Source: Prevotella sp. (GTDB lineage Bacteria > Bacillota > Clostridia > Lachnospirales > Lachnospiraceae). Taken from it: 63,962 nucleotides of DNA. Below, piece after piece: positions 1 to 63,962 of the stretch. A model generated the notes under the pieces. It was not told where the DNA came from. It searched no databases and saw only the letters and a list, made by a program, of their open reading frames with translations. Location of the stretch: contig CAVEKJ010000001.1 in assembly GCA_963616205.1 (NCBI GenBank), forward strand, positions 1 to 63,962, given 5' to 3'. Position 1 is the first letter of the stretch. Each line of letters begins with the position of its first letter. The position numbers and the translations under genes were made by a program.

Positions 1-785
1 TCTTCCAGTACGTCTCTGGTGGTTCCTGCGATGTCGGTTACGATGGCTCTGTCTTCTCCCAGGAGCAGGTTCAGCAGGGATGATTTTCCTGCGTTTGGCT
101 TGCCCAGAATGACTGTTCGGATGCCTTCCTGGATGATTTTTCCGTCTCCGGCTGTTTTTAACAGGTTCTGTATTTTTTCTTTTTCTTCTGCTACGATCTG
201 CTCTAATTCTTCGGAATATCCTGTCAGATCATAGTGTTCCGGGTCGTCTAATGCTGATTCAATGTACGCTATATGGTACAGTAATTTTTCTCGGATTTGC
301 TGTACGGTTTTTCGGACTGAACCTTTTAATTGGCCTACAGAATTCTTTAATGAGTACTCATTTTTGGACTGTATTACGTCCATAACGGCCTCTGCCTGGG
401 AAAGATCGATCCTTCCATTGAGGAATGCACGCTTGGTAAATTCGCCTGGTTCTGCGATGATTGCGCCGTTTTTCAGCACGGTTTCCAGTACTTTTTTCAT
501 GGCCAGAACACCGCCATGGCAGTCGATTTCTATGGTGTCTTCTCCTGTATAAGTTCTTGGTGCGCGCATGGCCATGACCAGAACTTCATCTACCATTTCT
601 TCGTTATCATAGATATATCCATAATGAATGGTATGGCTTGGAACGTTTTCCAGAGATTTTTTTCCACCTTTGGAATGGTATACTCTGGATGCGATCTCAA
701 AAGCCTCCGGGCCACTGATCCTGACGATCCCGATTCCCGAAGCACTCATGGCCGTGGAAATCGCGGCAATCGTTGTCTCTTCCAT
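1..785 (-). CDS. mnmE: tRNA modification GTPase MnmE (5' part; runs off the window start)
   Basis: Minus-strand translation from ATG at 785 gives [25 protein letters not shown]; later [50 protein letters not shown]. Conserved position after jag. Confidence 0.96.
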
Positions 786-1103
786 TGTTCACTCTCCTTT
801 ATTAAGCGGATAAAATATCGCATCCGTTATGCAGTTCTGTTATATAATTCTACACTGAATAACTGCTGCACAGTTTATCCGGTTAAACGCAAAAATGTTA
901 CTCCGGAAAAGCTTTTTACACGCAAAAAACACGTGTTATTCACGCTTTCACCTAGAATAACATCTTCTGTCAGTTTCTATATTTATAAAGCTGATCTCTG
1001 CATTCCGGATGTCCGCTGCAGAAATATTCTTTATTATTTGCTCTTCAATGATTATAAAGAATTGTCGTGGAGATTGCAATGCTTAATTTTAGGTTTGTTA
1101 TAA

Positions 1104-1150
1104 AAAACAAGCCGCACCCGCGGAGCTTAACGCTCCGGGATGCGGCTTAT
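1104..1150 (-). terminator. Intrinsic terminator after jag
   Basis: AAGCCGCACCCGCGGAGC-loop-GCTCCGGGATGCGGCTT hairpin followed on the minus strand by a T run. Confidence 0.7.
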
Positions 1151-1165
1151 ATTTTTACCACTGAA

Positions 1166-2176
1166 TCAGTAATTATTACGTTTCAGTTTTACCACTACAT
1201 GTCTGTAAGGTTCTTCTCCCTCACTGACTGTCTCTACATAGCGGTTGCCCTGCAGAGATGCGTGGATGATTCTTCTTTCGTATGGATTCATCGGCTCCAG
1301 AACTACCGGTTTTCTGGTTTTCTTTACCTTGAAGGCGATTCCTCTTGCAAGGTTTTCCAGAGTTTCTTTACGGCGGCGTCTGTAGTCCTCAGTATCGAGT
1401 TTGACACGAATGTAGGTAGACTCGCCTTTGTTTACAACAAGGCTTGTCAGATACTGAAGAGAATCCAGTGTCTGGCCTCTTTTTCCGATGAGGATACCCA
1501 TGTCCTCACCTTCAAAATCTACATCCAGAGAACCGTCTGTTGTATTGTATTTCGATGTGATCTCCACTTCTCCAAGATCCATGGAGCCGAATACATCACG
1601 AAGAAATACGACTGCTCTCTCCTCAACCTCTTTGATCTTTTCCGGATCGGTAAGGATCTCCACCGGTCTGCCCTGCTTCGGTGCTCTCTCTCGTGTTTCT
1701 TTCGGCTGACGCTCTTTTGGAGCTCTCGGCTGTTTTTCACGTGCAGGTTTTGCTTTGCCCTGGAAATCCCTTGCCGGTTTTTCCTTCGGCGCAGCTGCCT
1801 TTACAGGTGCTTCTTCGGATGTTTTCTCCGCCTGTACAGCTTCTGTCTTCACCGGTTTCTTCTCCTTTACAGGAGCTGCTTTCGGTGCAGATTCTTTCTT
1901 TACATTTGGAGTAAAAGGCTTTTCTAATTTCTTCTCTTCTTTGATAGCGTCCAGTTTCACGGACTCTACCAGATCATCGATCTCCTGCATATCAGAAACT
2001 GGCTCGATTCTGCGAACTTTGATTATGGCAGGTTTGCTGCCAATTCCGAAGAATCCGGAGCTGCCTTCACTGATAACCTGAATATCAAGCTGGTCACTGG
2101 AAGTTCCAAGCTCAAGACACGCTTTTGTGATAGCTTCATTCTTTGTTTTTGCTGAAAACTGAATGTAATCCTCCAT
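1166..2176 (-). CDS. jag: Jag/EloR (KhpB) RNA-binding protein: Jag_N, KH, R3H domains
   Basis: N-terminal AKTKNEAI..ACLELG, KH GILIGKRGQTLDSLQYL, R3H PMNPYERRIIH..SEGEEPYRHVVV. Confidence 0.95.
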   Translation of the reverse strand: MEDYIQFSAKTKNEAITKACLELGTSSDQLDIQVISEGSSGFFGIGSKPAIIKVRRIEPVSDMQEIDDLVESVKLDAIKEEKKLEKPFTPNVKKESAPKAAPVKEKKPVKTEAVQAEKTSEEAPVKAAAPKEKPARDFQGKAKPAREKQPRAPKERQPKETRERAPKQGRPVEILTDPEKIKEVEERAVVFLRDVFGSMDLGEVEITSKYNTTDGSLDVDFEGEDMGILIGKRGQTLDSLQYLTSLVVNKGESTYIRVKLDTEDYRRRRKETLENLARGIAFKVKKTRKPVVLEPMNPYERRIIHASLQGNRYVETVSEGEEPYRHVVVKLKRNNY

Positions 2177-2197
2177 TACGAACCCCTCCGTTCCTGA

Positions 2198-3520
2198 TTA
2201 TTTCTTCTTATTTCTCTCATCAAAATCTCTTACGAGATTAGCTTTGGCTGTGATGCTTCCTGGTTTCGCAGTTCTTGCCTTCTCGTAAGCTGCATCAACT
2301 TTATGTGCTCTGTCGGAAGCACCGTTATTTCCGCTGTTACCTTTATTAATTACAGGTTTGTTGATGTTTCTTGCGGACTGATGAGCCTGATTTGTGATCT
2401 TCTGCGGCGGAAGTCCTTCTTTCGCACGCTTCGCTTCGATCTTCTTCATGTTCTCATTAACCAGATCATCAATGTTCATCTTATCCAGATGACGGTTGAT
2501 GAGCAGCTGCTGCACGCTTCGTACAACGGCACTGGCGATCCAGTAAATACCAAGACCTACCGGGAATGTGAAACAGAAGAAAGCAGACATCAGAGGCATA
2601 ACCATATTCATGGTCTTCATGGAGCTTGCCATTGCGTTGGCCTGATCACCTGCGTCAGCAGTCTGTGTTGCAGCCTGCGGCATAAGCTTCAGGTTCAGCA
2701 TCTGTGTTGCCCATGCAAGTACCGGTACCAGAAGAGCTACGATCGCAAGTAACAGAGAACCATTATGTTTGAAGAACTCTGTGATATAGTACAGCGGCTG
2801 ATCTGCGATATTCAGACCAAAGAAGCCCTGCATCTTGGAAATATCATGAGAAGTACTTGTGATCATATCAGAAAATCCTGAAAACTGATCCATCTTGGCA
2901 AACGCTTTCCACTGGGAAGGAGAAAGTGCATACAGAAAATCAACAACAGAGTTGCTTGTAGCGTTTCCGGCACTGTCCATAACGAGACGTACTCGTGTCA
3001 TGGAATTGTCTGTGATAAACTGCTGCAGAATATCTGTGTATCCATCTACAGCTACCACCTTGTCAACTACACCAGTAAAAATGCTCTTTACACTTCCAAC
3101 GTAAGCAGGAATTCGGTAGATAACCTGATACAGTGCAAACAGAATAGGCATCTGAATGGCTAACTGTACACAGCTACCGGTCGGAGAAACACCATATTTC
3201 TGATAAACAGCCTGGGTTTCTTCGTTCATTTTCGTCATGGAGTCCTGATCTTTTTTACCCTGATATTTCTTCTGGATCTTCTGGATCTCGGGCTGCATGA
3301 TCGCACTTAACTTGGAAAATTTCTGCTGCTTGATCTGCAGCGGTGTCATAAAGGCAAAGATAAGAATACTGAAGATAATGATACAAAGACCAATGTTCTG
3401 GATTCCGAACAGGCCGTCAAGCATCTTATATATGCCATCCATGATCCATCCCATCACAGACGCGATCTGTCCGATAATAGGAGTTCCGGTTTTTGTTGCT
3501 AAAAACAGTTCCAAATTCAT
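2198..3520 (-). CDS. yidC: YidC/Oxa1 membrane protein insertase
   Basis: QPEIQKIQKKY, GVSPTGSC..IQMPILFALY, FPVGLGIYW motifs; synteny. Confidence 0.95.
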   Translation of the reverse strand: MNLELFLATKTGTPIIGQIASVMGWIMDGIYKMLDGLFGIQNIGLCIIIFSILIFAFMTPLQIKQQKFSKLSAIMQPEIQKIQKKYQGKKDQDSMTKMNEETQAVYQKYGVSPTGSCVQLAIQMPILFALYQVIYRIPAYVGSVKSIFTGVVDKVVAVDGYTDILQQFITDNSMTRVRLVMDSAGNATSNSVVDFLYALSPSQWKAFAKMDQFSGFSDMITSTSHDISKMQGFFGLNIADQPLYYITEFFKHNGSLLLAIVALLVPVLAWATQMLNLKLMPQAATQTADAGDQANAMASSMKTMNMVMPLMSAFFCFTFPVGLGIYWIASAVVRSVQQLLINRHLDKMNIDDLVNENMKKIEAKRAKEGLPPQKITNQAHQSARNINKPVINKGNSGNNGASDRAHKVDAAYEKARTAKPGSITAKANLVRDFDERNKKK

Positions 3521-3601
3521 TTCCTCCTAGACTTCTTATTCAATTGTAAAAGTCCGGTAACTATTCAGCCCGGGAAAAAGGCTGAACAGTCACAAAATAA
3601 T

Positions 3602-3814
3602 TCATGGCACAGGGTCATAGCCTCCGTGGGAAAAAGGATTGCATCGCAAGATCCTCCATGCCGCAAGAAGACTGCCCTTAAACGCGCCATATTTTTCGAT
3701 TGCTTCCAAACCATATTGAGAACATGTGGGAATATAAGGACATTTCGTTCTCTTCATCGGCGATATATATTTTTGATAGAGCCTTATCATCTTAATCAGA
3801 AATTTCTTTATCAT
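3602..3814 (-). CDS. yidD: Membrane protein insertion efficiency factor YidD
   Basis: [34 protein letters not shown]. Start placed at the second ATG because of RBS spacing. Confidence 0.93.
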
Positions 3815-4154
3815 GTTCATTCCCTGTTATATGATGCTTTCTTGCCAGATGCAATAAAGCACTCTCGATCTCGTGAAAGCCTTTGTCTTTTGCGCCGGCT
3901 CTCGCTACTACTACAATATCAAGGTTACTGTCAAAATCTGTTTCGTTGAGACGATAACTTTCTCTGATCAGTCTGGTGAGTCTGTGGCGGACCACACTAT
4001 TCCCTACTTTTTTGCTTACTGATATTCCCAGACGATTCTTCATGTGCTGATTCTTCAGCACGTACATCACCAGAAGCCGATTTGCGTATGATGTTCCGTT
4101 CTGATATACAACTCTAAAATCTTGATTTTTCTTTAAGGACTCTGATCTTATCAA
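3792..4154 (-). CDS. rnpA: Ribonuclease P protein component
   Basis: [21 protein letters not shown] motif; TTG start; between rpmH and yidD. Confidence 0.95.
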
Positions 4155-4239
4155 ACGAATCCTCCTTAATTAAAAAATTCCGCTCTCACGGATATTTCTC
4201 CGGATAGAAGAAAAGACCACATAAATGCGGTCTTGCAGC

Positions 4240-4374
4240 TTATGCTGATAACTGTTTTCTTCCTTTTAATCTTCTTGCAGCTAATACTTTACGTCCGCCC
4301 TTTGTGCTCATGCGAGCTCTGAAGCCGTGAACTTTAGCTCTGGATCTCTTTTTTGGCTGAAATGTCATCTTCAT
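4240..4374 (-). CDS. rpmH: 50S ribosomal protein L34 (missed by the ORF track)
   Basis: Manual translation [44 protein letters not shown], 44 aa, with AGGAGG RBS. Confidence 0.97.
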
Positions 4375-4544
4375 AGGTAAAGCACCTCCTTTATCTATTT
4401 TTAATTGTTATGAAATAACTTATCATTCAGAACATCGTTTCAATTATATAAATAAACCTCCTTTTCGTCAAGTAAAAATTGCAAAAAACCCGATAAAATC
4501 AGGGGTTCCATAAAATACCGCCACCTCACGGTATTTATTTTTTT

Positions 4545-4860
4545 CTCATATGTGGAAAGCGCTTATGGTTTACGTAACATTATCCACATTTTGTGGATAA
4601 CTTGTGGATAACTTGTGGATTGACCGGAAATCTATCCACTTTTTCAGGTCGTTTGTTCACATCGTTTTCAAAAAAACCCTTTATTTGCGGTATTTTTAAG
4701 GTGGATGATTTTATACACATAATTATCCCACATTTTCCACCAATTCTCGACTTATGGAAACCTCCAGGGCGCTTATCCACAATAATCCACCCTAATCCAC
4801 AGTAATTTCCCCACATTATCCACATTCTTTTCCCCAAAATCTCAAGGTTTTCCATTGCGA
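4545..4860. promoter_or_regulatory. oriC part 1: DnaA-box cluster in the rpmH-dnaA intergenic region
   Basis: Perfect TTATCCACA (4580, ~4773, ~4816), TGTGGATAA (4592, 4604), TTATACACA and several one-mismatch boxes. Confidence 0.92.
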
Positions 4861-4945
4861 AAACCCCATTTTCATTGTAATATATAAAAGGATATCTGTC
4901 TCCAGTCGCAGACTGGGGTTATTATAATACTCATGGGAGGAAAAA

Positions 4946-6313
4946 ATGAACGCTGTTATTGAAAAATGGGAGGAGATCCTGCAAACTGTCAAATCTGAAT
5001 ATGAGGTGACTGATGTCCCTTTTAATACCTGGCTTAAGCCGCTGAAAGTTTATGAGGTTGACGGAAAGCTGATAACAGTGGTTGTTCCCTCTGAGCAGGC
5101 AGCGATCGGAGTCAATTACATCAGTAAACGTTACAAAATACCGCTCCAGGTTACGATCTGTGTGCTGACAGGCATGGAAGAATGCGAAGTTCGCTTCGTC
5201 CTGGAAAAAGATCTCCCCAAAAAAACAGAAAAAAACACTTCTTATGATAAACAGGTTCAGGATACACGTTACGAAGAAGCTCATTTAAATCCAAAATACA
5301 CCTTCGACACCTTCGTCGTGGGAAGTAACAACAAATTCGCCCAGGCAGCAGCCCTTGCAGTTGCCGAATCACCGGGAGATACCTACAATCCACTGTTTAT
5401 CTATGGCGGAGCCGGTCTTGGAAAGACGCATCTTATGCATTCCATCGCTCATTTCATTCTGGAACACGATGAAAACAGCCGTGTTTTGTATGTAACCAGT
5501 GAGGAATTTACCAACGAACTGATCGAAACCATCCGAAACGGAAATAACACGGCAATGAGCAAATTCCGTGAAAAATACCGGAATATCGATGTTCTTCTCG
5601 TCGATGATATTCAGTTTATTATAGGAAAAGAATCCACACAGGAGGAATTTTTCCATACATTTAACAGTCTCCACAGCGCCAAAAAGCAGATTATCATATC
5701 TTCGGATAAACCACCGAAAGATATGGAGATCCTCGAAGAGCGTTTCCGTTCAAGGTTTGAGTGGGGTCTGATCGCAGATATTACGCTGCCAGACTACGAA
5801 ACCCGAATGGCGATCCTTCATAAAAATGAAGAAATGAACGGATACAGCATCAGTGAAGACGTTATCAAATATATCGCTACCAATATCAAATCCAACATCC
5901 GTGAGCTGGAAGGTGCCTTCAACAAAGTCATGGCCGGAGCCAAACTTGAGAAAAAAGAAGTAACTCTGGAACTGGCCGAGCAGGCACTGAAAGATATTAT
6001 TTCTCCAGATGAGAAAAAAGTAATCACACCGGAATACATTATCTCCGTTGTTGCCGAACATTACGGAGTCACACCTGCAGACTTAAGCGGAAACAAACGA
6101 AACTCCAAGATCGTTATGCCACGCCAGGTTTCCATGTATCTCTGCCGTGAGATCATCTCCACACCTTTGAAAAATATCGGAAAAGCTCTTGGAAACCGTG
6201 ACCATACCACCGTTATGCACGGTATCGAAAAGATCGAAAACGAATTGCAGAACGACGATAACTTAAAAAATACCATTGATATATTGAAAAAGAAGATTAA
6301 TCCACAAGGTTAG
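4946..6313 (+). CDS. dnaA: Chromosomal replication initiator DnaA
   Basis: LNPKYTFDTFVVG, YNPLFIYGGAGLGKTHL, LLVDDIQF, RDHTTVMHG. Confidence 0.99.
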   Translation: MNAVIEKWEEILQTVKSEYEVTDVPFNTWLKPLKVYEVDGKLITVVVPSEQAAIGVNYISKRYKIPLQVTICVLTGMEECEVRFVLEKDLPKKTEKNTSYDKQVQDTRYEEAHLNPKYTFDTFVVGSNNKFAQAAALAVAESPGDTYNPLFIYGGAGLGKTHLMHSIAHFILEHDENSRVLYVTSEEFTNELIETIRNGNNTAMSKFREKYRNIDVLLVDDIQFIIGKESTQEEFFHTFNSLHSAKKQIIISSDKPPKDMEILEERFRSRFEWGLIADITLPDYETRMAILHKNEEMNGYSISEDVIKYIATNIKSNIRELEGAFNKVMAGAKLEKKEVTLELAEQALKDIISPDEKKVITPEYIISVVAEHYGVTPADLSGNKRNSKIVMPRQVSMYLCREIISTPLKNIGKALGNRDHTTVMHGIEKIENELQNDDNLKNTIDILKKKINPQG

Positions 6314-6590
6314 GGAAGTTTTCCACATTACTGGTGTATAACGTGTTGATTGCATGTGGAAAGATGTGTACAACTTTTTTGCCAAAATCCGGCGGTAATT
6401 TTATCCCCGGGTTATTCACATGCGAAACTACCACTTTTACACAAAGTTATCCCACCGGAAAACCCCTGAAAACATCAGGCCTGCGGGAGTTTTTCACAAA
6501 ATCTGGCCCCCTACGGCGGTTACTGCGGATTTTTTCTATAAATATATTTATAAAAACCACAATTTACTCAGAAAGGGAGTTATACACACT
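6314..6590. promoter_or_regulatory. oriC part 2: DnaA boxes, putative DnaA-trios and AT-rich unwinding element (dnaA-dnaN intergenic)
   Basis: TTTTCCACA, TTATTCACA, TTTTTCACA, TTATACACA. A box is followed by GGCCCCC, then TAC-GGC-GGT-TAC-TGC and the AT-rich TTTTTTCTATAAATATATTTATAAAAA, as in the Bacillus-type basal unwinding system. Confidence 0.85.
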
Positions 6591-7706
6591 ATGAAAATCA
6601 TCTGCTCCAAATCAAGTCTGTTAAAAAGTGTAAGTATCGCACTCAAAGCAGTTCCATCAAAAACCACAATGCCAATCCTGGAATGTATTCTTATGGATGC
6701 AACCACAAACCAGATCAAATTTACCACCAACGATATGGAACTTGGAATCGAAACCATTGTTGAAGGTATTATTGAAGAAAAAGGAAAAGTTGCTCTTGAT
6801 GCAAAAATTTTCTATGAAATCATCAGACGACTTCCGGATAATGACATTACCATCAAAACCGATGATAAATTTGCAGCAACCATTACCTGCGAAAAAGCAA
6901 AATTCAATATTCCTGGAAAATCCGGAGAAGATTTTGCTTATTTACCAATGATCGAAAAGGATGAACCACTGACCATTTCTCAGTACACACTGAAAGAAAT
7001 GATCCGCCAGACTATTTTTTCCATTGCAGTGAATGAGAACAATAAACTGATGACCGGTGAACTTTTTGAAATTAAAGATAACTGTCTGAAGGTAGTTTCT
7101 CTGGACGGACACCGTATTGCCATCCGAAAAATGCCCCTTAAGAAAGAATATTCTGACCGTAAAGTGGTAGTTCCGGGCAAAACTTTAAGTGAAGTCAGCA
7201 AGATCCTTTCCGGAGAAGTGGATGACCAGGTCAGCATTTACTTCACAAAAAACCACATTCTGTTCGAATTTGATCAGACTATGGTAGTTTCCAGACTGAT
7301 CGAGGGCGAATATTTCAGAATCGATCAGATGCTTTCCAGCGATTATGAAACAAAACTTAAAATTAACAAAAAAGAATTCCTGGATTGTATCGACCGTGCC
7401 ACACTTCTGGTACGTGAAGTTGACAAAAAACCGATCATCATCAACATCACCGATGACGATATGGAGCTGCGCATTGATTCCGCAATGGGTTCCATGAATG
7501 AGGAGATCGATATTGAAAAAGAGGGTAAAGATATCATGATCGGATTCAACCCGAAATTCCTGATCGATGCTCTCCGTGTTATTGATGATGAAACCATTAC
7601 GATCTATCTCGTAAATCCGAAGGCACCATGCTTTATCCGTGATGACGAGGAGAACTATACTTACCTGATCCTTCCTGTAAACATCAATCAGAATCAGGCA
7701 AGATAA
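6591..7706 (+). CDS. dnaN: DNA polymerase III beta clamp
   Basis: MKIICSKSSL.., SLDGHRIA, SRLIEGEYF, IGFNPKFLIDAL, YLILPV; RBS GAAAGGGAG before ATG 6591. Confidence 0.98.
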   Translation: MKIICSKSSLLKSVSIALKAVPSKTTMPILECILMDATTNQIKFTTNDMELGIETIVEGIIEEKGKVALDAKIFYEIIRRLPDNDITIKTDDKFAATITCEKAKFNIPGKSGEDFAYLPMIEKDEPLTISQYTLKEMIRQTIFSIAVNENNKLMTGELFEIKDNCLKVVSLDGHRIAIRKMPLKKEYSDRKVVVPGKTLSEVSKILSGEVDDQVSIYFTKNHILFEFDQTMVVSRLIEGEYFRIDQMLSSDYETKLKINKKEFLDCIDRATLLVREVDKKPIIINITDDDMELRIDSAMGSMNEEIDIEKEGKDIMIGFNPKFLIDALRVIDDETITIYLVNPKAPCFIRDDEENYTYLILPVNINQNQAR

Positions 7707-7940
7707 GTCTTTGTGCAATATAATGGACAAATGACGGGCGCACCAGCTTCAGGGATGGGACTGATAGCGGGGCGTTTTCCAACGGATCAGAATGCCGGTG
7801 TCCGTGTGATGCGTACAGCCCGACGGCTGGTATCAGGATTGTTATAAACAGATACAACAAAACTGTGTGACCGTTTATGACCGATTTTGTGCGGGATGTG
7901 GCTGTGTCCAGAGAATCATTTCATACGTAAACTACCGGGA

Positions 7941-8002
7941 GGCGGTATTTAAATTACCCCCTCCTGGCAAAATTTGTGTTTTGGGGGAGTTTAAATACCG
8001 CC
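7941..8002. repeat. Inverted repeat (13-bp perfect arms, extendable) in the dnaN-yaaA spacer
   Basis: GGCGGTATTTAAA at 7941 and TTTAAATACCGCC at 7990-8002, with CCCCC/GGGGG inside. Confidence 0.8.
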
Positions 8003-8064
8003 GGAAGATCAGAAAAGATCAATATAACGGAAAAATTGCCCCCGGAGAATAAGAGGGAAGAAAA

Positions 8065-8271
8065 TTGGAGATCAGAATTAAAGACGAATTTATCAAACTT
8101 GGCCAGGCACTGAAGCTGGCTGGTGTTGTGGAGGACGGTGTTGAGGCGAAATATGCCATCAATGACGGTCTGGTACTGGTAAACGGTGAGGTTGAGAACC
8201 GCCGCGGACGTAAGATCCATCCGGGAGATACCATTTCCTACGATGGAAAAGATATTTATGTGATCGGGTGA
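8065..8271 (+). CDS. yaaA: S4-domain RNA-binding protein YaaA/RlbA
   Basis: FIKLGQALKLAG..G.EAK..I.DG.V.VNGEVENRRGRKI; TTG start; between dnaN and recF. Confidence 0.92.
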   Translation: MEIRIKDEFIKLGQALKLAGVVEDGVEAKYAINDGLVLVNGEVENRRGRKIHPGDTISYDGKDIYVIG

Positions 8272-8275
8272 AAGA

Positions 8276-9367
8276 ATGTACATTGAATCCATCAGACTGA
8301 ATAATTTCAGGAATTATGAGTCGCTGGAGATGAATTTTGATCAGGGGACCAACATTCTCTACGGCGACAACGCCCAGGGAAAGACCAATATCCTGGAGGC
8401 GGTTTATCTGGCAGGCACCAGCAAATCCCACAAGGGAAGCAAGGACCGGGAGATGATCCGCTTTGAGAATGAGGAATCCCATATCCGAATGATGGTGAAA
8501 AAGGGCGATCTTTCATACAAAATAGACATGCACCTCCGGAAAAACAAAGCAAAGGGAGTTGCCATCAACGGGCTGCCGATCCGCAAGGCAAGGGAGCTGC
8601 TGGGCGTGGTGAATCTGGTGTTTTTTTCTCCGGAGGATCTTAATATTATCAAGAATGGACCAGGCGAGAGAAGACGTTTTCTGGATTCGGAGCTTTGTCA
8701 GCTGGATGGTGTTTATATCACGGAGCTGGCCAGCTACAATCACATTGTGAACCAGAGAAACCGTCTTCTCAAAGACTGTTATATGAACTCCGGACTGAAA
8801 AGTACCCTGGATGTCTGGGACATGCAGATGGTTGATTACGGAAAGAAGATCATCGAAAAGAGGGAAGAGTTCGTGGAGGAGCTCAACGAGATCGCAAAGG
8901 GGCTCCACAAGGGTCTCACCGGTGGGATCGAAGAGCTTGAGATCCTCTATGAGCCAAGTGTGACGGCCGGGGAATTCGAGCAGAAACTTTTCCAGAACCG
9001 GGAGCGGGACCTGCGGATGAAACTGACGTCTGTGGGACCCCATCGAGATGATTTTTGCGTAAAGGTCAATGGAATTGACATCCGGAAGTACGGTTCCCAG
9101 GGGCAGCAGAGGACCGCGGCCCTTTCCCTGAAGCTTTCGGAGATCTACCTGGTAAAGAAAAAGATCAAGGATACACCGGTGCTTTTGCTGGATGATGTCC
9201 TTTCGGAACTGGACAGCAGCAGGCAGACTTATCTGCTGGAAAGTATCCACGATATACAGACTCTGATCACCTGTACAGGACTGGATGATTTTGTCAGTCA
9301 TCAGTTCGAGATCAACAGGGTTTTTCAGGTGGTAAAGGGGCATGTTTATATGCCTAAAGGGTTTTGA
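8276..9367 (+). CDS. recF: DNA replication/repair protein RecF
   Basis: GDNAQGKTNILEA, VGPHRDD, GSQGQQRT, PVLLLDDVLSELD. Confidence 0.98.
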   Translation: MYIESIRLNNFRNYESLEMNFDQGTNILYGDNAQGKTNILEAVYLAGTSKSHKGSKDREMIRFENEESHIRMMVKKGDLSYKIDMHLRKNKAKGVAINGLPIRKARELLGVVNLVFFSPEDLNIIKNGPGERRRFLDSELCQLDGVYITELASYNHIVNQRNRLLKDCYMNSGLKSTLDVWDMQMVDYGKKIIEKREEFVEELNEIAKGLHKGLTGGIEELEILYEPSVTAGEFEQKLFQNRERDLRMKLTSVGPHRDDFCVKVNGIDIRKYGSQGQQRTAALSLKLSEIYLVKKKIKDTPVLLLDDVLSELDSSRQTYLLESIHDIQTLITCTGLDDFVSHQFEINRVFQVVKGHVYMPKGF

Positions 9368-9410
9368 CAAGCCCGTATGCATATGGTAAACTGATTCTGA
9401 TTATGGAAAG

Positions 9411-12287
9411 TTGGTGAATATTTTGGATAAAGAGGAGTTTCGCGTTAAACTGGGACAGATCAACAAGCTGGTCGAAGCCCAGGATTACAAAGGCGCCATG
9501 CAGATCGTTGACAGCATCGACTGGCGTCGGGTGAAGAACGTCCGTACCCTTTGTGTAGTGGGCGAGATCTACGCGGCCAACAAGCGCTATGAAGAGAGCA
9601 AGGAAATTTTTCTTCTTGCCTATCACAGAGCGCCGATCGGCAAGAACATACTTTACCGCCTGATCGAAGTTTCCCTGAGGATGGGACAGATCAGTGAAGC
9701 CACAGAATTCTTTGATGAATACAGAGAAGTGGCAGGTAATGATAACAGCCAGTATATACTGAAATATAAGATCGCCAGAGCGAAGAATGCATCTCTGAAC
9801 GAACAGATCCGTATTCTTGAGGAATATAAGGAGAAGGAATTTACGGAGCGCTGGTCCTATGAACTGGCCAAGCTCTATTACAAGGCAGGAGACAAGCAGA
9901 AATGCCTGGATCTCTGCAATGAGATGATCCTTTGGTTCAATGACGGAACTTATGTGATGAAGGCCCTTGACCTGAAACAGCGGATGGGTGTCCTCACTGG
10001 CGAAGAAAAAGAGAAATACGAGCAGCGTTTTATCCCGAAACTGATCCCGCCGGAAAAGGCGCAGGAGATCAAGGAGAGCAAGGAAGCGGAAACATCCGGT
10101 GAACCTGAGTATGAGGAAGCAAAACCGGTCACAGATACCATCCAGGTAGATGATGAACGTGATCTGAACAGTGCGGAGACATTCCAGGAGAAGCTTTCCA
10201 AGGGATTCCGTGATATCTTTGGCGGACATAAGAAATCCGCAGAAGAAGCAGAGGAAAAAGAAGCTGCACAGGATGAAGAAGTGGAAGAGGATTCCACAGG
10301 ATCTGAGGATGTGACGGAAGAGACTGAGGTGGAAACACCGGAAGCTGAGACTGCTGCCGCAGCAGAACCGTCAGAATGGCATGCAGACGAAGACGCTGAG
10401 GAAATTGAAGATACAGAGGGAAGTTCTGAAAGTGCTGACGAAATTTCAGAAGATCAGGAAGAACTTTCTGAGCAGGCAGAGGATGAGATTCCGCTGGCAG
10501 CAGGTATTGATAACCTGACATCCGGAAGTGTGAAGCTTGAGGCCAGGACACAGGAACAGCAGGACGAAGAGGAAGAAGAAGCTTATCAGGAGGCAGAAGA
10601 AGCCGAGGCTGAGAAGGCTACAGAGATGTCTTTATCTCAGAGCGTTGCTGAGATCATGAAAGAGAAGGCTGCCGGAAATGAGGAGAAACCTGCAGGGGTT
10701 CCGCTCAATGAGGATGGCAAGCCTGATTTTTCCGCGACGATCCGTATGCCGGAGCTGAAGATCCCGAAATCTATGATCAATGTGGACCCGGAGAATGCAA
10801 GCAGTTCGGCAGACATCCCGGATGCGTCCGGAATCTTCGGAAGTATCGATGATATCGCCGCAACCGTCGGCAAAAAATCCGAGGATGATAAAGCAAAAGA
10901 TTTTAATCTGGAGGATACGATCCTGGCTGCTGCCACAGAGCAGGGAATCGATATCCCAGAGACAGAAGATACACAGCCGGAAACAGCTGAAGATGAGATC
11001 GAAGATCTTGGCATCGCATCGGATGATTTTGTTCCGGAGGAGCCGGATGCGGCGGATATCGAGGATATCATGGCGCAGATCTCCGCTCAGCAGGCAGAGG
11101 ATGAGCCTAATCCGGCCCAGACAAAGATCCCGGATATCGTATTTGATGAAGATGAGGAGCCGGTGACAGAAGAAGATCTTCGTGCTGCAGAGGCGGAGTT
11201 CCTGAATGGTCCTGCGGGGGCACAGAAACCGGTGGAAGAACCGGCAGCAGAAGAAAAAGCGCCGGAGGTTCCGACACTGGAAAAAGAGGAACAGGCTACT
11301 GTGATCGAAGATGAAATTCTTCTTGACGAGGAAGAAGAATACAGCGGTGAGGACTTCGGATTCCAGGATGATGAGGATGAGGACGAAGATGCCCTTATTT
11401 CAGATCTTCTGGGGGATGAACCGGAAGAAGCGGGCATGGAAGAGGATGATGAAGAGGAAGAACTCAGCGAGGAAGAGCAGCTTGAGAAATTCATTGCTAC
11501 CATCCAGCCGGAGAAAGATCCCACAAAGATCGTTTCCAGGAAAAAACAGCTCACAGATGAAGAGAAGCAGCTTTTCACCTATTTTGTTGCTGTTCCGGGA
11601 ATGAAAGAGCAGCTGCTCGATGTTCTCTGCGATGTGCAGAAGGGCGCGGCAGACAAGACTTCCCAGACCGGAAATGTGATCGTTATGGGAGGCAGAGAAA
11701 CCGGTAAGACAAGACTGATATCCAGTCTGATCCCGGCGATCTGTAAAGAGCTGAATATCGAGGCTTCCAAGGTTGCCTATATATTTGCGGAGGATCTCAA
11801 CGGAAAAGATATCGCAGAGATCGCATCCAAGCTTGCAGGCGGTTTCCTTGTTATCGAGAACGCAAACCAGCTTTCCCAGGAAACAGCAGATGAGCTTGAG
11901 GAAGTTATGAATGGAAACACGAAGGGAATGATCGTGATCCTGGAGGACGAAAAGATCGGTATGCGTAAGCTGATCGCAAGATATCCGAAGCTTGCGAAGA
12001 AGTTTACATCTATGATCAACATTCCTGTATTTACAAACGATGAGCTTGTTAATTTCGCCAAAGTCTACACCATGGAGAATGGATTCCGTATCGACCAGAT
12101 GGGCATGCTTGCTCTGTATAATCTGATCGGAGTCAACCAGAAAGAGGACCAGCCGATGTGCATCGGTACTGTGAAAGTCATGCTGGATAAAGCTATGGAG
12201 AGAGCTCAGGGCGGATTATTCAAACGTTCCAAGAAGCGTGTGGACCGTGATGGTTACACTGTACTTCTGGAAAAGGATTTCAGCTGA
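9411..12287 (+). CDS. Large hypothetical protein: N-terminal TPR-like helices, very acidic low-complexity middle, C-terminal degenerate AAA+/P-loop domain
   Basis: 958-aa ORF; helical repeats aa ~1-200; E/D-rich aa ~220-700; GNVIVMGGRETGKTRL and GGFLVIENA in the C-terminus. Confidence 0.75.
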   Translation: MVNILDKEEFRVKLGQINKLVEAQDYKGAMQIVDSIDWRRVKNVRTLCVVGEIYAANKRYEESKEIFLLAYHRAPIGKNILYRLIEVSLRMGQISEATEFFDEYREVAGNDNSQYILKYKIARAKNASLNEQIRILEEYKEKEFTERWSYELAKLYYKAGDKQKCLDLCNEMILWFNDGTYVMKALDLKQRMGVLTGEEKEKYEQRFIPKLIPPEKAQEIKESKEAETSGEPEYEEAKPVTDTIQVDDERDLNSAETFQEKLSKGFRDIFGGHKKSAEEAEEKEAAQDEEVEEDSTGSEDVTEETEVETPEAETAAAAEPSEWHADEDAEEIEDTEGSSESADEISEDQEELSEQAEDEIPLAAGIDNLTSGSVKLEARTQEQQDEEEEEAYQEAEEAEAEKATEMSLSQSVAEIMKEKAAGNEEKPAGVPLNEDGKPDFSATIRMPELKIPKSMINVDPENASSSADIPDASGIFGSIDDIAATVGKKSEDDKAKDFNLEDTILAAATEQGIDIPETEDTQPETAEDEIEDLGIASDDFVPEEPDAADIEDIMAQISAQQAEDEPNPAQTKIPDIVFDEDEEPVTEEDLRAAEAEFLNGPAGAQKPVEEPAAEEKAPEVPTLEKEEQATVIEDEILLDEEEEYSGEDFGFQDDEDEDEDALISDLLGDEPEEAGMEEDDEEEELSEEEQLEKFIATIQPEKDPTKIVSRKKQLTDEEKQLFTYFVAVPGMKEQLLDVLCDVQKGAADKTSQTGNVIVMGGRETGKTRLISSLIPAICKELNIEASKVAYIFAEDLNGKDIAEIASKLAGGFLVIENANQLSQETADELEEVMNGNTKGMIVILEDEKIGMRKLIARYPKLAKKFTSMINIPVFTNDELVNFAKVYTMENGFRIDQMGMLALYNLIGVNQKEDQPMCIGTVKVMLDKAMERAQGGLFKRSKKRVDRDGYTVLLEKDFS

Positions 12288-12313
12288 AAATAAGAAAAGC
12301 AGAGGTAAAAAAT

Positions 12314-13189
12314 ATGGCCAGACCTTATCTTGGTAACCCGAAATATACCATTGAAGTCCTTCAAAAGTATCATTTTGTTTTCCAGAAAAGGTTTGGTCAG
12401 AATTTTCTGATCGATGAGCATGTTCTGGAAAAGATCATTGAATCTTCGGGTATCACGAAGGATGATTTTATACTGGAGATCGGTCCGGGTATCGGTACGA
12501 TGACCCAGTATCTTGCAGAAGCTGCCAGAGAGGTGGCTGCCGTGGAGATCGACAGTTCGCTGATCCCGATCCTTAAGGATACGCTGAAGGACTGGGATAA
12601 TGTTTCCGTGATCAATAACGATATCCTGAAAACGGATATCAAAAAGATCGCAGATGAGAAAAACGGCGGCAGGCCTGTGAAGGTGGTTGCGAATCTGCCG
12701 TATTATATTACGACTCCGATCATCATGGGGCTTTTTGAGAAGAATGTTCCGGTGGATTCGATCACTGTTATGGTCCAGAAGGAGGTTGCAGACCGTATGC
12801 AGGTTGGTCCTGGTACCAAGGATTACGGTGCGCTTTCCCTGGCTGTGCAGTATTATGCGAAGCCGGAGATCGTTGCCAATGTACCGCCGAACTGTTTTAT
12901 GCCGCGACCGAAGGTTGGCAGCGCAGTGATCAAACTGACGCGTTATGAGAAGCCGCCGGTTGAGGTGCATGATGAGCGTCTCATGTTCCGTCTGATCCGT
13001 GCGTCTTTTAACCAGAGGAGAAAGACGCTTGTGAACGGGATCAAAAATTCCGGAGATTTTTTCCTGAGTAAAGAGGAGATCGAGGATGTGTTCAACAAGT
13101 GTGGCCTTCCGCTGAATATCAGGGGCGAGGCGCTGACTCTGGAGCAGTTTGCGATGCTTGCCAACTGTATCTACGATGAGAAAAAATAA
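12314..13189 (+). CDS. rsmA: 16S rRNA m6,2A1518/1519 dimethyltransferase RsmA/KsgA
   Basis: FGQNFLID, LEIGPGIG, VVANLPYYITTP, FNQRRKTL. Confidence 0.97.
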   Translation: MARPYLGNPKYTIEVLQKYHFVFQKRFGQNFLIDEHVLEKIIESSGITKDDFILEIGPGIGTMTQYLAEAAREVAAVEIDSSLIPILKDTLKDWDNVSVINNDILKTDIKKIADEKNGGRPVKVVANLPYYITTPIIMGLFEKNVPVDSITVMVQKEVADRMQVGPGTKDYGALSLAVQYYAKPEIVANVPPNCFMPRPKVGSAVIKLTRYEKPPVEVHDERLMFRLIRASFNQRRKTLVNGIKNSGDFFLSKEEIEDVFNKCGLPLNIRGEALTLEQFAMLANCIYDEKK

Positions 13190-13197
13190 TATATGAT

Positions 13198-13244
13198 AAA
13201 CGCAAAAAGAGCCCGGGCAGCTGTTCCGGGTTCTTTTTGCGTTT
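13198..13244 (+). terminator. Intrinsic (bidirectional-looking) terminator after rsmA
   Basis: AAACGCAAAAAGAGCCCGGG-CAGCTG-TTCCGGGTTCTTTTTGCGTTT. Confidence 0.8.
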
Positions 13245-13594
13245 CCGGACGGGAATGTTGGAGAGGTTTCCTGCCCGGACTTATATAACTTGTCATAGAA
13301 AGGAGGTTATGTCTGAGGTGTCAGACATAAGTAAGTAATGAAAAATTTACAATATTTATTCTACTGAGGAAATGTTAGGAAAGTTTGTTGAATTTATGAA
13401 AAGATTGTGAATATATTTGTTGAGATATACATAAATTCTGACCTGTGGGGATGAAAAAAGGGAAAATTGAGGTTTACAGCGGGGTGGGGTGGTGTGTTAT
13501 ACTGAGGGGCGTTGAAAGGTAACTGATAATTTTTTTATATTTGTATTGATTGTTGAGTGTTGTTTTTTTATATGGGCCGGTGGCCTGATGGAGG

Positions 13595-14080
13595 ATGATT
13601 TTTATGAAGAAATTTAATATGATGAATAAGTTTACTGCTCTGGTTGTTGCTGGTGTTATTTCCTGTTCTTCTCCTATGATGGTTATGGCGTCTGATTCCA
13701 GTTCTGTTATGAGTCAGGCGGAGGAGATCCTGAAGGATAATGAGGTTGGGTCTCTTGCTTCTGATCCGGATAAGGTTGGGGATATCATTGTTTATGTGAA
13801 GGGACTGTTTGATTCCAATGAGATTTCTGATGATGAGATTTCTCAGGGAATCGATGAGGCTGCGGATCATTTTGGGGTGAGTCTTAATGATGACGATAAG
13901 AAGTCACTGGTTAATATTATCAGTAAGTTCCGTGGGATTGATGTGAGTGATGATCAGATCAAGGGGTATGTGAGTGATGCTTATAGTACTTTGAAGGATA
14001 TGGGTGTTACGAAGTCTGATGTGAAGAATCTTTTTGAGAAGGCTATTGAGTTTATTAAGGGGATGCTTTCCAGACGGTAG
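13595..14080 (+). CDS. Secreted/exported protein, DUF1002 C-terminal-like
   Basis: Signal peptide MKKFN..VMA; acidic helical domain (EISDDEISQGIDEAADHFGVSLNDDDK); GGAGG RBS. Confidence 0.65.
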   Translation: MIFMKKFNMMNKFTALVVAGVISCSSPMMVMASDSSSVMSQAEEILKDNEVGSLASDPDKVGDIIVYVKGLFDSNEISDDEISQGIDEAADHFGVSLNDDDKKSLVNIISKFRGIDVSDDQIKGYVSDAYSTLKDMGVTKSDVKNLFEKAIEFIKGMLSRR

Positions 14081-14304
14081 AGTTGGTTAGTTTCTGATTT
14101 GATAAGATTGATAAGTTTTTAGATTTGTGTGTTTTGGATGTTTAGAGGGTGATTTTTGTGACGCTTTTGTTGGGGTTATTGTTGTTATGTTTATGTGAAA
14201 TGTACAATTTGTACAATATTTAGGACGATTAGATTTTGAAATAATGTGGTGTTTCTATAAAAAATGAATGATTGAATGAAGAAAATTGTGAAAATGTGCT
14301 AAAA

Positions 14305-14351
14305 GTTCACGGGACGTTCATAGTTTGTTCATATTTGTTTGGTAGTATAAA
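14305..14351 (+). promoter_or_regulatory. Three GTTCAY direct repeats with 11-bp period plus extended -10 (TGGTAGTAT); OmpR/PhoB-type activator site
   Basis: GTTCAC 14305, GTTCAT 14316, GTTCAT 14327; no consensus -35. Confidence 0.6.
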
Positions 14352-14499
14352 GACAGTTCGAAAGAACGTCTACGAAAGACGCTGTAATGGTGTGTATCTG
14401 TATCATTACACATACAATTTTTTTCATAATAATCGCCCCGGTAAGCCACTACCGGGGCACTCCTCGTTTTTTGAGCCTTTTTTGGAGGGCTCTTTTTTT
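14352..14499 (+). ncRNA. Candidate trans-acting small RNA with anti-AUG/anti-SD determinants
   Basis: Hairpins GTTC-GAAA-GAAC, GTCT..AGAC and TGTAATGGTG..TATCATTACA; single-stranded TTTTTTTCATAATAATC; hairpin GCCCCGGTA..TACCGGGGC; ACTCCTC; terminator GAGCCTTT..GAGGGCTC-T7. Confidence 0.6.
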
Positions 14500-14682
14500 G
14501 TGGGGATGGAGGGGGACGGACATCGGCGCGGGGCTGGATGTCTGGAGTGAAGGGATGTTAAAAAATTATGGCGCGGGGTGTTGGGCCATGCTATAATGGA
14601 TACGATTAAAATACGGCAGCAGACATAAAGTATTGCCGGATAGTGAATGATAATAAGATGAAGCGTGAATGGAGGTCAAGAA

Positions 14683-15588
14683 ATGGCGGAGTCTATGAAG
14701 GATTTTGAGAAGGAGCTGGAGGCTTCTTTTAAGAAGATTGATGAGGGTGATATTATCACTGGTACGGTTGTTAGTGTGGATGAGACGGGAGTTGTTCTTG
14801 ATCTTAAATATTATGCTGAGGGTTTTATTCCGGCGGAGGAGTTTTCCAGGGAACCGGGATTTAATATTAAAGAGGCGGTCCAGCCGGGGGATGAGATCCA
14901 GGCTATGGTGCTCCGCAGGGATGATGGTCAGGGGAATATTCTTCTTTCCAGGGCGGATGCTGCGGATGTGATCGCCTGGGATAAGCTGAAAGAGCTTCAG
15001 GAGTCTGGCGAGGTGCTGGATGTTGTTGTGAAGGGTATCGTTAATGGTGGTGCCATTGCTTATGTTGAGGGTGTGCGTGGGTTTATCCCGGCGTCTAAGC
15101 TGGCGCTTAATTATGTTGAGGATACGGAGGAGTATCTTAATAAGCCGCTTCAGGTGCGGGTGATTGATGTTGATAAGGAGAAGAAGAGACTGGTGCTTTC
15201 TGCGAAGGAGATTCTTCGTGAGAAGGCTGAGGAGGAGCGCAGGAATAAGATCTCCAATATTGAGGTTGGTTTTGTGACTGAGGGTACGGTTGAGAGTTTG
15301 CAGCCGTATGGTGCTTTTGTGGATCTTGGGAATGGTGTTTCCGGGCTGGTGCATATTTCTCAGATCTGTGAGAAACGAATTAAAAAGCCTTCTGAGGCTG
15401 TCAGTGTTGGTGATAAGGTTAAAGTGAAGGTTATTGCGATCAAGGATGGTAAGCTGAGCCTGAGTATCAAGGAGGCGTCGGATCTGATGGCGAAGGAAGT
15501 TGAGGAAGAAGTTTTTGAGCTTCCGGAGTCCGGGGAAGAGGCTACTACTTCTCTTGGTTCTCTGTTTGCGAATATCAAACTTGACTGA
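14683..15588 (+). CDS. S1 RNA-binding domain protein (short ribosomal protein S1-like, three S1 repeats)
   Basis: Three S1 repeats (GDIITGTV, GFIPASKL, YGAFVDLGNGVSGLVHISQI); GGAGG RBS before ATG 14683. Confidence 0.88.
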   Translation: MAESMKDFEKELEASFKKIDEGDIITGTVVSVDETGVVLDLKYYAEGFIPAEEFSREPGFNIKEAVQPGDEIQAMVLRRDDGQGNILLSRADAADVIAWDKLKELQESGEVLDVVVKGIVNGGAIAYVEGVRGFIPASKLALNYVEDTEEYLNKPLQVRVIDVDKEKKRLVLSAKEILREKAEEERRNKISNIEVGFVTEGTVESLQPYGAFVDLGNGVSGLVHISQICEKRIKKPSEAVSVGDKVKVKVIAIKDGKLSLSIKEASDLMAKEVEEEVFELPESGEEATTSLGSLFANIKLD

Positions 15589-15623
15589 TTGTTATTTTTT
15601 TGGATGAAAAAGGATGGATGTGA

Positions 15624-17294
15624 ATGAAGAAACAGGAGAGAATATTTGTAATCGGACATAAGAATCCGGATACGGATTCTATCTGTTCGGCGATCGCTTA
15701 TGCGGATATTAAAAACAGGACTACCCAGAGTAAGAAGTATATTCCGAAGCGAGCTGGTCAGATCAATGAGGAGACGCGGTATGTGCTGAATCGTTTTGGC
15801 GTGCAGCCGCCGGCTTATCTGGGGAATATCGGTACCCAGGTGAAGGATATGGATATCCGGGTGAGTCCTCAGGCGGATAAGAATATGTCTTTGAAGAATA
15901 CCTGGGATCTGATGCAGGAGAATGGAATCGTTTCTCTTCCAATCCGTGATAAGGACGGGTGCCTGGAGGGGCTTGTGACGATCGGAGATATCGCGAAGAC
16001 TTATATGGATACTACGGACAGTTATCTTCTTTCCAATGCGCGGACGCAGTATCAGAGGATCGCTGAGACTGTTGGCGGTGAAGTGGTGGAAGGTAATGGC
16101 CATGGGTATTTTGTCAAGGGCAGAGTGCTTGTAGGTACTGCCAATCCGAAGATGATGGAGGGATATATCGAGGAGAATGATATGATCATCATGGGTGACC
16201 GTGAGGAGGATCATCTTCAGGCTATCAGCCAGAATGTCAGCTGTATCATCGTGGGGCTGAACATTGTTGTTTCCGAGAAGGTTGTGAAGCTTGCCCATGA
16301 GAAGAATATCGTGATCATCCGGTCTCCGTATGATACCTTTAATATCGCCCGGCTGATCAATCAGAGTATCCCGGTTAGCTTTGTTATGAAGCGGGATAAC
16401 ATGGTGACGTTTAATACCGAGGATTTTACTGATGATATCCAGGAGGTTATGGTCAAAAACCGTCACAGAGCGTTCCCGGTGATCAATCCTCATGGAAAGT
16501 GTATCGGTACGATCTCCAGACGTAATTTCCTGGATATGAACAAGAAGAAAGTGGTTCTTGTGGATCATAACGAGGTGGACCAGGCGGTTGATAATATCGA
16601 GAAGGCGGAGATCCTTGAGATCATCGATCATCATAAACTGGGTTCTCTGCAGACGATGACGCCGGTTTCTTTCCGGAATGAGCCGGTGGGCTGTACGGGT
16701 ACGATCCTTTATGAGATCTATGGTGAGCAGCGGCTGGAGATCCCGGAAAAGATCGCGGGGCTTCTCTGTGCGGCTATTATTTCGGATACGCTGATGTTCC
16801 GTTCTCCGACCTGCACGCAGAAGGATAAGATCGCTGCCAGTGCCCTTGCATTGATCGCAGGGATCAAGATCGAGGATTTTGCCAGGGAGATGTTTTCAGC
16901 GGGAAGTAATCTTAAGGATAAGTCTCCTGAGGAGATTTTTTACCAGGATTACAAGAAGTTTATCGGTGAGGGCAATGTTTCCTTTGGTGTGGGACAGATC
17001 AGTTCCATGGACAGCGAGGAGCTTAAGGAGATCAAGGAGAAGCTGATGCCGTTTATGGTCAGTGAGTGTGGCCGTCATGATATCACGCGCGTTTATTTTA
17101 TGCTGACGAATATCCTGGAGGAATCTACGGAGCTTCTGTTTTATGGTGATGGCAGCCAGCAGATGGCGGAGATCGCTTTTGAGAAGAAACCGGACGGGGA
17201 TGCATTCAGTCTGCCGGGTGTGGTTTCCAGGAAGAAACAGCTGATCCCGGCTATGATGGAGGCTGCTCAGCTGATGAACAGCGATTACGCATAA
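15624..17294 (+). CDS. ppaC: Mn-dependent inorganic pyrophosphatase with CBS-DRTGG insert (CBS-PPase)
   Basis: GHKNPDTDSICS, LVDHNE, IIDHHKLG, AAIISDTLMFRSPT, GVVSRKKQ. Confidence 0.93.
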   Translation: MKKQERIFVIGHKNPDTDSICSAIAYADIKNRTTQSKKYIPKRAGQINEETRYVLNRFGVQPPAYLGNIGTQVKDMDIRVSPQADKNMSLKNTWDLMQENGIVSLPIRDKDGCLEGLVTIGDIAKTYMDTTDSYLLSNARTQYQRIAETVGGEVVEGNGHGYFVKGRVLVGTANPKMMEGYIEENDMIIMGDREEDHLQAISQNVSCIIVGLNIVVSEKVVKLAHEKNIVIIRSPYDTFNIARLINQSIPVSFVMKRDNMVTFNTEDFTDDIQEVMVKNRHRAFPVINPHGKCIGTISRRNFLDMNKKKVVLVDHNEVDQAVDNIEKAEILEIIDHHKLGSLQTMTPVSFRNEPVGCTGTILYEIYGEQRLEIPEKIAGLLCAAIISDTLMFRSPTCTQKDKIAASALALIAGIKIEDFAREMFSAGSNLKDKSPEEIFYQDYKKFIGEGNVSFGVGQISSMDSEELKEIKEKLMPFMVSECGRHDITRVYFMLTNILEESTELLFYGDGSQQMAEIAFEKKPDGDAFSLPGVVSRKKQLIPAMMEAAQLMNSDYA

Positions 17295-17307
17295 GGAGAC
17301 CGAAAAA

Positions 17308-17889
17308 ATGGCAAAACAGATCTGGAAGCCGGGGAATATGATCTATCCGCTGCCGGCTGTGATGGTGAGTGTTACGGATGGTGAGGGTAACGATAATATC
17401 ATCACGGTTGCGTGGACGGGTACGGTGTGTACGAATCCGGCGATGGCTTATATTTCTGTCCGACCTTCCCGTTATTCTTATGATATGATCCGGAAAACGG
17501 GTGAGTTTGTGATCAATCTGACAACGGAAAAGCTGGCTTTTGCAACGGATTTCTGCGGGGTTCGTTCGGGGCGGGATGTTGACAAGTTTCAGAAGCTGAA
17601 TCTTACAAAAGAGAAGGCGCAGTTTGTTTCTGCACCGATGATCGGGGAGTCCCCGGTTTCTATCGAGTGCCGGGTCCGTGAGGTGAAAGAGCTGGGTTCG
17701 CACGATATGTTTCTGGCGGATGTGCTTGCGGTCCATGCGGATGAGGCTTATATGGATAAGAACAACAAGTTCCACCTGAATGATGCAGGGCTTCTGGTTT
17801 ATTCTCATGGAGAGTATCTGGCCGGTGGCCGTAAGGTGGGAACTTTTGGATACAGTGTAAAGAAGAAAAACGGCCGGAAGAAAAAGTGA
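17308..17889 (+). CDS. Flavin reductase-like family protein
   Basis: YPLPAVMVS, NIITVAWTG, GEFVINL, LGSHDMFLA. Confidence 0.88.
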   Translation: MAKQIWKPGNMIYPLPAVMVSVTDGEGNDNIITVAWTGTVCTNPAMAYISVRPSRYSYDMIRKTGEFVINLTTEKLAFATDFCGVRSGRDVDKFQKLNLTKEKAQFVSAPMIGESPVSIECRVREVKELGSHDMFLADVLAVHADEAYMDKNNKFHLNDAGLLVYSHGEYLAGGRKVGTFGYSVKKKNGRKKK

Positions 17890-17903
17890 GAAAGGGACAC
17901 AGG

Positions 17904-18416
17904 ATGAATAATATTACTCTGATAGGGATGCCGGGGGCTGGTAAGAGCAGCATCGGTGTTGTACTTGCGAAGGTACTTGGTTACCAGTTTATTGACTCTG
18001 ATCTTTTGATCCAGAAGGAGGAAAAAAGGACTCTGAGTGAGATCATCGAGGATGAGGGTACGGATGGCTTTAAGGCAATCGAGAATCGTGTGAATGCTTC
18101 GATCCAGGTGGAGAATACGGTGATCGCTACCGGCGGCAGCGTGGTTTACTGTGATGAGGCTATGCAGCATCTGAAGTCTGAGGGTGTTGTGGTGTATCTG
18201 AAGATCTCACTGAAATTGCTGGCCAGACGTCTTGGCAATCTGAAGGAGCGTGGTGTTGTCCTGAAAGAGGGACAGACGCTGGAGAGTCTTTATGAGGAAC
18301 GTCGGGTGTTGTATGAGAAGTATGCGGATATTGTTGTAGATGAGGAAGATAAGGATCTGGAGGGGAGTCTCCAGGTGGTGCTTGATGCACTGAAGAACAG
18401 GGGAGATAAGGCGTAA
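17904..18416 (+). CDS. aroK: Shikimate kinase
   Basis: LIGMPGAGKSSIG, DSDLLI, IATGGSVV, LYEER..LYEKYAD. Confidence 0.9.
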   Translation: MNNITLIGMPGAGKSSIGVVLAKVLGYQFIDSDLLIQKEEKRTLSEIIEDEGTDGFKAIENRVNASIQVENTVIATGGSVVYCDEAMQHLKSEGVVVYLKISLKLLARRLGNLKERGVVLKEGQTLESLYEERRVLYEKYADIVVDEEDKDLEGSLQVVLDALKNRGDKA

Positions 18417-18489
18417 CTGTCGGCTGGTGGAAACGGGATGCTGGAGTGTTGCGGGTCATGTGTTATGGCAGGTTTTCGTCATAAATTGT

Positions 18490-18516
18490 TTACAAATCTG
18501 AAATATGTGTTATAAT
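18490..18516 (+). promoter_or_regulatory. Putative sigma-A promoter of murA
   Basis: TTTACA-N17-TATAAT with TG extension. Confidence 0.55.
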
Positions 18517-18616
18517 ATACAACTGACCTAAAAAACGGTATTGCGGAACATTTGTTTCCGTTGTAAATTCAGAGAAAGTTTCTGCTCATAGAGGAGTAAA
18601 ATAATAGAGGTGTGTT

Positions 18617-19909
18617 ATGGAACAGTATGTGATTAAAGGCGGCAATCCTCTGGTTGGAGAAGTGGATATTGCAGGCGCGAAGAATGCTGCTCTTGCGATA
18701 TTGTCAGCAGCCATTATGACTGATGAAACTATATTGATCGAGAATCTGCCAGATGTTAGGGACATCAATGTTCTGCTTGAGGCCATCGCTGAAATCGGTG
18801 CTCAGGTTGAGCGTGTTGATAAGTCTACTGTAAAGATCAACGGTTCTACGATTGGCAATCTCAGCGTGGATTATGAGTTTATCAAGAAAATCCGTGCTTC
18901 TTATTATCTTCTGGGTGCTTTGCTTGGTAAGTATAAGCATGCGGAGGTTCCGCTTCCGGGTGGATGTAATATCGGCAGCAGGCCGATCGACCAGCATCTG
19001 AAGGGTTTCCGTGCTCTTGGTGCGGAGGTTGATATCCGTCATGGTGCTATTGTTGCCAAGGCGGAGAATCTGCATGGCAGCCATATTTTCCTGGATGTGG
19101 TTTCTGTTGGTGCTACGATCAATATTATGATGGCTGCTTCTATGGCGGCTGGTCGTACGATCATTGAGAATGCTGCCAGGGAGCCGCATGTTGTTGATGT
19201 GGCGAATTTCCTGAACAGTATGGGTGCGAATATCAAGGGTGCCGGTACGGATGTGATCCGTATCCGTGGTGTTGAGACGCTTCATCGTACGGAGTATTCT
19301 ATTATTCCGGATCAGATCGAGGCTGGTACGTTTATGTTTGCGGCGGCTGCTACGGGTGGTGATGTTACGGTCCGTAATGTTATTCCGAAGCATCTTGAGG
19401 CTACTACGGCTAAGCTTGAGGAGATCGGGTGTGAGGTTGAGGAGTTTGATGATGCGGTTCGTGTTCGTGCGCCGCATACGCTTCATCGGACTCATGTGAA
19501 GACGTTGCCTTATCCGGGTTATCCTACGGATATGCAGCCGCAGATCGCGGTTACGCTGGCTTTGGCTGAGGGTACGAGTATTGTTACTGAGAGTATTTTT
19601 GAGAACCGGTTTAAGTATGCGGATGAGCTTTCCCGGATGGGTGCCAATATTAAGGTGGAGGGGAACTCTGCTATTATTGATGGTGTGAAGAAGCTTACTG
19701 GGGCGCGGGTCAGTGCGCCGGATCTTCGTGCGGGGGCTGCGCTTGTGATCGCGGGGCTTGCTGCTGAGGGTGTTACGGTTGTTGATGATATTGTTTATAT
19801 TCAGCGTGGGTATGAGAATTTTGAGGAGAAGCTTCGGAGTCTTGGGGCTGAGATTGAGAGGGTTTCCAGTGAGAAGGAGATTCAGAAGTTTCGGCTGCGC
19901 GTTGGGTGA
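18617..19909 (+). CDS. murA: UDP-N-acetylglucosamine 1-carboxyvinyltransferase
   Basis: GAKNAAL, RASYYLLG, LPGGCNIGSRPIDQH, PYPGYPTDMQ, DLRAGAAL, RGYE. Confidence 0.97.
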   Translation: MEQYVIKGGNPLVGEVDIAGAKNAALAILSAAIMTDETILIENLPDVRDINVLLEAIAEIGAQVERVDKSTVKINGSTIGNLSVDYEFIKKIRASYYLLGALLGKYKHAEVPLPGGCNIGSRPIDQHLKGFRALGAEVDIRHGAIVAKAENLHGSHIFLDVVSVGATINIMMAASMAAGRTIIENAAREPHVVDVANFLNSMGANIKGAGTDVIRIRGVETLHRTEYSIIPDQIEAGTFMFAAAATGGDVTVRNVIPKHLEATTAKLEEIGCEVEEFDDAVRVRAPHTLHRTHVKTLPYPGYPTDMQPQIAVTLALAEGTSIVTESIFENRFKYADELSRMGANIKVEGNSAIIDGVKKLTGARVSAPDLRAGAALVIAGLAAEGVTVVDDIVYIQRGYENFEEKLRSLGAEIERVSSEKEIQKFRLRVG

Positions 19910-19926
19910 GATTTGAGAGTTTGATA

Positions 19927-19970
19927 GTTGGGAGAGTTCCTGGGTGTTTGGGCCTGGGGGCTCTTTTTTT
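19927..19970 (+). terminator. murA terminator; copy 1 of a ~44-bp direct repeat
   Basis: GTTGGGAGAGTTCCTGGGTGTTTGGGCCTGGGGGCTC-T run; recurs at 21636-21679 with one mismatch. Confidence 0.8.
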
Positions 19971-19984
19971 TTGCGGGGAGGGAC

Positions 19985-20262
19985 GAACGGACGGTCTGCC
20001 AGCGGGGCGGCTGCATGGTCGTGCCTGGTGCGGTCGTTTTGCCGGGGCATACTAAGCGTCTGAGGCTTCTGCCGTGCAGGGCGCCCCATAACTCGCCATG
20101 TACGCTGATGCGTACCTGGCTCAGACAGATGGGGCTTACTCTGCGGCTGGTGGCCGCAGAGTACCTTCCCGTCAGGAGCCTCAGGCGCTAAGTATGACCA
20201 GCGGCTTACTCCGACGCACCGGGCCCGACCATGCAGCCGTCCCGCTGGCGGACTGTCCGTTC
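19985..20262. repeat. ~278-bp long branched hairpin element (REP/MITE-like)
   Basis: 48-nt outer arms pair with 5 differences; a 27-nt inner stem; apical sub-hairpins including GCCCCAT..ATGGGGC and TACTCTGCGGC..GCCGCAGAGTA. Confidence 0.85.
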
Positions 20263-20350
20263 TGTGTGTTGGGGGTGGAACGGGTGGGTGTTTGGTGTGA
20301 GGGTGTTGGAATGTGAGAGGATTGAGTGGTTTGACGGGGATTGGATGGGC

Positions 20351-20535
20351 CGTCAGCGCTGCGCTGGACGGCTGGGAGGAAAGGCTGAGTTTGCTGGTGG
20401 TCTGACGGTGGGGGATGGGCATCGGCGCTGCGCTGGATGCTTGGAGGGAAGAAGGGTGGGAGGGAGGAGCATCGGGGCTGTGCTGGATGCTTGTGGGGAA
20501 AGGGTGGAGTGTGAGCATCGGTGTTGCGCTGGGTG
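20351..20535. repeat. Cluster of four ~20-bp REP-like palindromes (consensus CATCGGCGCTGCGCTGGATG)
   Basis: Copies at 20351, 20420, 20470 and 20516; further copies at 14521 and 44472. Confidence 0.75.
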
Positions 20536-20561
20536 CTTGTTTTTTTGTCGAAGGGTTTTTG

Positions 20562-20590
20562 TTGACTTTTGTTGGTGGTGTGGTTATACT
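20562..20590 (+). promoter_or_regulatory. Sigma-A promoter of the Rpn-like gene
   Basis: TTGACT-N17-TATACT. Confidence 0.65.
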
Positions 20591-20720
20591 GAGGGTACAT
20601 ATCTGGGAACATTCTGGGCCGTTCGGCTATCTGATCCCCATATGGTTGATTGTAAATATGGCGGGGAGGAGCCGGGGTGTTGTGTGAGGGTTTTTCTTTT
20701 GCCATCATAGTGAAAGGAGG

Positions 20721-21634
20721 ATGCTTATGCAGAGGAAGCGGCTTGAGGACATGAATCTTCTGGATGATTTTTTGTTTAATGCGGTTATGACTTTTCCGGG
20801 AATTGGTGAACGGTTTTGTAAGTTGTTGCTTCAGGTGATCTTTGGGCGTGAGATTGGAAAGTTGCGGATCGTTGCGCAGAAGGCTTTTGGTGGACGAAAT
20901 GAGGTTTTTCGTGGGGCGAGGCTTGATGTTTTTGCGGAGGAAGGGTCAGTGGATGTTTTTGCGGATTCTTCGGTTTTTGATATTGAGCCGGATAATAATG
21001 ATGATGTTTTGAGTTTGAGGGATTTGCCGAAGAGGGTCAGATTTTATCATGCGATCATTGATAGTCGGTGTTTGAAGAAGGGGGAGAATTTTGGGAAGCT
21101 TTGAAGAAGGGGGAGAATTTTGGGAAGCTTAAGAGGGTTTTTGTGATTTTTATTTGTTCGTATGATCCGTTTGACAGAGGAAGGATGTTGTATACGATTC
21201 GGAATATGTGTGTGGAGGTTCCGGAATTGGAGTATGATGATGGGGTTAGGACGGTTTTTCTGAATACGAAGGGGGCGGATGAGGATGTGTCTGAGGAGTT
21301 GATGGAGCTGCTTCGGTTTATGGAGGACACCAGGGAGGTGAATGCGGTTAATGATGTTTTGCGAGAGATGCAGGAGATGGTTGATATTGTTAAAGCGGAT
21401 GGAAAGGTGACGGTGGCGTATATGAAGAGTTTTGAGATTGAGCAGATGTGGATTAAGCAGGGGATTGATCAAGGAATTAAGCAGGGAATTAATCAAGGAA
21501 TTAAGCAGGGAATTGAACAGGGGAGGAAGGAGGAGAGAGTGAATACTTTGAGAGAGAAGGAGAGAGCGGATTGCTTGGAGAGGGAGTTGAGGGAGATTCG
21601 AAGGGAGATTCGAAGGGAGATGAAAAAGTCTTGA
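20721..21634 (+). pseudogene. Rpn-family / PD-(D/E)XK nuclease-transposase-like gene, frameshifted by a 29-bp tandem duplication
   Basis: LLDDFLFNAVM, GARLDV, LPKRVRFYHAIIDS, VIFICSYDPF, FLNTKG, C-terminal QGI repeats; exact duplication 21072-21100/21101-21129. Confidence 0.82.
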
Positions 21635-21635
21635 G

Positions 21636-21679
21636 GTTGGGAGAGTTCCCGGGTGTTTGGGCCTGGGGGCTCTTTTTTT
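21636..21679 (+). terminator. Terminator after the Rpn-like gene; copy 2 of the ~44-bp direct repeat
   Basis: Near-identical to 19927-19970. Confidence 0.8.
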
Positions 21680-21885
21680 GTGGGATGGGGGTGTTTTTTT
21701 TGTCGAGTTTTTGTGAAAGTTTTGAATTTATTTTTTGGGGGGAGTTGGACTATAATGGTTACTAAACAGATGATGGAGATTTGGGGGCCTTTTGGATTTG
21801 TTGGAGGGCTTTTCCCGGATCGGTGAGGGGCCTGGTTTTGGGGCCTGATTGACCTGGTCATTTTGGCCGGAGTACAGGAGATGAT

Positions 21886-22891
21886 TTGTTTATGAGTGAA
21901 TATACAGTGTTACCGCTTTTGAATTCTGCTTTTGAGCCGGGGAAGGCACGGGAGGCGGTTGAGCGGTTTGAGGATGTGGATATCAGGAGGATTGCCCAGG
22001 CGGAGCTTTTTTATTTTACGGGGCAGGCGGAGGAGTGTTGTGAGATCACCAGGGAGTATCTGTCCAGTAAGGTGATCGAGCTGAGGCTTTCGGCTTGTAT
22101 GGTGTATGGATATTCCAATCTGACGCTTGGGAATGCGGCGGCCAGGAGGGGGCTGGAGGGGATTCAGGTCTGCGTGAAGATGGCTATGAAGTCGAAGGTT
22201 TCGGATGAGGCTTTTGCTTCCTGTGCTTTTTGCGGGGTATGTGGGCGCGGTGCTTTTGCATCTTCCTACGGAGGGGATTCCCTCTTTGTGGGAGTACAGT
22301 GGTGGTCTGCCGGAGGGGTTGAGGCTTTTTGCGGTTTATATGGTGGCGCATCAGGCTTATCTTAACGGGGAGGTCTGGAGTGCTTATGGCATGGGTAAGG
22401 CTGTTTTGTTTATGACGGAGAAGGTTTATCCGATCAGTATGACGTATATCCGCTGTATGATGGCAATGTGCATGATCAACCGGAAGCATAAGCAGGAGGC
22501 TGAGGATGAGCTGATGCAGGGGTGGAGACTGGCTGAGAAGGATAAGTTTATCGAGCCTTTTATTGAGCATCATGGTCTTCTGCGTGGCCTGATCGAGGCA
22601 TGCATCCGAAAGAGTGATCCGGAAGCGTACCGACGGATCACGGATGGGGTGATTTCTTTTAGCAGGGGATGGATGGCTATCCACAATCCGGAAACGCAGA
22701 AAAAAGTTACCAATGAACTGTCTACCATGGAGTTTTCCATTGCCATGCTGGCCAGTGGAGGGTGGACGAATAAGGAGATCGCGGAGCATCTTGGGATCTC
22801 TGTGAATACGGTCAAACATTACCTTACGGATATCTTTTGTAAGCTGAATGTTAAGAAGAGAGATGAGATGAAAAAATACATGTTAAAATAA
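21886..22891 (+). pseudogene. LuxR-family (MalT-like C-terminal HTH) transcriptional regulator, frameshifted near 22225
   Basis: Two overlapping ORFs (21886-22365, 22205-22891); C-terminal LSTMEFSIAMLASGGWTNKEIAEHLGISVNTVKHYLTDIFCKLNVKKR is a LuxR HTH. Confidence 0.78.
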
Positions 22892-23094
22892 GGCCTGGGG
22901 GCACTTTTTCGTATATAAACGGGCTTTACAAAACAACTGTTGGTGTTGTACAATAAATAACACAAATAATCAGATTTTAATTGAAAATCAGACGAAAAGA
23001 ACCAGTAAACGAACAAGTTGAAAAGGAGGAGTTAAAGACTGATTTTTATTACCATCTGATAATGTCAATAACCATGCCAATAATGCCGGGTATA

Positions 23095-23123
23095 TTGACA
23101 TTACAATCACATAAAGGTAAAAT
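23095..23123 (+). promoter_or_regulatory. Sigma-A promoter of the pilus operon
   Basis: TTGACA-N17-TAAAAT. Confidence 0.6.
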
Positions 23124-23257
23124 ATCGAAAAGGTGTAACCTATTTACTCACCGGTTAAAAAACATGAAGCTTTTTCAGGAGAAAGGAATATAAACAGAAG
23201 TAAAGTAATAAGAAATAGAAGTACACGTTGATGCACACATAGGAAAGCGGGAAAGGT

Positions 23258-26200
23258 ATGAAGAAATTAAGGAATAATAAGATCAGAAAACTCCTGGCAT
23301 TTATGGTGGCTTTGGCGTTGATGGTATCCTGTATGCCGAGTGCATACACGATCTCCGCAAGTGAAGCATTTGGGGATGGAACGGATGATATATTTACCGA
23401 TGGTGAATTTACATCTGAACCAACGGCCGAAGAATCGACACCGGATGTAAGCGGCGCAGACCAGGTAGAACAAGAACAGGCGCAACAGACTACGCTTACA
23501 TATGAAAATGATTCTGTTAAAGTAACAGCAGAGGCGTTGGAGGACGGAGCTCTTCCGCAGAATACAACATTGAAAGCTGATACTGTAAATGAGAATTCAT
23601 CTGTATCCTATGATACAGTATCTCAGAAGCTTTCAACGGCAGCCGTTAATAAGGGCAGCAGCCTGCGAGGCTTTTTTGCGTATGATGTGTATTTTGCTGA
23701 TGGCGATGGAAACAGAGTCGAGCCGAATGGCAGGATCAGAGTTACTTTTGAGTATAAGACACCGGCAGCACCGGAGCTTACCGATGCAGCCAGCACGAGT
23801 GTAACCGTTGAGAAGCTTCATTATAACAGCAGTACCGGTGATACTGATGTTAACACCTTACAGGCCAACGAAGATCTGAAGGTTCTGAATGTCAATGAGA
23901 GCAAACAGATCCAGACACTTCAGGTTGAGACTGGCAACGCAGCTGTTTTTGCCGTTATGTGGGATTCTCCTGAGACAGCAGAAGTAAATGAAGAAGCTGT
24001 CGCAGAGGATACAGAAGATGTTTACGATAATGCGGATAAGGTATCTATCGCATCAGAGGAATTTTCGGACGCATCGGATATTTCGGATGAACCTGAGCAG
24101 GATGCAGCTGAGACACCGGCAGCAGAAGAGCCGGAGGTAACTCCTGATGCAGAACCTGCTGAGGAGCCGGCAGTTGAGCCGACGGAAACTCCGGATGTTG
24201 AACCTACCGAAGCTCCGGCAGAGGAAGAACCAGCAGAAGATATCGAAAGCCCTGATGAGGTTCCGGCAGCAGACGAGAATGGTGAGACAAGCCTGATCGA
24301 GGTTGTGGGAGACGAGACGAACCTTCGTGTCAGCCCATCCACAGAAGCAGAAGTTCTTACAACTGTAAACGCAGGAACACAGCTCACACTTCTGGATACT
24401 GTAACAGCAGAAGACGGAGCAACATGGTATAAGGTTTCTTATGAGGGAACTGAGGCTTACATAAGAAGTGATATGGCGCAGATTGTCGGAACTGACGAGG
24501 AAGTGCCAGAGGATGTGCAGGAAGAGGAAGCACAGCCTGAAATCACCAGATATGATTACAAGAGTGACGAAGTCAATGTCAAAGTTACTCTTACTGATCC
24601 GGCAGACCTTCCGGACAACGCAGAGCTTTCCGTAACACCAGTAGAGCTCAGCCAGGAAGCCGAAGACCAGATCACAGAAGAAGCAATCAAAGAAAAGAAA
24701 GCCATCGAGAAGATCCATTCCTACGATATCAAATTCCTGGTGGACGGCGAAGAAGTTCAGCCGGGTAATACGGTGAAGGTATCTGTATCTCTCAATGATG
24801 AGAAGAAGATCAAAGATGCGGATGTTTATCACGTAGATGCTGAGGATAATATTGAGAATATGGATGGCAGCGTTGCCAAGAATGGTGATGTTGAGTTTGA
24901 GACTACGCATTTTTCTACTTATGTAATTGTAAATAAAAAAGATAGTGGAACTATTAATGTTACAGTAGAACATTATGACAGTGATACAAATAATAAAATT
25001 TATGCAGATGATAAGTGGGAAAATTTAACAGTTGGTCAGCAGGTTAATTGTAAGAAAGCTCTTAATTGGGACATTGACAGGGTAGAAGTAACAACAACTA
25101 GCGGAGATACAGCGCCAACTCCGGATTCTTCAGGAAAGATTTATCTGGCACAGGATGCAACTGTTAAAGTATATTATACTCCTTCAACAGGAACAACTGT
25201 TGGAACACCTACTTTCTATGATTATACGGTAAAAGCTGTAGCAGATAATCAGGCTTCGAAGTATGGATATCCTTCAATAAATCAGGATGACAGTTATTCG
25301 AGTGATTCGAGTATCTCGTCAAATAAAATACTGATGGGAGCTTATACTCATCAGTATTCTGACAAATATCAATACAGTTGGACAAAAGATGGTAAAATAG
25401 TTAATGACTGGACAGGTAAGCCAGCACAGGGGGAACAGCCAACAGTTATAACAGGACTGTTAAAAGGAGTAAATTCAGATGGTTCAGTAAAGTTTAACTA
25501 TCAGGAACCGGGACTGTTCGTAAATTCAGATAAGACTGTACAGATTGGAAATGAACAGAGGTATTTAAGACAGATATATCAGAATTATAAACTTGGATTC
25601 GTCAGAAGTGGTGACAGTTATTCGCTGAAAGAAGTAAAAGATGGTAGTGGAAATGTTGTAACAGATCAATATGATTCCGAAACTGGAAATAATTTCTTTC
25701 CATTAGACAGTGTTAAAAAGTCATATGAAAATAGTTATAAGACAAAATCGGATTCGCATATAGACGACGGTGACACTAGAGAACATAATTATTATTTTGG
25801 AATGCGTTATGACATTAAATTCAAACTGGGAGATTACGTTGGAGATCTGAACTACAGTTTCAAGGGTGACGATGATATGTGGGTCGTTCTTGATGGTGGA
25901 AAGATAAAAGAAGATGGTACAGTTGATTATGGTAAGGTTATTATTGACCTTGGTGGAATCCATGATGCTGCCTCTGCAAATGTCGATTTATGGAAAGAAT
26001 TGTTTGGTTCAGACTATGCGAATGGTGCATCAAATAAAGATGCCAAAAGAGCTTCATTAACTAAAGATCAGAAAAATGAAGAGCATACGCTAACAGTTCT
26101 TTATCTGGAACGAGGTGCAGGTTTATCCAACTGTAAGATGAACTTTACCCTTCCAAATGCAGAAATCTCATCAGTTACAACAACGGATCTTGCAAATCTG

Positions 26201-29119
26201 ACATTTACTAAAGTTAAGAAAGATAATAAGACCCCTCTTTCAGGTGCTATATTCAAACTGTATACAGACGATACCTGTACAACAGAATTTAAAACGGCAA
26301 CATCTGGAGAAGATGGAACAGTAAGATTTGACCAGCTTTTTCCGGGAACTTATTACATGAAAGAAGTTCAGGCACCTAATGGATATGTGGCTTCCAATGA
26401 AGTATGGACAGTGGATGTAACGGAAGGTAATGAGACAGCAACGTTGAAGGATAGCTCAGGAAAATCAGTTACGTCGATTGTAAATGAAACCCCAGAGGAA
26501 ATTATCAATTCCAGTATGGTGACTAGCAAAACAGCTAAAGTGAAAGACTGGGATCAGAGAACCTACGACATTACTATTAACGCAACATCCACAAGTACAA
26601 GTACCATAACTTCAACAAAAACGCCTGTGGCAGATATCATGTTGGTATTGGATGTGTCCGGATCTATGAAAAAAGATCTTTATTCGTACACATATTTTGC
26701 TGATAATACTTCTGAAGTAAGAGGTAACAGTAAGCTTCTAGACCGTAATACAACGTATTATATTGACGTGGATGGTTCTTATAAGGAGATGAAGTATTCT
26801 TATAGGTACAATAGGTGGAATGTGGGTTCATCGGATAATGCAGCGAGCGACAGATATAGTAATTGTAAAATATATACAAGAACTAGTTCAACCCGGCTTG
26901 CTGCACTTAAGAGTGCTGTAAATCAGTTTATAGATGATACAGCGAGTAAATCTCCGAATAGTAAAATTGGTATTACTGTATTTAGTAGCGACGGCTATGG
27001 TTATCATGGAAACTCTGTAAGTCTGGGAGAAGTAGGTACTGCAGATAGTGCAAAGGTAACGGAGCTTAAGAAGTTCGTTAACAAGTTGGAGGCGAATGGG
27101 GGTACGGATCCTGCGGTAGGACTTGAGGATGCAAAGAACAAGTTGGATGTTGCGGGTGATACAAATCCTAAGTATGTAGTTCTGTTCACCGATGGTAAGC
27201 CAACTGGAGGTGGTTCTAGCTGGAGTGAATCAGCACAGAAAAATGCTGAGGCTCAGGCAAGCGAATTAAGAACAGGCCTGAGAAATGAGGTAAAGAAAAA
27301 AGATCCATATACAGTATATACCATAGGCTTTGCACTTAATGACGAAGGGGAACGTGCGAAGACGTTCTTGTCTGGTGGTACGTATGATGACGACACGTAT
27401 CCAGGAATTGCTTCATCACCAGAATGTGCAAAAACAGCAGATGATGCGGCATCACTTACACAAATCTTCCAGAGTATCAGTAGTACAATTAGTAAGAACA
27501 TTGACATTACCGGTGCAACAATTACTGATGTGATTGACAATAGATTTGAAATTGTAGATAGAGGTAATGTTATCACCGAAACCAATTTCGTAGATGGGAA
27601 ATATGAATTAGAGAATGGTGGAATTGTAACAAAGCGTGATGACGGTACTTATCAGGTACAGTGGACTGATCAGACCATTAAATACACGACAGATGGAACA
27701 AACGGCTGGAGTAGAACCATTACTGTAAAAGCCAAAGATAGTTTCATCGGTGGTAACAATATTCCTACCAATGTCAAACCTGATTCTAAGATTAGCGTAG
27801 GAGATTTGGAGAAAGTATTGGATCAGCCGACGGTTAATGTAAAAGTTAACATGGTAGTCCATGATAAAACAATTACCATCTATAAAAGTGATGAAGTACC
27901 GATGGATGATGCGATTCGGGAACAGTTATTTAATATTAAGGGAGAAACATCTTACACGAATGGTACAGTAAGCGAAAAAGATTCTAAAAAAGAGGATGAT
28001 ACATCATTAGTTAAATTACAGTGGTTTAAAAAAGACAAAGATGGTAACAGAATAAACATCGATGAGTCTGAAATAAAAACTGCACTTGATGATGGGACTG
28101 AGTATTATCTTGAAGTAACTTATACTGCTCCAACAGAATCAACGGAAACAAGTAAAAATAATACAGACGGACATTTCGTTGGAACTGAGACAGCGAAAAA
28201 TCCTGATAATAATAACAACCCTTATGGCATTTATAAGATTAATGTTATTAAAGGCCAGATTCAGATTACAAAGAATGTGACAGAAAAAGCAGAAACAAAT
28301 AGAATATTTACATTCAATGTAATCGGAAAAAATAAAGATAATAATGAAATTTTGCAAAAATCTGTTGATGTTGTAGTTAAAGCTGGAGAAACCAGTGGAA
28401 CATTTACATTACTGGAGCTTGCGAGAGGTACGTATACTGTAACAGAGCAAGATTCGGAAGGTTACTCTATCAAGGAATTTAATATTTTAGAAGAGACAGA
28501 TTGCGAAAACTCTAAGACAGAAAATACTAAGTCAGCTACTTTTGTGCTTGGTAATGATGTAAATGGAATCGATGTCATAAGCAAACCGGCATATACTTAT
28601 ACATCTGGTGGTGTGAAAGGTGTTGTTTCTTATACGAATGAGTCAGTAACAAATTTGGATCTGAAAAAGACAGATGTTAACAATAATCCATTAAATGGTT
28701 CCAAATTCATGTTAGAAATAAAAGGCAATGAAGGATGGGAACCTGTTATGGATGAAGTAGAAGTAAAGAATGATAGTACAATTGAATTAAGCAGTTTAAA
28801 GTCAGGTCTTTATAAGTTAACAGAGATTACTTCACCAAAGGGCTATTCATTATTAGGTAACAGTATTTATTTCAAAGTTACATTAGGAAATGTAGAACTT
28901 GTTGGCGAAAATGGAGAGCCATCAGAAATTAATGAGATGTGGACTTTGGATAAAGATAATAAAGTTTTAACAATCAAAAATGCTAAACTTTATTCCTTAC
29001 CAGAATCCGGAGGTCCAGGAATCTATGGATTTACAATCAGTGGTGTAGCGATTCTTGCAACTGCACTCCTGTTGTTTATAAATAATAGACGAAGGGAGGA
29101 AGAAGCAAAGAGGTCGTAA
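23258..29119 (+). CDS. Pilus tip adhesin: signal peptide, SH3b, fibro-slime/PA14-like, CnaB/SpaA, VWA domains, LPESG sorting signal
   Basis: TNLRVSPSTEAEV..WYKVSY (SH3b); HNYYFGM..FKGDDDMWV..IDLGGIH (fibro-slime); LVLDVSGSM..LFTDG (VWA MIDAS); EVQAPNGY; LPESGG + TM + basic tail. Confidence 0.9.
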   Translation: MKKLRNNKIRKLLAFMVALALMVSCMPSAYTISASEAFGDGTDDIFTDGEFTSEPTAEESTPDVSGADQVEQEQAQQTTLTYENDSVKVTAEALEDGALPQNTTLKADTVNENSSVSYDTVSQKLSTAAVNKGSSLRGFFAYDVYFADGDGNRVEPNGRIRVTFEYKTPAAPELTDAASTSVTVEKLHYNSSTGDTDVNTLQANEDLKVLNVNESKQIQTLQVETGNAAVFAVMWDSPETAEVNEEAVAEDTEDVYDNADKVSIASEEFSDASDISDEPEQDAAETPAAEEPEVTPDAEPAEEPAVEPTETPDVEPTEAPAEEEPAEDIESPDEVPAADENGETSLIEVVGDETNLRVSPSTEAEVLTTVNAGTQLTLLDTVTAEDGATWYKVSYEGTEAYIRSDMAQIVGTDEEVPEDVQEEEAQPEITRYDYKSDEVNVKVTLTDPADLPDNAELSVTPVELSQEAEDQITEEAIKEKKAIEKIHSYDIKFLVDGEEVQPGNTVKVSVSLNDEKKIKDADVYHVDAEDNIENMDGSVAKNGDVEFETTHFSTYVIVNKKDSGTINVTVEHYDSDTNNKIYADDKWENLTVGQQVNCKKALNWDIDRVEVTTTSGDTAPTPDSSGKIYLAQDATVKVYYTPSTGTTVGTPTFYDYTVKAVADNQASKYGYPSINQDDSYSSDSSISSNKILMGAYTHQYSDKYQYSWTKDGKIVNDWTGKPAQGEQPTVITGLLKGVNSDGSVKFNYQEPGLFVNSDKTVQIGNEQRYLRQIYQNYKLGFVRSGDSYSLKEVKDGSGNVVTDQYDSETGNNFFPLDSVKKSYENSYKTKSDSHIDDGDTREHNYYFGMRYDIKFKLGDYVGDLNYSFKGDDDMWVVLDGGKIKEDGTVDYGKVIIDLGGIHDAASANVDLWKELFGSDYANGASNKDAKRASLTKDQKNEEHTLTVLYLERGAGLSNCKMNFTLPNAEISSVTTTDLANLTFTKVKKDNKTPLSGAIFKLYTDDTCTTEFKTATSGEDGTVRFDQLFPGTYYMKEVQAPNGYVASNEVWTVDVTEGNETATLKDSSGKSVTSIVNETPEEIINSSMVTSKTAKVKDWDQRTYDITINATSTSTSTITSTKTPVADIMLVLDVSGSMKKDLYSYTYFADNTSEVRGNSKLLDRNTTYYIDVDGSYKEMKYSYRYNRWNVGSSDNAASDRYSNCKIYTRTSSTRLAALKSAVNQFIDDTASKSPNSKIGITVFSSDGYGYHGNSVSLGEVGTADSAKVTELKKFVNKLEANGGTDPAVGLEDAKNKLDVAGDTNPKYVVLFTDGKPTGGGSSWSESAQKNAEAQASELRTGLRNEVKKKDPYTVYTIGFALNDEGERAKTFLSGGTYDDDTYPGIASSPECAKTADDAASLTQIFQSISSTISKNIDITGATITDVIDNRFEIVDRGNVITETNFVDGKYELENGGIVTKRDDGTYQVQWTDQTIKYTTDGTNGWSRTITVKAKDSFIGGNNIPTNVKPDSKISVGDLEKVLDQPTVNVKVNMVVHDKTITIYKSDEVPMDDAIREQLFNIKGETSYTNGTVSEKDSKKEDDTSLVKLQWFKKDKDGNRINIDESEIKTALDDGTEYYLEVTYTAPTESTETSKNNTDGHFVGTETAKNPDNNNNPYGIYKINVIKGQIQITKNVTEKAETNRIFTFNVIGKNKDNNEILQKSVDVVVKAGETSGTFTLLELARGTYTVTEQDSEGYSIKEFNILEETDCENSKTENTKSATFVLGNDVNGIDVISKPAYTYTSGGVKGVVSYTNESVTNLDLKKTDVNNNPLNGSKFMLEIKGNEGWEPVMDEVEVKNDSTIELSSLKSGLYKLTEITSPKGYSLLGNSIYFKVTLGNVELVGENGEPSEINEMWTLDKDNKVLTIKNAKLYSLPESGGPGIYGFTISGVAILATALLLFINNRRREEEAKRS

Positions 29120-29189
29120 CACATTAATTGTAAATAGCCAATGAAGGGCGAAAAAGAAAAAAATGCAGAGAAAGAAAGGAGCAAACCTT

Positions 29190-30566
29190 ATGAAAAATTT
29201 ATTCAAAAAGATTGGTGCATTATTAGTGGCGGCAGTTATGGTACTGTCTATGTGCACAGCAGTATTCGCAGCTGATACAGCAGCTACAACGGCAACAGGA
29301 AGTATTACGATAAATGGTTTAACTGCAAACGATAATACTACATTGAAGGTTTATAAAGTAGTTGGTTTTGATGAAGCGAAAAGCGATTGGACTATTGAAA
29401 AATGGGCAGCCAGCGGAGCAACTAATACTAATCATGTAGTTACTATTAACTGGGGAACATTAGCAACAATAAATCCACTTCCAGAACCAGTAGAAGAAAT
29501 CTCTGTTCCTGCAAATCAGACATCATATACAATTGAGGGACTGGAAATAGGTGCGTATATGATTCTTGCAACTGGTACTAACACAGTATACACTGTTATG
29601 GGTGAGGCACCTTACGGCTATGATAGTAATAATTTGATTGTTCCAGCTTCTAAAACAATTGATGCAAAAGCATCCACTTATAAGGTTTTTAAAACTTTAG
29701 AAAATGGTGATCAGATATTTGTAAAAAAAGGTGAAGAAGTAAAGTTTGATATTAATACTACATTCCCAAGTTATGCCAACGGAGATACAAACAGAGAATT
29801 CACTATTACAGATGAACCAACAGGCATGTACATTAAGGATGTTAAAGTATATGTAGGTGATATGAATACCCCTGTAGATTCTGCTGACTATACTTTGACA
29901 CCAGATAAATTACCGGCTGCTGAGAATGAAACAGTAACTGTAGCATTTAATTCAAACTATATCGGAGAGAACAATGATCATGCAGGTCAGGCTGTAAAAG
30001 TTGTAGTAACTACAGTTATTACAAGTGATACACATTATACCAATGAGGCTACTGTAAATAAGGGAAGCGAGCCTTCAACAGTAGAAGGTTGGTCTGGATC
30101 CATCACAATTAACAAAAAAGATCCTAATGGTAATGCACTGAAGGGTGCAACCTTCCAGATTAAAAAAGACGGAGAAGAAAATCCTATTCAGTTTGTAAAA
30201 ACTGCGACAGGTGAGTATACAATGGTTACGGCTGATACAGATATGACAGAAAAAACTGCAGTAACAGATGTAGAAGCAACTGAAGGAACCGTTTTAGTGA
30301 AAGGTCTTGGCGCTGGAACTTATGTAATAACAGAGACAAAAGCACCAAAAGGATATAGCATTAATAGCAACATCGAAAATGTGACACTTAAAAAAGACAC
30401 AGAAAATACGCGTAATATAACTATAGAAGTAGAAGATACTAAACTTGGTGAGCTTCCATCCACAGGTGGCATGGGAACATATCTCTTCACTATCATCGGT
30501 GTTGTAGTTATGGCTGGCGCAGCTGGTGCTTTCTTCATCAGCCGCAGAAGAGGATCTGAGGAGTAA
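29190..30566 (+). CDS. Major (backbone) pilin, SpaH/EbpC-like
   Basis: Signal peptide, E-box YVITETKAPKGY, LPSTGGMG + TM + RRR. Confidence 0.9.
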   Translation: MKNLFKKIGALLVAAVMVLSMCTAVFAADTAATTATGSITINGLTANDNTTLKVYKVVGFDEAKSDWTIEKWAASGATNTNHVVTINWGTLATINPLPEPVEEISVPANQTSYTIEGLEIGAYMILATGTNTVYTVMGEAPYGYDSNNLIVPASKTIDAKASTYKVFKTLENGDQIFVKKGEEVKFDINTTFPSYANGDTNREFTITDEPTGMYIKDVKVYVGDMNTPVDSADYTLTPDKLPAAENETVTVAFNSNYIGENNDHAGQAVKVVVTTVITSDTHYTNEATVNKGSEPSTVEGWSGSITINKKDPNGNALKGATFQIKKDGEENPIQFVKTATGEYTMVTADTDMTEKTAVTDVEATEGTVLVKGLGAGTYVITETKAPKGYSINSNIENVTLKKDTENTRNITIEVEDTKLGELPSTGGMGTYLFTIIGVVVMAGAAGAFFISRRRGSEE

Positions 30567-30710
30567 TCGTAAGATTGCCTGAGAGATTCAATAAAAAACA
30601 GTCGATAGTAAAATGCAAGTAATATTATCGACTGAGAGTTGAAATATAAGCAACAAAACAAGAGCAATATCACAACAGACTAATCCCCGATTAATCTGTT
30701 AAGTAAATCA

Positions 30711-30746
30711 TTACCGCCCGGCCCTTTCGGGGGCCGGGAGTGGTAA
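30711..30746 (+). other. Stable stem-loop between backbone pilin and sortases (possible mRNA stabiliser/attenuator)
   Basis: TTACCGC-CCGGCCCT-TTCG-GGGGCCGG-GAGTGGTAA; no U tract. Confidence 0.5.
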
Positions 30747-30755
30747 TACAACAGT

Positions 30756-31628
30756 ATGGAGAAACCTATGAGAAAGAATAAGAAGAGAAATTATATTGGA
30801 CTTGGTTTGCTGTTTCTGATAGGATTGTCCATACTGCTGTATCCGATGGTCAGTGATGCGTGGAACCGGTACAGGGACAGCTTGCTGATCAGTAATTATA
30901 GCAGCAGTGTTTCTTCGGATGAGAATGCGGAGAAGATTGACAGCATGTGGAAGGCAGCACAGAAGTATAACGAACAGATCAAACAGGAAAGTGTGCCGGA
31001 TGCTTTTTCCGTAAGGGATGGACAGACGGACAGTACATATGAGTCTCTTCTGAATCTGAATGGCGATGGAATGATGGGGTATGTGGAGATTCCTGTGATC
31101 GATGTGAGCATTCCAATCTATCATTACACAACCGATGAGTCTCTGGAGAAAGGTGCCGGTCATTTGTTCGGCAGCAGTCTTCCGGTGGGCGGCAAGAGTA
31201 CCCATTGTATTTTGTCGGCACACAGAGGACTTCCAAGTGCGAAACTTTTTACAGATCTGAATCTTGTGGAAGAGGGAGATGTTTTTTACCTGCATGTGCT
31301 GGGTAAGACTCTTGCCTATGAAGTGGATCAGATCCTTACCGTTCTTCCGCAGCAGACAGAATCCCTGGGAATCACGGAGGGGGATGACTATGTAACTCTG
31401 GTTACGTGTACCCCGTATGCGGTGAATACCCACAGACTTCTGGTAAGGGGACACAGAGTTCCGGTGAAGGCTGCGAAAGAAGTTCAGAAATCAGAGAAGA
31501 AAGTTACCGGAATCACCAATCCGACGCTTCCGATGCTTGCTCTCTGTGTTGTGATCGGAATTGTGATCGCGGTGATTCTTGTTACGGTTATCAATTCTGC
31601 TCAGAACAAAAAACGATGCAGGAAATAG
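30756..31628 (+). CDS. srtC: Class C (pilin) sortase
   Basis: GAGHLFGSSLPVGG, SAHRGLP, TLVTCTPYAVNTHRLLVRG; DAF lid; N- and C-terminal TM. Confidence 0.95.
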   Translation: MEKPMRKNKKRNYIGLGLLFLIGLSILLYPMVSDAWNRYRDSLLISNYSSSVSSDENAEKIDSMWKAAQKYNEQIKQESVPDAFSVRDGQTDSTYESLLNLNGDGMMGYVEIPVIDVSIPIYHYTTDESLEKGAGHLFGSSLPVGGKSTHCILSAHRGLPSAKLFTDLNLVEEGDVFYLHVLGKTLAYEVDQILTVLPQQTESLGITEGDDYVTLVTCTPYAVNTHRLLVRGHRVPVKAAKEVQKSEKKVTGITNPTLPMLALCVVIGIVIAVILVTVINSAQNKKRCRK

Positions 31629-31631
31629 TTT

Positions 31632-32549
31632 ATGGCTAAAAAGAAAAAAAAGAAAAAGAGTAATGTTGTCCTGAACATCATTATCGGCCTGGTGTTTCTG
31701 GCCGGGGCGGGGGTGTTCCTTTATCCGACGATCAGTGATATGTGGAACCAGTATCGAAATGCCCTGCTGGTCAGTAAGTACGAGGAAGCGGTAACAGATC
31801 TTTCGGACAAAAAGTATGACAGGCTGTGGAAAGAAGCGAAGGAGTATAATGCCGAACATCCGGTGAATGCCATTGTAGATGCTTTTGAGGAAGAGGATAC
31901 GTATGAACTGAGTCATCCTTATGATCAGGTTCTGGATCCAAATGGCGATGGTCTGATGGGCAGTATCGAGATCCCGAAGATCAAAGCAAGGCTGGCTATC
32001 TATCATGGGCTGAGTAAGACGGTCCTGGAGAAGGGTGTCGGTCATGTGGAGGGTACCAGTCTTCCAATTGGCGGCAAGAGCACACATGCGGTTCTGGCGG
32101 CGCATCGAGGTCTTCCTAACGCGAAGCTTTTTACAGATCTGGATCAGATGGAAAAGGGAGATATTTTTATCCTGCATATTCTTGGGAAGAATCTTGCTTA
32201 CAAAGTGGATCAGATCAAGACGGTGCTTCCGGATGAGACCAGTGACCTGGATATCATTGAGGGTGAAGATCATGTGACTCTGATCACGTGTACCCCTTAT
32301 GGAGTTAATACCCACAGGCTTCTTGTCCGGGGAGTTCGGACGAAATATGTGGTGGAAGATACTAAGAATGACGAAACGATACCGCAGAAGCTTGCTGTTG
32401 TGGATCCGAAGAAGGTTCTGGCCGGCGGCGCTGCAGTGCTTGTTGTTCTGATACTGCTGATTTATCTGATCGTCCGTCATAAGGACAAAAAACGGAAAAA
32501 GAAGCATCTTTCAGAAAGGAAAGAGGAGGTAGAGAGCGATGAAAAATAG
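31632..32549 (+). CDS. srtC: Class C (pilin) sortase
   Basis: GVGHVEGTSLPIGG, AAHRGLP, TLITCTPYGVNTHRLLVRG. Confidence 0.95.
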   Translation: MAKKKKKKKSNVVLNIIIGLVFLAGAGVFLYPTISDMWNQYRNALLVSKYEEAVTDLSDKKYDRLWKEAKEYNAEHPVNAIVDAFEEEDTYELSHPYDQVLDPNGDGLMGSIEIPKIKARLAIYHGLSKTVLEKGVGHVEGTSLPIGGKSTHAVLAAHRGLPNAKLFTDLDQMEKGDIFILHILGKNLAYKVDQIKTVLPDETSDLDIIEGEDHVTLITCTPYGVNTHRLLVRGVRTKYVVEDTKNDETIPQKLAVVDPKKVLAGGAAVLVVLILLIYLIVRHKDKKRKKKHLSERKEEVESDEK

Positions 32550-34083
32550 AAGAAAGCAAGGGAAAATATTCCGGAGTCTTCTGGCTGTTCTGATGCTGAC
32601 GGCTATGCTGGTGACGAGTGTTTTGCAGCCGGTTTTTGCCGGGGACTACGAAGCAGGAAAAACCGGTAATCTGACGTTGACGCTTCAGCAGACATCGGAA
32701 GATGGAACTACACAGACTCCGCTTCAGGATGTAGGTCTGGCGCTTTATAAAGTCGGTGGTGTGGATACTTCTGATGGTAATGTGCATTTTGTGCTGGACG
32801 GAGCGCTGGCTTCAACGGGAATTGCGTTTGATTCCATTACCACTGCGGATGGCTGGTATGAAGCAGCGGAAACACTGGCTACAGCAGTGATCAATGCAGG
32901 CCTGGACGGGATTCCGAATTTTTCGGATGAAAATGGAAATATGACTTTTGAGGATCTGGCTGAGGGGATGTATCTGGTGGTACAGAATGATGGGAACACC
33001 AGTGTTACGGTTTCTCCGATGCTGATCTCCATTCCGTTTGCGGATGAGAATGAGGGTTGGCTGTATGATGTGACGGCTTATCCGAAGTCTGGAAGTAATC
33101 CGCAGGCGCAGACACAGATCCAGGTTACAAAGAGAGTCTACAACATTGATGAGGACCTGAATGTGATCCCGCTGGAAGCGGAGGATGCAACTTATAAGGT
33201 TGGCGTTTTTGCGGATGAGGATGGTACGATCCCGTTCCGCGATGATTATGCACAGGATATCCATATCCAGGGTGCATCCAGTGGTACAGCTACATGGACG
33301 GATGTTCCGGATGGTACCTATTATGTATTTGAGCTGGATGAAAACGGGAAACCGCTTCAGCAGAGTAAGGAGATCAAAGTGGATGATCAGACTTCTTACT
33401 ACTACAATGTTACGAAGACAAGTGGTGAGAGTGAGGAGAATTCCAATCAGCTTGTGATCGGTGGCGAGAGCGGTGCTACGGAGGATGCGGCTTATGTAAA
33501 TAACTACTATTCAACGGTTCCGGATGACTATTGGCGTACCGGATATATCGACCTCAAGAAGAATGTACTGATCGATGGTGTTGCTTCTACAGTGGACGAT
33601 ACGTTCTATGCGGGTCTATTCTCCGTTGAGAGTAATGGTGATTTACATCTTGAGAAGAAAGTAACTCTGAAACAGAATGGTAGTGTTCATATAACATTGG
33701 AGCTTCCAACGAATAAGGAACTCAATGAGGTTACTTACACCATTCTGGAGACGGATAAGGATGGAAATCCGGTTGATGATGATAATACATTTAAGTATAC
33801 AGTTACCGGTCAGGGGGAGGTTACACTGAACAATGATAACCGATATACTGTGACAAAAGAGATTACCAACAGTCTTTCTTCTGAGGCGACACCGACTCCA
33901 ACTCCGAATCCAAATAATGGTACGACCAACAAGACTACTCCAAATGATACCAGCGGTACAACAAGCCGTTCTGTAAAGACCGGCGATGATACACCGATCG
34001 GTGTATGGGTTGGAATCCTGGCAGCAGCGATCATCGTTGGTGGCGGTGCAGCTTATGGAGTACGGAGAAAGAAGAAAAAATAA
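32539..34083 (+). CDS. Basal/ancillary pilin with VKTGD sorting signal
   Basis: Signal peptide, GMYLVVQ, YDVTAYPK pilin motif, VKTGDD + TM + RRKKKK. Confidence 0.85.
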   Translation: MKNRRKQGKIFRSLLAVLMLTAMLVTSVLQPVFAGDYEAGKTGNLTLTLQQTSEDGTTQTPLQDVGLALYKVGGVDTSDGNVHFVLDGALASTGIAFDSITTADGWYEAAETLATAVINAGLDGIPNFSDENGNMTFEDLAEGMYLVVQNDGNTSVTVSPMLISIPFADENEGWLYDVTAYPKSGSNPQAQTQIQVTKRVYNIDEDLNVIPLEAEDATYKVGVFADEDGTIPFRDDYAQDIHIQGASSGTATWTDVPDGTYYVFELDENGKPLQQSKEIKVDDQTSYYYNVTKTSGESEENSNQLVIGGESGATEDAAYVNNYYSTVPDDYWRTGYIDLKKNVLIDGVASTVDDTFYAGLFSVESNGDLHLEKKVTLKQNGSVHITLELPTNKELNEVTYTILETDKDGNPVDDDNTFKYTVTGQGEVTLNNDNRYTVTKEITNSLSSEATPTPTPNPNNGTTNKTTPNDTSGTTSRSVKTGDDTPIGVWVGILAAAIIVGGGAAYGVRRKKKK

Positions 34084-34094
34084 ATAGTGGATGA

Positions 34095-34131
34095 GAAGAA
34101 CCGGGCGATGTGGAGGCCCGGTTCTTTTTTT
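34095..34131 (+). terminator. Terminator of the pilus operon
   Basis: AAGAACCGGGC..GCCCGGTTCTT + T run. Confidence 0.8.
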
Positions 34132-34241
34132 ACATTTACAGAGTTCTATTGGGACAATAAAATGTTATAATGGTTAATAATCTCGTAAATGCGAGTTGGA
34201 GAACAGACAGTAAGTAATAATATAAGAGAGAGGTTGCGGAT

Positions 34242-35378
34242 ATGAAAAAGGACCCGTTTAAAGAATATCTGAAAGAGTCTGAACCGGATAAGGCCAGCAA
34301 AGGTTATGCGTGGAGTACGGCAATCGGACTTCAGGCTGTTGATGGTCTTAAGACATCGGAATATCTGATCAATACTGCTATTCAGAATATTGAGGGAAAG
34401 ATCACGATTAAAGAAGCGCAGAATCTTATCAACAGTTATTATGAAGAACGACCAGTGCATTTTTCTGATGAGGAACGGACTGAGGAAGCGGACAAGGTGT
34501 CTTCACGGATCGCAGGCCTGCTTTCTGAAACAGCATTTTCATTTTCGCCAAATGAGTATATTTCAATCCACAGAAAGCTTTTTCAGGGAATTTACAGTCA
34601 TGCGGGAAGGATCAGAGATTATAATATTACGAAGAAGGAATGGGTGCTGGATGGTGCGACGGTTATATATGGCAGTGCGTCGGAACTGAAAGCTACGCTG
34701 GAGTATGATTTTTCCCAGGAGAAGGAATTTAGTTATAAGGGGCTTTCCATGGATGCGATCATTCATCATCTTGCAGTTTTTATTTCAAGATTGTGGCAGA
34801 TCCATATTTTTGAAGAGGGAAATACGAGGACTACAGCGGTGTTTTTTATCAAGTATCTGAGAATGCTGGGCTTTTCGGCAACTAATGATATTTTTGCAGA
34901 GAATGCATGGTATTTCCGAAATGCGCTTGTCCGTGCCAATTATACGAATCTGCAGAATGGTATCTATGAGACAACGGAGTATCTGGAGGTATTTCTGAGA
35001 AATCTGCTTTTGGATGAGAAGAATGAACTTCATAATCGAGCGATGCATGTCAGTGGGATACTGGATATGGAAAAAGTGGATATTGGGGACAAGAAAGTAG
35101 ATATTGGGAATGAAAAAGTGGATATTGGGGATGAAAAAGTAGATATTGAGAAGCTTTTTTTGGAAACGGGTATAGCTTTTTCAAAAAAAACTACTGGACA
35201 TATTTGCCGATTATTTGAAGAGGTCGGGTATGACGGTATTTTCAATAAGAGTGTGGTTAAGGAATTGATCGGCCTGAAAGATTCTGGTGCTTCGAAGTTT
35301 CTTTCCAAACTGGTACATGCAGAGGTTATTGAGCCGGTAGCGGGTTATGGAAAGGGAAAATACAGGTTCAAAAAGTAA
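34242..35378 (+). CDS. Fic-domain protein with N-terminal VbhA-like helix and C-terminal HTH
   Basis: WSTAIGLQAVDG; Fic motif HIFEEGNTRT; 21-bp tandem repeat (KVDIG) at ~35070-35150. Confidence 0.85.
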   Translation: MKKDPFKEYLKESEPDKASKGYAWSTAIGLQAVDGLKTSEYLINTAIQNIEGKITIKEAQNLINSYYEERPVHFSDEERTEEADKVSSRIAGLLSETAFSFSPNEYISIHRKLFQGIYSHAGRIRDYNITKKEWVLDGATVIYGSASELKATLEYDFSQEKEFSYKGLSMDAIIHHLAVFISRLWQIHIFEEGNTRTTAVFFIKYLRMLGFSATNDIFAENAWYFRNALVRANYTNLQNGIYETTEYLEVFLRNLLLDEKNELHNRAMHVSGILDMEKVDIGDKKVDIGNEKVDIGDEKVDIEKLFLETGIAFSKKTTGHICRLFEEVGYDGIFNKSVVKELIGLKDSGASKFLSKLVHAEVIEPVAGYGKGKYRFKK

Positions 35379-35407
35379 GGGATGATATTTTTTCTCGAAA
35401 ATTATTC

Positions 35408-35435
35408 TTGACATTTTGGTATGATAAGTATATTG
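35408..35435 (+). promoter_or_regulatory. Sigma-A promoter of the metK leader
   Basis: TTGACA-N17-TATTGT just upstream of the riboswitch. Confidence 0.5.
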
Positions 35436-35466
35436 TATGTGTTGCAGTAAATTTCATAAAAGATAG

Positions 35467-35570
35467 CCTTTTATTCAGAGTGGTGGAGATACAAAGGATC
35501 TGCGAAGCCACGGCAACCCCGGGAAATCCAGGAAGGTGCCAACCTGAGCGAGCAATCGAACAATAAGAGG
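35467..35570 (+). ncRNA. SAM-I (S-box) riboswitch
   Basis: CTTTTATTCAGAG-TGGTGGAGA..GCGAAGCCACGGCAACC..GGTGCCAA..AATAAGAGG upstream of metK; terminator AAACAGTCCG..CGGGCTGTTTTTT at ~35588-35617. Confidence 0.9.
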
Positions 35571-35655
35571 ATTGTTTACAGAACTTAAACAGTCCGGATT
35601 GTACGGGCTGTTTTTTATGTGTATAACCGTTGTTTTATTACAAAAGGAGAAGAAC

Positions 35656-36843
35656 ATGGAGAAAATTTTATTTACATCTGAATCCGTAACTGAAGGTCAT
35701 CCTGACAAAGTCTGCGACTCTATTTCCGATGCCATCCTTGACGCTATGATGGAGCAGGACCCGATGAGCCGTGTTGCATGCGAGACTGCTACTACTACTG
35801 GTCTTGTACTTGTTATGGGTGAGATTACAACCAAAGCTAACGTGGATATCCAGAAGATCGTTCGTGATACGATCCGTGAGATTGGATATGACAATGCAGA
35901 GTATGGTTTTGATGCTGATACCTGTGCAGTTATCACAGCTCTTGACAAACAGTCCACAGATATCGCTATGGGCGTTGACAAGGCTCTTGAGCAGAAAGAG
36001 GATGATATGAACGAGGACGAGCTGGATTCCATCGGTGCCGGTGACCAGGGTCTTCAGTTTGGTTATGCTACCAATGAGACTGAGGAGTATATGCCATATG
36101 CCATCAACATGGCTCACAAGCTTGCACAGCAGCTGACAAAGGTTCGTAAAGATGGCACTCTGAAATACTTAAGACCAGATGGAAAAACTCAGGTTACTGT
36201 TGAGTATGATGAGAATGGCAAACCGAAGAGACTGGATGCTGTTGTTTGCTCTACACAGCATGATCCGGATGTTACTCAGAAGCAGATCCATGAGGATATC
36301 AAGAAATATGTTTTTGACGCGATCATTCCGGCTGACATGGTTGACGAGGATACAAAATATTTCATCAACCCGACAGGACGTTTTGTTATCGGGGGACCTC
36401 ACGGTGACAGTGGTCTGACAGGACGTAAGATCATCGTTGATACTTACGGTGGAACAGGACGTCACGGCGGCGGTGCTTTCTCCGGTAAGGACTGCACAAA
36501 GGTTGACCGTTCTGCAGCTTACGCAGCTCGTTATGTTGCTAAGAACATCGTTGCAGCAGGTCTTGCTGACAAGTGTGAGATCCAGCTTTCCTATGCGATC
36601 GGTGTTGCTCATCCGACTTCTGTAAGTGTGAATACTTTCGGAACCGGTAAGCTTTCTGAGACCAAGCTTGTTGAGATCATCCGTGAGAACTTTGACCTTC
36701 GTCCGGCTGGTATCATCAAGATGCTTGACCTTCGTCGTCCGATCTACAAACAGACAGCAGCTTATGGTCACTTTGGCCGTACAGATGTTGATCTTCCATG
36801 GGAGCATCTGGATAAGGTTGAGACTCTGAAGAAGTATCTGTAA
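35656..36843 (+). CDS. metK: S-adenosylmethionine synthetase
   Basis: [50 protein letters not shown] before ATG 35656. Confidence 0.98.
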
Positions 36844-36872
36844 GAAATAATAATTCCAAAAGAACAAAGATT

Positions 36873-36905
36873 GAAGCCCCCGGTAGTGCGAATACCGGGG
36901 GCTTC
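36873..36905 (+). terminator. Hairpin/terminator after metK
   Basis: GAAGCCCCCGGTA-GTGCGAA-TACCGGGGGCTTC. Confidence 0.7.
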
Positions 36906-37013
36906 GTTGTATGTTCAGGGAGGCTTTTTTATAGAAAATTTAGAGATGGGTAATATAGTTTATGTTATAATACGTGTATGCGAATGCTTTTATTATAAAG
37001 GATGGAGATATAG

Positions 37014-38171
37014 ATGAAGTTAAAAACACGTATTATTGTGGGATTTGTGGCGATCATCCTGCTGCCGCTGCTTCTTTTTTCCGCCAGTCTTTACGGGTTC
37101 AGCCAGACGCAGGCGAGACATGTGCAGGAGAGCAGCAGCCAGACGGTGGATTCCAACCAGATGGTCTATGATATTTCCCTGGCGCAGTCTTCCAGCAGCC
37201 AAGTAAGGTTGATGGCTAAGGATATGATTCTGACTGCGACGATCATTCTTGTTTTTACTGCGTTGTCAGTAGGACTGTGGATTTATCGGAGTATTGCGGT
37301 TCCGCTGGTAAAGCTTAAGAAGGCCACCCAGAATATCAAAGAAGGCAATCTGGATTTTGTGCTGGATGTTGAGGGAAAGGATGAGTTTTCCCAGCTTTGC
37401 CAGGATTTTGAGGAGATGCGTAAACGGCTGAAGGAGTCTACGGAAGAGAAGATCCTGATGGATAAGGAGAACAAGGAACTGATCAGCAATATTTCTCATG
37501 ACCTGAAGACGCCGATCACTGCGGTGAAAGGTTATGTGGAGGGTATTATGGATGGTGTGGCGGATACGCCGGAGAAGATGGACCGGTATGTGCGTACCAT
37601 TTATAATAAAACCAATGAGATGGATCATCTGATCAATGAGCTGACCTTTTATTCAAAGATTGATACAAACCGTATTCCGTATACGTTCAGCAAGCTGAAT
37701 GTGGAGGATTATTTTTCCGATTGTGCAGAGGAACTTGGACTTGAGATGGAGACCAAGGGAATCGAGCTTGTGTATGCCAATTATGTGGAGAAGGATGTGC
37801 AGGTCATTGCGGATGGTGAGCAGATCCGCCGTGTGATCCATAATATTGTGAGCAATGCCATCAAGTACATGGAGAAGCCGAAAGGGATCATCCAGCTTCG
37901 TGTGAAGGATGTGGGTGATTTTATCCAGGTGGAGATCGAGGATAACGGCAAGGGTATTGCCGCCAAGGATCTGCCGTATATTTTTGACCGTTTTTACCGT
38001 ACCGATGTTTCCAGAAATTCTTCCAAGGGAGGAAGCGGCATCGGACTTTCCATTGTAAAGAAGATCATGGAGGATCATGGAGGAAAGGTCTGGGCGACAA
38101 GCCGGCTGGGTATCGGAACGATCATGTATTTTGTTCTTAGAAAATATCAGGAGGTACCGATTAATGAGTAG
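37014..38171 (+). CDS. HAMP-domain sensor histidine kinase
   Basis: Two TMs, HAMP, H-box ISHDLKTPIT, N-box NIVSNAIKY, DNGKG, FDRFYR, GSGIGL. Confidence 0.95.
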   Translation: MKLKTRIIVGFVAIILLPLLLFSASLYGFSQTQARHVQESSSQTVDSNQMVYDISLAQSSSSQVRLMAKDMILTATIILVFTALSVGLWIYRSIAVPLVKLKKATQNIKEGNLDFVLDVEGKDEFSQLCQDFEEMRKRLKESTEEKILMDKENKELISNISHDLKTPITAVKGYVEGIMDGVADTPEKMDRYVRTIYNKTNEMDHLINELTFYSKIDTNRIPYTFSKLNVEDYFSDCAEELGLEMETKGIELVYANYVEKDVQVIADGEQIRRVIHNIVSNAIKYMEKPKGIIQLRVKDVGDFIQVEIEDNGKGIAAKDLPYIFDRFYRTDVSRNSSKGGSGIGLSIVKKIMEDHGGKVWATSRLGIGTIMYFVLRKYQEVPINE

Positions 38172-38853
38172 GATTTTGATCATAGAGGATGAGGAAGCGA
38201 TTGCGGATCTTGAGAAGGATTATCTGGAGCTTTCGGGTTTTGAGGTGGAGATCGAGAACCGTGGGGATACGGGGCTTGTACGTGCCATGAAGGAGGAGTT
38301 TGATCTGATCATTCTGGATCTGATGCTTCCGGAGGTGGACGGTTTCGACATCTGCCGACAGGTCCGTGAGGAGAAAAACACGCCGATCATTATGGTTTCC
38401 GCGAAGAAGGATGATATCGACAAGATCCGGGGACTTGGACTTGGTGCAGATGATTATATGACCAAGCCGTTCAGCCCAAGTGAGCTGGTGGCGCGTGTGA
38501 AGGCGCATATGGAGCGTTATAACCGTCTGGTTGGTTCTAATGTGCATAAGAATGATGTGATCGAGATCCGTGGCATTAAGATCGATAAGACGGCCAGACG
38601 TGTGTGGGTCAATGGTGAGGAAACTACGTTTACTACCAAGGAGTTTGATCTTCTGACTTTCCTGGCTGAGAATCCTAACAGGGTTTTTACCAAAGAGGAG
38701 CTTTTCCGGGAGATCTGGGATATGGAGTCCGTGGGAGATATCGCGACAGTTACGGTGCATATCAAGAAGATCCGTGAGAAAATCGAGTTTAATACTGCCA
38801 AGCCTCAGTATATTGAGACAATCTGGGGTGTGGGGTATCGGTTTAAGGTGTGA
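38164..38853 (+). CDS. OmpR/PhoB-family response regulator
   Basis: ILIIEDE, LDLMLP, GADDYMTKPF, wHTH TVHIKKIREKIE..IETIWGVGY. Confidence 0.95.
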   Translation: MSRILIIEDEEAIADLEKDYLELSGFEVEIENRGDTGLVRAMKEEFDLIILDLMLPEVDGFDICRQVREEKNTPIIMVSAKKDDIDKIRGLGLGADDYMTKPFSPSELVARVKAHMERYNRLVGSNVHKNDVIEIRGIKIDKTARRVWVNGEETTFTTKEFDLLTFLAENPNRVFTKEELFREIWDMESVGDIATVTVHIKKIREKIEFNTAKPQYIETIWGVGYRFKV

Positions 38854-38954
38854 GTGTGCAGGGAAATCTTCAGGTGGAGCTGCTGCATGAGAGTATGAAT
38901 GCAGATCGAAATGAAGGTGTATGTTTTACCAGGTGTTTTTGAGAGGAGTGGAAT

Positions 38955-39491
38955 ATGCCACTGTTGAACGAAAAGGTTTATACGATAGAGGATATTTACG
39001 CTTTGCCGGAAGGCGAAAGAGCGGAACTGATCGATGGACAAATTTATTATATGGCGCCGCCGAATACGAAGCATCAGAGGATTTCAAGTATCTTGTCCAG
39101 AAAAATAGGTAATTATATAGATTCAAATAAAGGTAAATGCGAGGTGTTTGCCGCACCATTTGCGGTGTATCTGGATGAGAAGACGAATACTTACGTAGAA
39201 CCGGATATTTCTGTTATCTGTGATCCTGATAAACTGGATGACAAAGGTTGTAAAGGAGCTCCGGACTGGATCATCGAGATCGTTTCTCCTGCGAGCAGAC
39301 GTATGGACTATTACACGAAGCTGTTTAAATACAGGACTGCCGGTGTGAGGGAATACTGGATTGTGGACCCGATGAAGAATCAGATACTGGTTTATGATTT
39401 TGAACATGAAGATACGGAACAGTATACATTTCAGGATTCGATCAAAGTTGGAATTTATGAAGAGCTGAGGATTGATTTTGCTGAGATGTGA
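38955..39491 (+). CDS. Uma2-family PD-(D/E)XK endonuclease-like protein
   Basis: ELIDGQIY.MAPP..HQ, VEPDISV, APDWIIEIVSP, YRTAGVREYWIVDP. Confidence 0.92.
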   Translation: MPLLNEKVYTIEDIYALPEGERAELIDGQIYYMAPPNTKHQRISSILSRKIGNYIDSNKGKCEVFAAPFAVYLDEKTNTYVEPDISVICDPDKLDDKGCKGAPDWIIEIVSPASRRMDYYTKLFKYRTAGVREYWIVDPMKNQILVYDFEHEDTEQYTFQDSIKVGIYEELRIDFAEM

Positions 39492-39496
39492 TGAAA

Positions 39497-39537
39497 AAGA
39501 GGGGAATATCGTTTAATGATAGCCCCTCTTTATTTTT
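39497..39537 (+). terminator. Terminator after the Uma2 gene
   Basis: AAGAGGGG..CCCCTCTT-TATTTTT. Confidence 0.65.
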
Positions 39538-39555
39538 AGGATAAAAGGGTGGATT

Positions 39556-40995
39556 ATGGAAGAAAGATTATATAAAAAACTGGAAGCGTATGGCAGGAGT
39601 GATTTTTACCCGTTTCATATGCCGGGGCATAAGAGGAATCCGCTGGCTATGGAGGGGGATTTTCCGGTGGAGAGGGATATTACGGAGATTAATGGATTTG
39701 ATAACCTGCATCATGCGGAGGATCTCCTGAAAAGGGCCCAGGAGGATGTTGCCCGGCTTTATGGTGTGCCGGAGAGTTTTTACAGTATTAATGGAAGCTC
39801 CGGGGCAATCCTGGCGGCGGTGTCTGCGGCTGTGGATAAAGGGGGGCAGATCCTGATCGCGAGGAATTGTCATAAGGCGGTTTACCATGCAATTTATCTC
39901 CGGGACCTGAGTGCTACGTATATTTATCCACATGAAGATCCAAAACTGGGGATAAACGGCGGAATCTCACCAAGCCGTGTGGAAATGTATCTGGCTGAGA
40001 ATCCGGAGATCCAGGCGGTGCTGATCACTTCGCCGACCTATGATGGTATCGTGTCGGATGTGGCGAAGATCGCGGCGGTCGCTCATCATTATGGCGTGCC
40101 GCTGATCGTGGACGAGGCTCATGGGGCGCATTTTTCTTTTTCGGATTATTTTCCGGTGTCTGCGGCGCAGCTTGGTGCGGATGTGGTGATCAACAGTGTG
40201 CATAAAACCCTGCCGTGTTTGACTCAGACGGGGGTGATCCATCTGTGCAGCGAGCGGGTGAGCCGGGAAAAACTGATGCGTTTTCTGGGAATTTATCAGA
40301 GCAGCAGTCCGTCCTATATTTTGATGAGCAGTATCGATGCGTGTATGGATAAGCTGGAGCGCGAAGGGGATGAGATGTTCCGTGTGTTTACGGAGAATCT
40401 GGAAAAAGCCCGCAGACGTCTTTCCAGGTGCAGGTATATCCAGCTGGTGACGCCGCAGGTTTGTGAGTGCCAGAGAGTTTTTGATTTTGACAGATCCAAG
40501 ATCTTGCTGTCCACAGTGAACAGTTCATTGAACGGAAGGCAGCTGCATCAGATCCTCCGGGAGGAGTTTCATCTGGAAATGGAGATGGAAGCGGAGAATT
40601 ATGTGCTGGCGCTGGCGGCTGTGGGGGATACGGCAGAAGGTTTTGAGCGGCTTTGTGAAGCGGTTGAAGAGATTGACCGGCGAGAGGCGTTAAAATATAG
40701 AGAAGAGGCTGTGGAACAGGAGCCTGTGAAGAATGGAAAGATGAAGCAGGTTATGCGGATTTCCCAGGCTATGGATGCGGAGAGTGAGCGGTGTCCGCTG
40801 GATGAGTGTATCGGACGGACCTCTGCGGAGTTTGCATATCTTTATCCGCCGGGGATCCCGCTGATCGTTCCAGGGGAACAGATTTCTGGACATTTCGTAA
40901 AAAATGTGAGAAGATACCTGGAACAGGGCTTTGAGGTTCAGGGCCTGAGCGACCAGTCGAGTGAGACGGTTTGCGTTGTGAAAAATGATGTGTAA
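39556..40995 (+). CDS. Arg/Lys/Orn decarboxylase, YaaO-like (PLP-dependent)
   Basis: FHMPGHK, RNCHKAV, TSPTYDG, VDEAHGAH, SVHKTL, YPPGIP. Confidence 0.9.
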   Translation: MEERLYKKLEAYGRSDFYPFHMPGHKRNPLAMEGDFPVERDITEINGFDNLHHAEDLLKRAQEDVARLYGVPESFYSINGSSGAILAAVSAAVDKGGQILIARNCHKAVYHAIYLRDLSATYIYPHEDPKLGINGGISPSRVEMYLAENPEIQAVLITSPTYDGIVSDVAKIAAVAHHYGVPLIVDEAHGAHFSFSDYFPVSAAQLGADVVINSVHKTLPCLTQTGVIHLCSERVSREKLMRFLGIYQSSSPSYILMSSIDACMDKLEREGDEMFRVFTENLEKARRRLSRCRYIQLVTPQVCECQRVFDFDRSKILLSTVNSSLNGRQLHQILREEFHLEMEMEAENYVLALAAVGDTAEGFERLCEAVEEIDRREALKYREEAVEQEPVKNGKMKQVMRISQAMDAESERCPLDECIGRTSAEFAYLYPPGIPLIVPGEQISGHFVKNVRRYLEQGFEVQGLSDQSSETVCVVKNDV

Positions 40996-41127
40996 TATGT
41001 ATGGCAGTTGTAGTTGGCAGGGAAATTCTGCATATTGCTGATCCATGAGAATGTCTGACTGACATAAGCGGTATATTTGATTTGGTCAGAGCGTGTATAG
41101 TAACGCATATGCAGCAGAGGAGATAAA

Positions 41128-41715
41128 GTGGGAAAGATTTTTTACATTATGGGAAAAAGTTCTTCCGGTAAGGACAGTGTTTACAGGCAGCTGGAGGCGG
41201 ATCAGGAGCTGGGACTTAAGCGGCTTGTGATCTATACCACCCGTCCGATCCGGGATGGAGAAGAGAACGGAAGAGAATATTTTTTTACAGATGAGAATAA
41301 ACTGAAAGAGTTTCGAAGGAACGGGAAGCTGATCGAGGCCCGTACTTATCAGACTGTTTACGGTCCGTGGACATATTTTACAGCGGATGACGGACAGGTG
41401 TCTGTGGGAAATGACAATTATCTGGGAATCGGCACGTTGGAGTCTTATGTGCGGCTCCGGGAATATTATGGTAATGATGTGCTGTGGCCGGTTTATATAG
41501 AGGTGGAAGACGGAGAGCGTCTGGAGCGTGCTCTTGCCCGGGAGAAAACCCAGGAGGTGCCTAAATACGAGGAGATGTGCAGGCGTTTTCTGGCGGACCA
41601 GAATGATTTTTCTGAAGAAAATATTCTGAAAGCGGGTATATGGAAGCGGTTTCAGAATCATAATCTGGATGAATGTGTGAAGGAAATTATAAATTATATA
41701 AAATCTGTACAATAG
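41128..41715 (+). CDS. Guanylate kinase-like nucleoside monophosphate kinase
   Basis: GKSSSGKD P-loop; YTTRPIRDGEENGREYFF. Confidence 0.82.
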   Translation: MGKIFYIMGKSSSGKDSVYRQLEADQELGLKRLVIYTTRPIRDGEENGREYFFTDENKLKEFRRNGKLIEARTYQTVYGPWTYFTADDGQVSVGNDNYLGIGTLESYVRLREYYGNDVLWPVYIEVEDGERLERALAREKTQEVPKYEEMCRRFLADQNDFSEENILKAGIWKRFQNHNLDECVKEIINYIKSVQ

Positions 41716-41816
41716 GGAAAAATAGTTTTTTTTATACAGAAGATTATGTTATAATTAGTTGAAAGATGTCCGCCGGGTATAACGGAGGACACAAAAGGCA
41801 GAAAGAGGTGATTCTT

Positions 41817-42806
41817 ATGGCAGGATTTCATGACATCATCGGCCATGACGATATAATCAGGCATTTGAAGAATGCGATAGAGACAGGGAAGGTTTCCCAC
41901 TCTTATATTTTTACAGGAGAACCAGGTTCAGGTAAGAAGCTTCTTGCAGGGACTTTTGCGGCAGCACTGCAGTGTGAATCGGGAGAGTCTGAACCGTGTA
42001 TGACCTGTGATTCCTGTAAGAAGGTGATCGGTAAGAATCATCCGGATATCATTACAGTGACTCATGAGAAGCCTGGCAGCATCAGCATTGATGAGGTGCG
42101 TGAGCAGGTTGTCCATGATGTGGATATCAAGCCGTACTGCAGTCCGTATAAGGTTTATATCATTCCGGATGCGGAGATGATGACAGTACAGGCGCAGAAT
42201 GCCATTTTGAAAACCATCGAGGAGCCGCCGGAATATGCGGTGATCATATTGCTGACAAGTAATATCGACAGTCTTCTTCCTACGATCCGTTCCAGATGTG
42301 TGCGTCTGGATCTGAAAGTGGTGGATGACAGTCTTGTGAAGGAATATCTCATGGAGCATCTTCATGTGCCGGATTATCAGGCTGAGATCGATGCATCTTA
42401 TGCACAGGGCAGCATTGGTAAGGCGAAGGAAGCTGCTACTTCTCAGGAGTTTGCGGATATGACTGCCAACGCCCTGAAGATTCTGAAGTATGCCAATTCC
42501 ATGGAGGTTTATGAGCTTACAGAGGCGATAAAGACTCTGACTTCTGATAAGAATAATATCAATGATTATCTGGATATTTTCCAGTTCTGGTTCCGCGATG
42601 TTCTGATGTTTAAGGCAACAAGGGAAATTGACAACCTGGTTTTTAAACAGGAGATTAATTTTATCAGAGAGCAGGCCAGCGAGCGTTCTTATGAGAATAT
42701 CGAAAAAATCCTTGAGGCTCTGGAGAAGACGAAGGTCCGTCTCCGCGCCAATGTTAATCTCGAACTTGCCCTGGAGCTCCTGTTCCTGACAATTAGGGAG
42801 AAATAG
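41817..42806 (+). CDS. holB: DNA polymerase III delta' subunit
   Basis: SHSYIFTGEPGSGK, zinc Cys cluster, HPD, AQNAILKTIEEPP, LLPTIRSRC. Confidence 0.95.
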   Translation: MAGFHDIIGHDDIIRHLKNAIETGKVSHSYIFTGEPGSGKKLLAGTFAAALQCESGESEPCMTCDSCKKVIGKNHPDIITVTHEKPGSISIDEVREQVVHDVDIKPYCSPYKVYIIPDAEMMTVQAQNAILKTIEEPPEYAVIILLTSNIDSLLPTIRSRCVRLDLKVVDDSLVKEYLMEHLHVPDYQAEIDASYAQGSIGKAKEAATSQEFADMTANALKILKYANSMEVYELTEAIKTLTSDKNNINDYLDIFQFWFRDVLMFKATREIDNLVFKQEINFIREQASERSYENIEKILEALEKTKVRLRANVNLELALELLFLTIREK

Positions 42807-42807
42807 A

Positions 42808-43707
42808 ATGGAAATGGTAGTTGGAGTTAGATTTCGTAACGTTGGTAAGATTTATTATTTTAATCCGAAGAACTACAAGGTGAAGGTCGGCGATCATGTG
42901 ATCGTGGAGACTGCCCGTGGTGTGGAATATGGACGTGTTGTTCTGGAACCTCGCAGTGTGAAAGAGGACGAGGTAGTCCATCCGCTGAAAGAAGTTCTCC
43001 GCGTTGCGACAAAAGAGGACGAGGAGCATGAGGCTGAGAATCGTCTGAAAGAAAAAGATGCTTTTAAGATCTGCAAAAAGAAGATCCGTGAGCATGGGCT
43101 TGAGATGAAGCTGATCGATGCGGAGTATACGTTTGATAATAATAAGGTGCTGTTTTATTTTACAGCGGATGGGCGTATTGATTTCCGTCAGCTTGTTAAG
43201 GATTTGGCGTCTGTGTTTAAGACAAGAATTGAGCTTCGTCAGATCGGTGTCCGTGATGAGACGAAGATCCTTGGTGGCATCGGTATCTGTGGAAGAACGC
43301 TTTGCTGTCATACGTATCTTTCGGAGTTTGCGCCGGTTTCCATTAAGATGGCGAAGGAGCAGAATCTTTCTCTGAATCAGACGAAGATCTCGGGTGTCTG
43401 CGGACGTCTGATGTGTTGTCTGAAGAATGAGCAGGAGACTTATGAGGAGCTGAACCGGAATCTGCCGGGTATCGGGGATACGGTGACGACGTCTCAGGGA
43501 ACTACGGGTACAGTTCAGAGTGTGAATGTTCTTCGGCAGATGGTGAAGATCGTGGTGGATGTGAATGATGAGAAGGAGATCCAGGAGTATCCGGTCCGTG
43601 ATCTGAAGTTCCGCCCTAAGAAGAAAAAGGGTAAGGGTGGTGCTGGTTCTGCTGACCACGAGGAGAAAGAGGCTAAAAAGGGAGATTCGAAACCGAATGA
43701 GAAGTGA
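42808..43707 (+). CDS. ricT: RicT/YaaT (PSP1 domain) protein
   Basis: FTADGRIDFRQLVKDLA, RQIGVRDE, CGRTLCC, ISGVCGRLMCCL. Confidence 0.93.
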   Translation: MEMVVGVRFRNVGKIYYFNPKNYKVKVGDHVIVETARGVEYGRVVLEPRSVKEDEVVHPLKEVLRVATKEDEEHEAENRLKEKDAFKICKKKIREHGLEMKLIDAEYTFDNNKVLFYFTADGRIDFRQLVKDLASVFKTRIELRQIGVRDETKILGGIGICGRTLCCHTYLSEFAPVSIKMAKEQNLSLNQTKISGVCGRLMCCLKNEQETYEELNRNLPGIGDTVTTSQGTTGTVQSVNVLRQMVKIVVDVNDEKEIQEYPVRDLKFRPKKKKGKGGAGSADHEEKEAKKGDSKPNEK

Positions 43708-44437
43708 TCTTGTTAAGAGTGGTGAACGTGTGGATGATCTTCAGAATGGGTTGTTTGTGATCCAGGATCCTAAGAAGTTTTGTTTTGGGATGGATGCGGT
43801 TCTGTTGTCTGGGTTTGCCCGGGTGAAGAAGGGGGAAGTTGCTCTGGATATGGGGACTGGCACGGGGATTATTCCAATCTTGCTTTCTGACCGTACGGAC
43901 GGGGAGCATTTTACGGGGCTGGAGATCCAGCATGAGTGTGCGGAGATGGCTGACCGTAGTGTGAGATTTAATGGCCTTGAGGACAGGGTTCGGATCGTTG
44001 AGGGTGATATCAAGGAGGCTGCCGGGATTTTTGGGGCGGCTTCTTTTGATGTGGTGACGTGTAATCCGCCTTATATGATCGGGCAGCATGGGTTGACGAA
44101 TCCGCATGTTCCTAAGGCGATTGCGAGGCATGAGATTCTTTGTACTTTTGATGATGTGGCTTGTCAGGCGGCGCGGGTTCTGAAGGATCGAGGGAGGTTT
44201 TACTTGGTGCACAGGCCGTTTCGGCTGGTGGAGCTGATGGCGACTTTGACGAAGTATAAGCTGGAGCCTAAGAGGATGCAGCTGGTGCATCCGTTTATTG
44301 ATAAGGAGCCGAATATGGTGTTGATCGAGGCCTGTAAGGGTGGAAATTCCAGGATTCGGGTTGAGAGGCCGTTGGTGGTTTATGAGAGGGCTGGGGGTTA
44401 TACGCGGGATATTTTGGAGTTGTATCGGATGGTGTGA
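43697..44437 (+). CDS. yabB: tRNA1(Val) (adenine37-N6)-methyltransferase, YabB/TrmN6
   Basis: FCFGMDAVLL, LDMGTGTG, CNPPY, ARHE, LVHRP.RL. Confidence 0.9.
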   Translation: MRSDLVKSGERVDDLQNGLFVIQDPKKFCFGMDAVLLSGFARVKKGEVALDMGTGTGIIPILLSDRTDGEHFTGLEIQHECAEMADRSVRFNGLEDRVRIVEGDIKEAAGIFGAASFDVVTCNPPYMIGQHGLTNPHVPKAIARHEILCTFDDVACQAARVLKDRGRFYLVHRPFRLVELMATLTKYKLEPKRMQLVHPFIDKEPNMVLIEACKGGNSRIRVERPLVVYERAGGYTRDILELYRMV

Positions 44438-44527
44438 GTGATTTTTTGTGATTTGGTGTTAGGTGGTGAGCCATCGGCGCTGCGCTGGATGGCTGGTAGG
44501 TATGGTGGTTGTGTGACTTCTGTTGGT

Positions 44528-44716
44528 GAACGGACGGCGAGGGGAGGCAGGCTACTGGTGGTGACACACTGCGCACCCTGCTCGACTGCGGCGCCGGTTT
44601 GCTGCCATTCGCGCAAACTCGCTTCGCTCAGACAGTGCGTTCGGTGGCAGCAGCTATCCTCGTCTCCCGACGGGTGCTCCGCTAACGTCACCACCAGCAG
44701 CCTGCCTCCCCTCGCC
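44528..44716. repeat. ~190-bp long hairpin element (REP/MITE-like), related to 19985-20262
   Basis: 30-nt arms 44536-44565 and 44687-44716 (29/30 paired); begins GAACGGACGG; apex AACTCGCTTCGCTCAGACAG. Confidence 0.85.
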
Positions 44717-44749
44717 TGAGATTCAGAGCGAGAGATCGCAGTGTGGCGG

Positions 44750-44961
44750 ATCGGCACAGAGTAACACATTGAGTATCGAAGCATACGGGCATCTGGCCAA
44801 GAACGTAACACAAAGAAAACGCAGAAATAAACAGTATCGGCACAACGTAACACACAGAGTACCGAAGCATACAAATTCCCATTCAAAATCGTAACACACA
44901 GAAAATCGAAGAAATTAAATCAATATCGGCACAGCTTAACACACTGAATATCGAAGCATAC
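44750..44961. repeat. Degenerate tandem repeat array: 37-bp unit x3, period 86-89 bp, ~44-bp subperiod
   Basis: ATCGGCACA-nn-TAACACA-nn-GA-nTAnCGAAGCATAC at 44750, 44836 and 44925; TAACACA recurs about every 44 bp. Confidence 0.8.
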
Positions 44962-45166
44962 AGGCACAAGTCAACAAATCAGAACAGCCGAATCCCCTGC
45001 ACTACTAAAAAAAAGCCCAAGGGGTGTGCAGAGGGGGCGCGGCTTTGCGGCCCCTTTGCGGTTTTCAAAGTTCCCAAACTTAAACAAATCCCCGCGGCTA
45101 AGCGACACAGTCCCCACGGTCAAGTGGAAAAAATCAGCCCACTGCCAAGTGAGAAAAGAGGAAAAT

Positions 45167-46030
45167 ATGAAACAAACCGGAAAACTATACTTATGCGCCA
45201 CCCCCATAGGCAACCTCGAAGACATCACCCTTCGAGTTCTAAGAACCCTTCGGGAAGTGGACTTAATCGCTGCGGAGGATACCCGCAACAGCATTAAACT
45301 GCTGAATCATTTTGACATAAAAACTCCCATGACCAGTTATCATGAGTATAACAAGATCGACAAAGGTCACGTTCTCATAGAAAAAATGCTGGCAGGTACA
45401 AATATTGCGTTAATTACAGATGCAGGTACTCCAGGTATCTCAGATCCTGGAGAGGAACTCGCAGCTATGTGCTATGAAGCAGGTATCGAAGTGACTTCAC
45501 TTCCAGGTCCTGCTGCTTGTATTACAGCATTAACATTGTCTGGTCTGCACACCAGACGTTTTGCTTTCGAGGCTTTTCTTCCGGCAGATAAGAAAGAGCG
45601 GAAAACGATCCTTGAGGAGCTTTCCAATGAGACGAGGACTATTATCCTGTATGAGGCGCCTCACAGGCTTGTACGGACTCTTGGCGAGCTCAGGGAGGCA
45701 CTTGGTAACCGCAGGATGACTCTTTGCAGGGAGCTGACCAAGAAGCATGAGACTGCGTTCCGGACAACCATTGATGATCTGATGGATTTTTATAAAGATG
45801 AGAAGCCGTTGGGCGAGTGTGTTCTTGTGATCGAGGGCAGAAGCCGAAGCGAGATGGAAGCGGAGAAAAGGGCTTCCTGGGAGGAAATTTCCATTGCGGA
45901 GCATGTGGCGATGTATGAGCAGCAGGGGAATTCCAGAAAGGATGCCATGAAGCTTGCTGCTAAGGATCGAGGTGTTTCCAAGAGGGATATTTATAAGGCA
46001 CTGCTTGATGGAGAGGATTCTGAAGAGTAG
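45167..46030 (+). CDS. rsmI: 16S rRNA (cytidine1402-2'-O)-methyltransferase RsmI
   Basis: LYLCATPIGNLEDIT, AAEDTR, TDAGTPGISDPG, YEAPHR, CRELTKKHE; GAGG RBS before ATG 45167. Confidence 0.96.
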   Translation: MKQTGKLYLCATPIGNLEDITLRVLRTLREVDLIAAEDTRNSIKLLNHFDIKTPMTSYHEYNKIDKGHVLIEKMLAGTNIALITDAGTPGISDPGEELAAMCYEAGIEVTSLPGPAACITALTLSGLHTRRFAFEAFLPADKKERKTILEELSNETRTIILYEAPHRLVRTLGELREALGNRRMTLCRELTKKHETAFRTTIDDLMDFYKDEKPLGECVLVIEGRSRSEMEAEKRASWEEISIAEHVAMYEQQGNSRKDAMKLAAKDRGVSKRDIYKALLDGEDSEE

Positions 46031-46444
46031 AGGTGAGGCTGCCAGCTTGACCCGAATCAAGAAAGTCCCCTGCGGGGTTGCGAATATCTGCTTGACTGTG
46101 TAAGCTGTATATGTTTAAGAAAACTGTATGTTGCATTTTTCCGGAATGTGGAAAAGTGGACATGCAGTTTTTTGGTTTCAGATATTTTTCGCGGTACGAT
46201 TGTATGATAAAACGTACTGCGCGGATTTTGTCGAAATGATTTGCTTGCAGTATAGACCATATTGTGGTAAGCTGATTTTATCAAATAATCAAAAGCATAT
46301 TTTTCTAAAATAATCTAATTATTCTATTACATTTCATATATCAGGCAGAGCGCCTGTCATCTCAGAAAATTCATGCTTTTTTCCATTTTTTTCAGCAGGA
46401 GTTTTCAGATGAGGCTCCTTAAGATCTGAGCAGAGGAGTCGTGT

Positions 46445-47446
46445 ATGATCGTAAATGAAAACAGAACAAATAGCTCTAAACCGTTGCAGTGGCATCCTGC
46501 ATTTTTTGCCGATATACAGATAGAACTGGAGGCAGAGAGGGAGAATTTAGTTTTTGAGAATGAGCATCAGCTTGGAACAAAGCCTATGGAAATCGATGCA
46601 CTTGTGATCAAAAAGAAAAAAGATATTCCCATCAATAAGAATATCGGCAGGATCTTCCGTAAATATAATATCATTGAGTATAAAAGTCCGACGGATTATA
46701 TAAGTATCAATGATTTTTATAAGGTTTGCGGATATGCGTTTTTCTACAAAGCAGATACGGTAATTGAGGATGAAATTCCAATTGATGAGATTACGATCTC
46801 TCTGGTAAGTAGAACATATCCCAGGAAAATGCTCCGCCATTTGCGGGAGTTTTGGAAATGTCAGATAAAAAAGATGGAAAATGGAATTTATTACGTAACA
46901 GGACCGAAAATTCCAATCCAGGTTATTGTAACAGAGCAATTATCAAAAGAGAAAAATCTGTGGCTGAGAAGTCTGACTGACAGAATGAAGGATAAGCAGG
47001 ATATGAAGCGACTTCTCAATGAGTACAGAGAGAAACAGAAAAATCCTTTATATGAAGCGGTTATGCAGATGATCGTAAGGGCTAATGAAGAAAAATTCAG
47101 GGAGGCGGATTGTATGTGTGAAGCATTAAATCAGATTATACAGGATCAGATCGAGGAGAAGATAAGAAAAAGTTTACAGGCTGGTTATGATAAGGGGTAT
47201 GGAATGGGGATGCAGGACGGAAAAAAGGATGGGATGCAGCAGGGAATGCAACAGGGAATGCAACAGGGAATGCAACAGGGAATGCAACAGGGAATACAGC
47301 AGGGAATGTTGCAGGGAGAACATAGTATTAACAGTTTGATTTTGTGCCTTGCGGAGCTGGGAAGAACGGATGATATTATAAGATCTGCATCAGATCCGGA
47401 ATATCAGAAGAAGCTGTTAAAAGAATTTGGACTTTTACAAGGGTAG
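46445..47446 (+). CDS. Rpn-like PD-(D/E)XK family protein with C-terminal QGM repeats
   Basis: QWHPAF, KPMEIDALVIKK, NIIEYKSPTD; 12-bp tandem repeat encoding MQQG at ~47233-47320. Confidence 0.78.
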   Translation: MIVNENRTNSSKPLQWHPAFFADIQIELEAERENLVFENEHQLGTKPMEIDALVIKKKKDIPINKNIGRIFRKYNIIEYKSPTDYISINDFYKVCGYAFFYKADTVIEDEIPIDEITISLVSRTYPRKMLRHLREFWKCQIKKMENGIYYVTGPKIPIQVIVTEQLSKEKNLWLRSLTDRMKDKQDMKRLLNEYREKQKNPLYEAVMQMIVRANEEKFREADCMCEALNQIIQDQIEEKIRKSLQAGYDKGYGMGMQDGKKDGMQQGMQQGMQQGMQQGMQQGIQQGMLQGEHSINSLILCLAELGRTDDIIRSASDPEYQKKLLKEFGLLQG

Positions 47447-47629
47447 ATATGTATTTTTGTGTAAGAAAAGAACGTTTTGTGCCCATGCTTTGAGATTGCA
47501 TTTAATAAGATACTTTTTTACCAGCATTTCCTATGATTTTGCGTGGAAATACAGGCTTTTTTGTGATATAATAAATCTGTACGAATATGTAAAAAATCAG
47601 TTGTTTTACAGGTATAAATGACGTTTCTG

Positions 47630-49734
<2,105 letters not shown>

Positions 49735-49748
49735 GAGAATAAAGAAGA

Positions 49749-52304
49749 ATGGAAGATAATATTTTTGACAAAGTCCACGAAGTGGATTTGGAAAAAACTA
49801 TGAAAGAATCTTACATCGACTATGCCATGAGTGTTATCGCCTCACGAGCTCTGCCGGATGTAAGAGACGGCCTGAAGCCGGTACAGCGCCGAGTGCTGTA
49901 TTCCATGATCGAGCTGAACAATGGTCCTGACAAGCCACACAGAAAATGTGCGCGTATTGTCGGTGATACCATGGGTAAATATCACCCGCATGGTGACAGC
50001 TCCATCTATGGTGCGCTGGTTAATATGGCCCAGGAATGGTCCACAAGATATCCGCTTGTTGACGGACATGGAAACTTCGGTTCCGTGGATGGTGACGGCG
50101 CCGCAGCTATGCGATACACAGAGGCCCGTCTCAGCAAGATTTCCATGGAGATGCTTGCTGACATCAATAAAGATACCGTTGATTTCCAGCCGAACTTTGA
50201 TGAGACAGAACGTGAGCCGGTTGTACTTCCGGCACGTTTTCCGAACCTGCTGGTAAATGGTACTACAGGTATCGCGGTAGGTATGGCGACCAACATTCCA
50301 CCGCATAACCTTCGTGAGACCGTTAATGCCGTTGTGAAGATCATTGACAATATTGTGGAGGAGGACCGTGAGACAGCAATCGAGGAACTTCTTGAAATCG
50401 TCAAGGGTCCGGACTTCCCAACAGGAGCAACGATCCTCGGCACACGTGGAATTGAAGAAGCATATCGTACAGGACGTGGAAAGATCCGTGTCCGTGCTGT
50501 GACAAATATCGAGACTTTGCCGAATGGTAAATCCCGTATCGTAGTTACTGAGCTTCCGTACCTTGTAAACAAGGCACGTCTCATTGAAAAGATCGCAGAG
50601 CTTGTCCGCGACAAAAAGATCGACGGAATTACAGACCTGAACGACCATTCCAGCCGTGAGGGTATGCGTATCTGTATTGACCTTCGTAAGGATGCCAATG
50701 CCAACGTGATCCTGAACCTGCTTTACAAACATACACAGCTGCAGGATACTTTTGGTGTGATCATGCTTTCCCTCGTTCCGAATCATGGAAGCATGGAACC
50801 AAAGGTTCTCAATCTGAAAGAGATGCTGGAGTATTATCTGGAGCATCAGGAGAATGTTGTCCGCAGAAGAACACAGTATGATCTCAATAAAGCTCAGGAG
50901 AGAGCCCATATTTTGGAAGGTCTCCTGAAAGCACTTGATAATATCGATGAGGTAATCCGTATCATCCGTGGTTCCCGTAATGTACAGATCGCCAAGCAGG
51001 AGCTGATCGAACGTTTTGAGCTGACGGATGTACAGGCTCAGGCAATCGTGGATATGCGTCTCCGTGCACTGACAGGTCTGGAAAGAGAGAAGCTGGAAGC
51101 AGAATATGCAGAACTTATGGAGAAGATCCGCAAGTTCCAGGCAATCCTTGCTGACCGTAAGCTCCTTCTTCGTGTGATTCGTGAGGAGATCCTTGCTATT
51201 GCTGAGAAATATGGCGATGACAGAAAGACTTCCATCGGATACGATGTATACGATATTTCCACAGAAGATCTGATCCCGAGAGAGAATACCGTGATCACAA
51301 TGACCAAGCTTGGTTATATCAAACGTATGACCGTTGACAACTTCCGCAGCCAGAACCGTGGCGGCAGAGGAATCAAGGGTATGCAGACTATTGAGGACGA
51401 CTATATTGAGGAACTTCTGATGACAACGACGCATCATTATCTCATGTTCTTTACCAATACCGGACGTGTATACAGACTGAAGGCATATGAGATCCCTGAG
51501 GCCAGTCGTACAGCCAGAGGAACAGCGATCATCAACCTTCTGCAGCTTGCACCGGGCGAAAAGATCACTGCTGTGATCCCGCTTCGCAAATATGAAGAGG
51601 GTCATTATCTGATGATGGCGACCAAGAAAGGTCTTGTAAAGAAAACTCCGATCAAAGATTATGAGAATGTCCGTAAGACAGGTCTTACAGCGATCGTTCT
51701 CCGTGATGACGATGAGCTGATCGAGGTTAAGTCTACCGACAATGAAAAAGATATCATCCTTGTAACCAAAGACGGACAGTGTATCCGCTTTAAGGAGACA
51801 GATGTCCGCAGCACAGGTCGTGCGTCCATGGGCGTAAGAGGTATGAACCTTGGAGATGGCGATGAAGTGGTAGCCATGCAGTTGAATACCCAGGGAGATT
51901 ATCTGCTGGTAGCTTCTGAGAACGGAATGGGTAAACGTACCGCAATGAGCGAGTTTGTTGTCCAGAACCGTGGCGGTAAAGGTGTGAAGTGCTACAAGAT
52001 CACGGAGAAGACCGGAAATGTCGTTGGTGCAAAAGCTGTCAACGAAGAGAATGAGATCATGATGATCACTACAGAAGGTATCATTATCCGTCTGCAGTGT
52101 GCGGACATCTCAGTTCTTGGAAGAATCACTTCCGGTGTGAAGATGATCAATCTTACAGATGGTGTAACCGTTGCAAGTATCGCTAAAGTAAGAGATAAAG
52201 ACCCGGAGGCAGATGCAAACTCTGAAGAAGCTGTCAGAGAGAGCGATGATAACGGGGAAGAAAAATCCGCAGATGAAGCTGTCACAGGCAGTGAAGAAGA
52301 ATAG
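49749..52304 (+). CDS. gyrA: DNA gyrase subunit A
   Basis: [32 protein letters not shown], GyrA-box QNRGGRG. Confidence 0.98.
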
Positions 52305-52318
52305 TTCGAGGATAAGTC

Positions 52319-52948
52319 ATGACGACGACAAAGAAAAAACGCAGAAAAAAATCTGTGAAGAAATTGAAATACTCCAATAAAAAACTGAATTTTGTCCATA
52401 TTGCGACACTGGCGGGAATCATTCTGGTCCTGCTGGTGATCGTTCTGGCAGCCAGAGGCTGTGGAAAGATCAGCCACAGAACTCCGGAGGGAGTTGTGGA
52501 AGGTTACATCAAAGCAGCGGTAGACGGCAAGGACAAAAAAATGCAGGGCTGTTACAGTGCGGATAAAGTATCGGATGAGGCAAAAACAGAGATTTCTTCC
52601 ACGATCAAATATTTTCAGGCCCATGGAGCAAAGGACGTAAATATTGACAGTTGTGGAGCTGTTTCTGAAAGCAAGAATTATTCGTATGTCTATATCCGTT
52701 ATAATCTTGTACTGGAAAACGATCAGGAATATCCCTGTATCAGTACCTACCTTGTAAAAGTTCAGGATAAAAAGTATTATCTGTACGCGCCTTCGGAGAT
52801 TTCAGACAAGATCAGCCAGCAGGCTGCAAAAGATTATCAGAAATTTATGACAACGAAGACGTACACAGACTATACGAAAGCTTATGAAGTTTTTCTGAAA
52901 AAGAATCCGGGATATGAGGATAAGATCGCAGGTAAACTGAACGGATAA
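52319..52948 (+). CDS. Hypothetical membrane-anchored protein (NTF2-like extracellular domain possible)
   Basis: Basic N-terminus, one TM, TPEGVVEGYIKA motif. Confidence 0.6.
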   Translation: MTTTKKKRRKKSVKKLKYSNKKLNFVHIATLAGIILVLLVIVLAARGCGKISHRTPEGVVEGYIKAAVDGKDKKMQGCYSADKVSDEAKTEISSTIKYFQAHGAKDVNIDSCGAVSESKNYSYVYIRYNLVLENDQEYPCISTYLVKVQDKKYYLYAPSEISDKISQQAAKDYQKFMTTKTYTDYTKAYEVFLKKNPGYEDKIAGKLNG

Positions 52949-52971
52949 AACAGAGGCAGGAGGATGCAAGA

Positions 52972-53682
52972 ATGAAACGAATTTTGCTGATGGTATTCAG
53001 GAATCTGTTCTTTGTTCCTTACTGGTGGATCAAGCTTTGCTGGTATGCAGCTCATACGGATGATTATCCGGAAGCGAAGAAATATGCATTCCTGAGACAT
53101 GTAGATGAGCATGCTATTGAAGGTGGTAATATCCACATTGATGTGCATGGTCAGGAAAACATTCCCAAAGAAAATGGATTTATGTTTTTCCCGAATCACC
53201 AGGGACTGTTTGATGTACTGGCGATCATCAAGGCATGCCCGGTTCCTTTTTCTGTGGTAGCTAAGAAAGAAGTGGGAGATATCCCATTCCTGAAGCAGGT
53301 TTTTGCCTGCATGAAGGCTTTTATCATTGACAGAGAAGACCTGAAGCAGTCCATGCAGGTCATTGTCAACGTGATCCGGGAAGTAAAGGCAGGACGTAAT
53401 TATCTGATCTTTCCGGAGGGAACCAGAAGTAAGAATGGAAACCATCCGGGAACATTTAAAGGCGGCAGCTTTAAGACTGCGACCAAAACAAAATGCCCGA
53501 TCGTTCCGGTTGCACTGATCGATTCTTTTAAAGCATTTGATACCGGTTCTACAGAGAGAATTACGGTACAGGTGCACATCCTTCCTCCGATGTATTATGA
53601 AGAGTATAAGGATATGCATACCACAGAGATTGCAGAAGAAGTGAAGAAACGGATCGAGAAAGTGATCGAAGAGAATACCTGA
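52972..53682 (+). CDS. plsC: 1-acyl-sn-glycerol-3-phosphate acyltransferase
   Basis: NHQGLFD, IFPEGTRS, FKGG, PIVPV. Confidence 0.9.
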   Translation: MKRILLMVFRNLFFVPYWWIKLCWYAAHTDDYPEAKKYAFLRHVDEHAIEGGNIHIDVHGQENIPKENGFMFFPNHQGLFDVLAIIKACPVPFSVVAKKEVGDIPFLKQVFACMKAFIIDREDLKQSMQVIVNVIREVKAGRNYLIFPEGTRSKNGNHPGTFKGGSFKTATKTKCPIVPVALIDSFKAFDTGSTERITVQVHILPPMYYEEYKDMHTTEIAEEVKKRIEKVIEENT

Positions 53683-53710
53683 TAAAAACATGATATAAGA
53701 TAAAAACATA

Positions 53711-53760
53711 AAATACTCCGATGATGTTGAGATGAAAATATCATTGGAGTATTTTTTTAC
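53711..53760 (+). terminator. Terminator after plsC
   Basis: AAAATACTCCGATGAT..ATCATTGGAGTATTTTTTT. Confidence 0.75.
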
Positions 53761-53897
53761 TTTTTTGAAATGTGTATATTGCACAAAAACGAAACGTTTT
53801 ATTTGTGAATTGTTAAGCGTATACAACTAAAAAGTTTGATGGTAACATATAAGCATCTGTTGAAAATGAACAAAAAATATAAAAAGAGGGCTGCAAA

Positions 53898-55364
53898 ATG
53901 AAAAAAGAAGAGTATCTTTCCCTGATCGACGAAGTGATCGCGCAGGGACCATATACGGATACGTGGGATTCTCTCTGTGAACATCCTACACCGAAGTGGT
54001 ACGCAAGAGACAAATTTGGAATTTTTATCCACTGGGGTGTTTACAGCGTTCCGGCATTCGGAAACGAGTGGTATCCAAGAAACATGTATATAAAAGGCTC
54101 CAAAGAGAACCTGCATCATGTAGAGAAATATGGAACCCTGGATAAATTCGGTTATAAAGATTTTATTCCACAGTTTAAGGCAGAGAAATTTGATCCAAAA
54201 GAATGGGCGGCACTTTTTAAAGAGGCGGGTGCGAAATTCGTAGTTCCGGTTGCGGAGCACCATGATGGATTTCAGATGTATGCCAGTGATCTTTGCCGCT
54301 GGAATGCTGCTGAGATGGGACCGAAGAGAGATATCCTCGGAGAGCTTAAGACAGAAGTTGAAAAAGAAGGAATGGTTCTCGGCGCTTCTTCTCACAGAGC
54401 AGAGCATTACTGGTTTTTTAATGGAGGACGGCAGATCCCGGAAGCAGATGTCAATGATTCGGAATATGCGGATCTGTACGGACCGGCAGCAGGAATTACC
54501 CGGGATATGAGTGATATCTATGACAATCCGCCATCGGAGGAGCACATGCAGGACTGGCTTGTACGTACATGTGAGATCGTGGATAAATATCAGCCATCTA
54601 TCGTATATTTCGACTGGTGGATCCAGCAGTATGCGTGGAAACCATACCTTCGTAAATTTGCGGCATATTATTACAACCGTTCTGCACAGTGGGGAAAAGA
54701 AACTGCCATTGATGCGAAATTTGACGCATATGTTTACGGTAGTGCAGTCAATGACCTGGAGCGAGGCCAGTTAGACCATATCACACCGGATCTGTGGCAG
54801 AATGATACTTCCGTAGCGAAAAATTCTTGGGGTTATACCATCGGAAATGATTACAAGAAACCTTCTGATGTAGTACTGGATCTGGTTGATGTAGTCAGCA
54901 AAAATGGCGCACTTCTTCTCAACATCGGACCGAAGCCGGACGGCACGATCCCGGAAGAAGATGCATATATCCTGAGAGAAATGGGAAAATGGCTGAAAGT
55001 AAACGGCGAAGCAATTTACGGAACCAGATACTGGAAAGTATTTGGAGAAGGCCCGACGGTGGTTCCGGAAGGTCATTTCACGGATACCTATGATAAGCAT
55101 TTTACGTCTGAGGATATCCGCTTTACCAGCAAGAGCAATCATATTTACGCAACAGTCCTTCATTGGCCAGAGGATGGAGAGATCCATATCAAATCTCTTG
55201 GAAACGATATGAAACTCCTGAAATCTACGATCCGAGATATCGAGATCCTGGGAACGGATCTGCACCCGTCATATGCGAGAAACAAAGAGCTGGATATTTC
55301 CTGCGGCAGAGGTACAGTTGATGCGGGGGATATGCCGGTTGTACTGAAGATCACGATAGAATAA
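53898..55364 (+). CDS. Alpha-L-fucosidase (GH29)
   Basis: KFGIFIHWGVYSVP, EWY, AEHHDGF, YFDWW, VSKNGALLLNIGP. Confidence 0.93.
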   Translation: MKKEEYLSLIDEVIAQGPYTDTWDSLCEHPTPKWYARDKFGIFIHWGVYSVPAFGNEWYPRNMYIKGSKENLHHVEKYGTLDKFGYKDFIPQFKAEKFDPKEWAALFKEAGAKFVVPVAEHHDGFQMYASDLCRWNAAEMGPKRDILGELKTEVEKEGMVLGASSHRAEHYWFFNGGRQIPEADVNDSEYADLYGPAAGITRDMSDIYDNPPSEEHMQDWLVRTCEIVDKYQPSIVYFDWWIQQYAWKPYLRKFAAYYYNRSAQWGKETAIDAKFDAYVYGSAVNDLERGQLDHITPDLWQNDTSVAKNSWGYTIGNDYKKPSDVVLDLVDVVSKNGALLLNIGPKPDGTIPEEDAYILREMGKWLKVNGEAIYGTRYWKVFGEGPTVVPEGHFTDTYDKHFTSEDIRFTSKSNHIYATVLHWPEDGEIHIKSLGNDMKLLKSTIRDIEILGTDLHPSYARNKELDISCGRGTVDAGDMPVVLKITIE

Positions 55365-55495
55365 ATTACCGGATCATAAATTATCGGAGAATAGATGGGG
55401 AATATTGCCGGAACTGTTCCGGCAGAAGAAAAATTCAGGAAAATCAGCAAAAACTTATATATAACAGATAACAGAAAGGGTATGGGGATTACACT

Positions 55496-56818
55496 ATGGA
55501 AAACAAAAGATACACAGGAAACTGGAACTCTGTAAACACACACACTGTTCCAAAATGGTATGAAGACTGTAAATTTGGAATTTTTATCCACTGGGGAATT
55601 TATTCCGTGCCGGCTTTTGCGCCACATACATGGGAGCTGGGAGAAGTTGATTCCAAAGAGTGGTTCGCGGATAATCCGTATGCAGAATGGTACTACAATT
55701 CACTGAACATCGGAAAAGGCCCTACATATGAACATCATATTGAAAAATATGGAAAAGACTTCAAATACGAAGATTTCATCCCAATGTGGAAAGCAGAGAA
55801 CTGGGACCCGAAACAGTGGGCAGAGATCTTCAAGGAAGCAGGAGCTGAGTATGTTGTCCTGACAACCAAACATCACGATGGTTTTTGCCTGTTCCCAAGT
55901 AAGTATACCCACTTCAATTCCGTAGAAATGGGCCCGAAGAGAAATATCACCGGTGAGCTGACAGAAGCTGTCCGTGATGCAGGAATCCGCATGGGACTGT
56001 ATTATTCCGGACTGATCGACTGGCAGTATGCAAACGATCCTATTTTTGAGGATGATGACCTTTTTGGAACAGCCAGCCCGACCTTTGCATATGCTGATTA
56101 TTCCTACAACCAGATGAATGAGCTGGTAGATGATTACGCACCGAGCGTTTTCTGGAATGATATCGGATGGCCAAAACAGAGCGAAGAGATGATGCCGTAT
56201 TTCTTTGCACATTATTACAATAAGGTGCCGGAAGGTGTGGTAAATGATCGTTTTAATGGCCGTTATCACGATTTCCTGACCAAAGAGTACAAATCCGGTT
56301 CTGTAAATCGAAATGAGAAATGGGAAATGTGCCGTGGAATGGGCTTGTCCTTCGGCTACAATGCAAATGAGGGCGATGACCAGCTGATCTCTGTTCCGGA
56401 TCTGATCTCACTTCTTGTTGGAACTGTGGCAAATAACGGAAACCTGCTTCTGAATATCGGACCAAAACCTGATGGAACTATTCCGGAAGAGCAGGTAAAG
56501 AGACTGAAGATCCTTGGCGCATGGCTGAAAGTAAACCATGATGGCATTTACGGCACACGCTGCAGCGACCGCGAATCCGAGATGATCGAGAACGGAATCG
56601 AGCTGCATTATACACAGAAAGACGGAAACCTCAACGTGTTTGCAGATCATCTGAAAGCAGGCGCAAATGAGTTCCTGATCAAGGGCTATCATGGACAGCT
56701 GAGACCATTTGATACGGCGATCAAAGTAGAAACAGAAGACACAGAAGCAGGACTTCTGGTAAAGATTCCTGAGTACACAGAAGACAAGTATGTAGTTGGA
56801 TTAACAAATAGATTCTAA
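55496..56818 (+). CDS. Alpha-L-fucosidase (GH29)
   Basis: KFGIFIHWGIYSVP, PYAEWY, TKHHDGF, WNDIGWP, NGNLLLNIGP. Confidence 0.93.
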   Translation: MENKRYTGNWNSVNTHTVPKWYEDCKFGIFIHWGIYSVPAFAPHTWELGEVDSKEWFADNPYAEWYYNSLNIGKGPTYEHHIEKYGKDFKYEDFIPMWKAENWDPKQWAEIFKEAGAEYVVLTTKHHDGFCLFPSKYTHFNSVEMGPKRNITGELTEAVRDAGIRMGLYYSGLIDWQYANDPIFEDDDLFGTASPTFAYADYSYNQMNELVDDYAPSVFWNDIGWPKQSEEMMPYFFAHYYNKVPEGVVNDRFNGRYHDFLTKEYKSGSVNRNEKWEMCRGMGLSFGYNANEGDDQLISVPDLISLLVGTVANNGNLLLNIGPKPDGTIPEEQVKRLKILGAWLKVNHDGIYGTRCSDRESEMIENGIELHYTQKDGNLNVFADHLKAGANEFLIKGYHGQLRPFDTAIKVETEDTEAGLLVKIPEYTEDKYVVGLTNRF

Positions 56819-56825
56819 ATACTGA

Positions 56826-56860
56826 AAAAAGAGGACCGGATATGCGCCGGTCCTTCTGTT
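56826..56860 (+). terminator. Hairpin/terminator after the fucosidases
   Basis: GAGGACCGG-ATATGCG-CCGGTCCTT. Confidence 0.6.
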
Positions 56861-56925
56861 ACCATATGAGCAAATGGCAGAACAGATCATGGACATCCGG
56901 TCAATTTTCAAGGAGGGAGAGTTTT

Positions 56926-58218
56926 ATGTTTAGGAAAAAGATCGCAATACTGTTATCAACGGCAATGATCCTGACAGGGTCCTGTGTACCTTCCGTGGCT
57001 GCACACGCACAGACTGGTTATGCAGATGGAACCGCACAGGAAGCAACAGGAACACAAAGCACCGCAAAGATCATCGCAAAAGGCTCCTGCGGAAAAAGTG
57101 CTACGTATCGTTTATATTCCAATGGATATCTCCTGATCCAGGGGAAAGGGGAGGTTAAGGTTACGGACAGTTTTTCGAATAAAAATTCGGAAATAAAGAA
57201 GGCGACTGTTGCGTCCGGGATTACCAGAATTGATGACAGAACATTTTCAGGATGTGAAAATTTAAAAAGTATTTCATTGCCAGGGACTTTGCGGAGTATT
57301 GGAGTCCGGGCATTTGGGGACACAGCGATTACCAGCATTAAACTTCCTTATGGACTGAAAGAGATAGGTGCGTATGCATTTTATCATAGTAAACTTACCA
57401 GTCTGGATGTGCCGGATACAGTGACGAAAATTGATGAATATGCATTCAGTTACTGTTATGATCTTGCATCGCTCAGCATTCCAGGAAGTATGAAAGTGTT
57501 ACCGGAAGCGTTAGTTGAGGCAGATCGGAAATTAAAGAAAGTGACTTTGGGGAATGGAGTTAAGGAAATTGGAAGAACTACTTTCAGAAGCTGTGGTCTG
57601 ACAAACATAAGCTTTCCGGAGAGTGTTACAGTTATTGGAGAAGACGCCTTTTCTTTTTGCCCAAATTTATGGAAAGTAACGTTGCCAAAGAAACTTACAG
57701 ATATTGGAGTCGGTGCATTTGATTCCTGCAGAAAACTTAGCACGATCACAATCCCCGCCAGTGTAAAAAGGATCCAACGGCTTGCTTTTTATGATTGCAC
57801 ATCCATGAAAAAGATTACGATCCTGAACAGTAAGACGGTAATAGGAGACAGGGCGATGGGCTATAATTTCAATGGCGAAAAAAACAAAACCCTTGTCATC
57901 GCCGGAAAAAAAGGTTCTACCGCACAGACTTACGCAAAGAAAAACGGCTTCCGTTTTCTGAGCAGTACTGCCGCAGTAAAAACCGTAAAGATGACCGGCG
58001 TACCTAAAACAAAAACCATACTTCGTGGAAAAACATACACGATCCAGGCAGTGACCGTGCCGTATTACAGTGATGAGAAGATCACTTTCAAATCTTCTGA
58101 TCCAAAGATCGCCACAGTAAATTCCCTGGGAGTCGTAAAGGGAATCCGAAAAGGAACCGCAGTGATCACCGTACAGAGCGGAGCGAAAAAACTGAACTGT
58201 AAGATAACCGTGAAGTAA
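56926..58218 (+). CDS. BspA-type leucine-rich repeat (LRR_5) surface protein with C-terminal Big_2 Ig-like domain
   Basis: Signal peptide; repeated L..I.LP..L..IG..AF; KSSDPKIATVNSLGVVKG; AGGAGG RBS. Confidence 0.88.
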   Translation: MFRKKIAILLSTAMILTGSCVPSVAAHAQTGYADGTAQEATGTQSTAKIIAKGSCGKSATYRLYSNGYLLIQGKGEVKVTDSFSNKNSEIKKATVASGITRIDDRTFSGCENLKSISLPGTLRSIGVRAFGDTAITSIKLPYGLKEIGAYAFYHSKLTSLDVPDTVTKIDEYAFSYCYDLASLSIPGSMKVLPEALVEADRKLKKVTLGNGVKEIGRTTFRSCGLTNISFPESVTVIGEDAFSFCPNLWKVTLPKKLTDIGVGAFDSCRKLSTITIPASVKRIQRLAFYDCTSMKKITILNSKTVIGDRAMGYNFNGEKNKTLVIAGKKGSTAQTYAKKNGFRFLSSTAAVKTVKMTGVPKTKTILRGKTYTIQAVTVPYYSDEKITFKSSDPKIATVNSLGVVKGIRKGTAVITVQSGAKKLNCKITVK

Positions 58219-58470
58219 CGGCAAAGCAGGCGTACACAAAGCTGCCATGCCAGTGGCAGGATACAAAAGAAAATAAAAACAGAAACCCGGCAGATAAAAC
58301 ATGGAAAGTTTTCACATGTGCATCTGCCGGATTTTTATAGTAGAAAAAAAGCATAAAAATGTCTGTAAATAGACAAAATATGACAAAAATATTCTAAACA
58401 AAGCTTGATTAAATATGCTGAAAAATTTATAATTTTAATATAAATGTGCATTGGAAAATGGGGGAAATCT

Positions 58471-61452
58471 ATGAAGAAAAAGAACATTGCATGGCTGCTT
58501 TCTGCGGCTATGATCCTGACAACAGCGGCAGCACCGTTGGAGACAGTGTCCGTGTATGCGGCTGCTGAATTTCAGGCGGAGACAGATGAAGCAGAAGGAA
58601 CGGAAATAGCAGAAGATACAGCAACCACTGGAGAAACAGTTTCAGAGGATTCGCAGGATAATGACACCAGTGATCTTGAGTTGTTTGAGGACAGCACCGA
58701 AGAACTGGAGAAGAACGCAGAAGCAGATAATTCTGATACAGAGGAATTACAGGCAGATGTGGAAGACGGATTTTCAGATGGAGAAGCAGCAGTTGCCGGT
58801 GCGGGCGAAAGTTCGGAAGTTGTTGAAAGTGGGAACTGTGGAAGTGACGCTACATATAAACTGTATGGGGATGGACGACTTGTTATCGAGGGTAGTGGCT
58901 CCATCGATTCGGATTCATTTAATGGAAAAACAAACATTAAATATATAGAAATTAAAGATGGAATAACAAGTATAGGTGCCGATGCTTTTAGTGGTTGTGG
59001 AGATCTGAGGAAAGTTACATTACCGGAAAGTTTGGAAAACATAGGTAATGGGGCATTCAGGGAATGCAGCCGATTAGACAGTATTGTTTTGCCGGACAAA
59101 ATTACAGAAATCGGTGATGCGGCATTTTACTATAATGGTTTAACAGAAGTAAAATTGCCTCAAAATCTGGAAATAATAGGAGACGAGGCTTTTTCAGGAA
59201 ATAACCTGAAAAGTGTGGAGTTACCGGAATCAGTAACAGAAATCGGCGAACAAGCATTTGGCTGGAATTTCCATCTACAATCAATAAATATACCGAAGAA
59301 TGTAACGGAAATTAAAGAAGGTACATTTTGGAGCTGTAGCGAGTTACAAAATATCGTACTTCCAGATGGAGTGACAAAGATCGGGAAGAATGCGTTCCAT
59401 GGCACGATGTTAGGAGAAGTAACATTACCGGACAGCGTAACAACGATTGAAGAATCTGCGTTTGAGAATTGCGGTTTAAATCGAATCAAACTTTCAAAGA
59501 ATCTCACAGAAATTCCATATGGAGCATTTTCCAACTGTTCCAGTCTGGAAGAGATCATTCTTCCGGACAACATAACACATGTTGACACCAATGCATTTTT
59601 CGATTGTACAAATCTGAGAAGTGTTTACATTGCCAATGCGTCCACAGTGATAGAAAAAAAGGCTTTTGGTTATAATTCAGATGGTACAAAGCAGGATATT
59701 CTTATTATGGGACATAAGGGCTCTACGGCGGAAACCTATTCAGCAGAAAATGGTTTTTCGTTCCATAATATAAAAGATCCACTTACCTTTCATGCAGAAT
59801 CTAAGCCAACCTGTACAAGTGATGGGAACTACCAATATTGGCACTGTGAAGTATGTGGCAGGGATTTTTGTAATGCAGAAGGTTCAAGTGTAGTGTGGGG
59901 CAATCTGATTATCAGTAAATTTGGCCATAATCTGACCTATTATGAAGGAAAAAGCGCAACCTGTACACAGTCAGGCAATCAGTCATATTATCATTGCGAA
60001 ACCTGTGGCAAAAATTTTTCTGACTGGAATGGTGAAACAGAGATTTCAGAGAAGGATATCGTGATTCCAGCGCCTGGGCACCAGATGGAATATCACGGGA
60101 AAAACGAGCCAAATTGTATAAATGTAGGTATGAAAGCCTATTATTACTGCACCAGATGCAGCCAATACTTCCTTGATCAGGAAGGAACTCAGGCAGTAGC
60201 AGAGTCAGATCTGATCCTTCCGACAGAACCTCAGAATCATACAATGAGATACATGGAGGGATATGAAGCAACCTGTACAAATGAAGGAAGAAAAAGCTAC
60301 TACATCTGCGATTACTGTCAACAGAGGTTCTTTGATGAAAAGGGAACCGAGAAGGTTACGGAAGACAGTGAGCTGATAATACCGGTAACGAATGAGCACA
60401 TTCTGGAATTAGAACAGGGATATCCGGCGGAGTGCCAGAACCCGGGAATGAAGGACACTTATCGTTGTACATCCTGCGGAAAACATTTCCTGGATAAAGA
60501 TGGAGAAGAAGAAGTGCAGCAGGACAGCGATGTGCTTATTCCGGTACTGGGGCATAAATTTACGGACGGGCAGTGGGTAAATCATGGTTCCGGCAAACAC
60601 ACTGTCAGCAAAGGAAATCCAACTCCGATATTTTTTACAGCGGATTACCAGCAGTATCTCAAATGTGAACGATGTGGTTTTCAGGACTGGGGAGAAAACC
60701 GGACCTACAATATGAGTGTAAATACGGATCAGATTACATTAAAAAATGGACAGTCTACCACAGCTGTCAAAGTATCTGATTTTGCCAACGGTGATTATCT
60801 GAAGAGTGTAACTCCGAAGAACAAGAACCTTGTAACGGTATCCAATGTCAACAAAAACGGAACATTCAAGCTCACAGCAAAGAATAAATCCGGCACTACA
60901 TGGGTAACGATCAAACTGAACAGTGGAACGACTGCAGATGTAATGGTAACTGTCCAGAAAGGCAACGTCTCCACCCGCTACATCACAAACCTGAAATCCA
61001 CCAGCATTTACAAAGGAAAAACAGTAACCCTGAAACCGGTTCTTGATCCGATCACAAGTCAGGATAAGGTTACATACAGCACATCCAACAAGAACATCGC
61101 AACCGTAAATGCAAAAGGCGTTGTCACAGGAAAACAGGTAGGAACCGCAAAGATCACAGTAAAAGCCGGAAGCAAAAAATCAGTTGTCACCATCAAAGTA
61201 ATGCCAAAGGTCAAAACAACAAAACTCACCGGTGTACCAAAAACAAAGACTGTGAACAGAGGAAAAACCTTCACCATCAAAGCCGTTGCAACCCCGAAGA
61301 ACACAGATGAGAACATCACCTATAAATCTTCCAACACAAAGATCGCAACCGTCACCTCCAAAGGTGTCGTAAAAGGCATCAAAAAAGGAACCGCAACCAT
61401 CACCGTACAGAGTGGCTCCAAAAAGCAGACCTGCAAGGTAACGGTAAAATAA
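58471..61452 (+). CDS. BspA-type LRR surface protein with Cys/His-rich repeats and C-terminal Big_2 domains
   Basis: Signal peptide, acidic linker, ~10 LRR_5 repeats, five ATCT..G...YY.C..C repeats, STSNKNIATVN and KSSNTKIATV Ig-like domains. Confidence 0.88.
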   Translation: MKKKNIAWLLSAAMILTTAAAPLETVSVYAAAEFQAETDEAEGTEIAEDTATTGETVSEDSQDNDTSDLELFEDSTEELEKNAEADNSDTEELQADVEDGFSDGEAAVAGAGESSEVVESGNCGSDATYKLYGDGRLVIEGSGSIDSDSFNGKTNIKYIEIKDGITSIGADAFSGCGDLRKVTLPESLENIGNGAFRECSRLDSIVLPDKITEIGDAAFYYNGLTEVKLPQNLEIIGDEAFSGNNLKSVELPESVTEIGEQAFGWNFHLQSINIPKNVTEIKEGTFWSCSELQNIVLPDGVTKIGKNAFHGTMLGEVTLPDSVTTIEESAFENCGLNRIKLSKNLTEIPYGAFSNCSSLEEIILPDNITHVDTNAFFDCTNLRSVYIANASTVIEKKAFGYNSDGTKQDILIMGHKGSTAETYSAENGFSFHNIKDPLTFHAESKPTCTSDGNYQYWHCEVCGRDFCNAEGSSVVWGNLIISKFGHNLTYYEGKSATCTQSGNQSYYHCETCGKNFSDWNGETEISEKDIVIPAPGHQMEYHGKNEPNCINVGMKAYYYCTRCSQYFLDQEGTQAVAESDLILPTEPQNHTMRYMEGYEATCTNEGRKSYYICDYCQQRFFDEKGTEKVTEDSELIIPVTNEHILELEQGYPAECQNPGMKDTYRCTSCGKHFLDKDGEEEVQQDSDVLIPVLGHKFTDGQWVNHGSGKHTVSKGNPTPIFFTADYQQYLKCERCGFQDWGENRTYNMSVNTDQITLKNGQSTTAVKVSDFANGDYLKSVTPKNKNLVTVSNVNKNGTFKLTAKNKSGTTWVTIKLNSGTTADVMVTVQKGNVSTRYITNLKSTSIYKGKTVTLKPVLDPITSQDKVTYSTSNKNIATVNAKGVVTGKQVGTAKITVKAGSKKSVVTIKVMPKVKTTKLTGVPKTKTVNRGKTFTIKAVATPKNTDENITYKSSNTKIATVTSKGVVKGIKKGTATITVQSGSKKQTCKVTVK

Positions 61453-61478
61453 TCCATATTTTATGTAAATGAGTATAT

Positions 61479-61529
61479 AAAACAGGCTGAGATTTGATAA
61501 GAATATATATTGAATTCTCAGTCTGTTTT
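61479..61529 (+). terminator. Terminator after the LRR gene
   Basis: AAAACAGGCTGAGA..TCTCAGTCTGTTTT. Confidence 0.65.
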
Positions 61530-61654
61530 CGTATGTCTGGAGAATTATGTCGAAAAAATCTCATTGCGAAATAATGATATGAGAGAGTATAATTAAATAA
61601 AAGAAAGAATGGTCATTGAATAAAGGTATTTTATCAGACAGAGGAGGTGTGATT

Positions 61655-61996
61655 ATGCCGGTATCGATGAAAACATTGTTGGGACAGTACACAAAAATAT
61701 TACAGAAAATATATGGAACACATTTAAAAAGTGTTATTTTATACGGCTCATATGCCAGAGGAGACTACAGGGAAGATTCTGATATCGATATTATGATTCT
61801 TCTTGATTTGTCCGATATAGATATTAAGCAGTATCGACATGAATTATCAGGAGAAACTTTTGACTTTAATATGGATCATGATCTTGATATTAAACCAATT
61901 GCAAAAAGTGAAAAACATTTTCTGAATTGGGTTGATGTTTATCCATTTTATGCAAATGTAAAGAAAGAGGGGGTAAAACTATTTGATGCAGCCTGA
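61655..61996 (+). CDS. Minimal nucleotidyltransferase (MNT) antitoxin
   Basis: LYGSYARGDYREDSDIDI motif; GGAGG RBS; overlaps the HEPN gene. Confidence 0.9.
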   Translation: MPVSMKTLLGQYTKILQKIYGTHLKSVILYGSYARGDYREDSDIDIMILLDLSDIDIKQYRHELSGETFDFNMDHDLDIKPIAKSEKHFLNWVDVYPFYANVKKEGVKLFDAA

Positions 61997-62402
61997 TGAA
62001 AAAGGAACGCAGAAAGACCTTATTCTTTATCGACTAGAAACTGCTAAAAGTGATACTAAAGCAGCGGAAATTCTTTTGGAAGCAAAAGAATTTCGAGGTG
62101 CTAATAATCGTGCATATTATGGTATTTATCATGCGATTTCAGCAATACATGCATTAGATGGAAATGCGTATAAAAGACATAAAGATGCATTGGCAAATTT
62201 CAATAAGAATTATATTAAAACCGAGATTTTTCCCAGAAAACTTGGGCGAAAAATTGTAGAAGCAGAAGAAATCAGACACGCCAGCGATTATGACGATTTT
62301 TATATTGCAACAAGAGAAGAAGCGGAAGAACAGATAGAAACTGGCAAACAATTACTGGAACAGATAGAAGAATATATTCAAAGAAAAATAAAGAATAATT
62401 AG
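61986..62402 (+). CDS. HEPN-domain toxin-like protein
   Basis: ANNRAYY..HA, H..ALANFN, R..SDY (RHASDY) typical of MNT-linked HEPN proteins. Confidence 0.88.
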   Translation: MQPDEKGTQKDLILYRLETAKSDTKAAEILLEAKEFRGANNRAYYGIYHAISAIHALDGNAYKRHKDALANFNKNYIKTEIFPRKLGRKIVEAEEIRHASDYDDFYIATREEAEEQIETGKQLLEQIEEYIQRKIKNN

Positions 62403-62414
62403 TTACGTTATGAC

Positions 62415-62460
62415 CACAAAAATCCCTTCCATAGTTAACACCATGGAAGGGATTTTTGTG
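62415..62460. terminator. Bidirectional terminator after MNT-HEPN
   Basis: CACAAAAATCCCTTCCAT..ATGGAAGGGATTTTTGTG. Confidence 0.75.
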
Positions 62461-62549
62461 TATAAAAACCGGTGGCGGAAATCGTATATGAAGCGTATAA
62501 TTATACATAGTGATTCAGAAGATTATACATACGATAAGGAGGACCACGT

Positions 62550-63962
62550 ATGAAAAAGAAACATCTGGCAATATTGCTGGCGGCTGCGATGACAGTTACC
62601 AGTGTGGATGGGACTGCTCTGGCGGTAAGTGGAGCAGATTTTTCATCGGAGCCTGTGGAAGAAGCCCAGGCGGAAGAAACTGTGACGGAAGCTGTGGATG
62701 AGGATACGGAAGAAGTATCCTCAGATGATTTTTCCGCGGAAGCGGGCGAAGAAATCTCTGTACCGGAGCAGCAGGAAACAGAATCGGCAGGAAACAGAAT
62801 CGGCAGCAGATACAAACGAGGCGGGAGAGACCGGTGAACCTGCAGCGCCAGATACATTAGCGGGGACAGATACACCAACAGGTACTGATGCATCTGCAGA
62901 GACAGAGGAACCCGCAGAAACAGAAGATCTTTCTCAGCCGGAAGAGCTGACACAGGACAGCAGCTCTGATGCAGAAACAGATGCAGCAGCAAAAGATGTG
63001 GAAGAACTCAACGCAGGAGAGGATGCAGAGTTTGATGCAGGCGAAGATACTGCGTCAGCAAATTCAGTGATCCCGGACAGTGTACAGGCGATGACAGAAG
63101 GCCAGTCTTATGATGTAAATATTGATACAGAGGGAAAACGTGTATGGTTTTCCTTCACAGCGGAAGAAGACGGAACCTATATTTTCACTTCAGAAGGCGA
63201 ATATGATACTTTTGGATATGCGTATGATAAAGCAGATCCGGACAGTGTGAATGATTATCTGACGAGCAATGACGACGGCGGTACAAACCAGAATTTCAGA
63301 GTAGAAGTTCAAATAACCAAGGGAACCACCTACTATTTTTGCGCGAGACTGTACAGTGAAGATGATACAGGAAATTTCTCTGTAAAATTATCAAAGATCA
63401 TAAAACCAGAGTCAATACAGCTGGATACAACCGGTATCACACAGACAGAATATAAGGCTGATTTTGATGATGTTTATCTGGAAGGCCTGAAGCTGAATCT
63501 GCAGTACGGAAACGGAATCCCGTCTGAGACCATTACCTTTGCAGGTGAATACACCGAGATGGATTCTCATGGAAATAGATTTACCTATAATCTTCTGAAA
63601 AAAGATGACAGTGACACTGAATTAAGTGCAGGAAGTACACTGTATGAAGGGGAATATACGATTACGATCTACTGCAACAGTGAAAAGATGGATGTGAGCA
63701 GTGATTTTACCATCAAGGCTATAAATAAAGAACTTCCATCTATTTCCGTAGGATCAGACAATCCTATCGAAAGCAGGCTTGGAGGATATAGTTGGTATTC
63801 TTTTACAGCACCGGAAACAGCAGAATACTATGTTTCTCCGGCAGATAATTTCCAGTTAAGGGTAAAAACAGAAACAGGTTGGGATTATGAGGATCGCGAC
63901 TATATCGACGGAGAAACCGGACTGTATCTGATCTCTGTGGAAAAAGGAAAAACTTACTATCT
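62550..63962 (+). pseudogene. Large secreted/surface protein with acidic linker and PPC-like beta-sandwich repeats; frameshifted by a 16-bp duplication; runs off the window end
   Basis: Signal peptide MKKKHLAILLAAAM; duplicate GCAGGAAACAGAATCG 62771-62786/62787-62802; the downstream frame reads WFSFTAEEDGTYIFTS..NDDGG..NFRV. Confidence 0.72.

Follow-up and report, generated by a model that had tools for sequence, protein, structure and literature searches.

The window (the whole 63,962-nt stretch of DNA that was analysed) carries a small transcription-unit layout between a gene for a DUF1002 (PF06207) protein with a signal-peptide-like N-terminus (13595..14080, + strand) and a gene for an S1-domain protein (14665..15588, + strand). 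Three direct-repeat boxes with an 11-bp period (14305..14332, + strand), reading GTTCAC, GTTCAT, and GTTCAT at 14305, 14316, and 14327, form a predicted activator site of the OmpR/PhoB family, as judged from the sequence and from homologue promoters; we refer to this GTTCAY box as type A. The triple array is unique within the 2.64-Mb, 72%-complete assembly of the source genome. Ten nucleotides after the third box lies an extended −10 element, TG-N-TAGTAT (14340..14348, + strand), and promoter geometry would place the RNA start at a conserved pyrimidine-A step (14354/14355), which predicts a small RNA of ∼145 nt (14355..14499, + strand). About 20 nt 5′ of box 1, a TTGTG-centred word (window 14283-14295) recurs in most copies from the genus and in other genera, and is possibly the site for a second regulator. 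Farther upstream in the window, positions 9411-12287 encode a protein of 958 aa in which a long acidic linker joins a TPR-like N-terminal region to a P-loop-like C-terminal part; its sole Pfam match is a weak TPR_19.

On the same strand, the predicted RNA begins with a hairpin closed by a GAAA tetraloop (14356..14367), which folding and alignment show to be kept within the genus and variable elsewhere, and continues with a second hairpin (14384..14411) that exceeds most genus copies in length and is not family-wide. There follow an anti-AUG arm, U7-CAU-AAUAAUC (14418..14434), complementary to a spacer, the AUG, and A-rich codons 2-3 and unpaired in the ensemble fold; a GC-rich 9-bp hairpin with a variable loop (14435..14458); and an anti-Shine-Dalgarno (anti-SD) arm, ACUCCUC (14459..14465), which in many homologues could also serve as the upstream strand of a weak terminator stem. 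The region 14354-14499 is unusually stable (z = −4.65; 0 of 200 shuffles equally stable), and the full RNA, when folded as a single sequence, leaves the anti-SD segment unpaired only in part. The boxes, extended −10, hairpins, arms, and terminator-like stem named in an initial annotation of this DNA are all found in the window sequence at the positions given here. Its terminator stands as a hairpin and U7 tract at 14473..14499 (+ strand) but not as a family feature: this element, like most of the 5′ region, is specific to the source genome or genus. Across four public sequencing runs, only contigs of related strains matched, which could be DNA and are without strand or end information.

Homologues of the element are common among relatives. 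A DNA search matched 29 of 36 genomes of the same genus (one only by a weak 25-nt piece), and a pattern scan of named genomes returned at least 119 loci, almost all from records named Lachnospiraceae, Blautia, or similar. Among the matches listed, the closest named copies are from Blautia-type records, and records of B. luti and B. wexlerae carry copies. A separate listing of matches, with 80 named and 40 unnamed rows, has no copy named as C. phytofermentans. A first covariance model, covering the RNA core only, detected members in 51 of 100 Lachnospiraceae genomes and in none of 117 other Clostridia genomes. A broadened model detected one to eight copies each in 72 of 100 Lachnospiraceae genomes, a count that is not independent since the model was built partly from genomes on which it was scored; in four of 75 genomes from other families of the order, it gave borderline scores (E 0.018-0.048).

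The source genome holds five copies, identified by promoter matrix and architecture search: the window copy and four others, on contigs C74, C184, C261, and C292. The architecture search gave no matches in three shuffles; in the genome itself, it gave one further match, on C388, that is without U-tract and promoter and is not detected by the broadened model. The four paralogues belong to a second subtype (type B), with the layout UUUUCUUUUUCAUA-hairpin-CUCCUU behind three or four TCACA-type repeats, and type-B copies come mostly from Blautia records. Each subtype retains its own synteny. A DUF1002 protein is the commonest upstream neighbour of family loci (cluster of 67 loci), and the S1-domain protein is an inconstant downstream one (cluster of 34 loci). 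In 42 type-A loci, the convergent downstream gene encodes a short RelA_SpoT-domain protein of the small alarmone synthetase type (e.g., L006:777-1427 and L010:1688-2338), and in some of them that gene ends within 3-16 nt of the anti-SD.

In a covariance-model scan of Rfam 15, no catalogued family covered the element: the best score was 28.9 bits (threshold 88; E 0.95), no family reached its gathering threshold, and nothing matched over the element in the four paralogues and 16 homologues. We found no description of such an sRNA family in the literature searched, the scope of which excluded most subscription papers. The main text of two 2026 preprints held no relevant passage, and the motif words did not occur in the supplements of PMC8040213 other than files 7 and 8, which could hold the motif as an anonymous candidate. 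The copies thus probably constitute an undescribed, multi-copy sRNA family of the Lachnospiraceae.

The promoter is conserved independently of the RNA core. A pair of boxes lies within 160 nt upstream of 131 of the 137 distinct homologues and in none of 1857 control windows from the same loci. In the 131 promoters, the extended −10 (TG-N-TAnnAT) stands at a fixed 10 nt after the boxes, with its TG conserved at 92/95% and its T-A...T at 98/99/97%; the promoter is also present in 100 of 116 copies of another subtype. The first covariance model holds no promoter at all, and still 28 of the 31 strong new-genome matches inspected have a type-A box score >12. Among the weaker matches to this model (40 fetched of 43), 26 score >12 on either box matrix, and by eye they show the same layout in further subtypes. 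The distance from the last box to the core varies between 27 and 118 nt in the 137 distinct copies, from which it follows that the 5′ hairpins are dispensable.

For the core, it is important to separate what the search imposed from what it left free. The search pattern fixed both arms and the outer four stem pairs, so the invariance of these is no proof of their importance; the five inner pairs were free. Double changes occur in all five of these (98.3% of cells paired, 94 sequences), and the covariation score was reached by none of 500 shuffles. In a multi-subtype alignment, which was fitted to the model and leans toward it, double changes occur in 9 of 9 stem pairs. The covarying hairpin parts the anti-AUG from the anti-SD in all aligned copies, every subtype keeps a CUCC-type segment directly 3′ of the hairpin, and the SD-to-AUG spacing that the arms imply is 6-8 nt in 148 of 148 pattern-matched loci, though the pattern permitted more. 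Both the arms and the stem on which the initial annotation had built its reading are kept in homologues, with compensatory changes in the stem; together with the promoter controls, this places the layout beyond chance.

The conserved CU-rich segment could be read in another way. The DNA 3′ of it is enriched in G (60% of positions +8 to +10) and then in U (67-71% of positions +14 to +16), and a hairpin of the anti-SD with a U-tail can be drawn in 42 of 136 type-A copies (309 of 1360 shuffled tails) and in 40 of 112 type-B copies (143 of 1120 shuffled tails). Since a G-run and a U-run often follow the anti-SD, it may double as a weak terminator arm. It is possible to go further and suppose that only the U-rich anti-AUG arm pairs with mRNA, the CU segment serving mainly as the upstream half of a weak terminator stem and the GC hairpin contributing stability or protein binding, with no three-way junction. 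We consider this unlikely: conservation of the anti-SD far exceeds that of its G-run partner, the spacing from arm to arm is held at the SD-AUG distance, the CUCC-type segment directly follows the hairpin in all subtypes, and the window copy carries a separate terminator.

Two other readings fare worse. The minus strand reads GAGGAG-hairpin-AUG AAA AAA, so that an extruded hairpin would join an SD to a start codon, and in the source genome it opens a 32-codon ORF (14329..14427). The functional product could then be a short protein, such as a type I toxin, to whose gene the + strand RNA would be a cis antisense. Over the 137 homologues, however, this ORF ranges from 3 to 105 aa (7 aa or fewer in 54 of the 137), the frames are not kept, and no peptide is conserved past the first residues; the conserved promoter faces the opposite way, and the DNA 3′ of the core, where a minus-strand promoter would sit, is not conserved. 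We reject the ORF as a gene and regard this reading as the least credible of those considered.

Scarcely more credible is a role in cis, as leader or attenuator of the downstream gene, or an origin as a dispersed repeat or miniature mobile element. The S1-domain gene does follow in the same direction here and in 33 loci, and there are several copies per genome. Against this, the downstream gene runs toward the element in 52 of 92 clustered cases and in the same direction as it in 40 (crude ORF calls), which, together with the variable length of the 5′ part, counts against a leader; each subtype has its own synteny and its own activator-type promoter, and the sole pattern match on a viral contig is without the hairpin architecture. 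We conclude that the element is very probably a transcribed non-coding RNA. The initial proposal of a + strand, non-coding RNA with split anti-AUG and anti-SD arms, driven by a response regulator, is in this respect backed by the comparative evidence.

The closest known parallel is with the CiaR-dependent csRNAs, described from Streptococcus (PMC3091779; PMC8186281; PMC4507080). CiaR promoters have two hexamer repeats 11 bp apart with a −10 element 10 nt downstream (PMC3091779), the same geometry that is fixed in the 131 family promoters. Like csRNAs, the family combines anti-AUG and anti-SD segments with a variable 5′ hairpin and an anti-start-codon arm that is unpaired in the ensemble fold of the window RNA, and it occurs as several paralogues (five in the source genome, 1-8 per genome in the 72 positive family genomes). 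HtrA belongs to the CiaR regulon, and HtrA genes stand in the box regulon of the present family too. The anti-AUG word itself is also common to both. A scan for CiaR geometry with an 8-nt seed returned 120 loci, mostly from Streptococcus, and 54 of the 93 distinct CiaR-box RNAs share a 15-16-nt word with the window RNA, running through AAUAAUC, when the pattern had imposed only 8 nt. The U-tract variants of type B and of a third subtype, UUUUCUUUUUCAU and AAAACUUUUUCAU, likewise recur among the CiaR-box RNAs. The initial analogy to csRNAs is supported by this comparison.

The differences are equally clear. The family box is GTTCAY or TCACA, whereas the CiaR box is (N)TTAAG-N5-TTTAAG; a strict CiaR-promoter plus seed pattern matched 0 of 201 Lachnospiraceae genomes, and the CiaR recognition helix VVEVYVSK(V/I)RKKL is found in none of the eight OmpR-type genes in the source genome (72% complete; one helix partly masked). 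In csRNAs, the anti-SD is contiguous with the anti-AUG, whereas the family arms are parted by the covarying GC hairpin. A conserved [A/C]UCCUAAA nonamer lies 5′ of the seed in csRNAs (PMC3091779), and this UCCUAAA nonamer is absent from the window copy and the genus alignment. In the genomes searched, the family is confined to Lachnospiraceae. With the CiaR box, CiaR helix, contiguous seed, and nonamer all missing, the element is not a csRNA; by analogy, it most likely works like one.

Complementarity to A-rich starts could yield the same word twice, so that the shared word may reflect either homology or convergence. A bolder proposal, which we put forward tentatively and think more doubtful than not, is that the family shares ancestry with the csRNAs and forms, in Lachnospiraceae, the RNA arm of a Gram-positive response to extracytoplasmic stress: its paralogues, under at least two HtrA-activating OmpR-type regulators, would throttle signal-peptide mRNAs as a class through a nearly universal seed whose two arms are presented across an extruded hairpin. 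If common ancestry holds, csRNAs would be one branch of a Bacillota-wide superfamily. One locus in a Butyrivibrio MAG (L460) has CiaR-type TTTAAG boxes with a split anti-AUG/hairpin/anti-SD core, and four loci outside Streptococcus (L495, L498, L512, and L522) have CiaR-type TTTAAG boxes before csRNA-like RNAs with a contiguous seed. Under common ancestry, L460 would be an intermediate, and so would the csRNA-like RNAs with contiguous seeds in records from Enterococcus, Ruminococcaceae, and Lachnospiraceae.

We found that the boxes of the family also precede genes for HtrA-type proteases. On scanning the source genome with a type-B matrix, the top five sites are the four paralogues and an htrA gene. 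Also flagged by the matrix are a second htrA, the genes for an efflux adaptor and an ABC ATPase, and an OmpR-type regulator gene that lies divergent from one paralogue. Upstream regions of htrA score >12 on this matrix in 23 of 29 cases (one of 30 was too short), compared with three of 778 background windows. Of the 10 sites that the type-A pattern gives in five genomes of the genus, seven belong to family RNAs (five type A, two type B); the others are at an HtrA-like protease gene, at yhaM, and at one place that is probably a chance match. In a third HtrA-like family, type-A scores are bimodal, 10 of 26 loci (including the discovery locus) scoring ∼18 or above and the remaining 16, without the box, <5; in the background, four of 2612 windows score >15. 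The regulon link of the family boxes to HtrA proteases is well supported, and the shared boxes point to an envelope or secretion-stress regulon.

Several further genes carry such boxes. In one genome of the genus (L297, G002), a type-A box stands directly before yhaM, a gene of a 3′-5′ exoribonuclease family, and RNA turnover could in this way be tied to the regulon. In the source genome, boxes of the type-B kind stand before the genes for an HlyD-type efflux adaptor and an ABC ATPase, and a weaker one before a lipoprotein-like gene (C290, C22, and C339). An OmpR-type regulator divergent from a type-B RNA has box-like repeats in its own promoter (L151:4324-4563, L195:1743-2423, and L205), with weaker box sites in some of its distant orthologues.

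The third htrA has mutS2 as its neighbour, in divergent orientation in 20 of 26 loci, or follows a kinase gene directly (three of 26). Four extended loci, chosen for the adjacent kinase, show the order mutS2-regulator-kinase-htrA, with the box before htrA in two. In the source genome, a regulator of this type (C200:25-726, minus strand) adjoins mutS2 and yhaM; its yhaM is without the box, and the third htrA was not found in this 72%-complete assembly. The recognition helix of the C200-type regulator, TRTVDVHIKRLR, is close to that of RegX3, which is among its closest solved relatives. On synteny and recognition-helix likeness, the two features on which the assignment is based, we infer that this OmpR-type regulator, linked to mutS2 and htrA, is the best candidate for the activator of the window copy. 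For three other regulators of the types found in the source genome (the C200 type was not one of these), none of the 25 best NCBIfam models exceeded its cut-off. The OmpR pair at 37014-38853 of the window, suggested initially as one candidate activator, has no box in its own promoter (scores 2.1 and −0.2) and no link to the box regulon, and we set it aside.

Other regulatory systems resemble parts of this arrangement. In the CssRS secretion-stress regulon, an OmpR-type regulator activates htrA/htrB from boxes near −35 (PMC6749698, PMC6057675), and the canonical CssR box before htrA/htrB of Bacillus subtilis, TTTTCACA (PMC6749698), resembles the type-B repeats before both box-bearing htrA genes of the source genome. 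The family boxes likewise lie upstream of htrA-type proteases (type B, and type A in the 10 of 26 loci above). The type-A box of the window copy, however, reads GTTCAYA, the likeness lies in the box and the regulon, and the passages on CssRS in the two papers mention no sRNA arm (PMC6749698, PMC6057675). The PHO box of S. coelicolor, GTTCACC in 11-nt repeats (PMC4415409), is nearly identical to the type-A box, and the candidate regulator has a recognition helix similar to that of actinobacterial RegX3; the co-regulated genes here are HtrA proteases, not phosphate genes. We reject a Pho regulon, the pstS-like gene of the source genome (C3:25771, Pfam PBP_like_2) being without a box (scores −0.1 and −2.4). 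For a likeness to the HssR box of S. aureus, we found no confirming paper.

In the model we propose, an OmpR/PhoB-type regulator would bind the 11-bp-phased boxes at the −35 position and activate transcription from the extended −10. For the window copy, this regulator may be the one on C200, behind mutS2 and next to an htrA-yhaM unit; control of the four type-B paralogues may lie with a second OmpR-type regulator (C184), which appears to be autoregulated. Since these boxes also stand before genes for HtrA proteases, misfolded exported protein or envelope stress is the probable signal. The U-rich/CAU arm would cover the AUG and A-rich codons 2-3 of target mRNAs and the CUCCUC arm their SD, with the GC hairpin looped out as a three-way junction, as the complementarity and spacing suggest. 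Proteins with signal peptides typically have A-rich starts, and the main effect of the RNA would then be to reduce the output of exported proteins and lipoproteins, for example ABC solute-binding proteins, while HtrA clears those that misfold. Among enterobacteria, MicA, RybB, MicL, and CpxQ follow the same stress logic, in which a stress regulator raises periplasmic proteases as the sRNAs lower exported-protein synthesis; these sRNAs are Hfq-dependent, have gene-specific seeds, and are not known to be related in sequence to the Lachnospiraceae family.

Genes and signal peptides were called with crude scripts, and the target predictions are weak. Signal-peptide-like starts make up 10 of the top 25 cofold partners, compared with 384 of 2789 starts overall (crude gene calls), and the top predicted targets include ABC solute-binding proteins, lipoproteins, an efflux adaptor, and a D,D-carboxypeptidase. 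Pairing that extends at least 5 nt 3′ of the AUG is seen for 119 of 261 signal-peptide-like genes and 194 of 1317 others, whereas pairing with the spacer shows no export bias (three of 261 and 20 of 1317, respectively); the bias thus derives from U-tract pairing only. Long continuous matches are no commoner than chance (nine observed, 9.9 expected). For the top target, a Peripla_BP_6 gene (C4:8556-9716), the arms alone give −13.0 and −13.5 kcal/mol and the full RNA −27.4 kcal/mol, which is additive. Of 29 orthologue start regions (a thirtieth was too short), nearly all retain its GGAG..TATT-ATG, with a spacer conservation of 0.87 that two of six control genes match.

That no clearly specific target emerged would also be expected of a decoy, whose U-rich and CU-rich single strands bind an RNA chaperone, an S1-type protein, a nuclease, or another RNA instead of many mRNAs. 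Several near-redundant copies per genome fit such a role, as does the presence of S1-domain and yhaM genes among the neighbours or box-bearing genes. We nevertheless find a decoy improbable, and more so than the terminator-arm reading: the conserved letters are the exact in-register complement of SD and AUG, and the arms match the seeds of csRNAs, for which control of comC by base pairing has been demonstrated with a compensatory mutation (PMC4507080). Repression of translation initiation by pairing is the probable function of the RNA. To the mechanism as a whole, a trans-acting sRNA, activated from the boxes, pairing by two arms through a three-way junction, and belonging to an envelope-stress regulon, we assign a probability of about 0.68.

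Lachnospiraceae, such as Blautia, Roseburia, and Enterocloster, are among the dominant gut bacteria, and the present data give a concrete picture of an sRNA family in them, with its promoter motif, its candidate regulators, and the class of targets predicted for it. What is new is probably a csRNA-like RNA with a hairpin-split seed, tied to HtrA proteases by shared boxes. It would carry the csRNA principle, described as streptococcal, into another class of Bacillota and would add an unusual natural design, a seed split by a hairpin; the common purpose we propose for such RNAs is the relief of secretion stress. The source genome may also hold a related variant: on contig C17 (∼14700-14800, minus strand; L276), behind a type-B-like promoter come a hairpin, a tract rich in C and U, and a terminator-like stem, possibly a further small RNA with an anti-SD and without an anti-AUG arm.
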